64,000 nt of DNA from Podarcis filfolensis (Eukaryota): the NCBI GenBank assembly GCA_964270895.1, contig OZ185443.1; one strand, written 5' to 3'. Positions 1 through 64,000 of the stretch are shown one piece after another (within the stretch, counting starts at the first letter, position 1; every line of letters begins with the position of its first letter). Under the pieces are notes generated by a model that was given only the letters and a program-made list of their open reading frames with translations, ran no database searches and was not told where the DNA came from. The position numbers and the translations under genes are program-made.

Positions 1-2386
1 AAAATCTTCTTATTTCATTGCACATGAAAGGCATAGGATGGAGAAGAAAAAGACTCCATCTTATTTGTTAAAATGAATCTTTGATCATAAAATCTTCTGT
101 TTCATTTCCAAATTGGGGGAAATGAGCAACGGCATGATAAAGATGAACAGAAAATCTGAAGAATATGACGGCATCAAAGGATATCATGCATTCATCTTGA
201 TTACATAGGCCTTAGAAATAATTGAAATACTGCTGCTACCAGGGACTTCCTGCAGTGTGGACTAATGCCCTTAAAGCTTCTCACTAAGGACAACAGAGGT
301 ACCTTTTGTCTAAAAGCAGATATGCATGCTGGGAGCAAGAGCCCCATCTGAAAGAGAGGCTCTTTTTTAAAAGGAATGAGATGAAGTACTCCCATTATAT
401 TTTTGAAAAGCTAGAACTGTACAGCACGTTTTTGTTTTTTTTTTAAAGTCACACTAACTCTTTGATTTTAAAGGAAGTGTATTTGCAATAACATAATGTT
501 TGCAATATGGAACACTGGGATGTATCCAGCAAAGGATATCAATTTGCAGAATGGAACTCCCTCTCCCTCTCCCAGAGGGTTCTGGGATTTCCACAGCCCT
601 CCAGCAAATATTTGAGGTGTGCTTGGAGTTATGCAGGGAGAAGATTGGGAGCGGGAATTCTGCTTGTGCAACAGAAGTCCAGCCATGAATAGGAATGCTT
701 CATTGGCTGCAACCCATTGCACTGAATATTTTATTTTCCCTTTGTTCAACAAACGATTTGATTATTTGAGTGGGTTAAGAAATGGAACTTCAATCTACAC
801 TCATTCATCAAACAACTCAGAGGGATACAGAGTTATTAAGCCTCCTCAATACGATTTAAAGAGGCCAGTGCTATTTGTTGGCCTTTGAAACTGTGTATTT
901 CAGTTAGTGGCATTTTTCCCGGAAATGTGACACTTTTAATTTAATTAGTAGTTTTCTTTCCCGCCTCCAGCCCTTGGGATAGGATGGGACTTGGAGGACA
1001 CAATGTATTTTGATAATTAAGAGATCTTAGAAAACAAGGCTTAGACTTCAACCCTTTGCACGCTTACCTGGGCTTGGCAGTAAGCTTAACTGAACTCAGG
1101 TGAGGCTTACTTCTGATGCACAGAAGATGGAGCTGTTAAATACTGTAGCCATTTTCTCCTTACTGAGCATAAGAAAAGCCTTGCTAGATTGGACCATACA
1201 TCTAATCTAAAATTCTCCTTTCTGCAGGGGCAAAACTATTAGCTCTGGAAACAAAACAAAAAAAGGCAAAAAAAGAGAAGGAAATGGTCCTCCTTGTTAG
1301 TAGGCATCAGTCGCAGGTATTCAAAGCTATACCGCCTCTGAGAATGATTTAGCCGTAATTGTTAATACCTGTTGATAAGTCTACCTCAACTGATTTGGTT
1401 GAAGCTATCTAAGGAAGTGGCTAAGCTATCACCATATCTCGGAGCGTTAAAACCCCAAAGGAACCATATGTTGTGTAGTTGTACACTTCCCTTTTCTTCC
1501 TGCATCTACTGAACAATCCATTTCATTGGATCTAAGATTAGTTAGATCAGGTTATCTCTAAGACTTTCACTTTTTAAAAAGAAGCCATCTCCTCTTTTCC
1601 AGTTCCCTTGACTCTCCTCATTAACCATGCTGGCATCCTTCTGAACTTGTCCCTAACTTTCCTAATCTATGCAATGTGTTCTAAGTGAGCTCCTGTTATT
1701 GTGGTTTTAAGTAACCTCAAAGTATTCAGAAGAGATTTGACCCTCTTGACTGTCCCTTTCAACTAGCTTTTAATTAAATTCTCTTCTGAAATTAAGTGTT
1801 GACCATGCTGGATTTTTCTGGGCAGCTTTCCAGTTACTTAAAGATGAATTTGATAGCACTGTTTTGGCACTCTATTAGCTGTAGCTGAGCGATTCAGGAG
1901 CAGCTGCATAATGTGTGAGATCCTGGAAACCACTCAGAATTAAGTCAAGGCTTGCCTCCCTCTCGTTGGCTCCACAACCCACTCTTCAAAGGCACTGTCA
2001 TTTATCATCTCTAGAAAATGTGTCTTTGTCATAACCTGAATGTATATGACTTCCCCAGTGAATATGACTGTAATTGAAGTTGCCCATAATGACAACACTT
2101 TCGTCGTATGGCTGTTGGGCTGATTTCTTTCTCTGATCAGAACCACAGATCAAGAGAGCTGAAAATTTTCATAAATCTGCCCATTGAAATGACATTACAG
2201 AAAGTTCTGCAGATCTTTTTAACGTACAAATAAAAGGTACCTCAGCACACAAGATATATGGATGCAATGTCTACTCTTATAATAAATAACTTCAACCTTA
2301 ATATATTTGTAACACTGTGTGCATGGTTTGTTTTTAATACAACAAAGATTGAATATCTAATCTGTCTATGTGTCTGTCTGTCTATC

Positions 2387-2567
2387 NNNNNNNNNNNNNN
2401 NNNNNNNNNNNNNNNNNNNNNNNNNNNNNNNNNNNNNNNNNNNNNNNNNNNNNNNNNNNNNNNNNNNNNNNNNNNNNNNNNNNNNNNNNNNNNNNNNNNN
2501 NNNNNNNNNNNNNNNNNNNNNNNNNNNNNNNNNNNNNNNNNNNNNNNNNNNNNNNNNNNNNNNNNNN
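2387..2567. other. Assembly gap (181 N), preceded by a TCTG/TCTA simple repeat
   Basis: Run of N seen directly. Confidence 0.99.
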
Positions 2568-3688
2568 AGTTTTTGTCAGGAGCTAATGGGCACCAGATGC
2601 AGGAAATCTTACTGTACCAGAGCAGGATTGGGCCTAGATCTGTGAACTATAACTATGCTAGGTATAGGACAGAATTTTATTTGGTTTGCATTTTAATGTG
2701 AATCTACCTAGTTTTCATTTCCCAGACCAATATTCAAACCAAATACAGCTGTCTTTCAAGAGCCATCCCTCTCTGAATTTTGCAATGCATTCCTATCTAG
2801 TAAAATGCATTATATTTTGGGGGAGTTGCTTGTGAGAATGTATATGGAATTGGGCATGCGAAAGTGCATATGAACCAACTTTATTAGAAGTGGCAAACGG
2901 ATGCAGAAGTGGGACAAACTGGAAAAAATTGACTTTGATAGCTTTGGGGATCACTAATGTCTACTGCTCTGAATCTTATAATAGGGAGGGGAAATATGGA
3001 CTAGCAATATAATTACATTGGCTGCTTGGTAGTCAATCCATATCGAATCTGCGTAAGAGATTGTTCTTTTCTAGTTTATTAGACGTTCTTCTTTCTGACA
3101 AATACAACAGAACCACCCCAATGCACTCTTCTTTAGTATTTCTGAATGTATGCTGTTTGCTTTTTCTGTTGCAAGCCTTTGACATGCTTGTTTACATCTA
3201 CATTATCTTTAACTTTCAAGTATTGCAGCTTTTCCCACCTTGGGCTAGAAACTTCTGGTAATAGCATATAAAAACCAGTGTTTGAGTGTGCGCGTGCAAA
3301 TGATTTGAGTAGAATAATATCATGTACACATTATGCACCTAACTTGGTGAATAAAAGGTTTGTATCATAATTCCCAAACCATGTGCTGTGTGTGAGAACT
3401 ACTAGTGTTCTGTAGAAGAAAATATTTATTTGAACACAAGGTGCCTATCTGTGCTCTTACTTCAACTAAGTTTACTCTTAGTCAGTGATAGTGACCTTTT
3501 AATTCAGAAAAAGGGTACCAAAATTCAAGGACGCGCTATTTGAAAGACCACAATCCTAACTCTATTTACATGCGCAATTCAGTTCAATATGACTTCTGAA
3601 CAGACATATTTAGGATGGTATTACTGACCTTTAATGTGCCTGAAAAAGTCCTGAAAAGAGCAAGCTTCTGCAGATCCTCACTCCATGG

Positions 3689-4234
3689 TTATCATCTTCG
3701 GCGATCACTCGTAGCCGAGTAGGATGGTCTTCCATCCATTGTTAAAAAAAGGTTTTAACAGTGAGTCCGTAAGTGACTGTGGAGGCCAATTCTGGATCCA
3801 CACGTCCTTCCACAGTGGGGACATGGGTTTCCGAGCAGGAGTTGATCATGGTGAGGGTTTGCCAAGCATGCCTTCCTCTTAGCACGTTCTCCCTTTCGTC
3901 CTGAGTTCGAGCGTCTTCAAAGTCCATGACACCTTTGGTAAAGGCTGTTATCCAATTGGAGCACTTGCGGGCCAATGTTTCCCAATTGTCAGTGTTTATT
4001 TGCCTTGAGAGAGTTTTTAAACCTCTTTTGTTGACCACCAGCATTACGCTTTCCATTTTTAAGTTTGGAATAAAGTAATTGCTTTGGAAGACGATAATCA
4101 GGCACCCACACAACATGACCAATCCAGTGAAGTTGATGTTGATTCCTTCAACAGTGGTGATCTTTGCTTCTTCGAGTACACTGGCATTAGTTCACCTGTC
4201 TTCCTAAGTGATGTGTAAAATTTCTGCAGAAAGG
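3689..4234 (-). mobile_element. 5'-truncated RTE-clade LINE (non-BovB), 3' end with C2H2 finger
   Basis: Minus-strand frames give HWIGHVVWVPDYRLPKQLLYSK and CPHCGRTCGSRIGLHSHLRTH, typical of RTE ORF ends. It is flanked by a 23-bp near-direct repeat, TTCTGCAGATCCTCACTCCATGG (3666-3688) and TTCTGCAGACTCTCACTCCATGG (4235-4257). Confidence 0.85.
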
Positions 4235-4770
4235 TTCTGCAGACTCTCACTCCATGGCTATAGCCCTGCCTGGAAGATAAGGAAGCAAGGGATGCAATGT
4301 TTTCAGGGCAGCTAAGGCTTTGTTTCAAAATTCAGTTGACCGGAGCAAGATATCAGCTAGGTTTAAGGCCTCACTCTTGGATACAGTCAATGTAGAGTAG
4401 CTGAGCATCATTGTCGGGCTTGCTTTTTGTGCATCAGAATAGCCGGCAGTTGTCCCTTTTAAAAAAATAAATAAAAGGGATTTGTGCCCTTGCATGAACA
4501 CCCAGCATCTAGATCTGTTTTGCAGTTCATGGGACTCGCCTTGTGTGTAGAACCAGATAATTGGTCAGCAATGCAGGTGCTCCCAAAGACATTGTGTTGC
4601 CTTGAAACACAAAGCTGTTGGATATGGGCCTTGGTTTGCTTTCTAAATGAAAACAGTGGCTGGCATGGTGGGGCAGTGGTAGTGTTTCTGCCACTTGCCA
4701 GGACAGTGCATGGCACTGCCACAGGTTGGCATGACATGTTGGTGAATAGTCGTAACCCACTGCAGCCAAG

Positions 4771-5833
4771 CAATGGCGTAGGAAGGGGGGTGCGGTGGGT
4801 GTGGGCTGCCCCGGGTGTCATCACTGAAGGGGGTGACAAAATGGCAAACATATGTGTTTTTAAAATAAGAAATTCCCATTGCGGAAAAAGGTTTTAAGTG
4901 CTTATGCTCACAATGTTAAGTAAATAAACCAGAAAACAACACTTGCAACTGTAAGTATCTTGTTTATCCTTCTTTTAATAATTTCAATGACAAGAAATTT
5001 TTCGCACCGAGTAGTGGGATCATCTTTAAGGATGGTCCTGGTTGTGGGCAGGCCCCCACGCTGGTTCCTCCCCCCCCCCCGGCATGGGCAGAGTAATGCA
5101 GTCATGCCAGGGTGGCACCACGATCACCCCGGCTGCTTGGCCAATCACTTTTGTGGGGGGTGATCATGGGGGGGGGATATAAAAGGGGCAGGGTGACATG
5201 TGGCAGGCACCTGCTTCACGCTGCCAAACACCTGCACACCCTTCCTTTATTTTAGATGTCTTTTGGCCTTGCTTTGGACTTTGGTTGGTTGCCTGTCTTG
5301 GGCCGGGGGCCGGGGGCCGGGTAGGAATTTTTCTATTTGGCAGATTGGCACTGGCCACTTGGTTTTCGTCTACCTCTTAGCAATCGTCACAACTTTGTAT
5401 GGTTTGGCAGTTAGGCATTGGCTCATTGATTTGTGGGGGAGGGGAGGTCAGCCATTGCCTGCCCCTCCATTGTCCAAGGGTATTCCGTTAAAGGAATCCA
5501 GGGCTTGGATCCTGTCCAAAGTCCGGTTGAGGGGCTAGGGCCATGCCAGGCCTCTGGGAACACCGGGAGAGCTACAGGCAGGTTTCCCTGATGTGGCTTC
5601 CTCTTTGGGTGGTTTACCCTTACTGACCTCCTGCAAAGGGGGCAGGAGTCCGATATAGCCCTTTGCCAACACCTAAGCCAATACCGCTCACATTTCTGTA
5701 ATCAATAAAGTTGTGGCCTAAAGTTTTGTCCAATAACCTTAAACCAAAATTCTATGTCAGTGTGAATTTTATTCTAACGAGGGGCTGGTTTGGGGGCCTT
5801 GCCACACAACCACCTGACCTTGCTATGCCACTG
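4771..5833. mobile_element. Non-autonomous hAT element interrupted by a solo LTR
   Basis: TIRs CAATGGCGTAG and CTATGCCACTG. Perfect 8-bp TSD CAGCCAAG at 4763-4770 and 5834-5841. Confidence 0.85.
4950..5806 (+). mobile_element. Solo LTR (857 bp; gypsy/ERV1-like 4-bp TSD)
   Basis: TGT...ACA ends, TSD CAAC (4946-4949 and 5807-5810), TATAAAA at 5178-5184 and AATAAA at 5704-5709. Confidence 0.85.
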
Positions 5834-5918
5834 CAGCCAAGTTGGCATAGGTTACCAGGAAGTACAGAAGTGAGATTTTGTGTCAGATGTGTTTAGAGAG
5901 CTATGGAGTTACAGGACA

Positions 5919-5920
<2 letters not shown>

Positions 5921-5964
<44 letters not shown>
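5921..5964. repeat. (TG)n microsatellite
   Basis: Seen directly. Confidence 0.97.
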
Positions 5965-5968
<4 letters not shown>

Positions 5969-7163
5969 AGCCTGTTGCCATGGATGGTTTGAGATTATAA
6001 ATTTATCCAGTCCCCTGCATTCCAGGATTCTGCATAGATCAATATTGCTTTTTTTATTTTCCTTGAATGTGGGAGAGCAGATATGCAACAGGTGGTCCTA
6101 AAGGAATCTGGTATTCAAGGAACTAGGAGAAACAATACCTATAAGTGTAGCAATTTGCCCACATGATTTTTATTGCAAGCGACACACTTTCAAAAGCAAT
6201 TAAAAGGCCTGAAGGTTATTGTTTTAAAACTCTTCAATCTAGACCAACAAACCCATGATCTCAGCATCGTGTATAATGCCTTCAAAGGGTGAAGACGGTA
6301 AACTTACAGTACAGAGAGAGAACAAGAGAGATTCACTCTTTTCGTTCTTCCTTAAGATGATATATTTATTGTATTTCTGCCGTGTACATAGTGAACTAAA
6401 GAATTATTAAATAGATTTTCAGTTCAAAGGAGTAAAATGCCAATAATTTCAGCAACTGCACACTTATAAAGCCTGAAGCTCAAAAATGGTGCTTTGTGCT
6501 TAGCTGTGAAACAGAATTGAAAAGGCAGAATTAAAGTAAAAAAATCACTGATGGAATAGTAATTGGCTGCCAGTTGAGAGACAATAATTGTAAATTCCAT
6601 CAAAGTAAGAGCTATAAAATTAAGAAACCTGGTCAAATATCATTAAGTCATGGTTCAGGAATCTTTTTTAAAAAAAATAATAAAGAGTTAACTCAGCACT
6701 GTGATGATGTGCTTTGAAAATAGATGACCTGTGAGCCAAATGTAGCCCCTGAAATCTTATGTGGCCCAGCAAATTTTAGGCAAGGTATGCTAAAATTCTC
6801 AGTTTCACCCATAAGGAAAATTTAAAGTGTGTCCAAATGCTAAGGCAGTTATTCTATGTAGTCATATTGCCTCTCAATTTGTATACAGGGCACATTAAAA
6901 ATGTTAAACTTACCTGTTATGTCTGTGGTCATAACTTTGGCCCTTAATATCCCTTAAAAAAACAAACCCAACAGTTTAAATTTGCAGGTTATTTGTCGTT
7001 TGATGTCTCCAAACCCTGTTGGAGTAGAAAAAGTATGACCCCCCCCCTTAATAGCAGGTGTTGACACTCTCTCAAGCAAGAGCTTAACTTCTCTTAGACA
7101 GGGAGAGGGAAAATGTTCTTCTGAAGAAAGTGTTGTGAGCCATCTATGATGGAAGCCTTATAA

Positions 7164-7299
7164 CAGGTATGGCCAAACTTGGCCCTCCAGCTGTTTTGGG
7201 ACTACAATTCCCATCATCCCTGACCACTGGTCCTGTTAGCTAGGGATGGTGGGAGTTGTAGTTCCAAAACATCTGGAGGGCCAAGTTTGGCCATGCCTG
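7164..7299. mobile_element. hAT-type palindromic MITE
   Basis: Long TIRs CAGGTATGGCCAAACTTGGCCCTCCAG and CTGGAGGGCCAAGTTTGGCCATGCCTG. 8-bp TSD CCTTATAA/CCTGCTAA (6/8). Confidence 0.85.
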
Positions 7300-8129
7300 C
7301 CTGCTAAGAAGCTGCTGCAGGAGTGGGACTGTGAATACCATGGGAGGGGTGTTTCTTGGACCAAGGTGAAACTGTGAAGCTCCCTTCTGACTTTTGCTAT
7401 TGGCTGCTGCGTGTTGTTTATGGTGGAATCTACACACACACATATATAAAAAAAACCTCTGAAAATGCTTTTTTAAAAAAGTTTTGAAAAATATATTGAA
7501 TTTGCTATAGCTCACCATCGCCACCTAGTCTCACATTGGTTTATTTTACTTTACAACATTCTTGAAATGTTTTATTTTCAGCGGGATAGCTGAGTCCTAT
7601 ATAATCTTGTTATATTTATAGTTCTGATTTTTTTGGGGGGGGTATATTTGCTATTGTGTTGCTTTGTTGTGTTGTTAGGGAATTCTTTTTGCACTGTTAG
7701 GTTTTAAAACACATTGTTTTCTTTGTTGTAAGCAACTCTGAGCAGGATTGGGAAAAGTGGCATACAAGCAAAATGAGTGAACGAGTGATAGCTCCAATAT
7801 ACACCTTGTCGAAAAGCAGAGGTGGAAAGAAACAGGGTAGTTCTCAAACCTGCTGTTTCCACACAACGGCCAGGGAAGAATGGTAGTGCAAGGAAGGTTT
7901 GCTCAGAAATTCAAATTACTCCCCCCCTGACAGTCCCCAATAGCAAATTTGTGTAGAGAAAATATTGTGTGACACAGGGCAGCCACAGATTTGTGGTCAA
8001 ACTTCTGGGACATTGGTAGCTCTTTGGTCAAGAGATTTGCTTCTGCTGCACAAGTGCAGCTATTTTTATGCAAGGTCCAAACAACATGTTACATTTTCTA
8101 CATTAATATAACCCTGAGGAGAGTCAAGA

Positions 8130-8488
8130 GGGACGCGGGTGGCGCTTTGGGTTAAACCACAGAGCCTAGGACTTGCTGATCAGAAGGTCGGCGGTTCAAA
8201 TCCCCACGATGAGGTGAGCTCCCATTGTTCCTGCCAACCTAGCAGTTCGAAAGCACGTCAAAGTGCTAGTAGATAAATAGGTAAACGGGAAGGTAAACGG
8301 GAAGGTAAACGGCGTTTCCGTGCACTGCACTGGTTCACCAGAAGCGGCTTAGTCCTGCTGGCCACATGACCCGGAAGCTGTCTGCGGACAAACGCCGGCT
8401 CCCTCAGCCCATAGAGCGAGATGAGCGCTGCAACCCCAGAGTCGGCCACGACTGGACCTAATGGTCAGGGCTACCTTTACCTTTACCT
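8130..8488 (+). mobile_element. Sauria SINE, full length
   Basis: GGGACGCGGGTGGCGCT...AAACCACAGAGCC head and (ACCTTT)n tail. TSD GAGGAGAGTCAA (8116-8127) and GAGGAGGGTCAA (8491-8502). Small internal GTAAACGGGAAG duplication. Confidence 0.9.
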
Positions 8489-10210
8489 TAGAGGAGGGTC
8501 AAAGTTAATCATGTAGCAAAAGTTTTGAATGTTGAAAATGGCCTCTGCTCTACAACCTCTGAAGTATCTTTCATGATGAGACTGAATACAGTGAACATTT
8601 AAGTTGGGAGGGGAACAGGGAGGCATACATTTTATAGTAGTGTGCCATATGGTTATGAATTTAGGTCTTATTATGAAGACCATCTGATGGTTATTTACAG
8701 GGTGCATTGATAGTGGATGCATCAGCCTTTATTTATTTTTTTCCATTCCACTATTAGATTGTTTTTTTTCTGAAATTACAGTGAAAGAGCTTTTTGCTGT
8801 TGTTTTGTCTCCTTTAATGAGATGCACATATGGACCAATCAATAAAACAGAGCTTGGAACCAATTGCCTGTCCTAAAAAGACTACTTCTATTGGAGAGGG
8901 ACAAAATTAGAAATACTCTGGTGTGATGAGTTTGCTGAATTCCTCAGCACTCTGGATATTGCCCCATCTCTTTTTGAGAAGTCTGATATTTTGGTGATAC
9001 TCTTTTCTGAAATCTAATTATGAACTAAGGAAATTAAGAAAAACACAAGGCCTGGAAATACACTTTCTACTTTTTTTTAGAAGAAGCGAATGCAAGAACT
9101 TGGCTTCCCAGGTCCTAGAGATGTAATAATTCCAGGTATGATTTTTGACTCCCAAGTATGCTTATGACTTTGAAACAGGTGAACTACAAGAAACAGAATA
9201 ATCTGATTCCCCCCCCCAAGAGTGTTTCCTGTCCCCTTTTACTCAAGACATGGTTTGAAGGATACTCTATTTTTTTTTCTTTTAGAAAAAAAAGATCTGT
9301 CTGCTCTGGGTGGCCTCTGGGAATTCTGGAAGAACACATTTTTTTATATACAAATTGAATCAGTAGAGCACATAAGTTACCCTCCAGCCAAGGGAAAGGA
9401 AAATTGTATTGGCATGCTCATGGTGCACAAACCCAATGTCTATAGCCTTCAGTCATAAATCCATGGGTAGTGACACCCAGTAGGGTCACTTCAATTGAAC
9501 ACAGGAGTTCAAAAGGTACTTCCAAGTGTCACCTTTTTTTAACTCTAAAATCTCTGCGGGGTTTTTGTTTGAAGGTAGGTTAGAGTCACGTACAGCTTTC
9601 TGGGACAGCAGAAATGCCTGAAGGACATTATGCAGACGGATGCTGCTTCTCCCTTGAAACATCTTTTGGCTTGTAGCTGCAGTGGTTTAGCTTGTATGTC
9701 TTTTATTTTCCATGGGGAGGCTGCTGCAAACAGCTTCCATTTGAGTGATCTATGCCTATGGTTCTAACATCAAGGATGGCTTGCCACTTACTTTTGTACC
9801 CTTCTGGGGCAGGACTTCTCCCCATCAACAGATGCATCCCAGAATGCCAAAAGGTTTCACACATTGGTGGGGAACCACATAAAGCACTCTAGATATGATA
9901 GCGTTTGGCACTGATAATTTGCCACATGGAAACGGTTGTGGCAAGTCTATCATGTAGATTTGCTGTGGAACAGGAAGGGGATCTTCTTACATGGTTAACT
10001 TGAACCTGAGAACCCTTGTTGCCATATGTAAATGTAAATTGCAACCGTCCAACCTCTCAGAATGAAGCAGACTTGAAAATTATTTTAGCATGAGTGCATC
10101 TATTTCCCCATGATGGAAAACAGGAGAAACGGGGTCTCATATGTTTGCAAAGAGATCAGAAGCAACCTTGATCCTGATCTCGGAGTTTTATAATGACCTT
10201 TAACATCATC

Positions 10211-10386
10211 GAGAGCCAGCATAGCGTATTTGTTAGATTGTAGGACTACAACCTGGGCGACCACTGCTCAGCTCACTGTCTCTCAGCCTAACTTGTTTTA
10301 TGAGAATAAGGAGGGGACAACCAAGTATGCTGTCTGGAGTGTCTTGGAGGAAAATTGGGATATAAACCTAATAAATGAATAATAAA
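10211..10386 (+). mobile_element. Decayed tRNA-derived SINE with L2-like tail
   Basis: GAGAGCCAGCATAGCGTA...GTTAGA head-like sequence and an AATAAAT-rich tail. Recognised by eye only. Confidence 0.4.
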
Positions 10387-11334
10387 TTGTTGCTGGTCAC
10401 AAGTTATGAGAAAGTTTGCCAGGTTCTGGCCTGGTGTGAGCTTAGAAGATTCATAATGTTCTCTTTAAGAAACAGGTGAGCATTAAGAGACCCCAGCATT
10501 CATCTCTGGTTCACTTTGAAATGTCAGCTGGAGAAGAATATACGGCTTAAACCCATTCCAGCTTCTATGCCCACCAAATGAGTTTTTGTGGCCAGGAGTG
10601 ATCCCACCTGGGTTTGTGGTGGCCAAAGGAAGTCTCTGCAGCCAAGGATCATTTGAGACTTGAGAGAATCTATGAACTCAGTTGCTTGCAAATGTTTGAG
10701 ATGCTGCTGATTGATGGAGGAAAACCTACCATGCCACAGGGAACTGTCTTGCCCTAAGGAATCCCCTAAGGGATGCAGGAATTTTCCTTCACCAGCAGTC
10801 TTTACGGGTTTGGCCTCTTGTCCTGTTCCTTCTCCCTTCCTATGACTGCTTGCCGTAGAGAAGGGAAGATTTGAGGCAACATGGAGTATGCACAGAACTG
10901 AAGCAGGCTTGTGGGTTTATTAAGGATTTTGGATTTGTTTAGAAATCAGTCAAGCTGTTTCCGATTAGGAAAGAAGTTCAGCTCATTCCAGTTTGAGTAG
11001 GCTGGTGCCTGCCTCTTAAAGACTCTAGAAGTTCTTGCCTCAAATACTTAGAAAAAGCAGTAGGCAATGGTTTTTGCTGACATCTCAGACTCTTTGTTCA
11101 TCTTTGTCAGCCTGTGTTATAGGAAAGTCTTCCAGACTGCTGTAATTATAATGCAGTCTATGATGGCTGTGTGCTACACAGGACCTTGATAGGACTATGG
11201 AAACATAGAGTGGTCAGAGACCTTCATACTTACCAGAATTCTGTTGTAGCAGTTTTCATTGGATCATCCTCATTTCTATACCTATGTGTTATGCATTATA
11301 CATAGATGATGATGATGATCTCTTAAAGCACAGT

Positions 11335-11515
11335 GACTAAGAATGTAAGTGCTCAGCAGAGCAGAGAATTCCTGGTTTAAATCTCACAGTGACCTTAGGC
11401 AACCATTATTCCTTTCAACTCCTACCCTGTCTTCAATATGGTGGTTATAAAAATAGTCTAATTTATAGCGCTATTTTAAGGATTGTTGATAAAATATATG
11501 TGAAGAGCTTAAATA
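11335..11515 (+). mobile_element. Decayed MIR/CORE-like SINE
   Basis: CCTGGTTTAAATCTC...GTGACCTTAGGCAA and AAGGATTGTTGA...ATATGTGAAG resemble CORE-SINE consensus blocks. Confidence 0.45.
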
Positions 11516-12432
11516 TGTATTGCACACATGCTGATATTATATAGATCCATAGCAAGTTTTAATTTGATGCATTTTTTTTGAAAGAAAAAGAAAGATTCAC
11601 AACTCAGAATACTACATTTTGTGTTTCATTGAAAACACCTTAGTACATCTGCGGCTATCAGCTATTCCATGAAATTTATGCTGATGTGCTGTGAAAATTT
11701 ATCTGAAGAATTTGCATGATCCTTACAAATGCATTCTAAATGGTAATAAAGAAACCATGGCTCACATGTTTAGAGGACTTGAGCATGTCCACAAATGTAG
11801 AAATTATTACAAAGGTTATTCAACATGAGAAATATGTGGTGCTATGCCAAAACCTCAGAAAGAAACTTCCATTTCTGTTTCATTCTCAGGGATGTTAAGC
11901 TTACCTTATTATTGAAAGCTGACTGAGGATGGTATCTGGTTTTCTTTCCAGTAAACATTTATGCAGTACTTTTCAGCCTCCCTGGATGCTCATACTCCAA
12001 GATCAGAAAAAGTGCATGTGAGGAGTTATCGTATGATGTCTTCTCCTGGCCTTGCTTTAATACTAGCAATAATATCACCAGTTGTCTGCATCCTGCAGCC
12101 TTCCTGGATGCCCGTGCTTCAAAAAAGCCCAGGTACCCAGGAAGGTTGCAGGATGCAAACCACTGGTGAGATTGTTGGTAGTAAAGGAAGGTCATTCATA
12201 AACACACTTCAGCTGCCTCAAAAGGAAGGTTGGTATGTGTGGGAAACTCAGCACCCAACCTATGGGAAATTCACCAGAAAATACCTCCCTTTGATAATTT
12301 CCAAATAAAATTTCTTCTTTCATAAATTGATGAAGAGTGGCATAAAAAGTAGGAATTATGGAAGAAACAAAGATTGTAAATTTAACTGTGAGGTCAGTCA
12401 AGAAAGGCTCTCAGTCAGTGTCCATATTTTGT

Positions 12433-13095
12433 AATTCTGTGTCCAGGGCAGCTGTCTACCAGCTCTATCTGGTACACAGGCTGAGACTCTACATGCCCGC
12501 AGACTGTCTCACCAGAGTGGTGCATGCTCTAGTTATCTCCCGCTTGGACTACTGCAATGTGCTCTACGTGGGGCTACCTTTGAAGGTGACCTGGAAACTA
12601 CAACTAATTCAGAATGCGGCAGCTAGACTGGTGACTGGGAGTGGCCGCAGAGACCATATAACACTGGTCCTGAGAGACCTGCATTGGCTCCTAGTACATT
12701 TCCGAGCACAATTCAAAGTGTTGGTGCTGACCTTTAAAGCTCTAAATGGCCTTGGCCCAGTATACCTGAAGGAGCATCTCCACCCCCATTGTTCAGCCCA
12801 GACACTGAGGTCCAGCGCCGAGGGCCTTCTGGCGGTTCCCTCACAGCGAGAAGTGAGGTTACAGGGAACCAGGCAGAGGCCTTCTTGGTAGTGGCACCTG
12901 CCCTGTGGAATGCCCTCCCATCAGATGTCAAGGCAATAAGCAACTATCTTACTTTTAAAAGATATCTGAAGGCAGCCCTGTTTAGGGAAGTTTTTAATGT
13001 TTAATGCTATATTGTGTTTTTAATATTCAGTTGGGAGCTGCCCAGAGTGGCTGGGTATAAATAAATAAATTAATAATAATAATAATTAATAATAA
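12433..13095 (+). mobile_element. 5'-truncated L2-clade LINE (RT C-terminus plus 3' UTR)
   Basis: ORF 12358-12891 contains VHALVISRLDYCNVLYVGLP...LQLIQNAAARLV...LHWL. It continues in a shifted frame as VVAPALWNALP...LKAALF, followed by an (AAT)n tail. Confidence 0.9.
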
Positions 13096-13980
13096 TGTCT
13101 GGGAATGCCTGGCCACAATTTTGGACAGGGACTCTCTGAATAGAGATCATCATCTAATGAGATGGAGGAGAGTCTTGGATGGTCAGTTTTGCCACTCTGC
13201 AAGCTATATCCTACTCAGAATGGTGATAAATGGGATTTCTGTGACTTGAAGCCAACTTTTTACTACCAATTCTCCCTGAGCTACAATTGACATGTGTATA
13301 CGTACCTGAATTCCCCTCATTTTCTGAGTAAGAATTCCTACTGTGCCTTTCAAAATATTTTACCGTTGCTTTTGTTCCTATGACAAGGGTCAGGATATTA
13401 AAAGGATGTTAGATAACAGAGTCTTGGGACAGGTGCTCAGACTACCGATATGACCTCATGATACAAGGAGGAATAACCACATTAGTTCAGGGCTTTCTTG
13501 TCTGAACCATTTCAGGATGTGCCTGAAAGCTTGAATGCATCTTCCAGCAACAACAGCACTTGGGACACAAGCGATCAGGCCTGTCAGCAGTTCCATTTAT
13601 AACCCCCTCTGTCCTTCACACCCTGTTAAAAGCCACTCTTGAATTGATTTTTTTTTTTTTTAGGTGCTTTAATGGTAGCTGCTGCATACCAATTGCTGCA
13701 TGCAACTTAAAAAAAAAAATATTAATACTTAATATACCGGGGTGATAAGTGAGCAGCACTTTGAATTCCACAGAATGGAAAGGCACTATCCTTTAAGATA
13801 TTAATAAACCTCTGTAAACAGCTGTACATTAAGAAAGCTCCAGAGAGGTCAAAAGAAGCAAAAGGATGGAGTGGGGAGTTAAGGCAGCTTTATAACAATG
13901 GCTTTTTGTTCACATCATGCTTCTGAGTCAACAATTGTATTTGTATTTCAGTCTTTGGAGGAACCTCATGTGTACACAAG

Positions 13981-13983
<3 letters not shown>

Positions 13984-14017
<34 letters not shown>
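13984..14017. repeat. (TC)n microsatellite
   Basis: Seen directly. Confidence 0.97.
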
Positions 14018-14021
<4 letters not shown>

Positions 14022-14116
14022 TGATAGAATACATCCCTTTCTGAGGCTATTCAGTATAATTCTGAATTGTTTTAAGTTTTTCAGCATGCATCTGAATGTG
14101 ATCATACATGATCATA

Positions 14117-14348
14117 CAGTGGTACCTCGGGTTGCATACGCTTCAGGTTACAGACTCTGCTAACCCAGAAATAGTACCTTGGGTTAAAAACTTTGCTTCA
14201 GGATGAGAACAGAAATCGTGCTCCAGTGGCGCGGCGGCAGCGGCAGTGGGAGGCTCCATTAGCTAAAGTGGTGCTTCAGGTTAAGAACAGTTTCAGGTTA
14301 AGAACGGACCTCAGGAACTTATTAAGTACTTAACCCGAGGTACCACTG
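14117..14348. mobile_element. Tc1/mariner-superfamily MITE (pogo/Tigger-like CAGTGGTACCTC ends)
   Basis: TIRs CAGTGGTACCTCGGGTT and AACCCGAGGTACCACTG, with TA/TG flanks. Same family as 15181, 34420, 44269 and 49332. Confidence 0.88.
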
Positions 14349-14770
14349 TGCATGAATTCACATCATTTGAGCTCCTTTTCAACATTTGACGTTGGTATGT
14401 GGCTCATCCTAATATGGAGGGTTGAATTCCTCCAGAGATGCCCTTCTCTCAATCCCACAAACATCTAAAATGTGTTTGGGGTAGATTCAAGAAAGAGGGG
14501 TCTCCTCAGCGGCTGCACCAAGACTTTGACATTCTCATTCTACCCTTCTGCTAACCTTCTATTTGGGCAGGCCTCATCTGTTTAGTTTTTCCTCTGTTTG
14601 TTTTCAATTGGCTTTCAGCTGGCTTTTGTTTTACCCAGTGTTGTTTTTCTAGAAAAAGAGGTGGCAGAACTCACCATGAAAAACCTCCCTCATTCTCTTA
14701 GGGTGGCAGTGTCACCAACCTGAGAGGCACCAGAAGTGAGTTCTAGCTGGGGGAAAAGGCATGGTTTTAC

Positions 14771-15166
14771 CAGAGGCGTAGCTAGCTGCTCGAGTGCCTG
14801 GGGCGGGGGCGTGTCCTTCAGCCGGGGGTGGGGCGATCCACACCCATGGGGGCGGGGTGATCTGTGCCGGTGGGGGCAGGGTGAGCCTCCCATGGGGACG
14901 GGGTGAGCCTCTCCGACGCTTGGAGCCTCTCTGCTGCCTCCCCCTCAGCTGTAGGATGGCTGACGGAGTGGAAGTAGGCAGAAGCAAGTCCCACGCTGCC
15001 TTTTCAGGCAGCGCGGAAGCTCCAGGCACCTAAGCCACCACGTCACTCCTAAAAGGTTTTGTGAGCCCAATTTTATGTTTATTTTTAAAACTCATTTTGT
15101 CACACACCCCCTCAGTGATGACACCCGGGGTGGATTACACCCCCACACCCCCTTCCTCCACCACTG
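14771..15166. mobile_element. GC-rich hAT-type element, possibly chimeric
   Basis: Ends CAGAGGCGTAG and CTCCACCACTG. Perfect 8-bp TSD GGTTTTAC (14763-14770 and 15167-15174). The right ~90 bp is the reverse complement of the left end of the 4771 element. Confidence 0.82.
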
Positions 15167-15180
15167 GGTTTTACCATGTA

Positions 15181-15411
15181 CAGTGGTACCTCGGGTTACA
15201 AACACTTCAGGTTACAGTCTCCGCTAACCCGGAAGTAGTGCCTCAGGTTAAGAACTTTACTTCAGATGAGAACAGAAATTGTGCGGCGGTGGTGGCAGCA
15301 GCAGCAGCAGCGGGAGGCCCCATTAGCTAAAGTGGTACCTCAGGTTAGAACAGTTTCAGGTTAAGAACGGACCTCCAGAACGAATTAAGTTCTTCACCAG
15401 AGGTACCACTG
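15181..15411. mobile_element. Tc1/mariner-superfamily MITE
   Basis: CAGTGGTACCTC...GAGGTACCACTG with TA on both sides. Confidence 0.9.
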
Positions 15412-18400
15412 TATACTGTTTCATTGATTCCCCTGAGCGGCTCTTTAAATATATCTGCTATGATTTGCCCTTATACGATCATTTTATTCTGTACTTTTGT
15501 GACGCTAGTTGCCTTGAGCATCAAATGTAGAAAGGCAAGATACAAATTTGGTAGATGGGTAAAGTACGGTGCTGCCTACTGTGCACCCCTTACCATTCAT
15601 GTATTGATCTAGGAAAGGATTTAGACTAAACAGAAGGTAGGTAGAACATACCATTGAAACAAGCTGCTTGAGGGTGCACCAAACTGTCTCAGACAATGGA
15701 TTGACCTTGACAGCTGGATGGCTAGCCATCAGGGATGTTGCTGTAGTGGACTCAGATGCGGGGGCAGGAGGCGGGTTCTAATGCTGCGATTTTAAACAGT
15801 TAGAGATTTACATAGTGAAAGATCTAAGGAGCAAGAAAGAAATCAAAAGGCATATATTCTTGGCTTTTGTTGTAACACGAATCAGTGACTGAAAGAATGT
15901 GATGCATTCCAGAGGACCACTTCGAGAAGCAAAGCATAGCCAATGCCTCACTTTAGAAAATAGTCTGCCATCAAGTTCAAGTACACAAATGCTTCTTCAC
16001 ACCACATTTGCTTTGAGAATCCCTTGGCATCCCTTGATGGCCACAATTTGACTCAAAGGCCTCTAGTTCCTGACTCTTAGTTGATGATGTTGAGAGAGCC
16101 AGATATGTGTCATGAAGTAAACGATAATTATTCTCATTTCTTTGAAACGGGACAGTTTCAAAGCTTCCCCCTAACAACAATTCATGAAAAATTGGAATCA
16201 TTCCTATAATACTAAATCTACTCTTGCTCCTAAATTAGGGGAGGGGAAAAATGAATGTTTCAAGCATTTGCAAGAAAGAATGTAGGTGTTTGTTGGATTT
16301 CAAAAACCATCTGTGGCTGGTTATCACCATAAAGAAGTTCCAAGAATTAGGGCAGAGTTCAGATGTTTCCCTTTAGCTAAATATGGGCTGATCTACCTTC
16401 AAGGAATGTGCATTTTCCGTTGATATATAGTGAAGCAACTTTCATCTATAAATCGGTATAATAGCTGCCAACCTGGCATATACAGTCATAAACCTGAGGA
16501 CTCTAGAGAAAAAGTGAGGTCCTCAATGAAGACTGCACACAAAGTCCTCTGACTTTAGTGAGTTGTGTGTTAACTGGAAAAGGAGAGTAAAAGGTTAATT
16601 GGCAAGGGCTTCATTAGGGGGTGAAAATGTAACCTCACAGAGCCGTTTTCTTAAAAGGACAGTGACCATACTGCACATGCTGTGCTATTTAGCGTAATGA
16701 GGTGAAGGCTCTATGGGACCAAAAGGCAAGTTATAAGCTGTAAAAAATAAGGAAATGAAGGAAAGCCCTTTTTGACATGTGGGGGCAGATGTATGTGGGG
16801 GGTGGGGAGTTATATTGTAGGCAGCCCTGAAGTGGGGTAGCCACTTAACATGAAACAAATCCATCTCTCTCACTTGTGAGTCTTGGCTTTAATTAACATT
16901 TCAAGATGAAAGGCCATGTGATTATAACAATTCATTTCAGATGTTCTGCATTGTTGTGGCAAGCCCATTTAAAAAGAGAGAGAGAAGCTGTTCAGATGTG
17001 CTGACAACAGCAGGTTTCCTTTTAAGTTTGGGGTTTGTAATTCACATAATTTGACATACGCCGCGAAAAGCTGAATAATGGTAAATGTTTGCGAATCATC
17101 CCAACCATTTTGACCTTCTGTGAATATGTAGGAAGGAGTCATTATTTTGGTTAGGCTGCCTGGGCACACGGCAGCAATGCGGCAGAACAATTTCAGCTCC
17201 CTAATTTGATCAGCCTGTCTTGTTCGAAGTGCAGCATAAATCAAAGTGTATTGCAGGGATAAGGCTTTCCACTGGTCTTGGATTTGCCACGATCAGGTGA
17301 AAACTGCCAAGTAGGAAGAATCCTTCTCTCTCCTATTTTTTGGATGAGTTGCCCTTTAACTCTTTTTCTTCAAACATGGAATTCACAGGGTGGTATTACA
17401 AACATGTTTCCTAGCCAACAAAGCAGTTAGAAACAGAAGCCAACACCTTCCTCCCTCAGGAGGAAAACCCATTATGTTCTACAGTCCCTTTAATAATCAG
17501 TTGTGGAACGGGGTTTTCTGGATCACATTTCATCTCCAACTCCATCTGTAATCTTGTAGTGATGCTGGCACCAAATGGGACCCAGATACTATGAATTCAG
17601 CCTAGGGTTGTTTTTATGCAGGCAAAACTCAGTTTCTGGTTAAACTGATTTAGGAAGCTGTCTCACATGCAAAATTCTCCGGAGTCTATGGCTTCTGGTT
17701 AATGTGCTTGTAACGTTGTAGCACAGTGGTTCTGACCTATGTCCAGATGGCAGTTTTCCATAGCATGTAAATGGTAGTGCCTGGGCTCTTTTGAGGTGCT
17801 TTCTCCTGGGGCAGCCCCACTTTCATTATGGGAAACTGGCCAACTAGCCTGCAGATCCCATGAAAGGCCTGAGAGAAGCAATAGTTGGAGAAGATGGCTG
17901 AGAGAAGATACGCGAAAGGACCTGGAGACTGAGGAAGAGGGGGAAAGGAGAGGAGTGGTTCAGATGGAGAAGAGTAAAGATAGAGGTCTGAAGGAACCCT
18001 TTCAGATGTTGTTGGATTTTAGCTCCCATCAGTCCCAATCAGAATGGTGAATGATAAGGGATGGGGGGAGTTGTAGTCCAACAAATACCCCGTCCCTGTT
18101 CTAAAGGAAGGTGTGAATGGGAGCACATAATGGACACAGGGGGAGGGACAGAGGACTACAAAGAGAAGCATGTAAACTCAGTCACAGAGAGAGGTTGATC
18201 TGCAATAGATTTTTAGTTCAGTTTGCTTTATCTCAAATCAGAACCAGTCTGTTTCTGGTCTGTGCCACTTTCTGTATGTCCTTCAGCTACCTTGCTCCTA
18301 GAATTTCCTAGAACTGCATATACAGAGATTCATGTGGATAGACAGAGTCTTTTGAAAAATTAGCTGCATCAGAATGGGCAAAGTGTGAAATCACGTCATG

Positions 18401-18467
18401 GCAATGTACAAAGTGATCAATACTGAATCAGTAAATAAATGTGTAGCATTTTAACAAAAAATGTGAG

Positions 18468-19262
18468 TGTGACAAGGCCTCAAACCAGGACTCCTTGGTG
18501 TCCTGAGTCCTCCATCAGCTGGAGCTTTGAGAAGGATATTTATTTGTCTGTCCCATGTTGGTCCAAGGACACTGGACCTTCTCTCCACAGAGCCTGGAGT
18601 GACACCTGTGCCATCAGGTCTGATGGCTGATCCACAGATACCTCAGGTGATCAAGAAAGGCCTGAAGAGAAATCTCCACAGCTTTAAATTCCATTACCTT
18701 GAAGAAGCCAATGTCTGCAAGAAGAAAACATTGCCCTTTAACCAGGCAGAAGGCAGCACCTGGGGAGTGGGTGGATGAAACCTCCCATGAGTGATGGCCT
18801 AACCCTGCTATAAAACTCAGCCAACTGCTCCAGGACCTAGCTGAGACACCCTGGCTATCTGCCCACAGCTTCAGAAGCACTATCTGTGGTTCTGACCATT
18901 TACCTTGATCTCCTTCCAAGCTGCTGATATTTTCTTTGCCTTGCCCTGCCCATCCTCACTATCCTCACTATCAATCTCTATCCCTTCAACCATCCCCTCT
19001 CATCAGTTGTGCACACTCCATGGACCACAACAAGGTGAACTGCTACTGGATTGTACTTTGCTCAGGCCTCAGCTGCAAGTTGAGATCATGGCAATCTCTC
19101 TGGCTGTAAGAATGCTTGGGAATGACCCATAGGTCTTCCACAGCAACAGTGGGTAAAGCAAATGACTCTAGCATAGTTTTAATTGCTTTTAGTTCCCCAA
19201 AGAAGCTGAACTCTCAGTCTGTAATGTTGAGATTATGATGATAAATGTGGTTATGTATCACA
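18468..19262 (+). mobile_element. Solo LTR (795 bp; 5-bp TSD)
   Basis: TGTGA...TCACA ends, perfect TSD GTGAG (18463-18467 and 19263-19267), TATAAAA at 18809-18815 and a degenerate polyA signal GATAAA at 19240-19245. Confidence 0.75.
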
Positions 19263-20095
19263 GTGAGCCTTGGTGATAGGCACCTTCAAAGTCTTAATCC
19301 TGTTGCCTTTCTAGTTAAGCTTGAAAGCAGGTAATTTATTACCCGCTGATTTTCACTTGAATAGGTCAGAATCAAGAAAGTCCAGAATCTTTTTCTTCAC
19401 AACTATGAAGACATTGAGACAGATTAAATCTACACTGGGCTGTAATTGGCTAGACAGCCACTGCCATCTGTCAGTGTCAGCAACGTTAGGGATACAGTTA
19501 GAACACCATTCTGTCTGAATAGTGTGACACCTAATTTTACTTAAGGAACCGGCCAAAATTTAACCTATCCTTATGCAATTGCTTTGGAGACGAAAGCTGG
19601 GAGTAGAAATTGGTTATTTGGACTGATGTTGTATAGATGGACTTTGCAGGAAAATGGAAACTGTTATGAGAGCGACTGGCCATTATGCTAATCACATCTC
19701 CCCCAAGGTGAACACAGTGTAGCAAAGCCCAGTTCAAAGGTTTTTGGTTCAAGTTTGCTCCTGCACCAATAATGTTTCTGCAGGATCTCATATGGGTTTT
19801 AATTTTAAATCAAATTGGTTGTAGTTCAGCTGAGTCCGTCTCTTTATTCAGCCAACTGGTCTCAAAGACCCTCAGGGCTTCTAATGCTGACTTCTTATTT
19901 GATGTAAATATTATGATTCTCCAAAAGTTCATAGTTGGGGCCCAAGCTCAATGAGTTTCGGTGGCACTCCAATGCAGGATTTCAGTTCATTGTTAGCTCT
20001 GCATGGCATTAAGCTGACTGTAGCATGCCTCCCTTATTTGTTCTAACAATGGTTCTTTACTCTTGTCTGTACTTCCTTTTATGTGTAAAATGTTG

Positions 20096-20097
<2 letters not shown>

Positions 20098-20139
<42 letters not shown>
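20098..20139. repeat. (AC)n microsatellite
   Basis: Seen directly. Confidence 0.97.
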
Positions 20140-20141
<2 letters not shown>

Positions 20142-20825
20142 TCATTGTGTTAAGTAATTCCCACTGAGATCAATGAGGCTTGCTTCCAAGTAGTGTGTGT
20201 TTGTGTGTTTGGATTTGTTTTGAAGTCCTTAAACAGATGAATACTTTAATTAGAAGAGAGAGACAGACTTATCTTTCCATGGGAAGTGAAATATTTGGCA
20301 GAGAACATCCATGTGGGTGTGTCCTAGAGGCAGCGTTGCTAAAGCACTCGCCGGAATTCTTCCATCACCCGCCCTCGGGTTAAAAGCAAACAAAAAACTT
20401 CTGAAAATGTAATTGCAATAAAGGAGAAAATACAGGCTGGGCCCCAGTATATAATTACACCTTGGATCTCTTGTTTGGTGCCACCTCCAGACTCAAGATC
20501 TAAGACAAAGGAAATAAAGCCTGAGCAGTAGCACAGCTTCCTTTTGAGAGACTGGCACGACTTAAATAGGGTGTGGGATTGTCTCTTTATGTTCATAGAA
20601 AAGGGTGTGGGGTGAGCCCAAAGAGTGAAGACAACTGTTTTCAGATAACCCTCTTCCAGACATGCTAAAACAGGTGTAGGCAGAAGGGTTTTTCTTCTTT
20701 GTAAGGCCTCTTAAGAGTTTGGAGCTTTAAGAAAATATATTAGACACGGCCATGCCTTTAAAGAAAAATCTTTACAAATTAGTCTATTGTTCCCATTTAT
20801 GATCTCAACATTCCCCCTCCCTGTA

Positions 20826-21630
20826 TGTAGGGTCCTCCATCGTGAAGGGCATGTGTTGTGGTGAGACCACCAGAAGCTACCTCCCTGTTGTGGGGCGGGA
20901 CCGTTTGGATGGTCGCATCACCCCATTGGTTGCCCCTCTGTTGCTGGGGCAGAAATTTGGTCAGTTGGGTTGGCTATTGGCTGCTGAGGGGCTACTTAAG
21001 CTACTGCACGTCACTGGAGAGTTTTACTTTCTTGCGATCACCCGCCCTCTTCTCCCTATATTTAGGGTTGTTCTTATGGCCTTGCTATGCCTGTCTAGGG
21101 GTCATCTGTTTTGGAGCAGGGGCCCGGTAGGAATTTTGCCATTTGGCTGATTGGCTGGTGCCTCTTGGTTTTTGGCCACTGTGTAGCAAATCATCACAAC
21201 TTTGTAAGGTTGGTGGTTAGGCATTTGGTTCAATGTTTTGGGGAGGGGACATGGTTGGCTGTGCCTACCCCTCCATTGCTGCTGTTAGGGAATTCTGTTA
21301 AAGGAATCCAGGGGCTCACCTTGCTTTTGTCCGAACCCTGTCAAGGGGCTAGGGCCATGCCAGAGCCCCTGGGAGCATCTGGGGTGAGCTGTGAGATCGA
21401 AGGAGTTCTTGCTCTCCCAGGATGCTTTGCCTTACTGACATATGGTGGTGCTCCGTTTCAGTCCTGTTCCTGCCACCATGCAGGTTCAGGTAGTCTGGAA
21501 CCAATGCCTAAAGCAGCCACTCACATGCTGTAATCAATGAAGTTGTGGCCAAAATTTAATGCCAAAAACCTTAAACTAAAATCTGTGTCTATTGAGTCTT
21601 CATTTGGGGGTGGTTTTGAGGGTCTCCACA
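20826..21630 (+). mobile_element. Solo LTR related to 4950-5806
   Basis: TGTAGGG...CTCCACA ends and TSD TGTA/TGCA. Shares blocks with the 4950 LTR (GGTAGGAATTTT, TTAAAGGAATCCAGGG, GGGGCTAGGGCCATGCCAG, AATCAAT-AAGTTGTGGCC). Confidence 0.82.
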
Positions 21631-21871
21631 TGCAAACAACTGCTGATATACCGGGTTGGGTCTTTCCATTAACTACAGAAGGGCCTTCTCACAGCATCTC
21701 AGGTAATGCTCAGGTTAGATTTTTCTAACAAATAAGGCTTTTTCTTCCAGAATGGAACTGGGATTTTTCTTCATGATGGATGGGTTGTATACAGAATTCA
21801 TTCATAGTTGATTTGGACAGAGATCAGATTTGAACCATTTTGTTTCCTATTTTTGCTTGTGTATTGAACAT

Positions 21872-21872
<1 letters not shown>

Positions 21873-21929
<57 letters not shown>

Positions 21930-21962
21930 AGAGGGAGAGGGAGAGGAAGAAAGAGAAAGAGA
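21873..21962. repeat. Compound (CA)n(GA)n microsatellite plus polypurine tract
   Basis: Seen directly; purine-only from 21890 to 21962. Confidence 0.95.
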
Positions 21963-23739
21963 TTTGGGGGGCTTTATTTTAATCAATGGAGCTCCTGGCT
22001 AACAATCACAAAAGCTCTTGTTTGTGTCTGAGGAAGTCAGCAATCGGAGATGCATCTCGGATATTTATAAACTAATGTTCACAGTGAGAGCGTCTGTGTG
22101 TGAATTAAAATGAGGATTAGCTTTCCATGTTTTTAAATAACCACAAAATGCTTTGAGATAACAGTTAACTGAGTTTGTTTTTTTAACTCACTGGATGAAT
22201 TTTGTGCAAAATTGAGTAGGCGGAAGAAACAGGAATAAGGGAGGGGACCCCCCACCCTATTACATGCATACACTGATTCTTAACTAGTTTAGATTTGGAT
22301 TTTATTTGTAAAGTACAAGTTCATGACAGTAGAAACCTCAGACTGTCAAATGCCCTTCAAAAAAACCCAGCTAATGCCAAATACTTTGATATCCTGGGAG
22401 TACATCTGGTTTATTTACTGCAAAAACAGCTAGGCTTCGAAATTGGCTGCTTCCGAAAGCCGTGGGCAGTAAACACACCACAGGACATAAACGTCAAGAA
22501 AAGAAAGTTCAAGCTGGCTATTCAGATAACGAGAGAGTGCTCTCCATTTAGGAGATAACCATATCATAAGCAAAATACAACTGTGGTTTATGCACTAAGT
22601 AGTAGCATGTTACCATGCAGCTTTGCAGTATTCCAGGGCTTTTTCCTTAGTTTTCACTGTTTGTTTATCTAGAAAATGCATAGACCACTGAACATTAGCA
22701 AATATCATAGATGTGTTCAACAATAAAAAAATACAATAAATTAGATGGATAAAATCAGATTTCTCAAAGAAATCTGATGCTATCTGTGAGTCAACTCATC
22801 CTTTCGGAAAATCATTTAGAAATAGAAGATTTTGTTTTAGGACCTGGCAAAATATACATAACATTTTGCTAGTATAAACTAAGTCTCATAGAATTTATAG
22901 CACTTGACAACACCTGATCTCCCTCCCTCCCTCCCTCTCTTTCTCTATGACTCAACTTTCTTTGAATTATTTGTATCAGATAAATACAGTTCCCCCAGTC
23001 CCAATATGGGTTAACTGAGTGTCTCAATTTAATTTAATTTTAATAGAAAAGGTAGCTTCATACGCAATATCCTACCGACAAAGAGATTATATTTTTCTTA
23101 CATTTATTAGTTCTCTGGGTGGTGAGCAATTTAAACAATATAAGATACAACCCAATGAAACACCAAACAACAGAAAAACCATAGCAAGGCAAGGGGAACA
23201 TATGAGAAAGTAAGTTCCCTTCTAACAGTCAGGTAAGTTCCCTTTTGGGCCTAATCCACATGGAACAACTTTACCAGCAGCAAGAGGTCTAGTAAAGCTG
23301 AAAATGGGGCAAGTTTCACCCACATCTGGTTTCTGTGGGCCCATGAGGCAGAATTCTCCTATGGGTGTTTGGGGAGAAGGAGAAGAGAAACGCCTTTATA
23401 AGGTTTCCTTAACCAGGGTTCATGGCCAGTTTTTCTCTGTGAGCTTCCAGCCCACCCACCCTTGAGTTACAGCCTTCACTGAGTATCTCTGCTGATGGTT
23501 GATGCAGCCAGAAAACATTGTTTTTCTCTCTCAACAAGATTGGCCCTTACTTGGGGACTTTTTGCTTTTCCCTCAGCAAAACATATGGCTTCCTATTGTT
23601 ACGCGGAATAACCTGGTTTGTATAGTGATGGATCAATATAGTGAAGGGGGCCTTTCATAAAGGGCATGAGGGGAGAATTGGCCTTTATTGGCTCCAAGAT
23701 CAGGTCTCTGTCCTTCTGCAATCCTCACCTTTGTCACAC

Positions 23740-24199
23740 TGTGAGACCAGGCTTGCACCACAACAGGGGTCAGCACCAGGTGACTACCTTGGAATGGGTT
23801 TGGTGCAATCCAGTGCCAGTGGTATACCCATCAACATTCTGCTGATGAAAATTGGGAGATGTGTCTTTCTGTGCCACACGCTCTCAAAAGTCAGCAGACT
23901 TGCGCAAGTGCGCAACACTACAAGAAGTCTGGCTGCAAGCACCGGCTCAACCTCTTCCCTAAGCTCAGAGGTAGTGGTGCTGGAGAGGGGGAACAGAACA
24001 TTCCAGGATCCAGTCAGGGCATTTGATGGGTATGCAAGTGGATCCCATTCAACTAGCATGGGGTGAGTGGAATGATGAACTGATCCTGGCCCTGCCATGC
24101 CAACCTGAAACTTGCCTACTTCAGTCAATAAAGATTTGACTGGTTTCATCCCAACACCCATTTCCTGGCTGGCCATCTGCTGCTTTTATGGGTCTTAGA
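23740..24199 (+). mobile_element. Degenerate solo LTR (460 bp)
   Basis: Imperfect inverted ends TGTGAGACC and GGTCTTAGA, and AATAAA at 24127-24132. Flanks ACAC/ATGC are consistent with an ACGC TSD after CpG decay. Confidence 0.6.
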
Positions 24200-24610
24200 A
24201 TGCACTTACCTGGGCAATGCAATAAGAACAGAGAGCCATAACACACCCCCATAGAGCTAAGCCACAATGAAATGCAAATATTAAGGTAAAACTGATTTTA
24301 AATTGATTTGTAAAAACATGATTCCTACTCTTGGCATAGGAAGAGCTTTGCAGACCATGTGCAGGAAATGTTGTGGATTTCTGTTTAGATACTACTACTT
24401 GTAGGGTTGCCATATGCCCAGAATTTCCTGGACATACCTGGAATACTGCAGTTGGAAGCAGTGTCTGGGCAGAAATGGGCAAAATGTCTGGAAAGCTCAA
24501 CTTTTGTGTCCAGATTTTCACTTGCTGAAATATGGCAATGCTACTACCTGTGTATTAGATCAATATGAAGTATGCTGTCCCAAGAACTGGTATATGCGAC
24601 TATCTTCCCT

Positions 24611-24974
24611 TAAAGGTAAAGGACACCTGACAGTTAAGTCCGGTCACAGATGACTCTGGGGTTGTGGAGCTCATCTCACATTACAGGCCAAGGGAGCCAG
24701 CATTTGTCCGCAGACAGTTTTTCTGGGTCATGTGGCCAGCATGACTAAGCCGCTTCTGGTGAAACCAGAGTAGTGCACAGGAACGCCGCTTACCTTCCCG
24801 CTGGAGCGGTACCTATTTATCTACTTGCACTTTGATGTGCTTTCAAACTGCTAGGTTGACAGGAGCTGGGACAGAGCAACGGGAGCTCACCCCATTGTGG
24901 GGATTCAAACCACCGACCTTCTGGTCGGCAAGCCCTAGGCTCTGTGGTTTAGACCACGGCGCCACTCGCGTCTC
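24611..24974 (-). mobile_element. Sauria SINE
   Basis: The reverse complement matches the 8130 copy along its length (GAGACGCGAGTGGCGCC head, CCTTTA tail). Confidence 0.88.
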
Positions 24975-27900
24975 TTGTACTGCTTACTTGTACTGCTTAC
25001 TGCCAAAATAAGCTTCTAAACCTACTTGTGGTTTACCCAGGTGAAAGAAACCCATGAGCCCCACATGGCAGCCCAACGGGCTTAAAATATCTCCTGTGTT
25101 TTCTGTCAGTTTTGTACTGTAAAAACCCAACTATATGTCTGCTCATGCTCTAAGTCTGGTGTCAGCGGGTTGCAGGTTGTTCACAACTGATGTGAAGCTC
25201 ATACATGAAAATATGTGTGGCCCTGAAAAGTTAGGCAAATTTGAGTCTTATAGCTCCACCCTGCCAATATACACACCTCTGAAATTCTTGTCTCTCATAA
25301 TATTCTTGGCTGGCAACAAGATTTCTCATTAGCTGGAAGAGGTAATGAGTAGGTTAAATGTCGTAAGTCCCCAAATGCACTTTAATGCAACCATAAATAA
25401 GAATGTGTTGCAAAATAGCATAATAGATGGTAGTAAAATACAGCATAATAATAATGTACACAGTATGAAATAGAATGATTTTTTTTTATTTCTATTGAAC
25501 AGCATTTAATGTGATTTCTTCACATTCTTCAATGCCTAGCAGTGCTGCAGCAATTATCTGTGTTTGCCTGTCAGCAGGTACCCCAGGAAGAATTCCTGTC
25601 CATTGAATCTTTTCTTTTTGACTACTTTGCTGAGATGACTCTTCCTGGACCATAGGAAAAGAGCTGTAGCTCAGTAGCAGAACATCTGTTCAACCCATAG
25701 CTTCTTTGGGTAGGATTGGGAATGTTCCCAATATGAAAAACTAGACAGTCACTCACGTTGCAAGATTCTAACTAGCGTGTCAATATCTGAGGCCTTTGTG
25801 TGTGTATATAGAAGAGCATGCCTTCATCACACAAACAATGCAACATGGCCTTCGTATAAAAACCAAATTGGCCCAACACCTGTACAGAAATCAGATGAAG
25901 TACAAGCGGGGGTGGAGACCAGAGTGGGTTTGCACTTCTGGAATGGCTCAAAACACCTGGAGAAAATGTAGCTAATGATCCTATAGAATTTGCACAAACA
26001 AGTCACACCAAATTTCATTTTAGACAAAATTCTGGATTGGCCATATGCAAATCTCTCTTCACAGCTCTCAGCATACCACCTACATCTCTGCTTTTGCCCT
26101 TCTTAGTGTGCAACTTCAAAGATCATTGTGCATGAACTATTCACAGGTTCAGGATTTCGTTGGAAATTCAGTCCCTACTGAATTAAGAGTTCTGTGTGGC
26201 CATGCTCATCTCCTTTCAATTCATCAAACCAGCTGTGCTTTGGAGATTCCTGGGTGAAGGCCTGGATTCATGGAACCATTTAGGCTTTTAAGTATTTCTG
26301 ATACTTAAAAGCCTAACAGCTGTCTCAAGAAAACGGAGGATAACTATTGCCCTCAATCAAGCCTGCAAACAGCAGTCACCCTCCGTTTACTGTCTAGTAA
26401 TGAACTTTTCACTGTTCTTTTTGACATGCAGCATTCCAAAATGTGCTTTAAAATACATATTTCTACTTGGATTTTTGTATATAAGCTGCTGGTGAAATCC
26501 ATTGAAAGAAACATGCAGAGCCAGTGTATGAACTGACTGAATATTGCTACAACAGCAGGTTTTTGCAGATCTGGATTGCATGTGTGATTTTGTGTTGCAT
26601 TTTTTATTGTCACAATCTGAAATGTGAATGTGTAAATAAAGTGGTATGTAGTATGTTTATTGATGATTTTCATTCTGAGGTTTTGAACATAGCAGCTGTC
26701 GGTAGAATTGAGGGTGTTTTTACGAATATAATCCACTTTATCACATTTTTGGCAATGTTGTCTAAAGATGGTAGATTTGGGGGTATTTATAAAGAATCCA
26801 TGAATAAGACAAACAATAAAATTGTACATAAACAAAAGCCCAGAAACAGATGGGCCCGTACTACTGCCTATGGTCGTTTATTTTTAAATTCTTGCTTTTT
26901 CCTGATGGGGGAAAAATAGCACTTTAAATTAAATATACTCTCATTTTGTTCTGTATTATATTTTTCCTCTCTCTCTCTTGCTCTCTCCTTCCCTCTCCCT
27001 CTCTTTTGCTGTTAGGCCTATCATAACCTTTATCTTAGCTTTGCATGAGCGGCATTACGCCAATAGTTTCTTCAACCCACTAATCCCTTTAGCTTGAGAA
27101 CCAACAGTTGTTTTACAGCTTACATCCTCTCTGACAGTTGCCTTTCTAGCAGATGCTACAAAGAAAGCATAAAAGAGTACATTGTTATATAGACTGGAGA
27201 TAAGGATCGCTTTGTTTTGTTTTCTACCAAAGAACTGAAGGTGAAATGAGAGAGCCATTACATTCCAGGATATGCATTTCATGGCCCACTAGTGTCAGAA
27301 AGGTCTTTCAGATTTTTGGAGTGCTTTAGAAATCTGGATGACCAGAATCTGAACCAGAATGACCAAGAGTTTCACAGGTAACCATTACTCCACCATTATT
27401 ACTACCCCAATCTCTTTTGAAAGAGGTGGTTGGTCTTGGAGTATGCTTCAAGGGTCAGGACCAAAATTGTTCTGGAATTTCCTTGCACTGGAATAGCCAC
27501 AGCATGAAAATACATTCTCTAATCACCTTTGAAAGCAGGGAAGTTCCCCATGCTCATCTAAGCATGCGATCAGTCGTCATACCTACTGCTGGAGAAAAAA
27601 TAAGTTGTCCAATTTTTAAAGCAGACCTTCAAAGTAGTGGTGGTGGTGGTGGTGGGGTGGCGACTTCTATAGATCTGGTCAATATGAATGCCAGGCAGAA
27701 CAAGAACTGCTACTGAGTGGGGTGGGAATCAAAGTTAAATTGGGAAGGGGATAGAGAAGTGGGAAAGTTGGAATGCTGAATGAAAAGAGGAGAGTTGGAG
27801 AGTAGGGTCCTCATGGGACAGATGAAGAGTGATGGGAGCTTTCCATTCCTCCTCTACTTTAAAAAGTCACAAACTTTATATGGTATACAATAATGATGCT

Positions 27901-30463
27901 GCCACTATAGATTTTTGTCTTTATCTATAATTGGCATACAGCTGCAGAATAACAAACTGATGTTAATCCCCTCCCCTTTTGTTCCTCCTACCAAAACAAT
28001 CTTTTCCATCAACTGTTGATAGCCTTGGACGTCCATATCCACAGAACAAAATTGCCTCAGGAGATGGACTGAAATGGGAGTCCTTTCTATAATATAACAT
28101 TTTTTGCCAGCTGTATTGAAGGGTGAGGTGGAGAAATGACTGCTGGGAGTACAGAGAGAGAGAAACCCATGGTACACCTGCCCCATAGATGCAGCTCATC
28201 TTCCCTAGCTGCAGTAAAACATGTCTCTCCTGTCTCTACAGCCACAGCAGGTGCTGAAACTCTCCAGTGATTTGACTTTACTCCTGATGGAGAACTCTTC
28301 CATTGTCTCTCAGGACAGATAGATGCCAAGAACAAAATTAGACTTGTAAGGCTTTTGAAATGTGCTATATTTCCAGAGCAAGGCTATGTAGGCTATGAAA
28401 AATTTAAACAGATAATGATCTCTCCCTTCCTATTTTACTGTTGGCTATCTATTAATACTGTGTGAGACACTAAGAGAAGATTAATGGAGCTAGCAGGCCA
28501 AAATGATGTGAAGAGTACCTGGTTGCAAGGGTGCCAACATGTATAAAATGTTGGGTGGGCAGGTAAGCCTCACCCCACAAAATTGATTACGAGATGCAGC
28601 ACATGCACAACGTTTGAATGGCAATGTCTATCAACTTTGGAGGGCTCACTCAAATATTTTAATGGGTGTGTGTGACGAAACCTCAACCCCTAGGATTTGG
28701 CTCCTGTGCCTGGTTGAAACATCTGCAACATTCATCCTTGTTGTACTCAACTGATACAGCTTTGTTGACTTCCATCTTGTTGTATGCCATAGCATGAAAG
28801 GAGGGAGAGACCAGGTTGGATGATGGCAAACTGCCCTTGCCTTTGGGTTGGCAGGTTTTTGGTGAGTGCACTTTTGGCCAGACATGTGCACTTTGGGAAA
28901 TGTTGGATAGCAGGGCCAGGATGTCCATGTTAGGTACACATGTCCAAGACTGCTTTAGAGGGGAATATTTTGGTTCCGCTCCTTCTATTTTGAGCTAGAG
29001 AGTACGCCTATGAACATGCCCAAGGGAATGGAAGGATGCAATCTTACCAGACCCATCCATAATCCACTTGACTGTACTTTTGTAATTTGATTGCAGATTT
29101 TCTATTTATATAGATAACAAATACAAAAATTTCTATCAAATATTATGCCTCAAAAGTCTTCCTTATAGGTTTACGGGCAGCAGGGCCTTTTGGGTGTTAG
29201 TACCCAACCAGCGAGATGCCATCCATCTGAAGACTAGGTTTTTTAGGTACTAGTTTAAACTTTTTTTGTGGATGGTTAGGATTGGCAAGCTTTTAATATT
29301 TAACAATCTGCTTGTTTTATGGTCAGCTGCTTAAAGTGCTATATTTTTAGTGCTGCTGTTTTAAAAAATATAGATTAGACCATGGGGCAATGAACCCATT
29401 GTCAACCGCCCATCAACATTGACAGGCAGAGTCTTTCCCAGTGCTTTCTGTGCTAAACATTCCCACCCCCTTTGTGTAAATCTCCTTGAATATCTTCCCT
29501 GAAAAGCAGGAGGAGAAGGAGGGTGGTGATGGTCCTGTTTCTGATAAAATTCAGTAAAACATTCCTGCTAGAAGACATTCAGGAAGACAGCCAGAATATA
29601 AGATACTACCCAGGGTTGTTTGAAGGCCCTAAATAAAAATTATTAAATGAAAGTTAAGGAGAATATACACTGGATATTATCCAGCTGAAACTAAGCATTT
29701 TTAAAACATCCGACTGATTTCAGTGATAGAGTTAAGTATGTGCATGAAACAAAATTGTCAAAAATGTACTTTAGATAAGTACTACCCCCACAAATATGAG
29801 GTATCAAAGTGGAATCAAATTATATGTGTAATGTATGCTTTTGGCACAGACCCCTGTCTGGCAAGCAGGAAAAAGGCCATTTTTGTGATTGCCTGCAATG
29901 CTAGAGGGATCAGGTCAGTGTTAATTCTGCACATTTATAATGCTGTCACCACCCAGATGTTTACATATGCTCTTGTTCCAATTTTCAAGAAGATAAATAA
30001 CAGATGGAAATCTGCACATTATCCCATTTCTTTGGAGTATTGAGAGTCGTAAAGGATTGCTGCTGTTCCCTGAATAATTGTAAGCATGCGTATATTGACC
30101 TTCTTTCTTTGAAAATCTCAAAGGCATTCGCTACATTGATGAATCAAGTACAAGGACTATGGAGCGATGTGAGCGAGCCATATATCTAAATTGCAGCTGC
30201 AGTTTGAAGGTAGTCAGTACTGTAGTACTTTGAAAGTGAAGGACGCACAGGTTATGCTAGGATATACTAGGGTATGAATGAAACATCTGAAAAATCCTAC
30301 AATATGAAAACAACATTTATTTCCATGAATAACCATCCAAATGTGACCTTTTGGGGGGGGGTTGGTCAAAATATCTGTAAAATCAGTGTTATTTCTTGAC
30401 CCAAGCAAATTTGTAGTGATAGTAATTAAGGCGGTTAGGTTCAAGCCCAATATTATTTTGTAG

Positions 30464-30795
30464 CAGTATACCTGAAGGAGCGTCTCCACCCCCATCATTC
30501 AGCCCAGATACTGAGGTCCTCCTCCGAGAATCTTCTGCTGGTTCCCTCACTGTGAGAAGAGAAGTTGCAGGGAACCAGGCAGAGGGCCTTCTTGGTAGTA
30601 GTGCCTGCCCTGTGAAATGCCCTCCCTTCAGATGTCAAGGAGATAAAGAATTACATAAGTTTTAGAAGACATCTGAAGGCAGCCCTGTATTGGGAAGTTT
30701 TTAATATTTGGTGTTTTTATTATGTTTTTTAGACATGCTGTAAGCCATCCAGAGTGGCTGGGGAAACCCAGCCAGATGGGCAGGGTATAAATAAA

Positions 30796-30853
<58 letters not shown>
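30464..30853 (+). mobile_element. L2-clade LINE 3' fragment with (TTA)n tail
   Basis: Colinear with 12760-13095 (TATACCTGAAGGAGC...CAGGGAACCAGGCAGAGG...GGCAGCCCTG...CCAGAGTGGCTGGG). Confidence 0.88.
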
Positions 30854-30855
<2 letters not shown>

Positions 30856-31993
30856 GCAGCTGTACAAAGCCTGCTTGTTATGTTTCTTTCTCTCCTGCTC
30901 CTTGTTTCAATCATTCTCAAAGGAAAAAAAAATACCCCATTCCACACATTCTATTTTGATAGCAGTGAAAGCTCACATGCACATTTTTGTAGAAAACTTA
31001 AAACTGATAAGTGGACCAACTGATTCTATATGCCAGATGGATTAGTGGCGGCAACAGAAGCAGCCATGTGGGAGATTTCATTGACTTCTGAATCTTGCAT
31101 TATGGAATTCCTGATGGCAAGCTGATATTGTAATGTTTTTTAATTATTTTAGAGGGCATTGACCAGAAACTTTAACTGAAGCCAGCTGGCCTCCTAAAAC
31201 CATACATTGTTTTATTATCTTAGAGGTAAAAACTCAACACTATTTGCAACAATAGGATATTGCAGCCCAATAATTCCTTCCTAGATCAGACCAAGGTCCA
31301 GTATTTTGCCTCCTGACAATGGTTAACCATTAAGCTGGCAATGAAGCTTTTATCTTTCTTACTGTTTTTGTTTGTGGCATCTTATATACAAAATAATGCC
31401 TCTAAATGGAGCTCTCTTTTAGCCATTCATAGACACATCATCCATGAATCTTGTGTTTGTGTTTGTATACACGTTAGAGGCTATATTATCACACCTTGTG
31501 GTAGTGATCAAAGTCCAGTCAGTGTCTTAACTTTGATCAAGTCACACATTGTGTGTCTCTGAATGTTAAGATGCTTTGCAAAGATTTTACGCTGAAATTT
31601 GATGTATTGAAGGGAAAGAGAATCATGGGTCTAAAGTCATCGTTATCCACCAAACAGACTTCGTGCTCGTTGTGCAACATCAGTTTATTAAGGTTGAATC
31701 TTTGTCATATTGTTGAAATACTTGTGTAGAGATAGCAGATGTTAGTCACTCCAGGTCTGAATGATCAGACATGGGAGGTCTACAGTTCAGATGCTACTGT
31801 AATTCTGAACTTTTGAAATTCAAGGCAAACCTACAAGTGAAAGGAGGGACCTGAAAACCAAAGCCAGGATCTAGAGGGCACTACAGTGTCAGCCCACTAA
31901 ATGGGATCCAGCTTTCCACCTTCTCAACAGTATAAGTAAAGGACACTGCATGTTCAGTCACCCAAACCTCCTCATCATTTTTGTGTCTGCCTA

Positions 31994-32397
31994 AGCTGGA
32001 CCATAAAGAAGGCTGATTGCCGAAGAATTGATGCTTTTGAATTATGGTGCTGGAGGAGACTCTTGAGAGTCCCATGGACTGCAAGAAGATCAAACCTATC
32101 CATTCTGAAGGAAATCAGCCCTGAGTGCTCACTGGAAGGACAGATCCTGAAGCTGAGGCTCCAATACTTTGGCCACCTCATGAGAAGAGAAAACTCCCTG
32201 GAAAAGACCCTGATGTTGGGAAAGATGGAGGGCACAAGGAGAAGGTGACGACAGAGGATGAGATGGTTGGACAGTGTTCTCTAAGCAACTAACATGAGTT
32301 TGACCAAACTGAGGAGGCAGTGGAAGACAGGAGTGCCTGGCATGCTCTGGTCCATGGGGTCACGAAGAGTCGGACACAACTAAATGACTAAACAACA
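31994..32397 (+). mobile_element. BovB (RTE) LINE 3' fragment
   Basis: RVPWTARRSNLSILKEISPECSLEGQILKLRLQYFGHLMRRENSLEKTLMLGK, with 3' end CCATGGGGTCACGAAGAGTCGGACAC...AACAAC. Confidence 0.93.
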
Positions 32398-32765
32398 AAA
32401 AAAGCTCCTGATTACTATTGTAATAATGGTTTGGCCTATTAGTCATAGGAATTGCGTGTCCTCTCAAAATGCCTGTAATATCTTTTGGTTTTTCATTGGA
32501 TGGAATATCCCTGCAATTCTTTAGCATTGGAAATGCATTTGAAATGGTGGACATGGCGATGGCTCTCACATTCGTTGGTTTCCTGTAAAGAAGATTCCGA
32601 ATCACTGTTTTCTCATGCTAATATTTAATGGATGGGCTGCTTGGAATGAAGGTTATACTGAAACGCATCCTGTGAAGCATAAACACTATGATGTCGATTG
32701 TGATCTTCCTGCAGTGTGGCCCAGTTTGCATGTAACAATCAGCCAAACCATGACTTAGTGTAACC

Positions 32766-32922
32766 CAGGCATGTCCAATTCTGGCTCCCCCCAAAAAGCT
32801 CAAGAACTTTGGCTCTCCAAAAAAAAGCTCAGCTAACTCTGGTCAATCCAATGGATAGATCACTGCCAGTTTTCTTTTATAGTGAGAGTAGATCCCAGTC
32901 TCTTGGAAGTTGGACATGCCTG
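32766..32922. mobile_element. hAT-type MITE
   Basis: TIRs CAGGCATGTCCAA and TTGGACATGCCTG. TSD GTGTAACC/GTGCAACC. Confidence 0.85.
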
Positions 32923-34419
32923 GTGCAACCAATCAAACATAGGTGCCCTTGGAGAGGGAATATTGGTTGCAATGTTATTCCTTGATTCCTCGGCTGAGCT
33001 TAAGCCATGGTTTGAATTACTGCATCATGCAAACCCAGGCTAATAGTTAGTTCTATCCCCAAAAAGCCATGAGCTATAAGCAAGATTTGTCCTGTTGTTT
33101 ACGGCTCATTTTTTTCCTGGGAGACCTATACCATGAGCCGAGGTTCAAATGACATGCTAAACCAAGCTATGGATTCATGTGAAGCAATGCAGCACAGAAC
33201 AGCTGGTGAGTGGCAAATCAGCTGCAATCTCTTCTCCAGGAATCTGCTTGTTCACACTAAGACATTGTTTGACTTAGAATTACATGCAAATGAGAACATA
33301 GTGACTAAAGCAAAATCTGGAGATTCTGCCTCCCTCCCTGCCCTCCCACCCAAAACAGTAATTCTTTAAGGGAATGAAAAATCAAAATAGAACAAAATGA
33401 AAAGAACTAATGGAATTTCTTGGGGCAGTTCAGCAAATCTCTATTTTGTACAAAAACCTACTCTAGCAAAATCTCTCTCTTTTGTTGAATTTTCAAATGA
33501 TTTACAAACATCTTATGTGAACTCTATATAACCTTTTTATCTTTTGTGCTAATTTAATTAAAAACTACCAAACATGACAAATTTCAGATGACTTCTCATG
33601 GGGATAAATTAAGTCTTTGTTCACGACAATGAGTATGAGGTCACTGAATCTCACTGTGAAAACATTGATCCTCCTGGGAAAAAAAAAATATTTGTGAGTT
33701 GTACAAATTAGATATAACCTGATCTGCTTTGTAGAAAGAATGCAAGTCAATCACAAGAGACATTAGTTGGTTTGCCTCTTGATCTAGTAAAGCCAATAAA
33801 TTGCTGGCTTTTTTTCTCCCTGCAACCTTGAAATTTACCAGCCAGGACTGTCACAATAGCATCAAGGGATGCACATTAAAGTTTACGAACTTGTGTTAAA
33901 AGTTTTTTGGATCTGTTCATGAGCAAAGTTGATAATGTGTTTATAGCTAAATATGTCTATAAACATTTGATTGGCAGTGATGGTTGTTGGAAGACTTTAT
34001 GATCATGAAGCGATTAATCTTTGAACTATAATGTGAATTTCATCCTTCAACAGATGCATAAAACAAAGTGCTTCATAAATCAAGTGTTGGATAGTTATAT
34101 GAAGCAGAATATCGTATTTTTGCCTCCCCTTTCTTGCCTTATTTTTAAGGAGTTTAAGCTTAAAGGAGCACACGTTCCAACCTGCTAAACATACACACAT
34201 TTGTCAAACCTTTTTGTAAGAAAGTAGCAGAACATCTTAGTTGTGCTTCAGATGTGTGTCATTTGGCACTGCCCAATGATGTGAAAAGAGCTAGCCTACT
34301 GCTTGTGTCCCTGACTCTCATCTGTCCTTGCTGAATCCATGTAGGTTGATCTTAGAAGGTGATTAACACCTACCTTCAGAATTCCTTCACCCTTGAAAGG
34401 CACAGTTGTGAGGCTATTA

Positions 34420-34664
34420 CAGTGGTACCTCGGGTTAAGAACTTAATTCGTTCTGGAGGTTCATTCCTAACCTGAAACTGTTCTTAACCTGAGGTACCAC
34501 TTTAGCTAATGGGGCCTCCCGCTGCTGCCACCGCGCCACCACCGCACAATTTCTGTTCTCATCCTGAAGCAGATTTCTTAACCCAAGGTACTATTTCTGG
34601 GTTAGCGGAGTCTGTAACCTAAAGCGTCTGTAACCTGAAGCATCTGTAACTCGAGGTACCACTG
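34420..34664. mobile_element. Tc1/mariner-superfamily MITE (opposite orientation to 14117)
   Basis: CAGTGGTACCTCG...CGAGGTACCACTG with TA/TG flanks. Confidence 0.88.
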
Positions 34665-35350
34665 TGCATTAAAAAGTGGGGAGTGGTTCCTATGGGTCTC
34701 CTGTCTTCAATATAATATTGAACAACATGATGGAAGTTTCAGTTTCTTTTACTTGATGGTGGTTAAAGTTGTTTTTGTTTGTTTAAGCGTTCATTGAATG
34801 GGAACAAACTGAAATCCTCTTAAAAAATCATTGAGGGCTGATGGTGGAAAACATTTCTCCACTCTCCACTCTCAGAAGGTCTGCTTTCCTTATTTAACTT
34901 TATGAAGTGGTCAACGGTTTTCCATGTTTTGGTTGTTTTTCTTGGAAAGCTCAGTGTAGCTCCTTCTGCCATTTTCTGCCACTTATGGTTCCTGGAATGT
35001 CTTTGGACATTGCATCACATCCTGTTGCTCTCAAGATATTCCGGAAAGTGTGGCTGGCAGGAACTTGCGTTCCATGGTTTTTCTGGTGGGAAGTGGCATG
35101 AAGTTCTCCCAAAAGCTTCCTGCCTGACAAAAACCCATAACTTAACCAGAACTCCCCTGCTGAAAAGACTGGTAAAATTTCTTACCTCCCCAGAAAGCAG
35201 CATAAAATTTCTCAGGTGGCAACAGGGTGTGTGTGTGTGTATGTGTGTGTGTGTGTGTGTGGCCCAGCTTTAATACTGCTTATCTAATTACCAGTCTGCC
35301 TTCAGACCTGTGTTTTGGACAATAAACATCAGAGATGTGTTACAGAGACA

Positions 35351-35874
35351 CAGGACTGGTCCACCCATAAAGCAAGGGGAGGAGACTGCCTCAGGCAGCA
35401 GGATCCATAGGGGCAGCAGGGTCCATAGGGAACACATCACCTGTTGCTGCTCACACAGTGACTTCAGTGTTTACGGCACACTCTATGGAGGTCAGATCTG
35501 CCGCCACCTCTGCAGCTCCCCCTGCCCCAATGCTGCCTCTATAGTGGCCTCTCAGTGAGTAGGAGGGGCTTCTGGTCTCCTCCCACCTCTAGAGTGGAAT
35601 TGATGAGGTCTGCCCTTTGGGGTCTTCTGGGTTCTTCTGCACCTGCCCGCTGCAATTTGGAGCAGGCCCCTTCCTTTGCACCATGACAGCCTTTGATTCC
35701 CACTTCAACCTTTGGGCAAGATTGATTTAATTCCCTGCTTGTTCCTGAGGTAGATCTTCACCCCACACCCTGTTTCTGATGTAGATCTTCACTCACCCCT
35801 TCTTCTCCAATGGGAGGGGGTGGGTGCCATTTTGTGGTTTACCTTAGGTGCCAAAATGTCTTGGGCTGGTTCTA
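35351..35874. mobile_element. hAT-type non-autonomous element
   Basis: Degenerate TIRs CAGGACTGGTCC and GGGCTGGTTCTA. TSD CAGAGACA/CAGAGATG. Confidence 0.7.
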
Positions 35875-36549
35875 CAGAGATGTGCATGTCCAGCATTTTA
35901 ATGTTTTGTCTCTATGGTCACATCAGCAAAGATATTTTTCAGGGTGATTTCATACTTTGGTTTTCAATCTGTGCAATAAAACCGGAAGCAGAAATAAATT
36001 ACTTACTAAAAACTAATTCACTGAACAGTTAAAGAGTTCAGTGGCTTAGATTGGCTGTTAATATCTGCACATAAATCTGTACATAAATATAGTAATTTGA
36101 CTTCTTGAAACCTGATGAAATTATAAGACTTTTTAAGATCTAAAGTTATTACTCTCTTGGATCACAAGACTTGTGGTTTTTGTTTTTGTTTTCATTGCTG
36201 GATTTGGCCAGTTCTTGTAGTATTTCTGTCTCACATCTCTGAGAAACATCCTGGTTAAATTGTGGGGCTAGATGTTGCTTGTTTGATATGCTGTTCTAGA
36301 ATATGGCTATTATTTTGTCCACATCCATTCCAGAAAGACCCTTCTGCCTACAAAAGACTGCTGGTGGTACCCTATACATTTGAATACTATAATTTTGAAC
36401 CTAGGAATGGATTTTGAATCCACAAATAGATAAAATATATCATATAGACCCTGACCTTTGACCATACTGGCTGGAGTTGATGAGTTTCGAAACTGAGCAA
36501 GATCTGGAGGGCCACAGGTTCCCCACTATCCCCCCCCCCCCCCAGAAAG

Positions 36550-36675
36550 TCACAGAATCATAGAGTTGGAAGGGACCACATGGATAATCTAGTTCAACCT
36601 CCTGTGATGCCCAATGTGATGCTCAAACCATGACTCTGAGATTGAGTCTCATGCTCTACCAACAGAGCTATCTCC
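36550..36675 (-). mobile_element. tRNA-derived SINE with CR1-type 3' tail
   Basis: The reverse strand reads GGAGATAGCTCTGTTGGTAGAGCATGAGACTC (tRNA-like head) and ends CCCTTCCAACTCTATGATTCTGTG (CR1 tail). Confidence 0.7.
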
Positions 36676-37117
36676 AGTATAGCTCTTATTCCAATGTTAC
36701 ATACATTTATATTTTCTCTCCCATCATGATCTCTAACTGGTTACAGATTTCTAGAACCCTTTAGAGAAAACTGAAAGGGACCTTCAGATGTACAGTGGGC
36801 ACTCCTGCAATATATAAACTTTGAATCCACCATGCCCAGATAATTTTAAAACTGCATAAAAATAGCATTAAATTATTATGATGGCCTTTTGTTTTTTAAA
36901 AAAATCCAGACATAGAGCCCTTAAATAAATACCGTATTTTTTTGCTATATAAGACTCACTTTTTCCCTCCTAAAAAGTAAGGGGAAATGTGTATGCGTCT
37001 TATGGAGCGAATGCAGGCTGCGCAGCTATCCCAGAAGCCAGAACAGCAAGAGGGATTGCTGCTTTCACTGCGCAGTGATCCCTCTTGCTGTTCTGGCTTC
37101 TGAGATTCAGAATCTCT

Positions 37118-38385
37118 CTTTTTTAAAAAAATGATATTTATTAGAAGTTTAAAAGTTACAGAAAAAAGAAGAAAAGAAAACAACAAAGAATTAACAAAAC
37201 ATACATTACAATACATAAAAAACAAAGGAAAAAAAACAAAAACATAAAAACCAATACAACAATAACAATAACAATAAAAACACACATCCAATATTCCATA
37301 TCTTTATCTTTCATTTACTTGTTTCATCGACCTCCTCACACCTCCCTTTTCGTATTCTAGTTTAGTTATTTGTTTCAGCAAATTCTTTCCATCTTTCTCA
37401 ATTTTTATTGGATAATTTATCTTAACAGTCTAACCTATTAATTAACTCAGCAAATCCTTTCCATCTTTCACTATATTCTGTCGTTCAATTTACCTTAATT
37501 TATTTTAACCTTATCTTACCATAAAATACCTTAAAGCTTAAAACTTAATACTTATTTATACATAACTCCTTATATCATTTCTACTAAAGCCAAATAGTTT
37601 CATTCCAACATTTTTCCTAATACTCATTAATTTTACACTAATTCCCAAAATAAATTTTTAAAAACTTTCTTCCAATCTTCAGCCAACGTCTCTTCTTCCT
37701 GGTCTTGGGTTATGTCAGTCCTTACTGTCCATTCCATCTAGTCCATCAACCTGGTAATCTTATGTCCGAGGCTCTTAAGTCTTTTCCATGTCCTTTCTGC
37801 AGATCTTCTTCTTGTTTATACCTGCCCTTTACCTTGTCTTTTGTTGGTCTCTTTCTTAGTTTCTTTCCTTTCTCATTGAGGAGTAGGTCTCGGGGAGACT
37901 CCAAGCCGAAAATATCTCCATCTCCCCTCAGCAGATCAGCCCATTCCCCACAGTCCCATTCCCCACAGTCAGCAGTGTAGTCCAGAAAGTATTTAAAAGC
38001 ATGTTTCAAAGTCCCTCCAAAATTAAGAGCCCCCACAACTCCAGGCCCCCCCTGGCCCACTCCAGATTCAATCTTCAAGAACAGTGGCTTATGCTCCTGC
38101 AGGGCCTCGGGTCTCTCCATTTGTGTTACTTGAGGTTCAACAGCAACCTCCTCCATTGTCTTCTGCATTTGCACTTGCCCTGTCAAAACAGGTTCCTGGG
38201 TTGGTTCCTGAATGGTTTCTATATAAGTATTCACTGTTTGTCCAAAGTTTTTGACTGCAACAGTCATCAAATCCATCTTCTCATGCATCTGGTCCAACAA
38301 AGCACTTGTCTTGCAAAAAGCAAGCACCAAAACTTCTTCTAAACACTTTTTTATTCATGGTCAGAGTCTGGTCCCACGATCCTAA
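37118..38385 (-). mobile_element. L1-tailed retroelement insertion (non-autonomous, 5'-truncated)
   Basis: 17-bp TSD TGAGATTCAGAATCTCT (37101-37117 and 38386-38402). Minus-strand AATAAA at 37137-37142. A relic peptide MD*ME...DQEEETLAEDWKKFLKF resembles squamate L1 ORF2 C-termini. Confidence 0.75.
37746..38330 (-). pseudogene. 194-codon open frame inside the L1-tailed element; product unrecognised
   Basis: ORF track: E/Q-rich N-half, K/R-rich C-half and a tandem DCGEW duplication. No RT or EN motifs are visible. Confidence 0.45.
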
Positions 38386-38510
38386 TGAGATTCAGAATCT
38401 CTTTTTTCCTGTTTTCGCACCTTCTGGTGCGTCTTATAGAGCGAAAAATAAGGTACTCTTATAGGCCTCCCCCCTTTTTTTGCTATCTACCATGGACTCT
38501 TGTGGTAGTA

Positions 38511-38739
38511 CAGTCATACCCCATGTTACATCCGCTTCATGTTACGTTCTGTCAAGTTATGTCCCACAGCGACCCAGAAGTACCATAAAGGGTTACTTCC
38601 AGGTTTCACCGCTTGTGTATGCGCAGAAGTGGCAAATCACAACCCACACATGAGCAGACACACCACTGCGGGTTGCACTCTTTTCATGTTGTGAACAGGC
38701 CTCCGGAACGGATCCTGTTCGCAACCAGAGGTACCACTG
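38511..38739. mobile_element. Diverged Tc1/mariner-superfamily MITE
   Basis: TA-CAGTCATACCCC...GAGGTACCACTG-TA; the ends are related to the 14117 family. Confidence 0.7.
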
Positions 38740-38994
38740 TAATTTGTCATTCAGTGTCCCACAACTGTTTTAAAGTTATTCACCGGAGTAACATTGATTA
38801 GAACATAAAGCTACTCAATTTCACTGTCCTATCCTGCTGAAGGTTAAAATGAATGCAATTATAATGCAGCAAAGGTCCTCACTCCTCTCCTGTTGTTTGC
38901 ACTATTCTCTATCCACGAGTGCTGTAGTTGGGACAGCTGCCCCACCAGTGTTAAGAGAGAACTCGCTCCCGTTGCTCTTTGAATATGGTCATAC

Positions 38995-39161
38995 CAGACG
39001 TGCCAGCTTCTCAGCATGATTGAGGGGGCCTGGCGCAACATCATGAGGAGTCACAGGGTGGATCCGAATGCCCTCTGAACACTGAGGGGGCCTGGCCCCC
39101 TCAAAAATATACAGTATGGGGTGGCCCAAAGTGCTTCTGCTCCTATGAGCCGGCGCCTATG
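38995..39161. mobile_element. hAT-type MITE
   Basis: Perfect 8-bp TSD GGTCATAC (38987-38994 and 39162-39169). Degenerate TIRs CAGACGTGCCAGCT and AGCCGGCGCCTATG. Confidence 0.75.
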
Positions 39162-42100
39162 GGTCATACATACACAGCCACTGCCAACACAATATGATTA
39201 TTAAAAAATGCTAAATTATCTTCCCCGGACAGTCTTTATTAAGCCATTATTTCTTCTGCTGCTGCTGTTGCTGCTTACCCAATCACAGATGCTCAAGAAG
39301 TAAACGAAGATGTTTTGACACAATCACAATGTGTCTCCCAGCACCGATCAATGTCAAAAAAGGCTTCCGACTGTGATGTAAACACAGGGGCTTAGGCTTC
39401 TGTTTAGGGTAGATCTCTGGAGGGGGTGATAAGAGCAGCAGCAACCAATCACACAATTTCAAGGTATTTCTTGAAAGCATGGGGAATTCTGTTCCGTGTG
39501 TGTGTGTGTGTGTGTGTATGCGTGAGACAAAAACATGTCATTATCCTTTCCTTTGTAACTATTCTTAATTGCTGGCAGCTTGTTGAATGACTAACAAACA
39601 AAATATTAATGAACAATCGCTACCCACTCGAGCAGAAAAGCAGCCCACACAACTCCTGTCTGTACCTACAGGTTTCACATTTTGACTATTCTCAGATCCC
39701 ATTTACTGTGTTCCGTGTATAATTGACAAATTAAACCGCCATTATTTTTGTTTCAATGAGAGGAGTGCTTTAAAATCTGTGGGGCAGATGTGATCCTGGT
39801 CAAACAGTCTCTAATTTCCGCACCATACTGGCTCTTGGTAATTGATGTGCGTACATAGGAAACAACAGCTGAAGTTCAAGCACTGGAGATTTGGAGATTT
39901 AGTAGTGACAAAACCCTTTATTTATTATCTTGGGAAGCATACAGCATTGGAGCAGTTGGCACTGGGGGCGGCAATACTCTCTTGTATAGTAATCTGTGAC
40001 TGTCTTCATGGCGTTCCACCCAAACTTTGTCTAATGCAAAAATCTGAAGTGAATTTCAGATGTTGGACACATCAAAGGAAATTTCTGGAAACAGAGGTAT
40101 GATAGCCCTAGTGAAATTCCCTAAGTACCGGTATTCATTATGCATCCTTAGGCAGGAGGGTTCCCAGATAATCTGAGAGTCAGAATACATTATATTTCAC
40201 TAGGAAAAAAAGAGACAAAAGAAGCCCACTTTGAAAAACCAGAGTCATGAAAAGCAATTGCAAGATCTGAGTTGGGTTACTGCAAAGAGGGCTAATGAAG
40301 CTTTTCTATTATCGTTCAAACAGCAGGCAATTTAGAGCTACTGTGTGAGCCTTCCAAGGCTAGATTTCTTTCAGTAGCTGACCAAGAAAATGCTGGCAAT
40401 GATTCTTCTGTGAATTACTTAGATCTCAAACACACTTACCCATCCAGCCTTTTTGCAGCAAAGGCCAAGATGAACATGGTTGTGAACTGTATTGGATTTT
40501 TGAACAAGTTAGTAATAATGATTGTGTGAAGATTGAGGAAGTGGCTCAAAGGACAGAACCATAAATAATATAAAGGCACCAGGAGGTGCAGCGATTTTCT
40601 AAACCATTCATAACGAGGTGGCTCCAATTAGTCTACTTCCTCTTCTGGTTTTTGCTTTAGATACAGGAGTTATACTAGGGTGATTATTCTGTGTTGAAAC
40701 CAGACTTTCCAGAAAAATGTTCAACAGCGCTATAACCTTCTTAGCCTTTTTCTGGAGTTCTGCGGCGGATTAAATAAACACATTGAGGGGGGGGGGAGTG
40801 GGGAGATGGCCCCACCAATTGCCATTCCTCTCACCCTCCAGGAGTTTAAGCTCAAACTAGTGAAGCGGGAGGCTGTCAAGTGATAAGCTTTGTTGCAGTG
40901 ATGGGGAATTGAATTCATATGATAAAGGAGCTAATCCAGGGACACAGGGCCTAACTGAAATAACAAACAAGATTGTATTAGTTGGTGTGTAGCACCTTGT
41001 TCAGAATCTCATTCATCATAGACCACCTCTTTCTATATAAGCATCTGTATATTTTAAGGCTCTTTCAACAGCCTGCTCAGTCTTATTTTTGCAATAGAAG
41101 TTGTGGAGAGCTGGCCTTGATTTCTGGCTAGAAATCTGAACTATGAATCAGGAAATCCCATGTTGAAAATTCACCTCTGACATAAGCCCACAAAAGTGGC
41201 ATTGGGCAAGCCTACATTCTCTCTCTCGGCATATTCCCTGGCTTGCCCCACGTGGTTATTGTAAGCAGGGCATTCTTTCAGGAGGAAATCCGTTTTGGCA
41301 CCTCTCAGGTGGGTGCCATTGGCATTCAACGAAAACAAGGGAAATGTTCATGGTGAGTTCCGGCACTTCTTTTTCTAGTACGATAGCACTGATGAGAAGA
41401 ACTGGAAAATGCTAATATATGTGAATTACATTGGAGATATAAAAGCAATATAACAATCAACTTATTTAACAGGCTTTTCATTGCTATGGCCCAGAGTTTA
41501 GAGATGCACCTTATACTGATGTTCAAAATGGCGTAGGTCTCTCAGAAAGTTGAATATGGCAGGTATTTTAATTGGCACTTCAGGGCACCTGCTTTTAGTT
41601 TTCCTACTGTGGATCACTTCTCTGAGCTATTTTAACATGCTTCTTGGATTTACGTTAACTGTTGCGATAAATGTTAGTCACCCAGGATTATCACTAGGAA
41701 ATTTTGGGTGCATAGCACTGTTATGTGCCAGACATGGTTGCATAAAAGCCCTAATTCATCTGGAGAGAATGTGAGGAAGGTTGGAATGGATCAGGGACAA
41801 CAGGGTGATTGCTACTGGCTAGAATTCCCCTGGTCTGAGTAGCAATCCATCCCCTTACTTCACATTCTCTTGTTCTCCAGCCAGAACAAGGGGTGGTATT
41901 GGAGAGTTTGGTGCATTGTGTATTAAATGTTGGCATTCACTTGCCTTATTGCTTCAGCAGGTTTGTTGCTGCAAAATAATTCAGAGCTGCTCTCATAGCA
42001 TTCTCTGCTGATTTTCCATTTCAGCAGCAAAGAGGGTCAGAATTGCTTAGTTTCATGGGTTTAACTACATCAGGTGCCTTCAGCCCACTCTCAGAACATT

Positions 42101-44268
42101 GTGGATGAAGACACAGATTAGTTCTTCTAGAAAGGTGAGGTCACTATCATCTACAGTGTCTACACGTATTTTTCATTCTCTCATTATTTGGTCAAACAGT
42201 TTTTTGTAGTGGTGAAGTACCTGATTAGAGAAACTTCAGTTGGATCAAAGAAATGCAAACTATGGATAAACATAGTTTATCACCATACCTTTAATTTCTC
42301 TCCAAAAAAATAAACTAAAAATAAATTTAAAAATGCCTGTCTCCAGACAATGATTATAACCACCTCACTGAGTCATCCATGTTTTTTTGTTTCCAATAAT
42401 GAATGCTTCTATTATCTTATGATTTAAACTTTTACGTTGACATACATATTTCAGTTCCAACAGCAGGATTTACTAGCAATTACATTTGACCATAACCAGA
42501 ACTGCAGAAGTTGTTATCTGTGGTAGTTCAGATAGCAAATATATTAACATTGAGGTCTGTTTCTTTAATCGTGACCTTACTCCATGAGGCATGAGAAATT
42601 TATAACACATTAGACTGAGGAGCTCTGCTCCTTCGAAAAGATGTGCAATGCAGAGTTCAACTTTTCCCGATCTGCAATCACTCTAGGGCTGTAATAAAAG
42701 CTGCAAAATAGCAATTAACATGCACATCATTCACTGGGAAAGGCTTTTGCTGGTATTAACGTCCTACTCATTTAAATTCCGAGGAACAGCTTTAGTGAGT
42801 TGAACATTATGTGTGTTAATTTTGGGTCAAATAATTCCTTAGACCAGCAAAGGGAGAAGAGGGAACCCCAATATGCTTTTAGTGGAGGGGGTGGACAGAT
42901 ATACCTTGGTAGCTGCTAAATTCAGAGAAGAAACGATATCAATCATTGCAGGTCAGTGTTACTGCTCTCCCCATGTCGTAGCTAAACATTCCTACCTGGC
43001 TTGGTATTCCTTTTATTAGAAGAGAGAATAGATAAGTTTCACCTGTTTGGACAGTAAAATGCATGACTTGACCCAAATATTCAGAAGAATAAAGACCTGG
43101 CTTTAAATAACATCTGGGCTCCTTTGTTCTCTCTGATAGCTCTCTCTTGCCAACTATGCTGTGAAGGAGAGCTGGATTGAGGTTTGCTAGGGCACTTGGC
43201 TGTTCTTCAAAGTAGGTCAGCCTGGCTGGGAAGAGATCCTGGTTTTGGTTCATCATAGCCCTCTGGTGTTTTCTGCTAGCAGAACTCCATATTTTTTTTA
43301 ACAGTCCCGTAAATGAGCAAATGGAAGAAATGTATTGGCATTTCAACACTCCACCTCCCTCGCTCTCCAAATGAAAGTGGTGATTTATATCAGACGCATA
43401 AATGCTCCCCATCCCCTATTACCTCCAGACCATCTGGAGAGCTGACACTGGGATCAATTGGCATCTTAAGATGGCAATTATTAGCTAATGTTAATGCTGT
43501 GTAAATTTATATAGGCAAAGGGATGATTAATTACATCCCGTGTTTTCTGCTCACTAGGTCCGCTGGGTGGCTTATAAGAATAAAATCTATTGTTGTAAAA
43601 TTAAATATTTAAAACACAGTAAAGTTTACCAATGTGAACAAAATGGCCAGCATGGGGGGGAAACAAACAAAGTTGTGTTATGACCCCACTAAGCCCTCTG
43701 GAAACAGAGTGCAATTTCTACAGGCTTCCAGAGGATCCAACTGCACATTTTTGGAACACTGCTGCAAAAATGCCCCGCTCCAATATAATACAGACATTTT
43801 TAAGGAGACTACAAGCAAAGCAAAATTTAAATTCAACCAACCACGTTCAAAAGGGCAAAGGGGGGAGGAGGAGATGTGAGAGGGAGCTCTTTCTTTCTAT
43901 CTTCTTTCCTCATTCTCAAGTCTCAGCTCATTCCTTCTTGGCACACTCCTTGAGCTTAGTATTAACTACTGTGCATCTGTGTGCCACTGCTGACCAGGAG
44001 TAATTACATCAGCCCTGCCCAATTTATGACCTACCCAGCTGAAGAGAGCACACCATCCCTGTGCCATGGCCTCTGTGGTGTTGCTTCCAGGAAGGAAGCA
44101 ATGCCAGGTAATTTAGGGTGCATTCAGCTTGGTTGGTCACTCACTGTGTCCACCCTGCCTTGCTCAGCTGTTCTAGCAGCAAGAGGGCAACCATGGAAGT
44201 GCAGGAGAACTTATCTTGCAATCTCAGTAATGTATCTTGCTTTGTCAATGCACATCAAGTTTACAGTA

Positions 44269-44494
44269 CAGTGCTACCTTGGGTTAAGTACTTAATTCAT
44301 TCCGGAGGCCCGTTCTTAACCTGAAACTGTTCTTAACTTGAAGCACCACTTTAGCTAATGGGGCCTCCTGCTGCCGCTGTGCCACCAAAGCACGATTTCT
44401 GTTCTTATCCTGAAGCAAAGTTCTTAACCTGAGGTACTATTTCTGAGTTAGCGGAGTCTGTAACCTGAAGTGTATGTAACCTGAGGCACCACTG
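44269..44494. mobile_element. Tc1/mariner-superfamily MITE (orientation as 34420)
   Basis: TA-CAGTGCTACCTT...GAGGCACCACTG-TA. Confidence 0.87.
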
Positions 44495-44692
44495 TAAGTA
44501 GTTTTAGTCTGCAGTAATCCTGTTGTTACAACCAATTATGATACCATTTGGTATTATTATTATTTTTAAAATAAAACAAGTAACTAAGCCTTCTGTCATC
44601 CACATTTGTCTGTGTGCATGCTCACTGCCCCCAAGACCAGATGCCTGAGAAGATGTATCTATCTACTCCCTGCTTTTCTTAGCACTCTCAGG

Positions 44693-44843
44693 CAGTGCTT
44701 TTTTTCTGGGGGGGAGACGCAGGGGTACGCATACCCCTAAACATTTTGTGAATCTAAGTTAGGCCTCGTTGAGGGGCAGTATTTCAATATGAGTAGGAAA
44801 ATGAGAGTACCCTTAAACATTTTCTTTTAGAAAAAAAGCACTG
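44693..44843. mobile_element. hAT-type MITE
   Basis: TIRs CAGTGCTTTTTTTCT and AGAAAAAAAGCACTG. TSD CTCTCAGG/CTGTCGGG (6/8). Confidence 0.8.
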
Positions 44844-45322
44844 CTGTCGGGCACTCATAACACTTCCCTTAATCCAACTCACACATGTTGCAAGATGTAA
44901 AACACTACACTCCAGGTCCTGAAAGCCCCATTTACACTGATATGAAGGTGTTTTTCTGTACCAGGCTTGCATACCACTGCAGTATGAGTATGAGTATTGG
45001 AATTGCATGGAGTGGAGCAATTGGGTGACACTTTTCCTACTCACTTACCACCAACTGGGGAGGGAAAGGGGAGAAGAGGATGTTGAAAGAAGGGCCACAT
45101 TACTGGTCTGTCCAATGAGTGTCTGGTATCCATATGTGCACAGAAGTTATGTGGAATCTTCTGCATAAGCAACTAGCTCAATTCCTGCTAACACTATATA
45201 TGAGTAAAACGGAAATGTCCTTTGAAAGAACAAGTGCCTCTTCTCCAGGGGCAACTTCGCTTACATATCACAAAACCTGCTCAGAAAACATACCCCACAA
45301 TCATGTTCCCCAGCTATGTTGG

Positions 45323-45575
45323 TCATAGAATTGTAGAGTTGGAAGGGACCCCAAGGGTCATCTAGTCCAACCCCCTGTAATGCAGGAATCTCAGCTAAAG
45401 CATCCATTACAGGTGGCCATCCAACATCTGCTTAAAAACCTCCAATGAGAGTCCACAACCCCCTGAGGGACCGTTCCGCTCTTGAACAACTCTTACTGTC
45501 AGAAAGTATATCTGTATGTTTAGTTGGAATCTCCTGTCTTGTAACTTGAAGCCATTGGTTTGAGTCCTACCCTCC
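45323..45575 (-). mobile_element. CR1 LINE 3' fragment
   Basis: TCATAGAATTGTAGAGTTGGAAGGGACC...ATCTAGTCCAACCCCCTG is the reverse complement of a CR1 3' end. Confidence 0.82.
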
Positions 45576-48294
45576 GTACAGCTTAGCCTGAAGTTTACAT
45601 GAATGGGATCAGCATCCCTGGAATCAAATGTGTTTCTGTGCTGTTACCCACCCTGAGATCTGTGGATGAAGGCCGGTATACTAACTAACTAACAGAATAA
45701 ATGAATGAATAAGTCCCCCCAAATCAGAACTATTTAGATTACCCTATAGGTATCTGGCACACACACCCATCTCCTGGTAGAATTTTTTTGAAATAATTTC
45801 CATTTCATTGGCCAAATCATCAGCTTCTTCGCTATACACTTAGCTTGCATTCTTTGTCTTCATTTTAGAGATTTGGAAAATTAATTTCCCCTTGCTACTT
45901 CCTTATCTGGTACACTACCCTGCAGTGACTGAGACTGCAGATTTTTCAAGTCATTCTCACATTCTGGATTGATTGTGGCTGTTCAGTGCCGTGGGTCACA
46001 TTGTGTCATATACTACCGTTCTTGATCACTTTTCTGTCAAGCCAAGACACCTATCTAATATCTTTGTATCTCCCCAGAGCATGTGCTTAATATCAGGTTA
46101 TGTTTTATTTGTGTTGTTGAAAGTTCCACTTAATGGTGTCACACACTCTAATGTGCCCAGTTGTGACTTAAAAACTCAGCAACAACGTTGGGGCAAGCCT
46201 TTGTTTCCCTCCAACTATCTTATTTCGATCAGGGCAGCTACAGCTTTTACAATAAGAGGAAATCTCACCTTCCAACTGTTCAAATTATTAGCACTTCTGT
46301 TTGTTTGTTAGAGAATACATTACAGCACATTCATTCAACGTGTTCTGTGTAGTCTTCTGCAATGGATCTGTGGGAAATATTTTTTCCCCCTCTCTTGTGT
46401 GATTCATAATGCGAAATAATGAGAAGGGGGGGAGCATTCTTCAGATATAGAAATGTAATAACATTTTTGGTGTTACTTTGCTTTGCTTTACTCAGTGCAG
46501 ACGCTTTGCAATTAATAGACCCAACTTATATAAATTGTGTTAAATAAAATAAAATAAATATCACTTGATTGTTAGAAAACCTCTACACAGTTTACAAAAA
46601 AAATCAACTAAAACATTAACATTATTGATAAAAACAGTTAAAAACTGGTGCCATGTTCATTAATTTCTGAGTACTCAGAAATTCTGTTATTCATTAATAC
46701 TCTGAGTAACACTTAGTTGACTTCCACACTTTGGTTAGCTTGGCTTATTTAATGATTGCTAGGCCTGGCACCCACAAACTTGTAACATTGCATTATCCCT
46801 TTTGACATTCTGTCACTTTGTTATTGCTTCATTCTTCCTAAAATAATGGCTTCTTTTTCAGCCCACCTATCTTCTCCAGGCTCCTGGGTCCCTGACCACA
46901 TTTTGTTTGGTCTTATGGCTTTGCTGCCCTCAATTCCTCAAAAGTCTCCCAATATCTTTAGTGGGCCTATGAAGAGATGCAGTTAGGAAATATTTGATTC
47001 CGATCTTCTTAGTTTTACAGGGGAACCCCTGGCAATGTGTATTATGAAAATGTGGGCAGCAGCCAGCCCTGCTGCATTTTGGGGGTCCCATTGTCTTTCT
47101 TCTGTGTGGGTCCTACTGGGTCTACCCTTTATCTTTTGCTGCCCACTTTACCAGAATACCCCATGTATGACCCTCTCTCTTCAAACCTTACCTCAAGTTC
47201 CATCTCTTGTGTGAAGGCTTTGACTTAACCTCTGCATCTCCTTTCCCAGTTGAAGAAAATGTCATGCCATACGTTTAAAGTGCTCTTATATCACTTTAAT
47301 AGCCACAGAGTATCTTAGGAACTGTAGTTAGCTAAGAGGGCTTGGAATTGTACATCTGTAAGGCCGGGAGTCAACAGTTTGTGACTTGAAGTGGTGTGAA
47401 AGTGTGCTTTAAATGTATGCTCTGGATCTTACCCTGGTTGCATCCATCCCTTGCTTCCCTTGGTTGTTGTCTTACTTCAACCCTCCCATCAAACCGTAGA
47501 TGGAAAGTAATCAGGACTAGTAACTCTCTTGCCTCCCCCCACCTTCTTCTGCAAAGTGCCATGTCCACGAAAAGAACAGTAATCCAATTGACTTCCCCCG
47601 TCCCTTCTCCCTTTCCCCTTGAAACTGAGTTGCTCTCTGGTTCATATTATCTCTGGGCCATGTTTTGGATTGTTATTAGCAACTTGAGATGACCTGGGGG
47701 AATAATATGCCTGCATATATATATTTTTTCCAAAACAAAAATATCTTCTCTCCACTGTAATCAAGTCAGTCAGCAGGTCAGCTTACATGGAAATAAAATG
47801 AAGAGATAAATGTAGCAGCAGCCGTGTTGGAGCACTAGAAATAGCCTGTGAGTCCTGACAATGTAAAGAGACTAACAAAGCTTCATGGAATTTACTTGTT
47901 TCGAACTTTTTTTTTTAATGTGAATTACGTAACTATGCTGAGAGTTTTCTTTTCCATGAATTAGCCAAGCATAAAAAGCAATTCATGGTCTTTCTCCTTC
48001 TTTGGAAGTGTTATACCTCCAGTGGGATGTGAGAATTTTCTGTTTGAGCAGCAGGAGCCACACCTCATTTCTTTCTCCATGGGGCTGGAGCACCACTGAG
48101 ACCTTCAACCATATTCAAACTGATTTAATTAGAAATGGGAGGCATGTTGATATTGATTCATTCAAAGCTCAGTAGCAAATCAACATTTCGCCCTCTGAAA
48201 AGGAGGGGGCAAGATTCCCGTTGCCTTTTTGCATCACACATTGGAAGGAGCATGGTCCGAACAATCTTAGACATACAAGTCCATTTCCAACGGG

Positions 48295-48645
48295 AAAGGT
48301 AAAGGTAAAGGGACTCCTGACCATTAGGTCCAGTCGTGACCGACTCTGGGGTTGCGGCACTCATCTTGCTTTATTGGCCGAGGGAGCCGCCATACAACTT
48401 CCGGGTCATGTGGCCAGCATGACTAAGCCGCTTCTGGCGAACCAGAGCAGTGCACGGAAACGCTGTTTACCTTCCCGCCGGAGCGGTACCTATTTATCTA
48501 CTTGCACTTTGACGTGCTTTCGAACTGCTAGGTTGGCAGGAGCAGGGACCGAACAACGGGAGCTCACCCCGTCGCGGGGATTCGAACCGTCAACCTTCTG
48601 ATCGGCAAGGCCTAGGCTCTGTGGTTTAACCCACAGTGCCACCCG
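48295..48645 (-). mobile_element. Sauria SINE
   Basis: Reverse complement of the 8130/49699 copies, with an (AAAGGT)n tail at the left. Confidence 0.92.
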
Positions 48646-49049
48646 GCATATTAAAAAACTTGGCTGTTCTTTGGCTGCATAGAGTGCTATGCAATCTAAG
48701 TGTGTATAAAGCCCTAGATGACTTGGGACTAGGCAAGTCAGAGAATCCCTGAAAAAAAGATTCATACATGTCATAAAATTCCTTTGCAAAGTGGTACAGT
48801 CAAACCTCATGTTGAAAGGCTGCTGGCAGTAAGTTCTACCTCTAATGTGGGTAGACATGTTTTATGAATGAGACCATGCTCAATATGGATGTGCAAAGAC
48901 CTTTCTTTGTGTGCTTCCTTTCACGGGCCTGGATGGCAACTGCTGCACATCGTTAATAATGCAGTGGTTTTTTCACCCCAGTGAGATTTATGTGAATATA
49001 CAATATATCTGCTCATCAAACTGAAATATACATCCAAAATACCACTATG

Positions 49050-49052
<3 letters not shown>

Positions 49053-49108
<56 letters not shown>
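49053..49108. repeat. Compound (TG)n(AG)n microsatellite
   Basis: Seen directly. Confidence 0.96.
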
Positions 49109-49331
49109 GGGGAACAATTGTTTAAAAATAAGCCAGAATCAGGAAACGATGCCAGAGAAACAGAGACGTAAAATAAGTATGGAAGAATAATAGGTGAAAG
49201 TCCCACTGAACTCAGTGGGGCTTACACCTGAGTAGACATGGAATAGGATTGTGTAATATGTAAAACACTGATTTTTCCACATTAGGAACTGGAGTTTACT
49301 AGTGTGCTATGAGAGGAGGCTGGCACATGTA

Positions 49332-49565
49332 CAGTGGTACCTTGGGTTACAAACATCTCGGGTTACAAACACCTCGGGTTACAGACTCCGCTAACCCGGA
49401 AGTAGTACCTTGGGTTAAGAACTTTATCTCAGGATGAGAACAGAAATCATGCGCTGGCAGCAGCGGGAGGCTCCATTAGCTAAAGTAGTACCTCAGGTTA
49501 AGAACAGTTTCAGGTTAAGAACAGACCTCTGGAACGAATTAAGTTCGTAACCAGAGGTACCACTG
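49332..49565. mobile_element. Tc1/mariner-superfamily MITE
   Basis: TA-CAGTGGTACCTT...GAGGTACCACTG-TA. Confidence 0.9.
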
Positions 49566-49698
49566 TACTGAAAAATGTTAGTTATTATGTTGCTGCCTTC
49601 ATCTCAAAGCAACATGCCCCTGAAACCCTAACACTGACCATCTTTTTGCTGATGTACTGTCTTGACATTCAGAGGAAGGGTTTGTTGCTTGCTTGTGT

Positions 49699-50035
49699 TG
49701 TGGGTTAAACCACAGAGCCTAGGACTTGCCAATAAGAAGGTTGGCAGTTCAAATCCCCGCGACGAGGTGAGCTCCCATTGCTCAGACCCAGCTCCTGCCA
49801 ACCTAGCAGTTCAAAAGCACATCAAAGTGCAAGTAGATAAATAGGTACCACTCTAGCGGGAAGGTAAACAGCGTTTCCGTGCGCTGCTCTGGTTCGCCAG
49901 AAGCGGCTTAGTCATGCTGGCCACTTGACCTGGAAGCTGTACGCTGGCTCCCTCGGCCAATAAAACGAGATGAGCGCCGCAACCCCAGAGTCGGCCACGA
50001 CTGGACCTAATGGTCAGGGGTCCCTTTACCTTTAC
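49699..50035 (+). mobile_element. Sauria SINE lacking its first ~15 nt
   Basis: TGTGGGTTAAACCACAGAGCCTAGG...GGGTCCCTTTACCTTTAC. Confidence 0.92.
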
Positions 50036-51382
50036 TGCTTGGTTTTACTTATATGCTGCTTTCCCACAATCAGCTGTGCCCCAAATGGCTTACAACAAAC
50101 ATTCAAAATAGAGAAGGAAAGAAAGAATGGCCTGCTGGGATTTTCTGATGCAGCCTGTGCTAGAGCCAATGAGTGTGGAGGGAAATCCCTGAAGCATCAC
50201 TATTGGTCAGGCTGATAGGACTGAAGGAAGTATGAGACTTCAGAAGGCACTATTGATTTTGCTTTCTGAAGACCTCTTCATTATTCTGGAAGGTGATAAA
50301 AAAACACACACCCATAACATAAAAAAGAATTATACTTTTTCAGGGTACAGTGAGGTGTGTCCCCAATTTTAGTCACGGATAAAATGCCATCTGGAAAGTC
50401 TCTGAATAGAATGAGGCACATTCATGGGGGGATGGTCAATTCAATGGAATCTGCATATTCATAAGCAGCATACTGCGATCATTTATTTATTTAACTTGTT
50501 GGCTGGTTAACACAAACTGAAAAAGTCTCTAAGTAACTTACATAAATTGATGATGCTAGGGACAAACAGGAAGAGAGAAGTAGGACATAGAATCACAGAA
50601 TTATAGGTGATGGCTTCATGGAGGGTTTGTTGTTTCTGTCTGTTAGGATGTTGTGTATTTTTGCTGGCTGGATCTGTTGGGAGTTGGTGTCCAATGACAT
50701 CTGGAGCTCCAGGGATTTCTCACCTCTGCTTTAAAAGCAATCTAGTTGGCTCTTGCTGATAACAGAATGCAAGGCCACATGGACCCTTGGCCTGAACCAC
50801 TTCAAAACATAAATTTCAGCCACCAGTTTCATTCATGGCAGTTGCCTTCTCATATGAGCAGTGAAATGTGTGTGAGGAAGACAAGGGTTTCAGGCAGGGC
50901 AACACACACTGCTCCTGAAAAATATGAATAAACCTTGTGCAAAATAATATCACTGTGGAAGAGGAAGAAAACGATCACTGGGTTCTTTCCCTCAGTTTCT
51001 CTTCAGCATCCACGAAATGCTGACAGGATTAATTGCCAGGATTCTCGCACCATCCCTACCCTTCCCATTTCCAGGAATGCCCTTGGGTGTCAGAGTTCAC
51101 TGAATACACTTTTAACAGCGTCAGCTATTTGAATTTTGAAATAACACAAGTCTGTAATTATAAGAACCAATGGATGCTCAATCCGAGTGGAAGCGTGTGG
51201 TGTCGATTGTGGCGGCCGTAGTTTGAAGCCTTTATTAAGTCAGCTGGCAAAACATCCAATCTCTCAGCATTAAATTTTATGGCAAAGGAGTGGAGTGACT
51301 GAACTGTTTTCTTTTCTCTCCCCCCTTCTGTTATATATCGCTTACATGGTCTAGTTCTCAAAACCACAGCCATTGATCTTTA

Positions 51383-51386
<4 letters not shown>

Positions 51387-51430
<44 letters not shown>
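51387..51430. repeat. (GT)n microsatellite
   Basis: Seen directly. Confidence 0.97.
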
Positions 51431-51432
<2 letters not shown>

Positions 51433-51828
51433 GTGTTACTGGTAGCCACACTATACTGTAACATTTATGGACTCTATAAAATCTTACATTGTTGTGGTCT
51501 TTCCTCAGAAGAGCTTTATGCCAGACAGCATGAAAGTTTCATGCTAAACTCGTCTGTGGCCAAAGTCATTCAGAAGAATTCTGCACCTGAGTTGCCTTAA
51601 TATAGGACAACCTGCAGCTTTGCAGAGACCTTCCCCTGTAGCTGCCCTTTCAGGTGGAGACAGATGTGCAATTTTAAATTGTGGTAGGATTGAACACACA
51701 CATCTTGCATTCCAAGGCATTTGTTTTCAGCCAGAGGAGGGATTCCAAAATGGCTCCCCGTCATGGCATGCACAGTGACCCACCATAAGCTCATGATTCT
51801 CCACAAGTATAACCCAGGTGCCAAAAAT

Positions 51829-52181
51829 CATCATCAACCTTTATTACGGTCCAGAGACCCAACAAATCGTCACAAAGCAATACACAATTCATACAGCCTA
51901 CCTCCAGGTTAAACAAGCATTTCGTTCAGAATATAGGGATCATTGGTTCTTGTAACCACTGATAAAAACTTGGCCACTGCTAATGTTCTAGCATTTGTCC
52001 GCTCTTCCAATAGGAACCTGATATAGTGAGCCTCTGATTTTCCCGGGAAAGGTACCAGCAAGGGTAATATCAGTTCAGCCCTGGTTTGCTCATATTTTGC
52101 ACAGTGCAACAAAATACGTTCTATGGAATCGATGTCTTGAGCACACGAGCAAAGTCTGTCCTGGTAGGGAACTCCTCTCAA
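51829..52181 (-). mobile_element. LINE 3' fragment with C-terminal CCHC-like knuckle (clade uncertain, RTE-X-like)
   Basis: RGVPYQDRLCSCAQDIDSIERILLHC...LLEERTNARTLAVAKFL. AATAAA plus (TGA)n tail on the minus strand. 8-bp TSD CCAAAAAT (51821-51828 and 52182-52189). Confidence 0.72.
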
Positions 52182-52427
52182 CCAAAAATGCTGATTACCA
52201 GGCAGCACTCAGCTGTGTACATCACCTAAGGTCATAAGAAACTCACTTTTAGCTCACAGCATTCATTTTGGTCCCTAACAGAGGAGTCCTAATGCAGCAA
52301 AGGTTTGGGTGTGAGCCCCACCGGTGAAAGTACATGTCTAGGAATTCACCCACCACACTCTCTCCTTTTCTGGCAGCCATTGCAGCCCCCATGGGGATAC
52401 AGCTAAAAATGGTATCACCATGGTTAT

Positions 52428-52536
52428 CAACATCACCAGGTATCTGAAGAAGTGTGCATGCACACGAAAGCTCATACCAATAACAAACTTAGTTGGTCTT
52501 TAAGGTGCTACTGGAAGGAATTTTTTTGTTTTGTTT
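52428..52536 (+). mobile_element. Penelope-like element terminal (pseudo-LTR) fragment
   Basis: CTGAAGAAGTGTGCATGCACACGAAAGCTCATACC...TTAGTTGGTCTTTAAGGTGCTACTGG matches, from memory, the terminal repeat of reptile Penelope-like elements. Confidence 0.7.
52439..52478 (+). ncRNA. Minimal type I hammerhead ribozyme motif
   Basis: GGTAT-CTGAAGA-A-GTGTG(CATG)CACAC-GAAA-GC-TC/ATACC contains stem I, the CUGANGA box, stem II, the GAAA box, a palindromic AGCT stem III and a CUC cleavage triplet. Confidence 0.7.
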
Positions 52537-52977
52537 CTTCCTCATAATGTTTAGAAATCCTCAATCACTTTGTGAGTTCCTCCATCTCAGTTACTGTCAG
52601 CCAACAAAGAGGAGCAGGGTTAGGGAAAGTTGCAATATGTTGACCATGAGTAATGATGGGCATTGTTTGAGGAGTTGCACATCTACTGGCAGTTGTCCAT
52701 GTGGCTGGTTTCATTGCATGCATGTTCATTACTTGACTGCAATATCAAGTGACGACATGCCTGGGGGACGGGTCCTCACAGATCTAACCCCACACACTGA
52801 ACTTTCATTCCTTCCTTCTCAACACTTTTAATGTAGCGCTTTTCACACAAAGTTTGCACACTCAGCCACTAACCTTTGACTGCTTAACACTCAAGTGTAC
52901 AGGAAACCCAAGTTCCCGCCAATTACCCTTGGCACATCCAACGCACACTCTGAGAACAGCTGGTGTATTCAGTAACT

Positions 52978-53212
52978 TCTAAAATGTCTGCAAGGTAGGG
53001 TACAGCCACCTTTACATGCCCCAGGGACATTCAAAGCACTCAGCCTTCCAGAAGTCCACTGAAGCTTCATAGTTATCATGGCACCAGTTACAAAGTGTAG
53101 TTGTTGAACCAGCATTTAGGTATGGGGGAGTCTACTGTGTTTTGCCTGATTAAAAAAAAATTTTTTTTTTTTTTTGCTTAGTTAAGAATGGCTTTCTCGG
53201 AGACACTACCTT
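52978..53212 (+). repeat. Direct repeat copy A (duplicate of 53439-53648)
   Basis: TCTAAAATGTCTGCA...CTCGGAGACACTACCTT aligns end to end with 53439-53648, with about 10 substitutions and small indels. Confidence 0.95.
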
Positions 53213-53348
53213 TAGGCATAGGCAACCTTCGGCCCTCCAGATGTTTTGGACTACAATTCCCATCATCCCTGACAACTGGTCCTGTTAGCTAGGAAACATG
53301 GGAGTTGTAAGCCAAAACATCTGGAGGGCCGAAGGTTGCCTATGCCTA
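53213..53348. mobile_element. hAT-type palindromic MITE (family of 7164)
   Basis: TAGGCATAGGCAACCTTCGGCCCTCCAGATGTTTTGG ... CCAAAACATCTGGAGGGCCGAAGGTTGCCTATGCCTA. A second right-end fragment lies at 53395-53437. Confidence 0.9.
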
Positions 53349-53438
53349 AAGGTAGGGTCTCTGAGAAAGCCATTCTTAACCAAGAAAAAACATCTGTAGA
53401 CCAAAACATCTGGAGGGCCGAAGGTTGCCTATGCCTGC

Positions 53439-53648
53439 TCTAAAATGTCTGCAGGTAGGGTACATGCCCCAGGGACATTCAAAGCACTCAGCCTACCAGA
53501 AGTTCACTGAAGCTTCATAGTTATCAAGGCATCAGTTACGAACTGTAGTTGTTGAACCAGCATTTAGGTATGGGGGAGTCTACTGTGTTTTGCCTGATGT
53601 TTTTTGTTTTGCTTGGTTAAGAATGGCTTTCTCGGAGACCCTACCTTT
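53439..53648 (+). repeat. Direct repeat copy A' abutting the PCDH7 3' splice site region
   Basis: Aligns with 52978-53212 and ends 31 nt before the exon. Confidence 0.95.
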
Positions 53649-53650
53649 CA

Positions 53651-53679
53651 AGTGACATTCAGAATCTTTTCTTTTGCAG
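53651..53679 (+). promoter_or_regulatory. PCDH7: 3' splice site (candidate branch point GTGAC, pyrimidine tract, CAG)
   Basis: AGTGACATTCAGAATCTTTTCTTTTGCAG lies directly before the codons for PFRRVTF. Confidence 0.85.
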
Positions 53680-53872
53680 CCATTTCGTAGAGTGACGTTT
53701 TCAGTTGTGAGTCAGCCTCAGGACCCACATCAAGGGTCATTGCAGAGTTGCTATGACAGCGGTCTGGAGGAGTCAGAAACACCAAGCAGTAAGAGTTCTT
53801 CAGGGCCGCGGCTGGGTGCCCTTCCACTCCCAGAGGACAACTACGAAAGGACTACGCCGGATGGCAGTGTTG
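53680..53872 (+). CDS. PCDH7: PCDH7 exon, short-donor form (lacks GEAEHMEN)
   Basis: Internal donor TTG|GTGAGG 24 nt upstream keeps phase 1 (193 nt). It would give ...GSV-D..., as in a recalled mammalian long isoform. Confidence 0.7.
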
Positions 53873-53896
53873 GTGAGGCAGAGCATATGGAAAATG
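53680..53896 (+). CDS. PCDH7: Protocadherin-7 internal coding exon (cytoplasmic tail with RRVTF PP1-binding motif), long-donor form
   Basis: Translates as PFRRVTFSVVSQPQDPHQGSLQSCYDSGLEESETPSSKSSSGPRLGALPLPEDNYERTTPDGSVGEAEHMEN, matching the PCDH7 tail as I recall it and distinct from PCDH1 (HRRVTFSATSQ). The exon is 217 nt, phase 0 to phase 1, bounded by CAG| and G|GTAGGG. Confidence 0.95.
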
Positions 53897-55796
53897 GTAG
53901 GGGCATACACAACACCCCACACAACACATGCTCGATTTACACTAGTGAGTCCAACATGAAGTAGATTTGTCAAGAGGTCAGTGGGAGGAATCATCATCAT
54001 CATAATGCAAAGGTGATGAAGCATAAATTTAGGGCTGGATCCAGCCAAATTTTAGGCACTTTTAAGGCCCATTTCAATGGGATGATATGTAAACATTGGC
54101 ACTGAACCTTTAACGGAAATCACTGGGACGTGAATGTGCTTAAGTTTTGATTGGATCATGCTCCTAATATTGACCCGACAAGGTTGATTAAGATGGGGGA
54201 GGGGAGAGAAACATGCAAATATAAAGCATATTTAAACAGTATTAATGACACAGTTAAATAAATACATCTAAAAATATCAGCACATAGCCGATGAAACCTA
54301 TTTAAATTCTTATTTTTTTAAAATAATATGTAGACATAATTTCTTTTTAGTTGTGCGCCTTTTATTATTATCCAGGAACTGTATATGTTCAGCATTAGCT
54401 AGTAGAAAATAGAAATTCAACTTTCCTTTTAGATTGTTGTCTCTTCCCTGCTTGCATGCACAGGGTTTTCAAAATATAGTGTATGTTGCTTACTTCCTAC
54501 ATTCTGCTCATAGCAAGGGGCGGAGGCTGCAGCATTGGGAGGTGGGAATTGTAAGAAAGGCTGCGATACAAAGGAGTGTGTGTGTTTGTGTGTGTGGCCA
54601 TATATTGTTGTCCGCTATGGAAGGCAAAGTACCAAAAACATCAACTCTTCCATGGCAAACAATATTGAATCTTCGGCTCCATTTCTGTGCTTACTCACCG
54701 GTTAATAGCTGGTGGCTGGAGATAGCAATGAGAGCAACTTGCTTAGTCTCCCTTTTGTATCAGAATTTTTGATTTCCATTTTTTCCATAATGGTATTCTG
54801 TAATCCCAAATTCCAACAGAGGGACAGATTATTAAAAGAAGAAAAAGTTGTGTGGGTTTATTGTTACCAAGGGTAAAAAAATATTTCAATGTGTTTGCAG
54901 CAATGTATTTAGTTTCCACACTACTAAATGACTTCAGTATTTCCCCCCAGAATGTTTCATTATTGGTGTGTAGTATGAAGAAAATAGCAATATAATAGCA
55001 ACAGTTCCCAGTTATTTTTTTTCAGTGTGTCTTGAATAGGTCTTAACAATCCATTGTCCCATGCTTTTATTTGCCTAGATCTGAAATCTTTTGAAGTCAA
55101 TTATATTGATTTCATAGTTCTACCCACAGAGTAGGTTATTGAAGACCAGAGTACAAGCTAATGGTACCATGTGAAACAATGCATGTCTAGATGACATTTG
55201 TATAGATGTAAGAGCATGAGTGGAATGGTGTATCAGATTTGTTTGGAACCATATATATGACGGAATCACTGATTCCGTCAAAGTATTTGTTTTACTTTCC
55301 TTTGGAGATTTTATATCAGCAAATAATTAATTGTTCTCATGGTTTTGTTTCCCTTAAAATAGAAATATCAAGACAACAAAAGCAGAACATTTTCTGTGAT
55401 TCGGGGGGAGGTTTTTTCCATTATACTTCTGAAAAAAGTATAATAATAATATATATAAGTATAAGCATTAGGGACACCACATAACTTTGCAGGTTCTGAT
55501 TGCGCCATTTGTTTTACAAAGAGTCGAGCACCGAGGTGCCATTTTTTCAAGGACGGAACAAAGATGATTTTGTTGTGGTGCTAAAGAGAAACAGCCATGT
55601 TTGAAGGCCTCCCATTAAACTGAAAATTAAATTGATACATGTTGTATTTCAAGAACATTTGTTGCAGTTACCTTTTCACCGCACAAATATGGAGGAAATC
55701 AGGAGTGAAAAAATTGGTTTATACCAAGTAACACCATTGGAACATACAGCCCATTGAGGTCAACGTTGACTCACAGTGGCTTGCCAGAATTTTAGT

Positions 55797-55891
55797 GAGG
55801 GAACATTTCCAGCCATATCTGAAGATGCCAGGAACTGAACCTGGGATTGTCTGCATTTAAAGAAATATGTTTCCACTGAGCTGTGCCCCTT
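55797..55891 (-). mobile_element. Decayed tRNA-derived SINE
   Basis: The reverse strand has AAGGGGCACAGCTCAGTGGAA (A box) and CCCAGGTTCAGTTCCTGGCATCT (B box). Confidence 0.5.
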
Positions 55892-56013
55892 CCCCAAGAT
55901 CCTCTTCTTCTTTCTTTTTATCTCTCATAGCTTTTCTCTTCTTTTTTTAAGTAAGAGTTTAGTGCATTTGGCTGTAGTCTGATCTTGACCTTGCTTCTGA
56001 CAGGTCACCATAT

Positions 56014-56475
56014 AATCAGAATCAGAAGAATCTTTATTTGCACCAGCCACTAGCCATGGCAATAAAATAAAATAAAATGTACTGAAGATAGAGGTAAAAG
56101 CTTAACTATAGAAAATACATTTTGGGGGTTTACATCAATAATCAAATAATAGATTTTATTCGAATTGCCCCCGCTAAAACCCTTGCAGTTTTTGCTGTTG
56201 CTTGATCATCTTGTTCTGCTAAAAGAAATGACATAGTAGCAATGGTTGAGTGACTTGGCATGGACAATAATAGAAGGGTAATGACCTCACTCCTCAAATC
56301 TTTATAAAGAGTGCAAGCCAGAAGCACACGAGCCACTGCCCTCTCCACAGGAACAAAACCATTTTTCCAGTGGAGTTTTTTGAAATCGACCCTCAAGTAC
56401 AGCCAAAGGTAGCATATTCAATCTTGTGAAAGGGAAAGCGCGTCTGCATTTTGGAATTGTTAAATTTTGCAAATT
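56014..56475 (-). mobile_element. LINE 3' fragment with C-terminal cysteine knuckle (RTE-X-like, clade uncertain)
   Basis: NLTIPKCRRAF...LEGRFQKTPLEKWFCSCGEG and VLLACTLYKDLRSEVITLLL...FLLAEQDDQATAKTARVL (frameshifted). AATAAAG plus (ATTCTG)n-like tail. Confidence 0.72.
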
Positions 56476-56808
56476 GGGTGCCAGAGTGTCAAAATGACTA
56501 GGTGGAAAATAATCATACCATGGACAAAATTTCTTTGGTCTGACATGAGACAAGTAATGCAGTGGTCACAAGGGCCAGAGACCAGTGATGTGATTCTGAA
56601 TGAGATGGAATTCAGATACTGGATCAGGCAGGCAGGAACTGATGGCCAGAGCAGAAGATGTAGTCACAAAGCAGCTGGAAGCCAGATATGGGTCTAGTGT
56701 CATGTGATGTGATCAGTTGCTCAGTTTTATTGACTGGCATAAAACAAAGGTCTGCATAAGGCCTGGTGCCTCTCCATTGGTTTGGGAGATCAGCACTCAG
56801 CCTAGAAG

Positions 56809-56940
56809 CAGTGGTGGAGATTCATGCTCTGTAGGGGCATGGTGCCCAGTGCAGGCGGGGGGCAGCTGCGATGGCACCCCGCCGGGATCTTGCTGCCAGG
56901 GGCCGTGCACTCCCCCCGCACACCTCTTCCTCCGCCAGTG
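56809..56940. mobile_element. GC-rich hAT-type MITE
   Basis: Ends CAGTGGTGGAG and CTCCGCCAGTG. TSD CCTAGAAG/CCTAGATT. Confidence 0.7.
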
Positions 56941-58129
56941 CCTAGATTAGGTGTCATTGTCTATAGAATCTGGCTGATGGCTTAGAATGCTGGTGGCCCA
57001 GGAGTTAAGGCACCAAAGGCTGGTCACTGGAGGCCTTGGCTTAACACTTCCTTTCTGTGTCTTATACTTATTGCATGCTCAGATGGAAATATGTCCTGCT
57101 GAACTCCTTGAGAGTTACTTCTGGTAAGTGCACACAGAATTGCAGCCTTAGTGGTTGCAACAGTGGTCACTCAGTGTGTAGAACTAGTGAACTAGACACA
57201 GATATACATGATCTCAATGCTCCGAAATGCACGGAAGCTGCGTTGATTCCTGCTCTCCTTAGATGTTACCAGCAGTAGAGCTTGTGATGGCACCTAGCTA
57301 GTTTTTAAGGCTTTGGGCTATGAGATTAATTGGTTTGCAAAGTCATTGTTGCAAAGTTTAATGTTAAACCCAAACCAAGCAAAGAGGTAGTGCTAGAACT
57401 ATTGCTTCAAGACATTTTTATTATTATTTTTTACACAAAGAGCAGTGGTTAGAGAAATAATAATAATTATTGAAAATAATAGTAGTGCAGCAGAAATGCT
57501 ACATCATGCTCTGGCTTTTATACCTGAAGGAAGGGGTATTTTAAAGGCTGGGAGTATACCAGTATCCACAATTTTATGCTCTCCCAACATGAAAATGGCA
57601 CATTTGTCCCAAACTGACAGTAGGGTTATAAATGCTGTTGTTGGTCCACAGAAAGGCAGCAACAGGATGTGCAAGCTGTTTTGCTGTTAAAATGATTGCA
57701 GATGAAGAAAAGAGCAACAATGATTTAGATCTGCGTTATATTGGTTAGATCCGTTTTTGAGCAAGGAACATAATATGCAGAGTATAATTGCAATTAAGTT
57801 CACTGAAGATAATGATGATTATAATACACATGGTAAACAGGAGTGGGGAAATGGGGCTGGTCTGAGCATAGTTGCAAACCTGGCAATCGGCTAGAATGCA
57901 AAAATCCCAGAGAACCTATCCCAGCTATTGAAAATGTACTGGAGAGAAAGAGAGCCAACCTCTGTGCATTAGTAGTTAGAGACAGTCTAGGAGCTGATCA
58001 GTTGTGTGATCAACCTCAGCTGCTAAAGAATCTTCTGTTATACACCAGTGGCCCAGGCCATAGAAAGGTAGCATGAAGATATTCCGAACAAAATTAGCTT
58101 GATGTCTAATTTAGCCTCCACTTCAGCAC

Positions 58130-58376
58130 NNNNNNNNNNNNNNNNNNNNNNNNNNNNNNNNNNNNNNNNNNNNNNNNNNNNNNNNNNNNNNNNNNNNNNN
58201 NNNNNNNNNNNNNNNNNNNNNNNNNNNNNNNNNNNNNNNNNNNNNNNNNNNNNNNNNNNNNNNNNNNNNNNNNNNNNNNNNNNNNNNNNNNNNNNNNNNN
58301 NNNNNNNNNNNNNNNNNNNNNNNNNNNNNNNNNNNNNNNNNNNNNNNNNNNNNNNNNNNNNNNNNNNNNNNNNNNN
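58130..58376. other. Assembly gap (247 N)
   Basis: Run of N seen directly. Confidence 0.99.
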
Positions 58377-60530
58377 ATCTTCTCTTTCTTATGGTTTGAC
58401 TCTTTGTTTCAAATTGCTAGGCAATGAATAAATTAATATGTAGCAGCTTTCCATTTTGGTAAACAGCTCGAGGTACATGTTTATGTATTTCATTTGCGTC
58501 ATTGCAGAGGCCGTTTTGTTTCATATATATTTTTTTTTAACAGAAGCAATATTCATGTAGGAAAATGCCATGTGTGGAATGGCATAAAGTGTTTGGATTA
58601 GGAGGGTTTTAAAAAAATATAAAATAAAACAAATCTCACAATTCAACAAGTCTTTTCCACCTATGCAATCAATATGTATCCACATAACAATGCACACCCA
58701 AGCCCCGTTCATCTTGATGGATGCTTTCCTTAATGGAGATGGAGACACATCTCCTCATTGGGATCACTAGTGATGCACAGCTGAAGTGAGGGCAAGAGGA
58801 GCTTCCCTGTAGGTATGAAAGATTAACTTGAGCCCTCCAGAAAGTGGGTGACATTGTGATGAAAACTATGCCATACCAAACGGTTCTTCTGCTGTCACTG
58901 TCTAGACTTGACTTTTCAGTAGCGGCATGTCATCTGCCTCCAGTAACTCTTGTTGGCACTCGCCTGTAGGTAATGACAGAACAAGAGGCAATGCACTTTT
59001 GCTAGTCTGTAAATGTTACATTTGACATTTGAGTGAGGTCCCCCCCCCTCCCGATTTTTCCCCACGCTTCAATTCCAGCTTTTAACCCTGCCCCATCAGC
59101 TTCTGGAGTAGATCTGTACTGCATACATTCTACATAGTTTCATCTCTTGTGTTTAATGGATTATTCTGACATCAAAAGCATGGGATCTGAAACTTGTCAG
59201 CCATTCATTTGTCCCATTTAATTGGAACCTAGGTGATCTGTAGCTGCTCTGGGGTAGCATCTTGCATGACTCGCTTTTAATCAGGGACTGCACTGAGTGT
59301 TTCATTCAGCTTCCTTACCTTCTCCCCCGTGGAATCTACCTTTCTTTTTCTTTTTCTTTTTCTTTTCTTAAGAAACCCTGTCTGCACTCCTAATAGTTAT
59401 GACTCCAGATATTCACAGCTTTCCTTCAACCACTGTTCCATGGCTTTTTCTTAATGATTGATATGGATGCATTTAAACTAGATTTTAGATCATTTCCCGT
59501 GCAATAAGCTAAAGCTGTCTCATTCCCCCCACTGCATTTTCAGTGCAAGCTGTGCATAAAATTGAAAACAAGGTCCTTTTTCCATGTCACTAAGGGGAGG
59601 TCCTTGAGCTCCTTAAAATGGGGATGTCATTATCACAAAGCTGGTTCACAGCGTACTCACCAGATTCATTTGATGAGGACTCCAATGTCCAGACCCACTA
59701 AACACTTGCAAGAAAACACAATTGGATGTTAACCTGGGCCATTGAAATGGAAGTTGCCATGAACACCAAAAAGCACAACATCTAGAAAAATTCAGATTTT
59801 TAAAAGCTTTTTCTTCTTCTTCAAATTTTTGCATGCATGCTACATTAGAGACTTGAGTCAACAAAGAAACCGATTGTAGGTTTATGGCACTTTTTTGAAG
59901 TGCATGGGAACTTCACAAGAGCTCTACTGTGCTCAGGCTCAACTCCCATTCTTTCAAAGGTGGTTGTGCATGAGAACATCTTGCTAGATTGTATCCATTG
60001 CTTCTGTATAACTTCAGAAACATCACAGCTAGGGAGCAGGGGAAAATTTATCATCTCATCATGAATGTGCAGCAGTCTGACCAGACCTGGTTATTCCCAA
60101 ATTTTGAAGATTTAATAGTAACTTCTTCATATCTCTCCTATCCTCTGACGTGTCTCTGCCTTCTATATAGGAATCTCATTCTATATATTCAGCAGAATCA
60201 AGTGGCTCAGCCATCTTGGGACTGCACAGAATACATGTGGAATAATACTCCTTACTTTCACACACATCTAAGAAAAACCTTCCTGCACAAAAAACACTTT
60301 AGGGAGAAGGCTTGCTTAGAATATTTCTCCTCTAGCTTTCCATGGGTCTTCAAGTAATGAAGTCCAACATTTATTTGACAATGGTAAAGTCCCAGGACAC
60401 TGTACAATGTGAATCTCCTGAATGCACAAATCCCTTGCTTGTTTGGTCTTGTTCAATGAGTGCACCTAAGACTAGCCATTACTTTTAACATAAACATATG
60501 CACTTTTAAACATTACCATATGCATCAGGA

Positions 60531-60695
60531 GAAGGGGACGACAGAGGACGAGATGGTTGGACAGTGTTCTTGAAGCTACAAACATGAGTCTGACCAAACT
60601 GCGGGAGACAGTGGAAGACAGAAGTGCCTGGCATGCTCTGGTCCATGGGGTCACGAAGAGTTGGACACGACTAAACGACTAAACAACAACAACAA
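60531..60695 (+). mobile_element. Short BovB 3' fragment
   Basis: Colinear with 32240-32397, with an (AAC)n tail. Perfect 13-bp TSD ATATGCATCAGGA (60518-60530 and 60696-60708). Confidence 0.92.
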
Positions 60696-60921
60696 ATATG
60701 CATCAGGATGAAGATGTTTAAATGATGTGTAGCGATACCTGTCCCATGAGACTATGCTTACTGTTCCTTTAAATTGTCCAACATCATTGGGTAAATATTA
60801 GTTATATCACACAATAGGAGTCATAGGGTGGCACCTCTGTCTAAAATTAGTCATGAACATACCCTCTAACATTTCTCTGATGAATCTTGTGATGTCCTGT
60901 TCAGTAACACAACAACAACAA

Positions 60922-61045
60922 TTTTATTATTGACACCCCACCCATCTGACTGGGTTGCCCCAGCCACTCTGAGCTGGTCCAACATATATAAAAAACATAA
61001 TAAAACATTAAGCATAAAAAATTCCCTTCAACTGCCTTCTAAAGG
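60922..61045 (-). mobile_element. L2-clade 3' UTR fragment
   Basis: CCCATCTGACTGGGTTGCCCCAGCCACTCTG is the reverse complement of the 3' end seen at 30745-30780. Confidence 0.7.
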
Positions 61046-61088
61046 TTTTATAGTTACTTATCTCCGTTACTCCAGGGTAGCATAACGC

Positions 61089-61214
61089 CATACCCTCCAA
61101 CATTTCTCCAATGACAATCGGGACGTCCTACGGAAAAGCGTCACATTCTGGGGTTAAATCAGAAACCAGGACAGCTTCTGTAAATCTGGGACTGTCCCTG
61201 GAAAATAGGGTCTG
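61089..61214. mobile_element. Probable small DNA-transposon remnant
   Basis: CATACCCTCC...AGGGTCTG ends; a second left-end-like copy lies near 60858. No convincing TSD. Confidence 0.4.
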
Positions 61215-63780
61215 CATTCAGACCACAGCCTTTAATAAAAAGCTAATGCTATTAATATGTATTAAGTCCTCTTGTGTGTTTATGTACGTATCTTTGTTAT
61301 TAGTGTTAAGCTTCCATCTTGAGGTATAGGAATTTGGGTATCTGGGACAAGGAGGTTATGTGCAGAATGAGCATGAGAGCATACAGTGTGAAGTGATACA
61401 GTTTTTCAACTGTTTTAGAGGTGTCTCTGCCCCTTTAAAATTCTGAAGATCTTAAATCTGCCTTTTTAAGCCTCTGCATCCTACTAGCTGTGGCATGCCA
61501 AACACCTACTTTTACAAGCTTGCTAATGCTGCCTGTAGCAGGACTTGTAGATCTTGTTGTGACTCATGTTATAGTTACACTGGAGTGTAAATTCCAGCAC
61601 AGCAGTTCAGAGTACAGATGGGAAATGTGCCTTCTTATAATTGTTGTACTAATTATGACTAGTCAAGACTGAGGCCCCACTTTGTTAGGTGTTATGCAAA
61701 CTTAACCAAACACCAGATTTGCACACCTAAGTTATTTTGTTTTATTTTTGGAAAATGCTTGGTGGTGACACGTGCTGTATAATTTTAGCCCGTTTTCTTT
61801 CTGTCTTAGAAATCATCTCTTAAAAATAGCCTTGTTATTCTGAGGGGGCTAGTTTTTGTGACTATGCTTGGTTTGGTAGGATTTCATTTCTGAACCGTCT
61901 AGGGACTCCACTAGCTGAGATTTTAGCTGCAAAAGAATAGCATAAAGATTGCTGGGCTGGATCAAATGAAAAGACCAGCATTCAGTGTCCAGACAGATGA
62001 CTTCAGAAGTTCACAACAAGGCATGAAGATGAAAATCGAAGGGAGCTGATAATTGGAAGTAGTTGATAATCAGAGATATACTGCCTTTGAAGCTGGATGT
62101 TCAATTTAGCTATTGGATAGATTTGTCCTCCTTAAAATTTGGCTTTCCTAATTGCCCATTGAGGTTATGTTGAAGGAAGGAAAAATGAAATACAAACAGA
62201 AGAACTGGATAACAAAAGGGAGATTGTATCGCTATGCAGATAGCAAATGACAGTTCTCTCCCAAGGTCTGGACAAGACAACTTTGTTGCCTCCCCATAAG
62301 AGTACTGCTGAAGCCAATTGCTTTCACAGTCACCAAGAAGTGAGACTCAAATATACTTAAATTATCTCAAAGGTGTCCAATTTGTGACTAGTGCCGCAGT
62401 GACTAGAGTCAGCAAGCTACTCCTCTGCAGCTTGTTACAATTTGTATTGTATTGTTACAATTTGTATTTCCACTTGTGCCTTGATTTCAGAGCCCCTTGT
62501 ATGCTTCAAGAAGCATATTAGGACACTTATACATACTAGGCTGCCCCTTGCCTTCCCTGGAATGGAATAGTTGCAAACCTTCAGGGAGATCTCCCTTCTG
62601 TTGATGTGAGTGTTTCTTGGATCTGCACAATGGAGCAAAACTGCTGGGTGGGTCTGCACACTGTTTAGGTTGTTGTAACTCCTGCACATATACCTTTTGA
62701 TTGCTATTTGTGTAAATCAAACATATTTGGATGTGCTGCAGAGGGAAATACATATCGACAGAGTATTTTAAAGTTCAAACATTCTTTCAGGGAATTGGCA
62801 CTCCATACCTAAATATTTGTGCAATTGCAATCCATTCTTTATCACAGTTCCCTTGACTGAGTATATGTTAGGCAGACCTCACCTTTATGAGCTGGGCAGC
62901 TGTCCAAGGCTTGTGGCTTTTGTCCTCAATAAATTGTTAAATGGAACATGCCAGAGGTGGTGCAAAAGTTCATCTGTTCTGTGTGAGTTCTGTTTCAAGT
63001 CTTTACACGCATGTTGGAAATTCCAGGAAAACCAGTCCTAAAGGCTTTTTTTTTTTGGTCTGCATTTTTGGGGTTAACTTGATAGAAGGGAAGAAGTAAA
63101 AGGGAGTGAACTATTGTGAGGGCAGTGAAGTATCCTGCTCGATAATTAAATAAGTTTTAGCATAGATTTCCCCCCCAAGATTCACAAGCTTAGCCGTTAG
63201 GACTCTGTTCTAATTTAGAGGGAGTTATGGCTATAAATCCCCTTTGAAAAGAGATTAGGTAACCCTTGGTTTCAGAGAGAAGAATGAGTAATTTGGAGGA
63301 GGAAAAGCCAAAGGAAATTGAAGCTATGAGCTTGAATTAACTCTGAAAGTTAATTCTGGCGTTCCAGGCGAACGGGTAATTAGAGGTGTGCTTGACCAAA
63401 CAGTTGGACATTTTGCTTAAAAGGAAATTAAAATAAAGGACGCATGACACCCGCAAAAGACAAAAGGCAGGCTTTAAATATGATTAAGGTACAAGGAATG
63501 ATACGCCTGTTTTGAAATGGAGTATGAGCACCCAGAGGTCTAAAAGCAGGGAAGGAGAACCAGTAGCCCTCCACAGTGGCTGGCAGGGCAATGCAGGTGG
63601 GGCTGTGTGATTGTTCTTCTGGCTTCCCAATACGGTGCTTTACTCTCATTTACCGGAAGGGGCAAGGCGCTTGGTGTGGCTTGCAGTGGCAGAAGTGTTG
63701 GATTAACTCTGGTGCCATGAATTTGTGGGATGTAACATAAGCAATCTAGTACAACACTTCCTGTTTGCCCGGAGTGGACA

Positions 63781-64000
63781 TGTAAGGGAGTGTTACTCCA
63801 GCCTGGGGGGCTTCCTGTCACACCTGGTCTGGAGCTTCCTCCACCTGCGTGTGAGCAGGTAGATGGGCATGACCCTGGGAGACCCCATAAAAGGTCACAC
63901 AGCCTTCCTCCTCCTCCTCCTCCTCCTCCTCCTCCTCCTCCTCCTCCTCCTCCTCCTCCTCTTCTTCTTCTCCTCCTCCTCCTCCTCCTCCTCCTCCTTC
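63781..64000 (+). mobile_element. Probable LTR 5' portion, truncated by the window edge
   Basis: Starts TGTAAGGG, with TATA-like CATAAAA at 63886-63892. The right end and TSD are not visible. Confidence 0.45.
63903..64000. repeat. (CCT)n/(CTT)n pure pyrimidine tract
   Basis: Seen directly; runs off the window. Confidence 0.97.

Follow-up and report, generated by a model that had tools for sequence, protein, structure and literature searches.

A minimal hammerhead motif in a candidate lizard protocadherin intron is very probably part of an abundant Penelope-type short retroelement

A minimal type I hammerhead motif in an intron of a putative protocadherin gene is, very probably, the 5′ part of a solitary copy of an abundant Penelope-type short retroelement. 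This copy, about 98 bp in length, occupies 52440–52537 on the + strand of the 64-kb stretch of lizard DNA analyzed here (the window), and its insertion is shared with related species. The family to which it belongs would carry a minimal hammerhead typical of Penelope-like elements (PLEs) and of their non-autonomous derivatives (pLTR modules and non-LTR retrozymes), and the copy would have entered the protocadherin intron ahead of the divergence of the four lizard species sampled. The hammerhead sequence would be intact because it still matches the common sequence of the family, not through use by the host, and it should not cleave the host pre-mRNA meaningfully.

The family's hammerhead and its conserved 3′ box would belong to the element's own RNA. 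Two roles have been published for such modules, which the family may share: weak processing, for which a dimer or the protein of the element is needed, and a position adjoining reverse-transcription start sites. The location in a protocadherin intron is, most simply, incidental. Hammerhead-bearing short retroelements of the Penelope-like or retrozyme kind have already been described, and the site is an ordinary relic, one of tens of thousands of equivalent copies. It is chiefly of value for annotation: in this genome, motifs of the kind should be masked, as Penelope-type repeat modules, before intronic hammerheads are treated as features of the host.

The hammerhead motif

The motif spans 52439–52478 on the + strand and was recognized by sequence inspection, folding, and a descriptor search. 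All type I hammerhead elements occur in the order given by a preliminary description of this DNA, with which the sequence agrees exactly. A stem I of 5 bp (52439–43 paired with 52474–78) is followed by CUGAAGA, corresponding to C3 through A9 (52444–50), and by one extra A after A9 (52451). The stem II hairpin, of 5 bp with a CAUG loop, is a perfect 14-nt palindrome (52452–65) that was also recovered as an inverted self-BLAST match, and its closing pair is G10.1-C11.1 (G52452-C52465). G12 to A14 (52466–68), then A15.1, G15.2, C16.2, and U16.1 (52469–72), and finally C17 (52473), after which cleavage is predicted, were assigned by inspection of the sequence, as were the elements before stem II. 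Stem III is AGCU alone, loopless and palindromic. Stems I and II constitute the minimum-energy structure of the monomer (−10.1 kcal/mol, RNAfold).

The first nucleotide of the motif, G52439, may belong to the flank and not to the repeated unit, since other copies lose similarity at 52439–52441. In the unique flank at 52410–52444, TGGTATCACCA and TGGTTATCAACATCACCA precede the GGTATC of the unit, and TGGTAT (52410–15) could pair with ATACCA (52474–79) as an alternative stem I. Depth is slightly raised in the bin 52403–52433.

The repeated unit

Four species labels or more have DNA runs that contain the region 52000–53000. Contigs from the DNA of three of them, the related species B, C, and D, were aligned to 52000–52900 at 80% likeness, as were raw RNA reads of species D. 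Contig depth and orthologous contigs of the three species define a single-copy intronic flank upstream (52186–52438) and another downstream (52538–52900), in which depth is flat at 12.7, 90, and 11.4 in the three species (52186–52433 and 52558–52900). Between them, at 52434–52557, summed depth climbs to about 1.6e6, 5.6e6, and 1.6e6, respectively. This means that the unit lies about 1e4 to 1e5 times above its flanks in all three species, a ratio that derives from contigs and does not equal true copy number. Thousands of separate contigs per run cover the unit, with 1,400 to 2,500 per run at least 99% alike. The depth ratio and the thousands of contigs leave no doubt that the segment 52440–52537 is highly repeated.

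Contig depth and loose ends delimit the unit at 52440–52537 (+), in which the hammerhead is followed by a conserved 3′ box and a T-rich end. Similarity among the other copies stops at 52439–52441 on the left and at 52515 (most copies), 52527, or 52533–52537 (a subset) on the right, and the local unit is therefore about 76–98 bp long. The 3′ box (52477–52515), recognized by depth, family variants, and the fold in context, is the deepest-covered part of the family. It could form an ACCAA...TTGGT hairpin with an A/C-rich loop (52477–52496), which is followed by a GGTCTTTAAGGTGCTACTGGA-type box. The T-rich end (52516–52537) is variable, as loose ends in contigs and RNA show. The 5′ hammerhead half is covered at about half the depth of 52465–52495, which fits 5′ truncation of a + strand retroelement. 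Among the positions listed as differing in at least 10% of copies are 52481, 52485, 52500, and 52528; none of those listed falls in the interior of the hammerhead.

The family takes several forms elsewhere. The sharp border at 52440 was rejected as a family-wide 5′ end, because alignments must stop where the window copy ends, and a subset of other copies has a conserved upstream extension. Opposite-strand joints at 52439–52442 indicate a head-to-head arrangement. Other joints lead from 52512–52537 back to 52438–52445 with few letters between, and these apparently represent head-to-tail neighbors. There is also a long form, in which the unit is embedded in conserved sequence on both sides (flank agreement of 0.77–0.88 among RNA reads). 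In a subset of copies the T-rich end runs into a conserved continuation, with loose ends behind 52533, 52536, and 52537 that agree up to 0.88 in RNA. The family is very abundant and expressed, with many near-identical copies in solo, inverted, apparently tandem, and long forms, and it could suit the study of how PLEs and their short derivatives amplify in squamates.

The copy in the window is solitary. Mismatch-tolerant patterns and the hammerhead descriptor found no second copy of the unit in the 64 kb, nor did BLAST of 51800–52900 against the window, and a pattern search of the window gave no trace of the 3′ continuation of the long form. No target-site duplication was seen by eye around 52440/52537. 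Exact patterns of the hammerhead and the 3′ box had no match in metagenome and viral contig collections, and a full-text literature search found no paper containing the sequence of the 3′ box.

Many unit copies, including most expressed ones, sit inside the longer form in the same and related genomes. In that form, the unit is immediately preceded by conserved ...CTTCTGTTTCAGT, which looks like a 3′ splice site, and conserved GACTAYGGCAGACCAACACGGCTACC... follows the T-rich end. Penelope of Drosophila virilis has an intron whose end coincides with the 5′ edge of helix I (PMC4209133).

Age of the insertion

An orthologous-site comparison, as the preliminary description had proposed, places the insertion in all three related species. 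On the left, the flank contigs of B, C, and D run into the repeat as far as 52462/52463; on the right, their contigs start within the repeat at 52509/52521. Since the unique flanks enter the repeat from both sides in each species, the insertion is common to all four. The flanks diverge from the window by about 0.8–2.9% in B and C and by 2.5–4.6% in D. All differences in the left-hand contigs (13, 9, and 9) lie outside 52439–52462, so that the first 24 nt of the motif at its 5′ end are identical in the four species; the contigs break inside the repeat, which limits the comparison to this 5′ part of the motif. Less than one change would be expected in 24 nt at such divergence, and this identity therefore says nothing about constraint.

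At 52251, 52322, 52330, 52399, and 52417, species B, C, and D share the same difference from the window. These five differences are probably changes on the lineage of the window itself, and they fit its species being either the derived one or the outlier of the four.

Relationship to Penelope-like elements and retrozymes

The minimal hammerheads of PLEs were defined by Cervera & de la Pena 2014 (PMC4209133). They have a long helix II and a helix I of 4–5 bp without a defined loop, and they occur mostly as single, dispersed elements in hosts that include reptiles (turtle, snakes) (PMC4209133). Several hallmarks beyond the descriptor argue against chance in their case: consensus families within a genome, a nucleotide that separates position 9 from position 10.1, a conserved G10.1-C11.1 pair, and a palindromic 15.2-16.2 (PMC4209133).

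Each of these features is found at the window locus. The conserved core (C3 U4 G5 A6 N7 G8 A9 ... G12 A13 A14 A15.1 ... U16.1 H17) is complete and in type I order, the unpaired A52451 lies between A9 and the G10.1-C11.1 pair, and helix III is reduced to the core with its palindromic 15.2-16.2 (AGCU, 52469–72). Helix II is likewise long and helix I short, and contig depth places the motif in a large genomic consensus family. The earlier classification of the motif as a minimal hammerhead of Penelope type, with a stem III that is palindromic and loopless, is thus supported, both by an architecture that is that of PMC4209133 and by the motif's place in a huge repeat family. Like the metazoan PLE hammerheads, which share its type I order, intact core, extra nucleotide between A9 and 10.1, G10.1-C11.1 pair, long helix II, open helix I of 4–5 bp, and loopless palindromic helix III, it exists in thousands of mostly solitary copies per genome. 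The window locus differs from them in that no reverse transcriptase or GIY-YIG ORF and no second pLTR adjoins the unit, and the neighboring sequence is single-copy intron. From the architecture and the literature, we infer a link between the unit and PLEs.

Non-LTR retrozymes (de la Pena et al. 2020, PMC7229834; Li et al. 2026, bioRxiv 10.64898/2026.07.22.740005) are likewise short, non-autonomous units that bear a hammerhead and are akin to PLE pLTRs. They occur in tandem arrays and as many dispersed monomers, often intronic, and the window locus corresponds to such a monomer, with no array. Consensus lengths of PLE-derived retrozymes start at 51 bp, their monomers are distributed evenly over the chromosomes, and in Xenopus introns hold about 43% of retrozyme copies (bioRxiv 10.64898/2026.07.22.740005). 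Non-LTR retrozymes are recognized by at least two head-to-tail units at a locus, whereas the 64-kb window holds a single copy, and head-to-tail copies of its family are deduced only from joints.

In squamates, the closest comparison is with the Poseidon element PAc of Anolis carolinensis, whose hammerhead requires the protein of the element in order to cleave (Frangieh et al. 2024, PMC11167929). Hammerhead mutants of PAc leave insertion unaffected, and no RNA-seq reads begin or end at its cut site (PMC11167929). Downstream of its hammerhead, PAc has two neighboring internal sites at which reverse transcription starts; the 3′ ends of inserts coincide with these, and they bracket an optional 'tail' (PMC11167929). 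In both systems, a sense-strand hammerhead is involved, which in PAc lies just upstream of the reverse-transcription start region (PMC11167929). The two end sites of PAc can be likened, by description, to the breaks in similarity at 52515 and 52533–37 in the window family, and by this analogy the breaks may be the counterpart of the two start sites. PAc differs in that its ORF starts in stem II, its cut site lies 26 nt after the ATG, and its protein is needed.

A search with the Rfam hammerhead models, proposed earlier as a check, failed to detect the motif. The models Hammerhead_1, _3, _II, HH9, and HH10 had no match at the gathering score in the whole window, and no hammerhead matched at E<=10 in 52000–53000. 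Possibly, this failure reflects models that score a helix III with a loop, which the motif does not have. The only Rfam matches, two snoRNA-like ones (E 3.4 and 4.4), were rejected as chance noise; the spurious one to snoZ185 is produced by the pairing of TGGTAT (52410–15) with ATACCA (52474–79).

Conserved intronic hammerheads of amniotes (Rfam Hammerhead_HH9/HH10) were reportedly described by de la Pena & Garcia-Robles in 2010. These are single-copy, deeply conserved, full-size hammerheads with a stable helix III and loop-loop contacts. Like them, the window motif is a hammerhead on the sense strand of a host gene's intron; unlike them, it is multi-copy, lineage-restricted, minimal, and unmatched by the HH9/HH10 models.

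It is unlikely that the unit is instead a non-autonomous element with no direct descent from PLEs, such as a SINE moved by a LINE, that carries or mimics a hammerhead-like sequence. The silence of the Rfam models would suit such an element, as would the T-rich end, the long form with its other conserved sequence, and a Penelope link drawn from architecture and literature. However, the motif has every published hallmark of PLE minimal hammerheads, the head-to-head and apparent head-to-tail arrangements match the habits of PLEs and retrozymes (PMC6765202), and the non-LTR retrozymes of vertebrates are themselves reported as PLE derivatives (bioRxiv 10.64898/2026.07.22.740005).

Cleavage of the host transcript

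In published work, a single motif of the PLE type gave no detectable cleavage in vitro, and dimers and trimers were weakly active (PMC4209133), a picture that the review PMC6765202 also summarizes. Dimer cleavage of such motifs was reported by Lunse, Weinberg & Breaker 2017, as that review cites it (PMC6765202). This agrees with the earlier statement that Penelope-like hammerheads with a palindromic stem III cleave mainly as dimers. The accompanying expectation that a lone copy would be a poor monomer is also supported, in that the PLE-type architecture and the published lack of cleavage by single motifs (PMC4209133) predict a poor or dead one. Helix III of the monomer consists of 2 bp closed by no loop and thus cannot form, so that a lone monomer should not cleave the pre-mRNA to a meaningful extent; we infer that the motif is inactive at the protocadherin locus.

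The preliminary description went on to suggest that a partner in trans, either RNA of the family or a second nascent transcript, completes the lone motif in the intron, and that the resulting double hammerhead conditionally cleaves the pre-mRNA after C52473. If true, this would make a transposon ribozyme into a conditional switch on a neural adhesion gene. The proposal is very improbable and is left unsupported here: energetics, RNA ends, and published biochemistry count against it. In its favor, two copies could build a helix III of 4 bp from their palindromic AGCU, folding predicts stems I and II, the RNA run is rich in family RNAs (depth of about 900 reads), and dimeric cleavage of such motifs has been published, though as weak (PMC4209133; Lunse et al., as cited in PMC6765202).

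Folding predictions point the other way. In the model of the double hammerhead, the two molecules exchange strands in stem I, each keeps its own stem II, and AGCU pairs with AGCU as helix III. By ViennaRNA, this active dimer reaches −17.7 kcal/mol, compared to −20.2 for two free monomers, while an inactive duplex of the palindromic stem II reaches −37.2 kcal/mol and takes essentially all of the ensemble. Intermolecular AGCU pairs have a predicted probability of 0.0. The active dimer is therefore predicted to be disfavored. Folded in its genomic context, the motif has stem I (P about 0.3) and stem II (P about 0.9) at about 1 kcal/mol or less from the minimum energy, with competing pairing between 52439–50 and the 3′ box at 52497–52509. 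Since stems I and II are predicted to form, the core would not be grossly misfolded and may retain residual activity. All of these energies are equilibrium nearest-neighbor estimates, which ignore tertiary contacts, proteins, and folding kinetics.

RNA reads likewise give no sign of cleavage. The 1,327 aligned reads all fall on the two repeats of the stretch and none on the unique flanks. This means that the intron is not detectably transcribed in the sample and that other copies are the source of the reads. The two first-mate orientations occur at equal frequency. Over the unit, at a depth of about 900 reads, no position emerges as a start or end of molecules. Among the roughly 1,300 family-level reads, which give zero coverage of the locus itself, there is no pile-up of read ends at 52473/52474. 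The test applies at the family level to one sample of species D, with a threshold of five reads and a fifth of the local depth, and misses cleavage below about a fifth of molecules; the result thus argues against efficient cleavage in expressed family members, while a minor cleaved fraction is possible.

Further points weigh against completion in trans. A cis partner is absent within 64 kb, and even cis dimers cleave very slowly in vitro (PMC4209133). Anole RNA-seq shows no ends at the cut site (PMC11167929). Moreover, the copies number in the tens of thousands and many are intronic, so that a trans mechanism that worked effectively would harm the transcriptome as a whole. A related scheme, by analogy with the protein-assisted hammerhead of anole Poseidon, is speculative and equally improbable: solitary sense copies might become cleavage-competent only with the protein of the family or with very abundant family RNA, so that bursts of Penelope-element expression would nick host pre-mRNAs at thousands of intronic sites, the protocadherin intron included.

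Specificity of the motif

The descriptor used for minimal hammerheads asks for a stem I of 4 bp or more, then CUGANGA and an extra base that may be absent, a stem II that is likewise 4 bp or longer, GAAA, Watson-Crick pairing of 15.2 with 16.2, and finally U and H. It has one match on both strands of the 64-kb window, at 52439–52478. The bare core pattern is at chance level in the window (17 observed versus 9.85 expected), and the specificity of the motif therefore comes from its stems and palindromic stem III. That unique intron sequence matches the hammerhead consensus by chance, which the loose core pattern taken by itself would allow, is negligibly likely, given 0.005 full-descriptor matches per window in 400 dinucleotide-preserving shuffles, and is ruled out by repeat depth over the motif in the contigs of three species, the motif lying inside a repeat whose summed depth exceeds that of single-copy sequence by a factor of 1e4 to 1e5.

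The host gene and neighboring sequence

The host gene is represented by an exon at 53680–53896 on the + strand, identified by ORF translation and splice sites, which encodes PFRRVTFSVV... of delta-1 protocadherin CM3 type. A pyrimidine tract and a cag| acceptor precede it at 53680, and a |gtagg donor follows 53896. The strand of this exon places the hammerhead motif in sense orientation to the gene, and the earlier placement of the motif 1.2 kb upstream of an RRVTF exon, sense to the gene, is correct. RRVTF is the PP1-alpha-binding CM3 motif of long PCDH7 isoforms (bioRxiv 10.1101/2021.09.21.460794), and by this published motif the host gene is a candidate PCDH7. Pfam and the protein atlas were uninformative for the exon peptide, and neither gave a gene name. 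The gene context comes from this one exon, in a window with assembly gaps at 2387–2567 and 58130–58376.

Other repeats lie nearby. A complex duplication and inversion (53013–53648) sits directly against the splice acceptor at 53680. It includes a 138-nt direct repeat (53013–53150 and 53461–53598, 96%), inverted arms of 100 nt (53171–53270 and 53291–53390), and a 49-nt direct repeat that ends at 53648. Upstream of the unit, an ORF of 99 aa (51909–52208, − strand) has a C...C...H...C pattern and no Pfam match, and its nearest protein-atlas clusters (0.92–0.94) include zf-RVT-type proteins. Summed depth over 52000–52185 is about 1e3 times the single-copy level in three species. This ORF is probably the C-terminal end of a 5′-truncated LINE ORF2 and stops some 250 bp upstream of the unit. 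Farther upstream, a (GT)n microsatellite of about 45 nt occupies 51386–51430.
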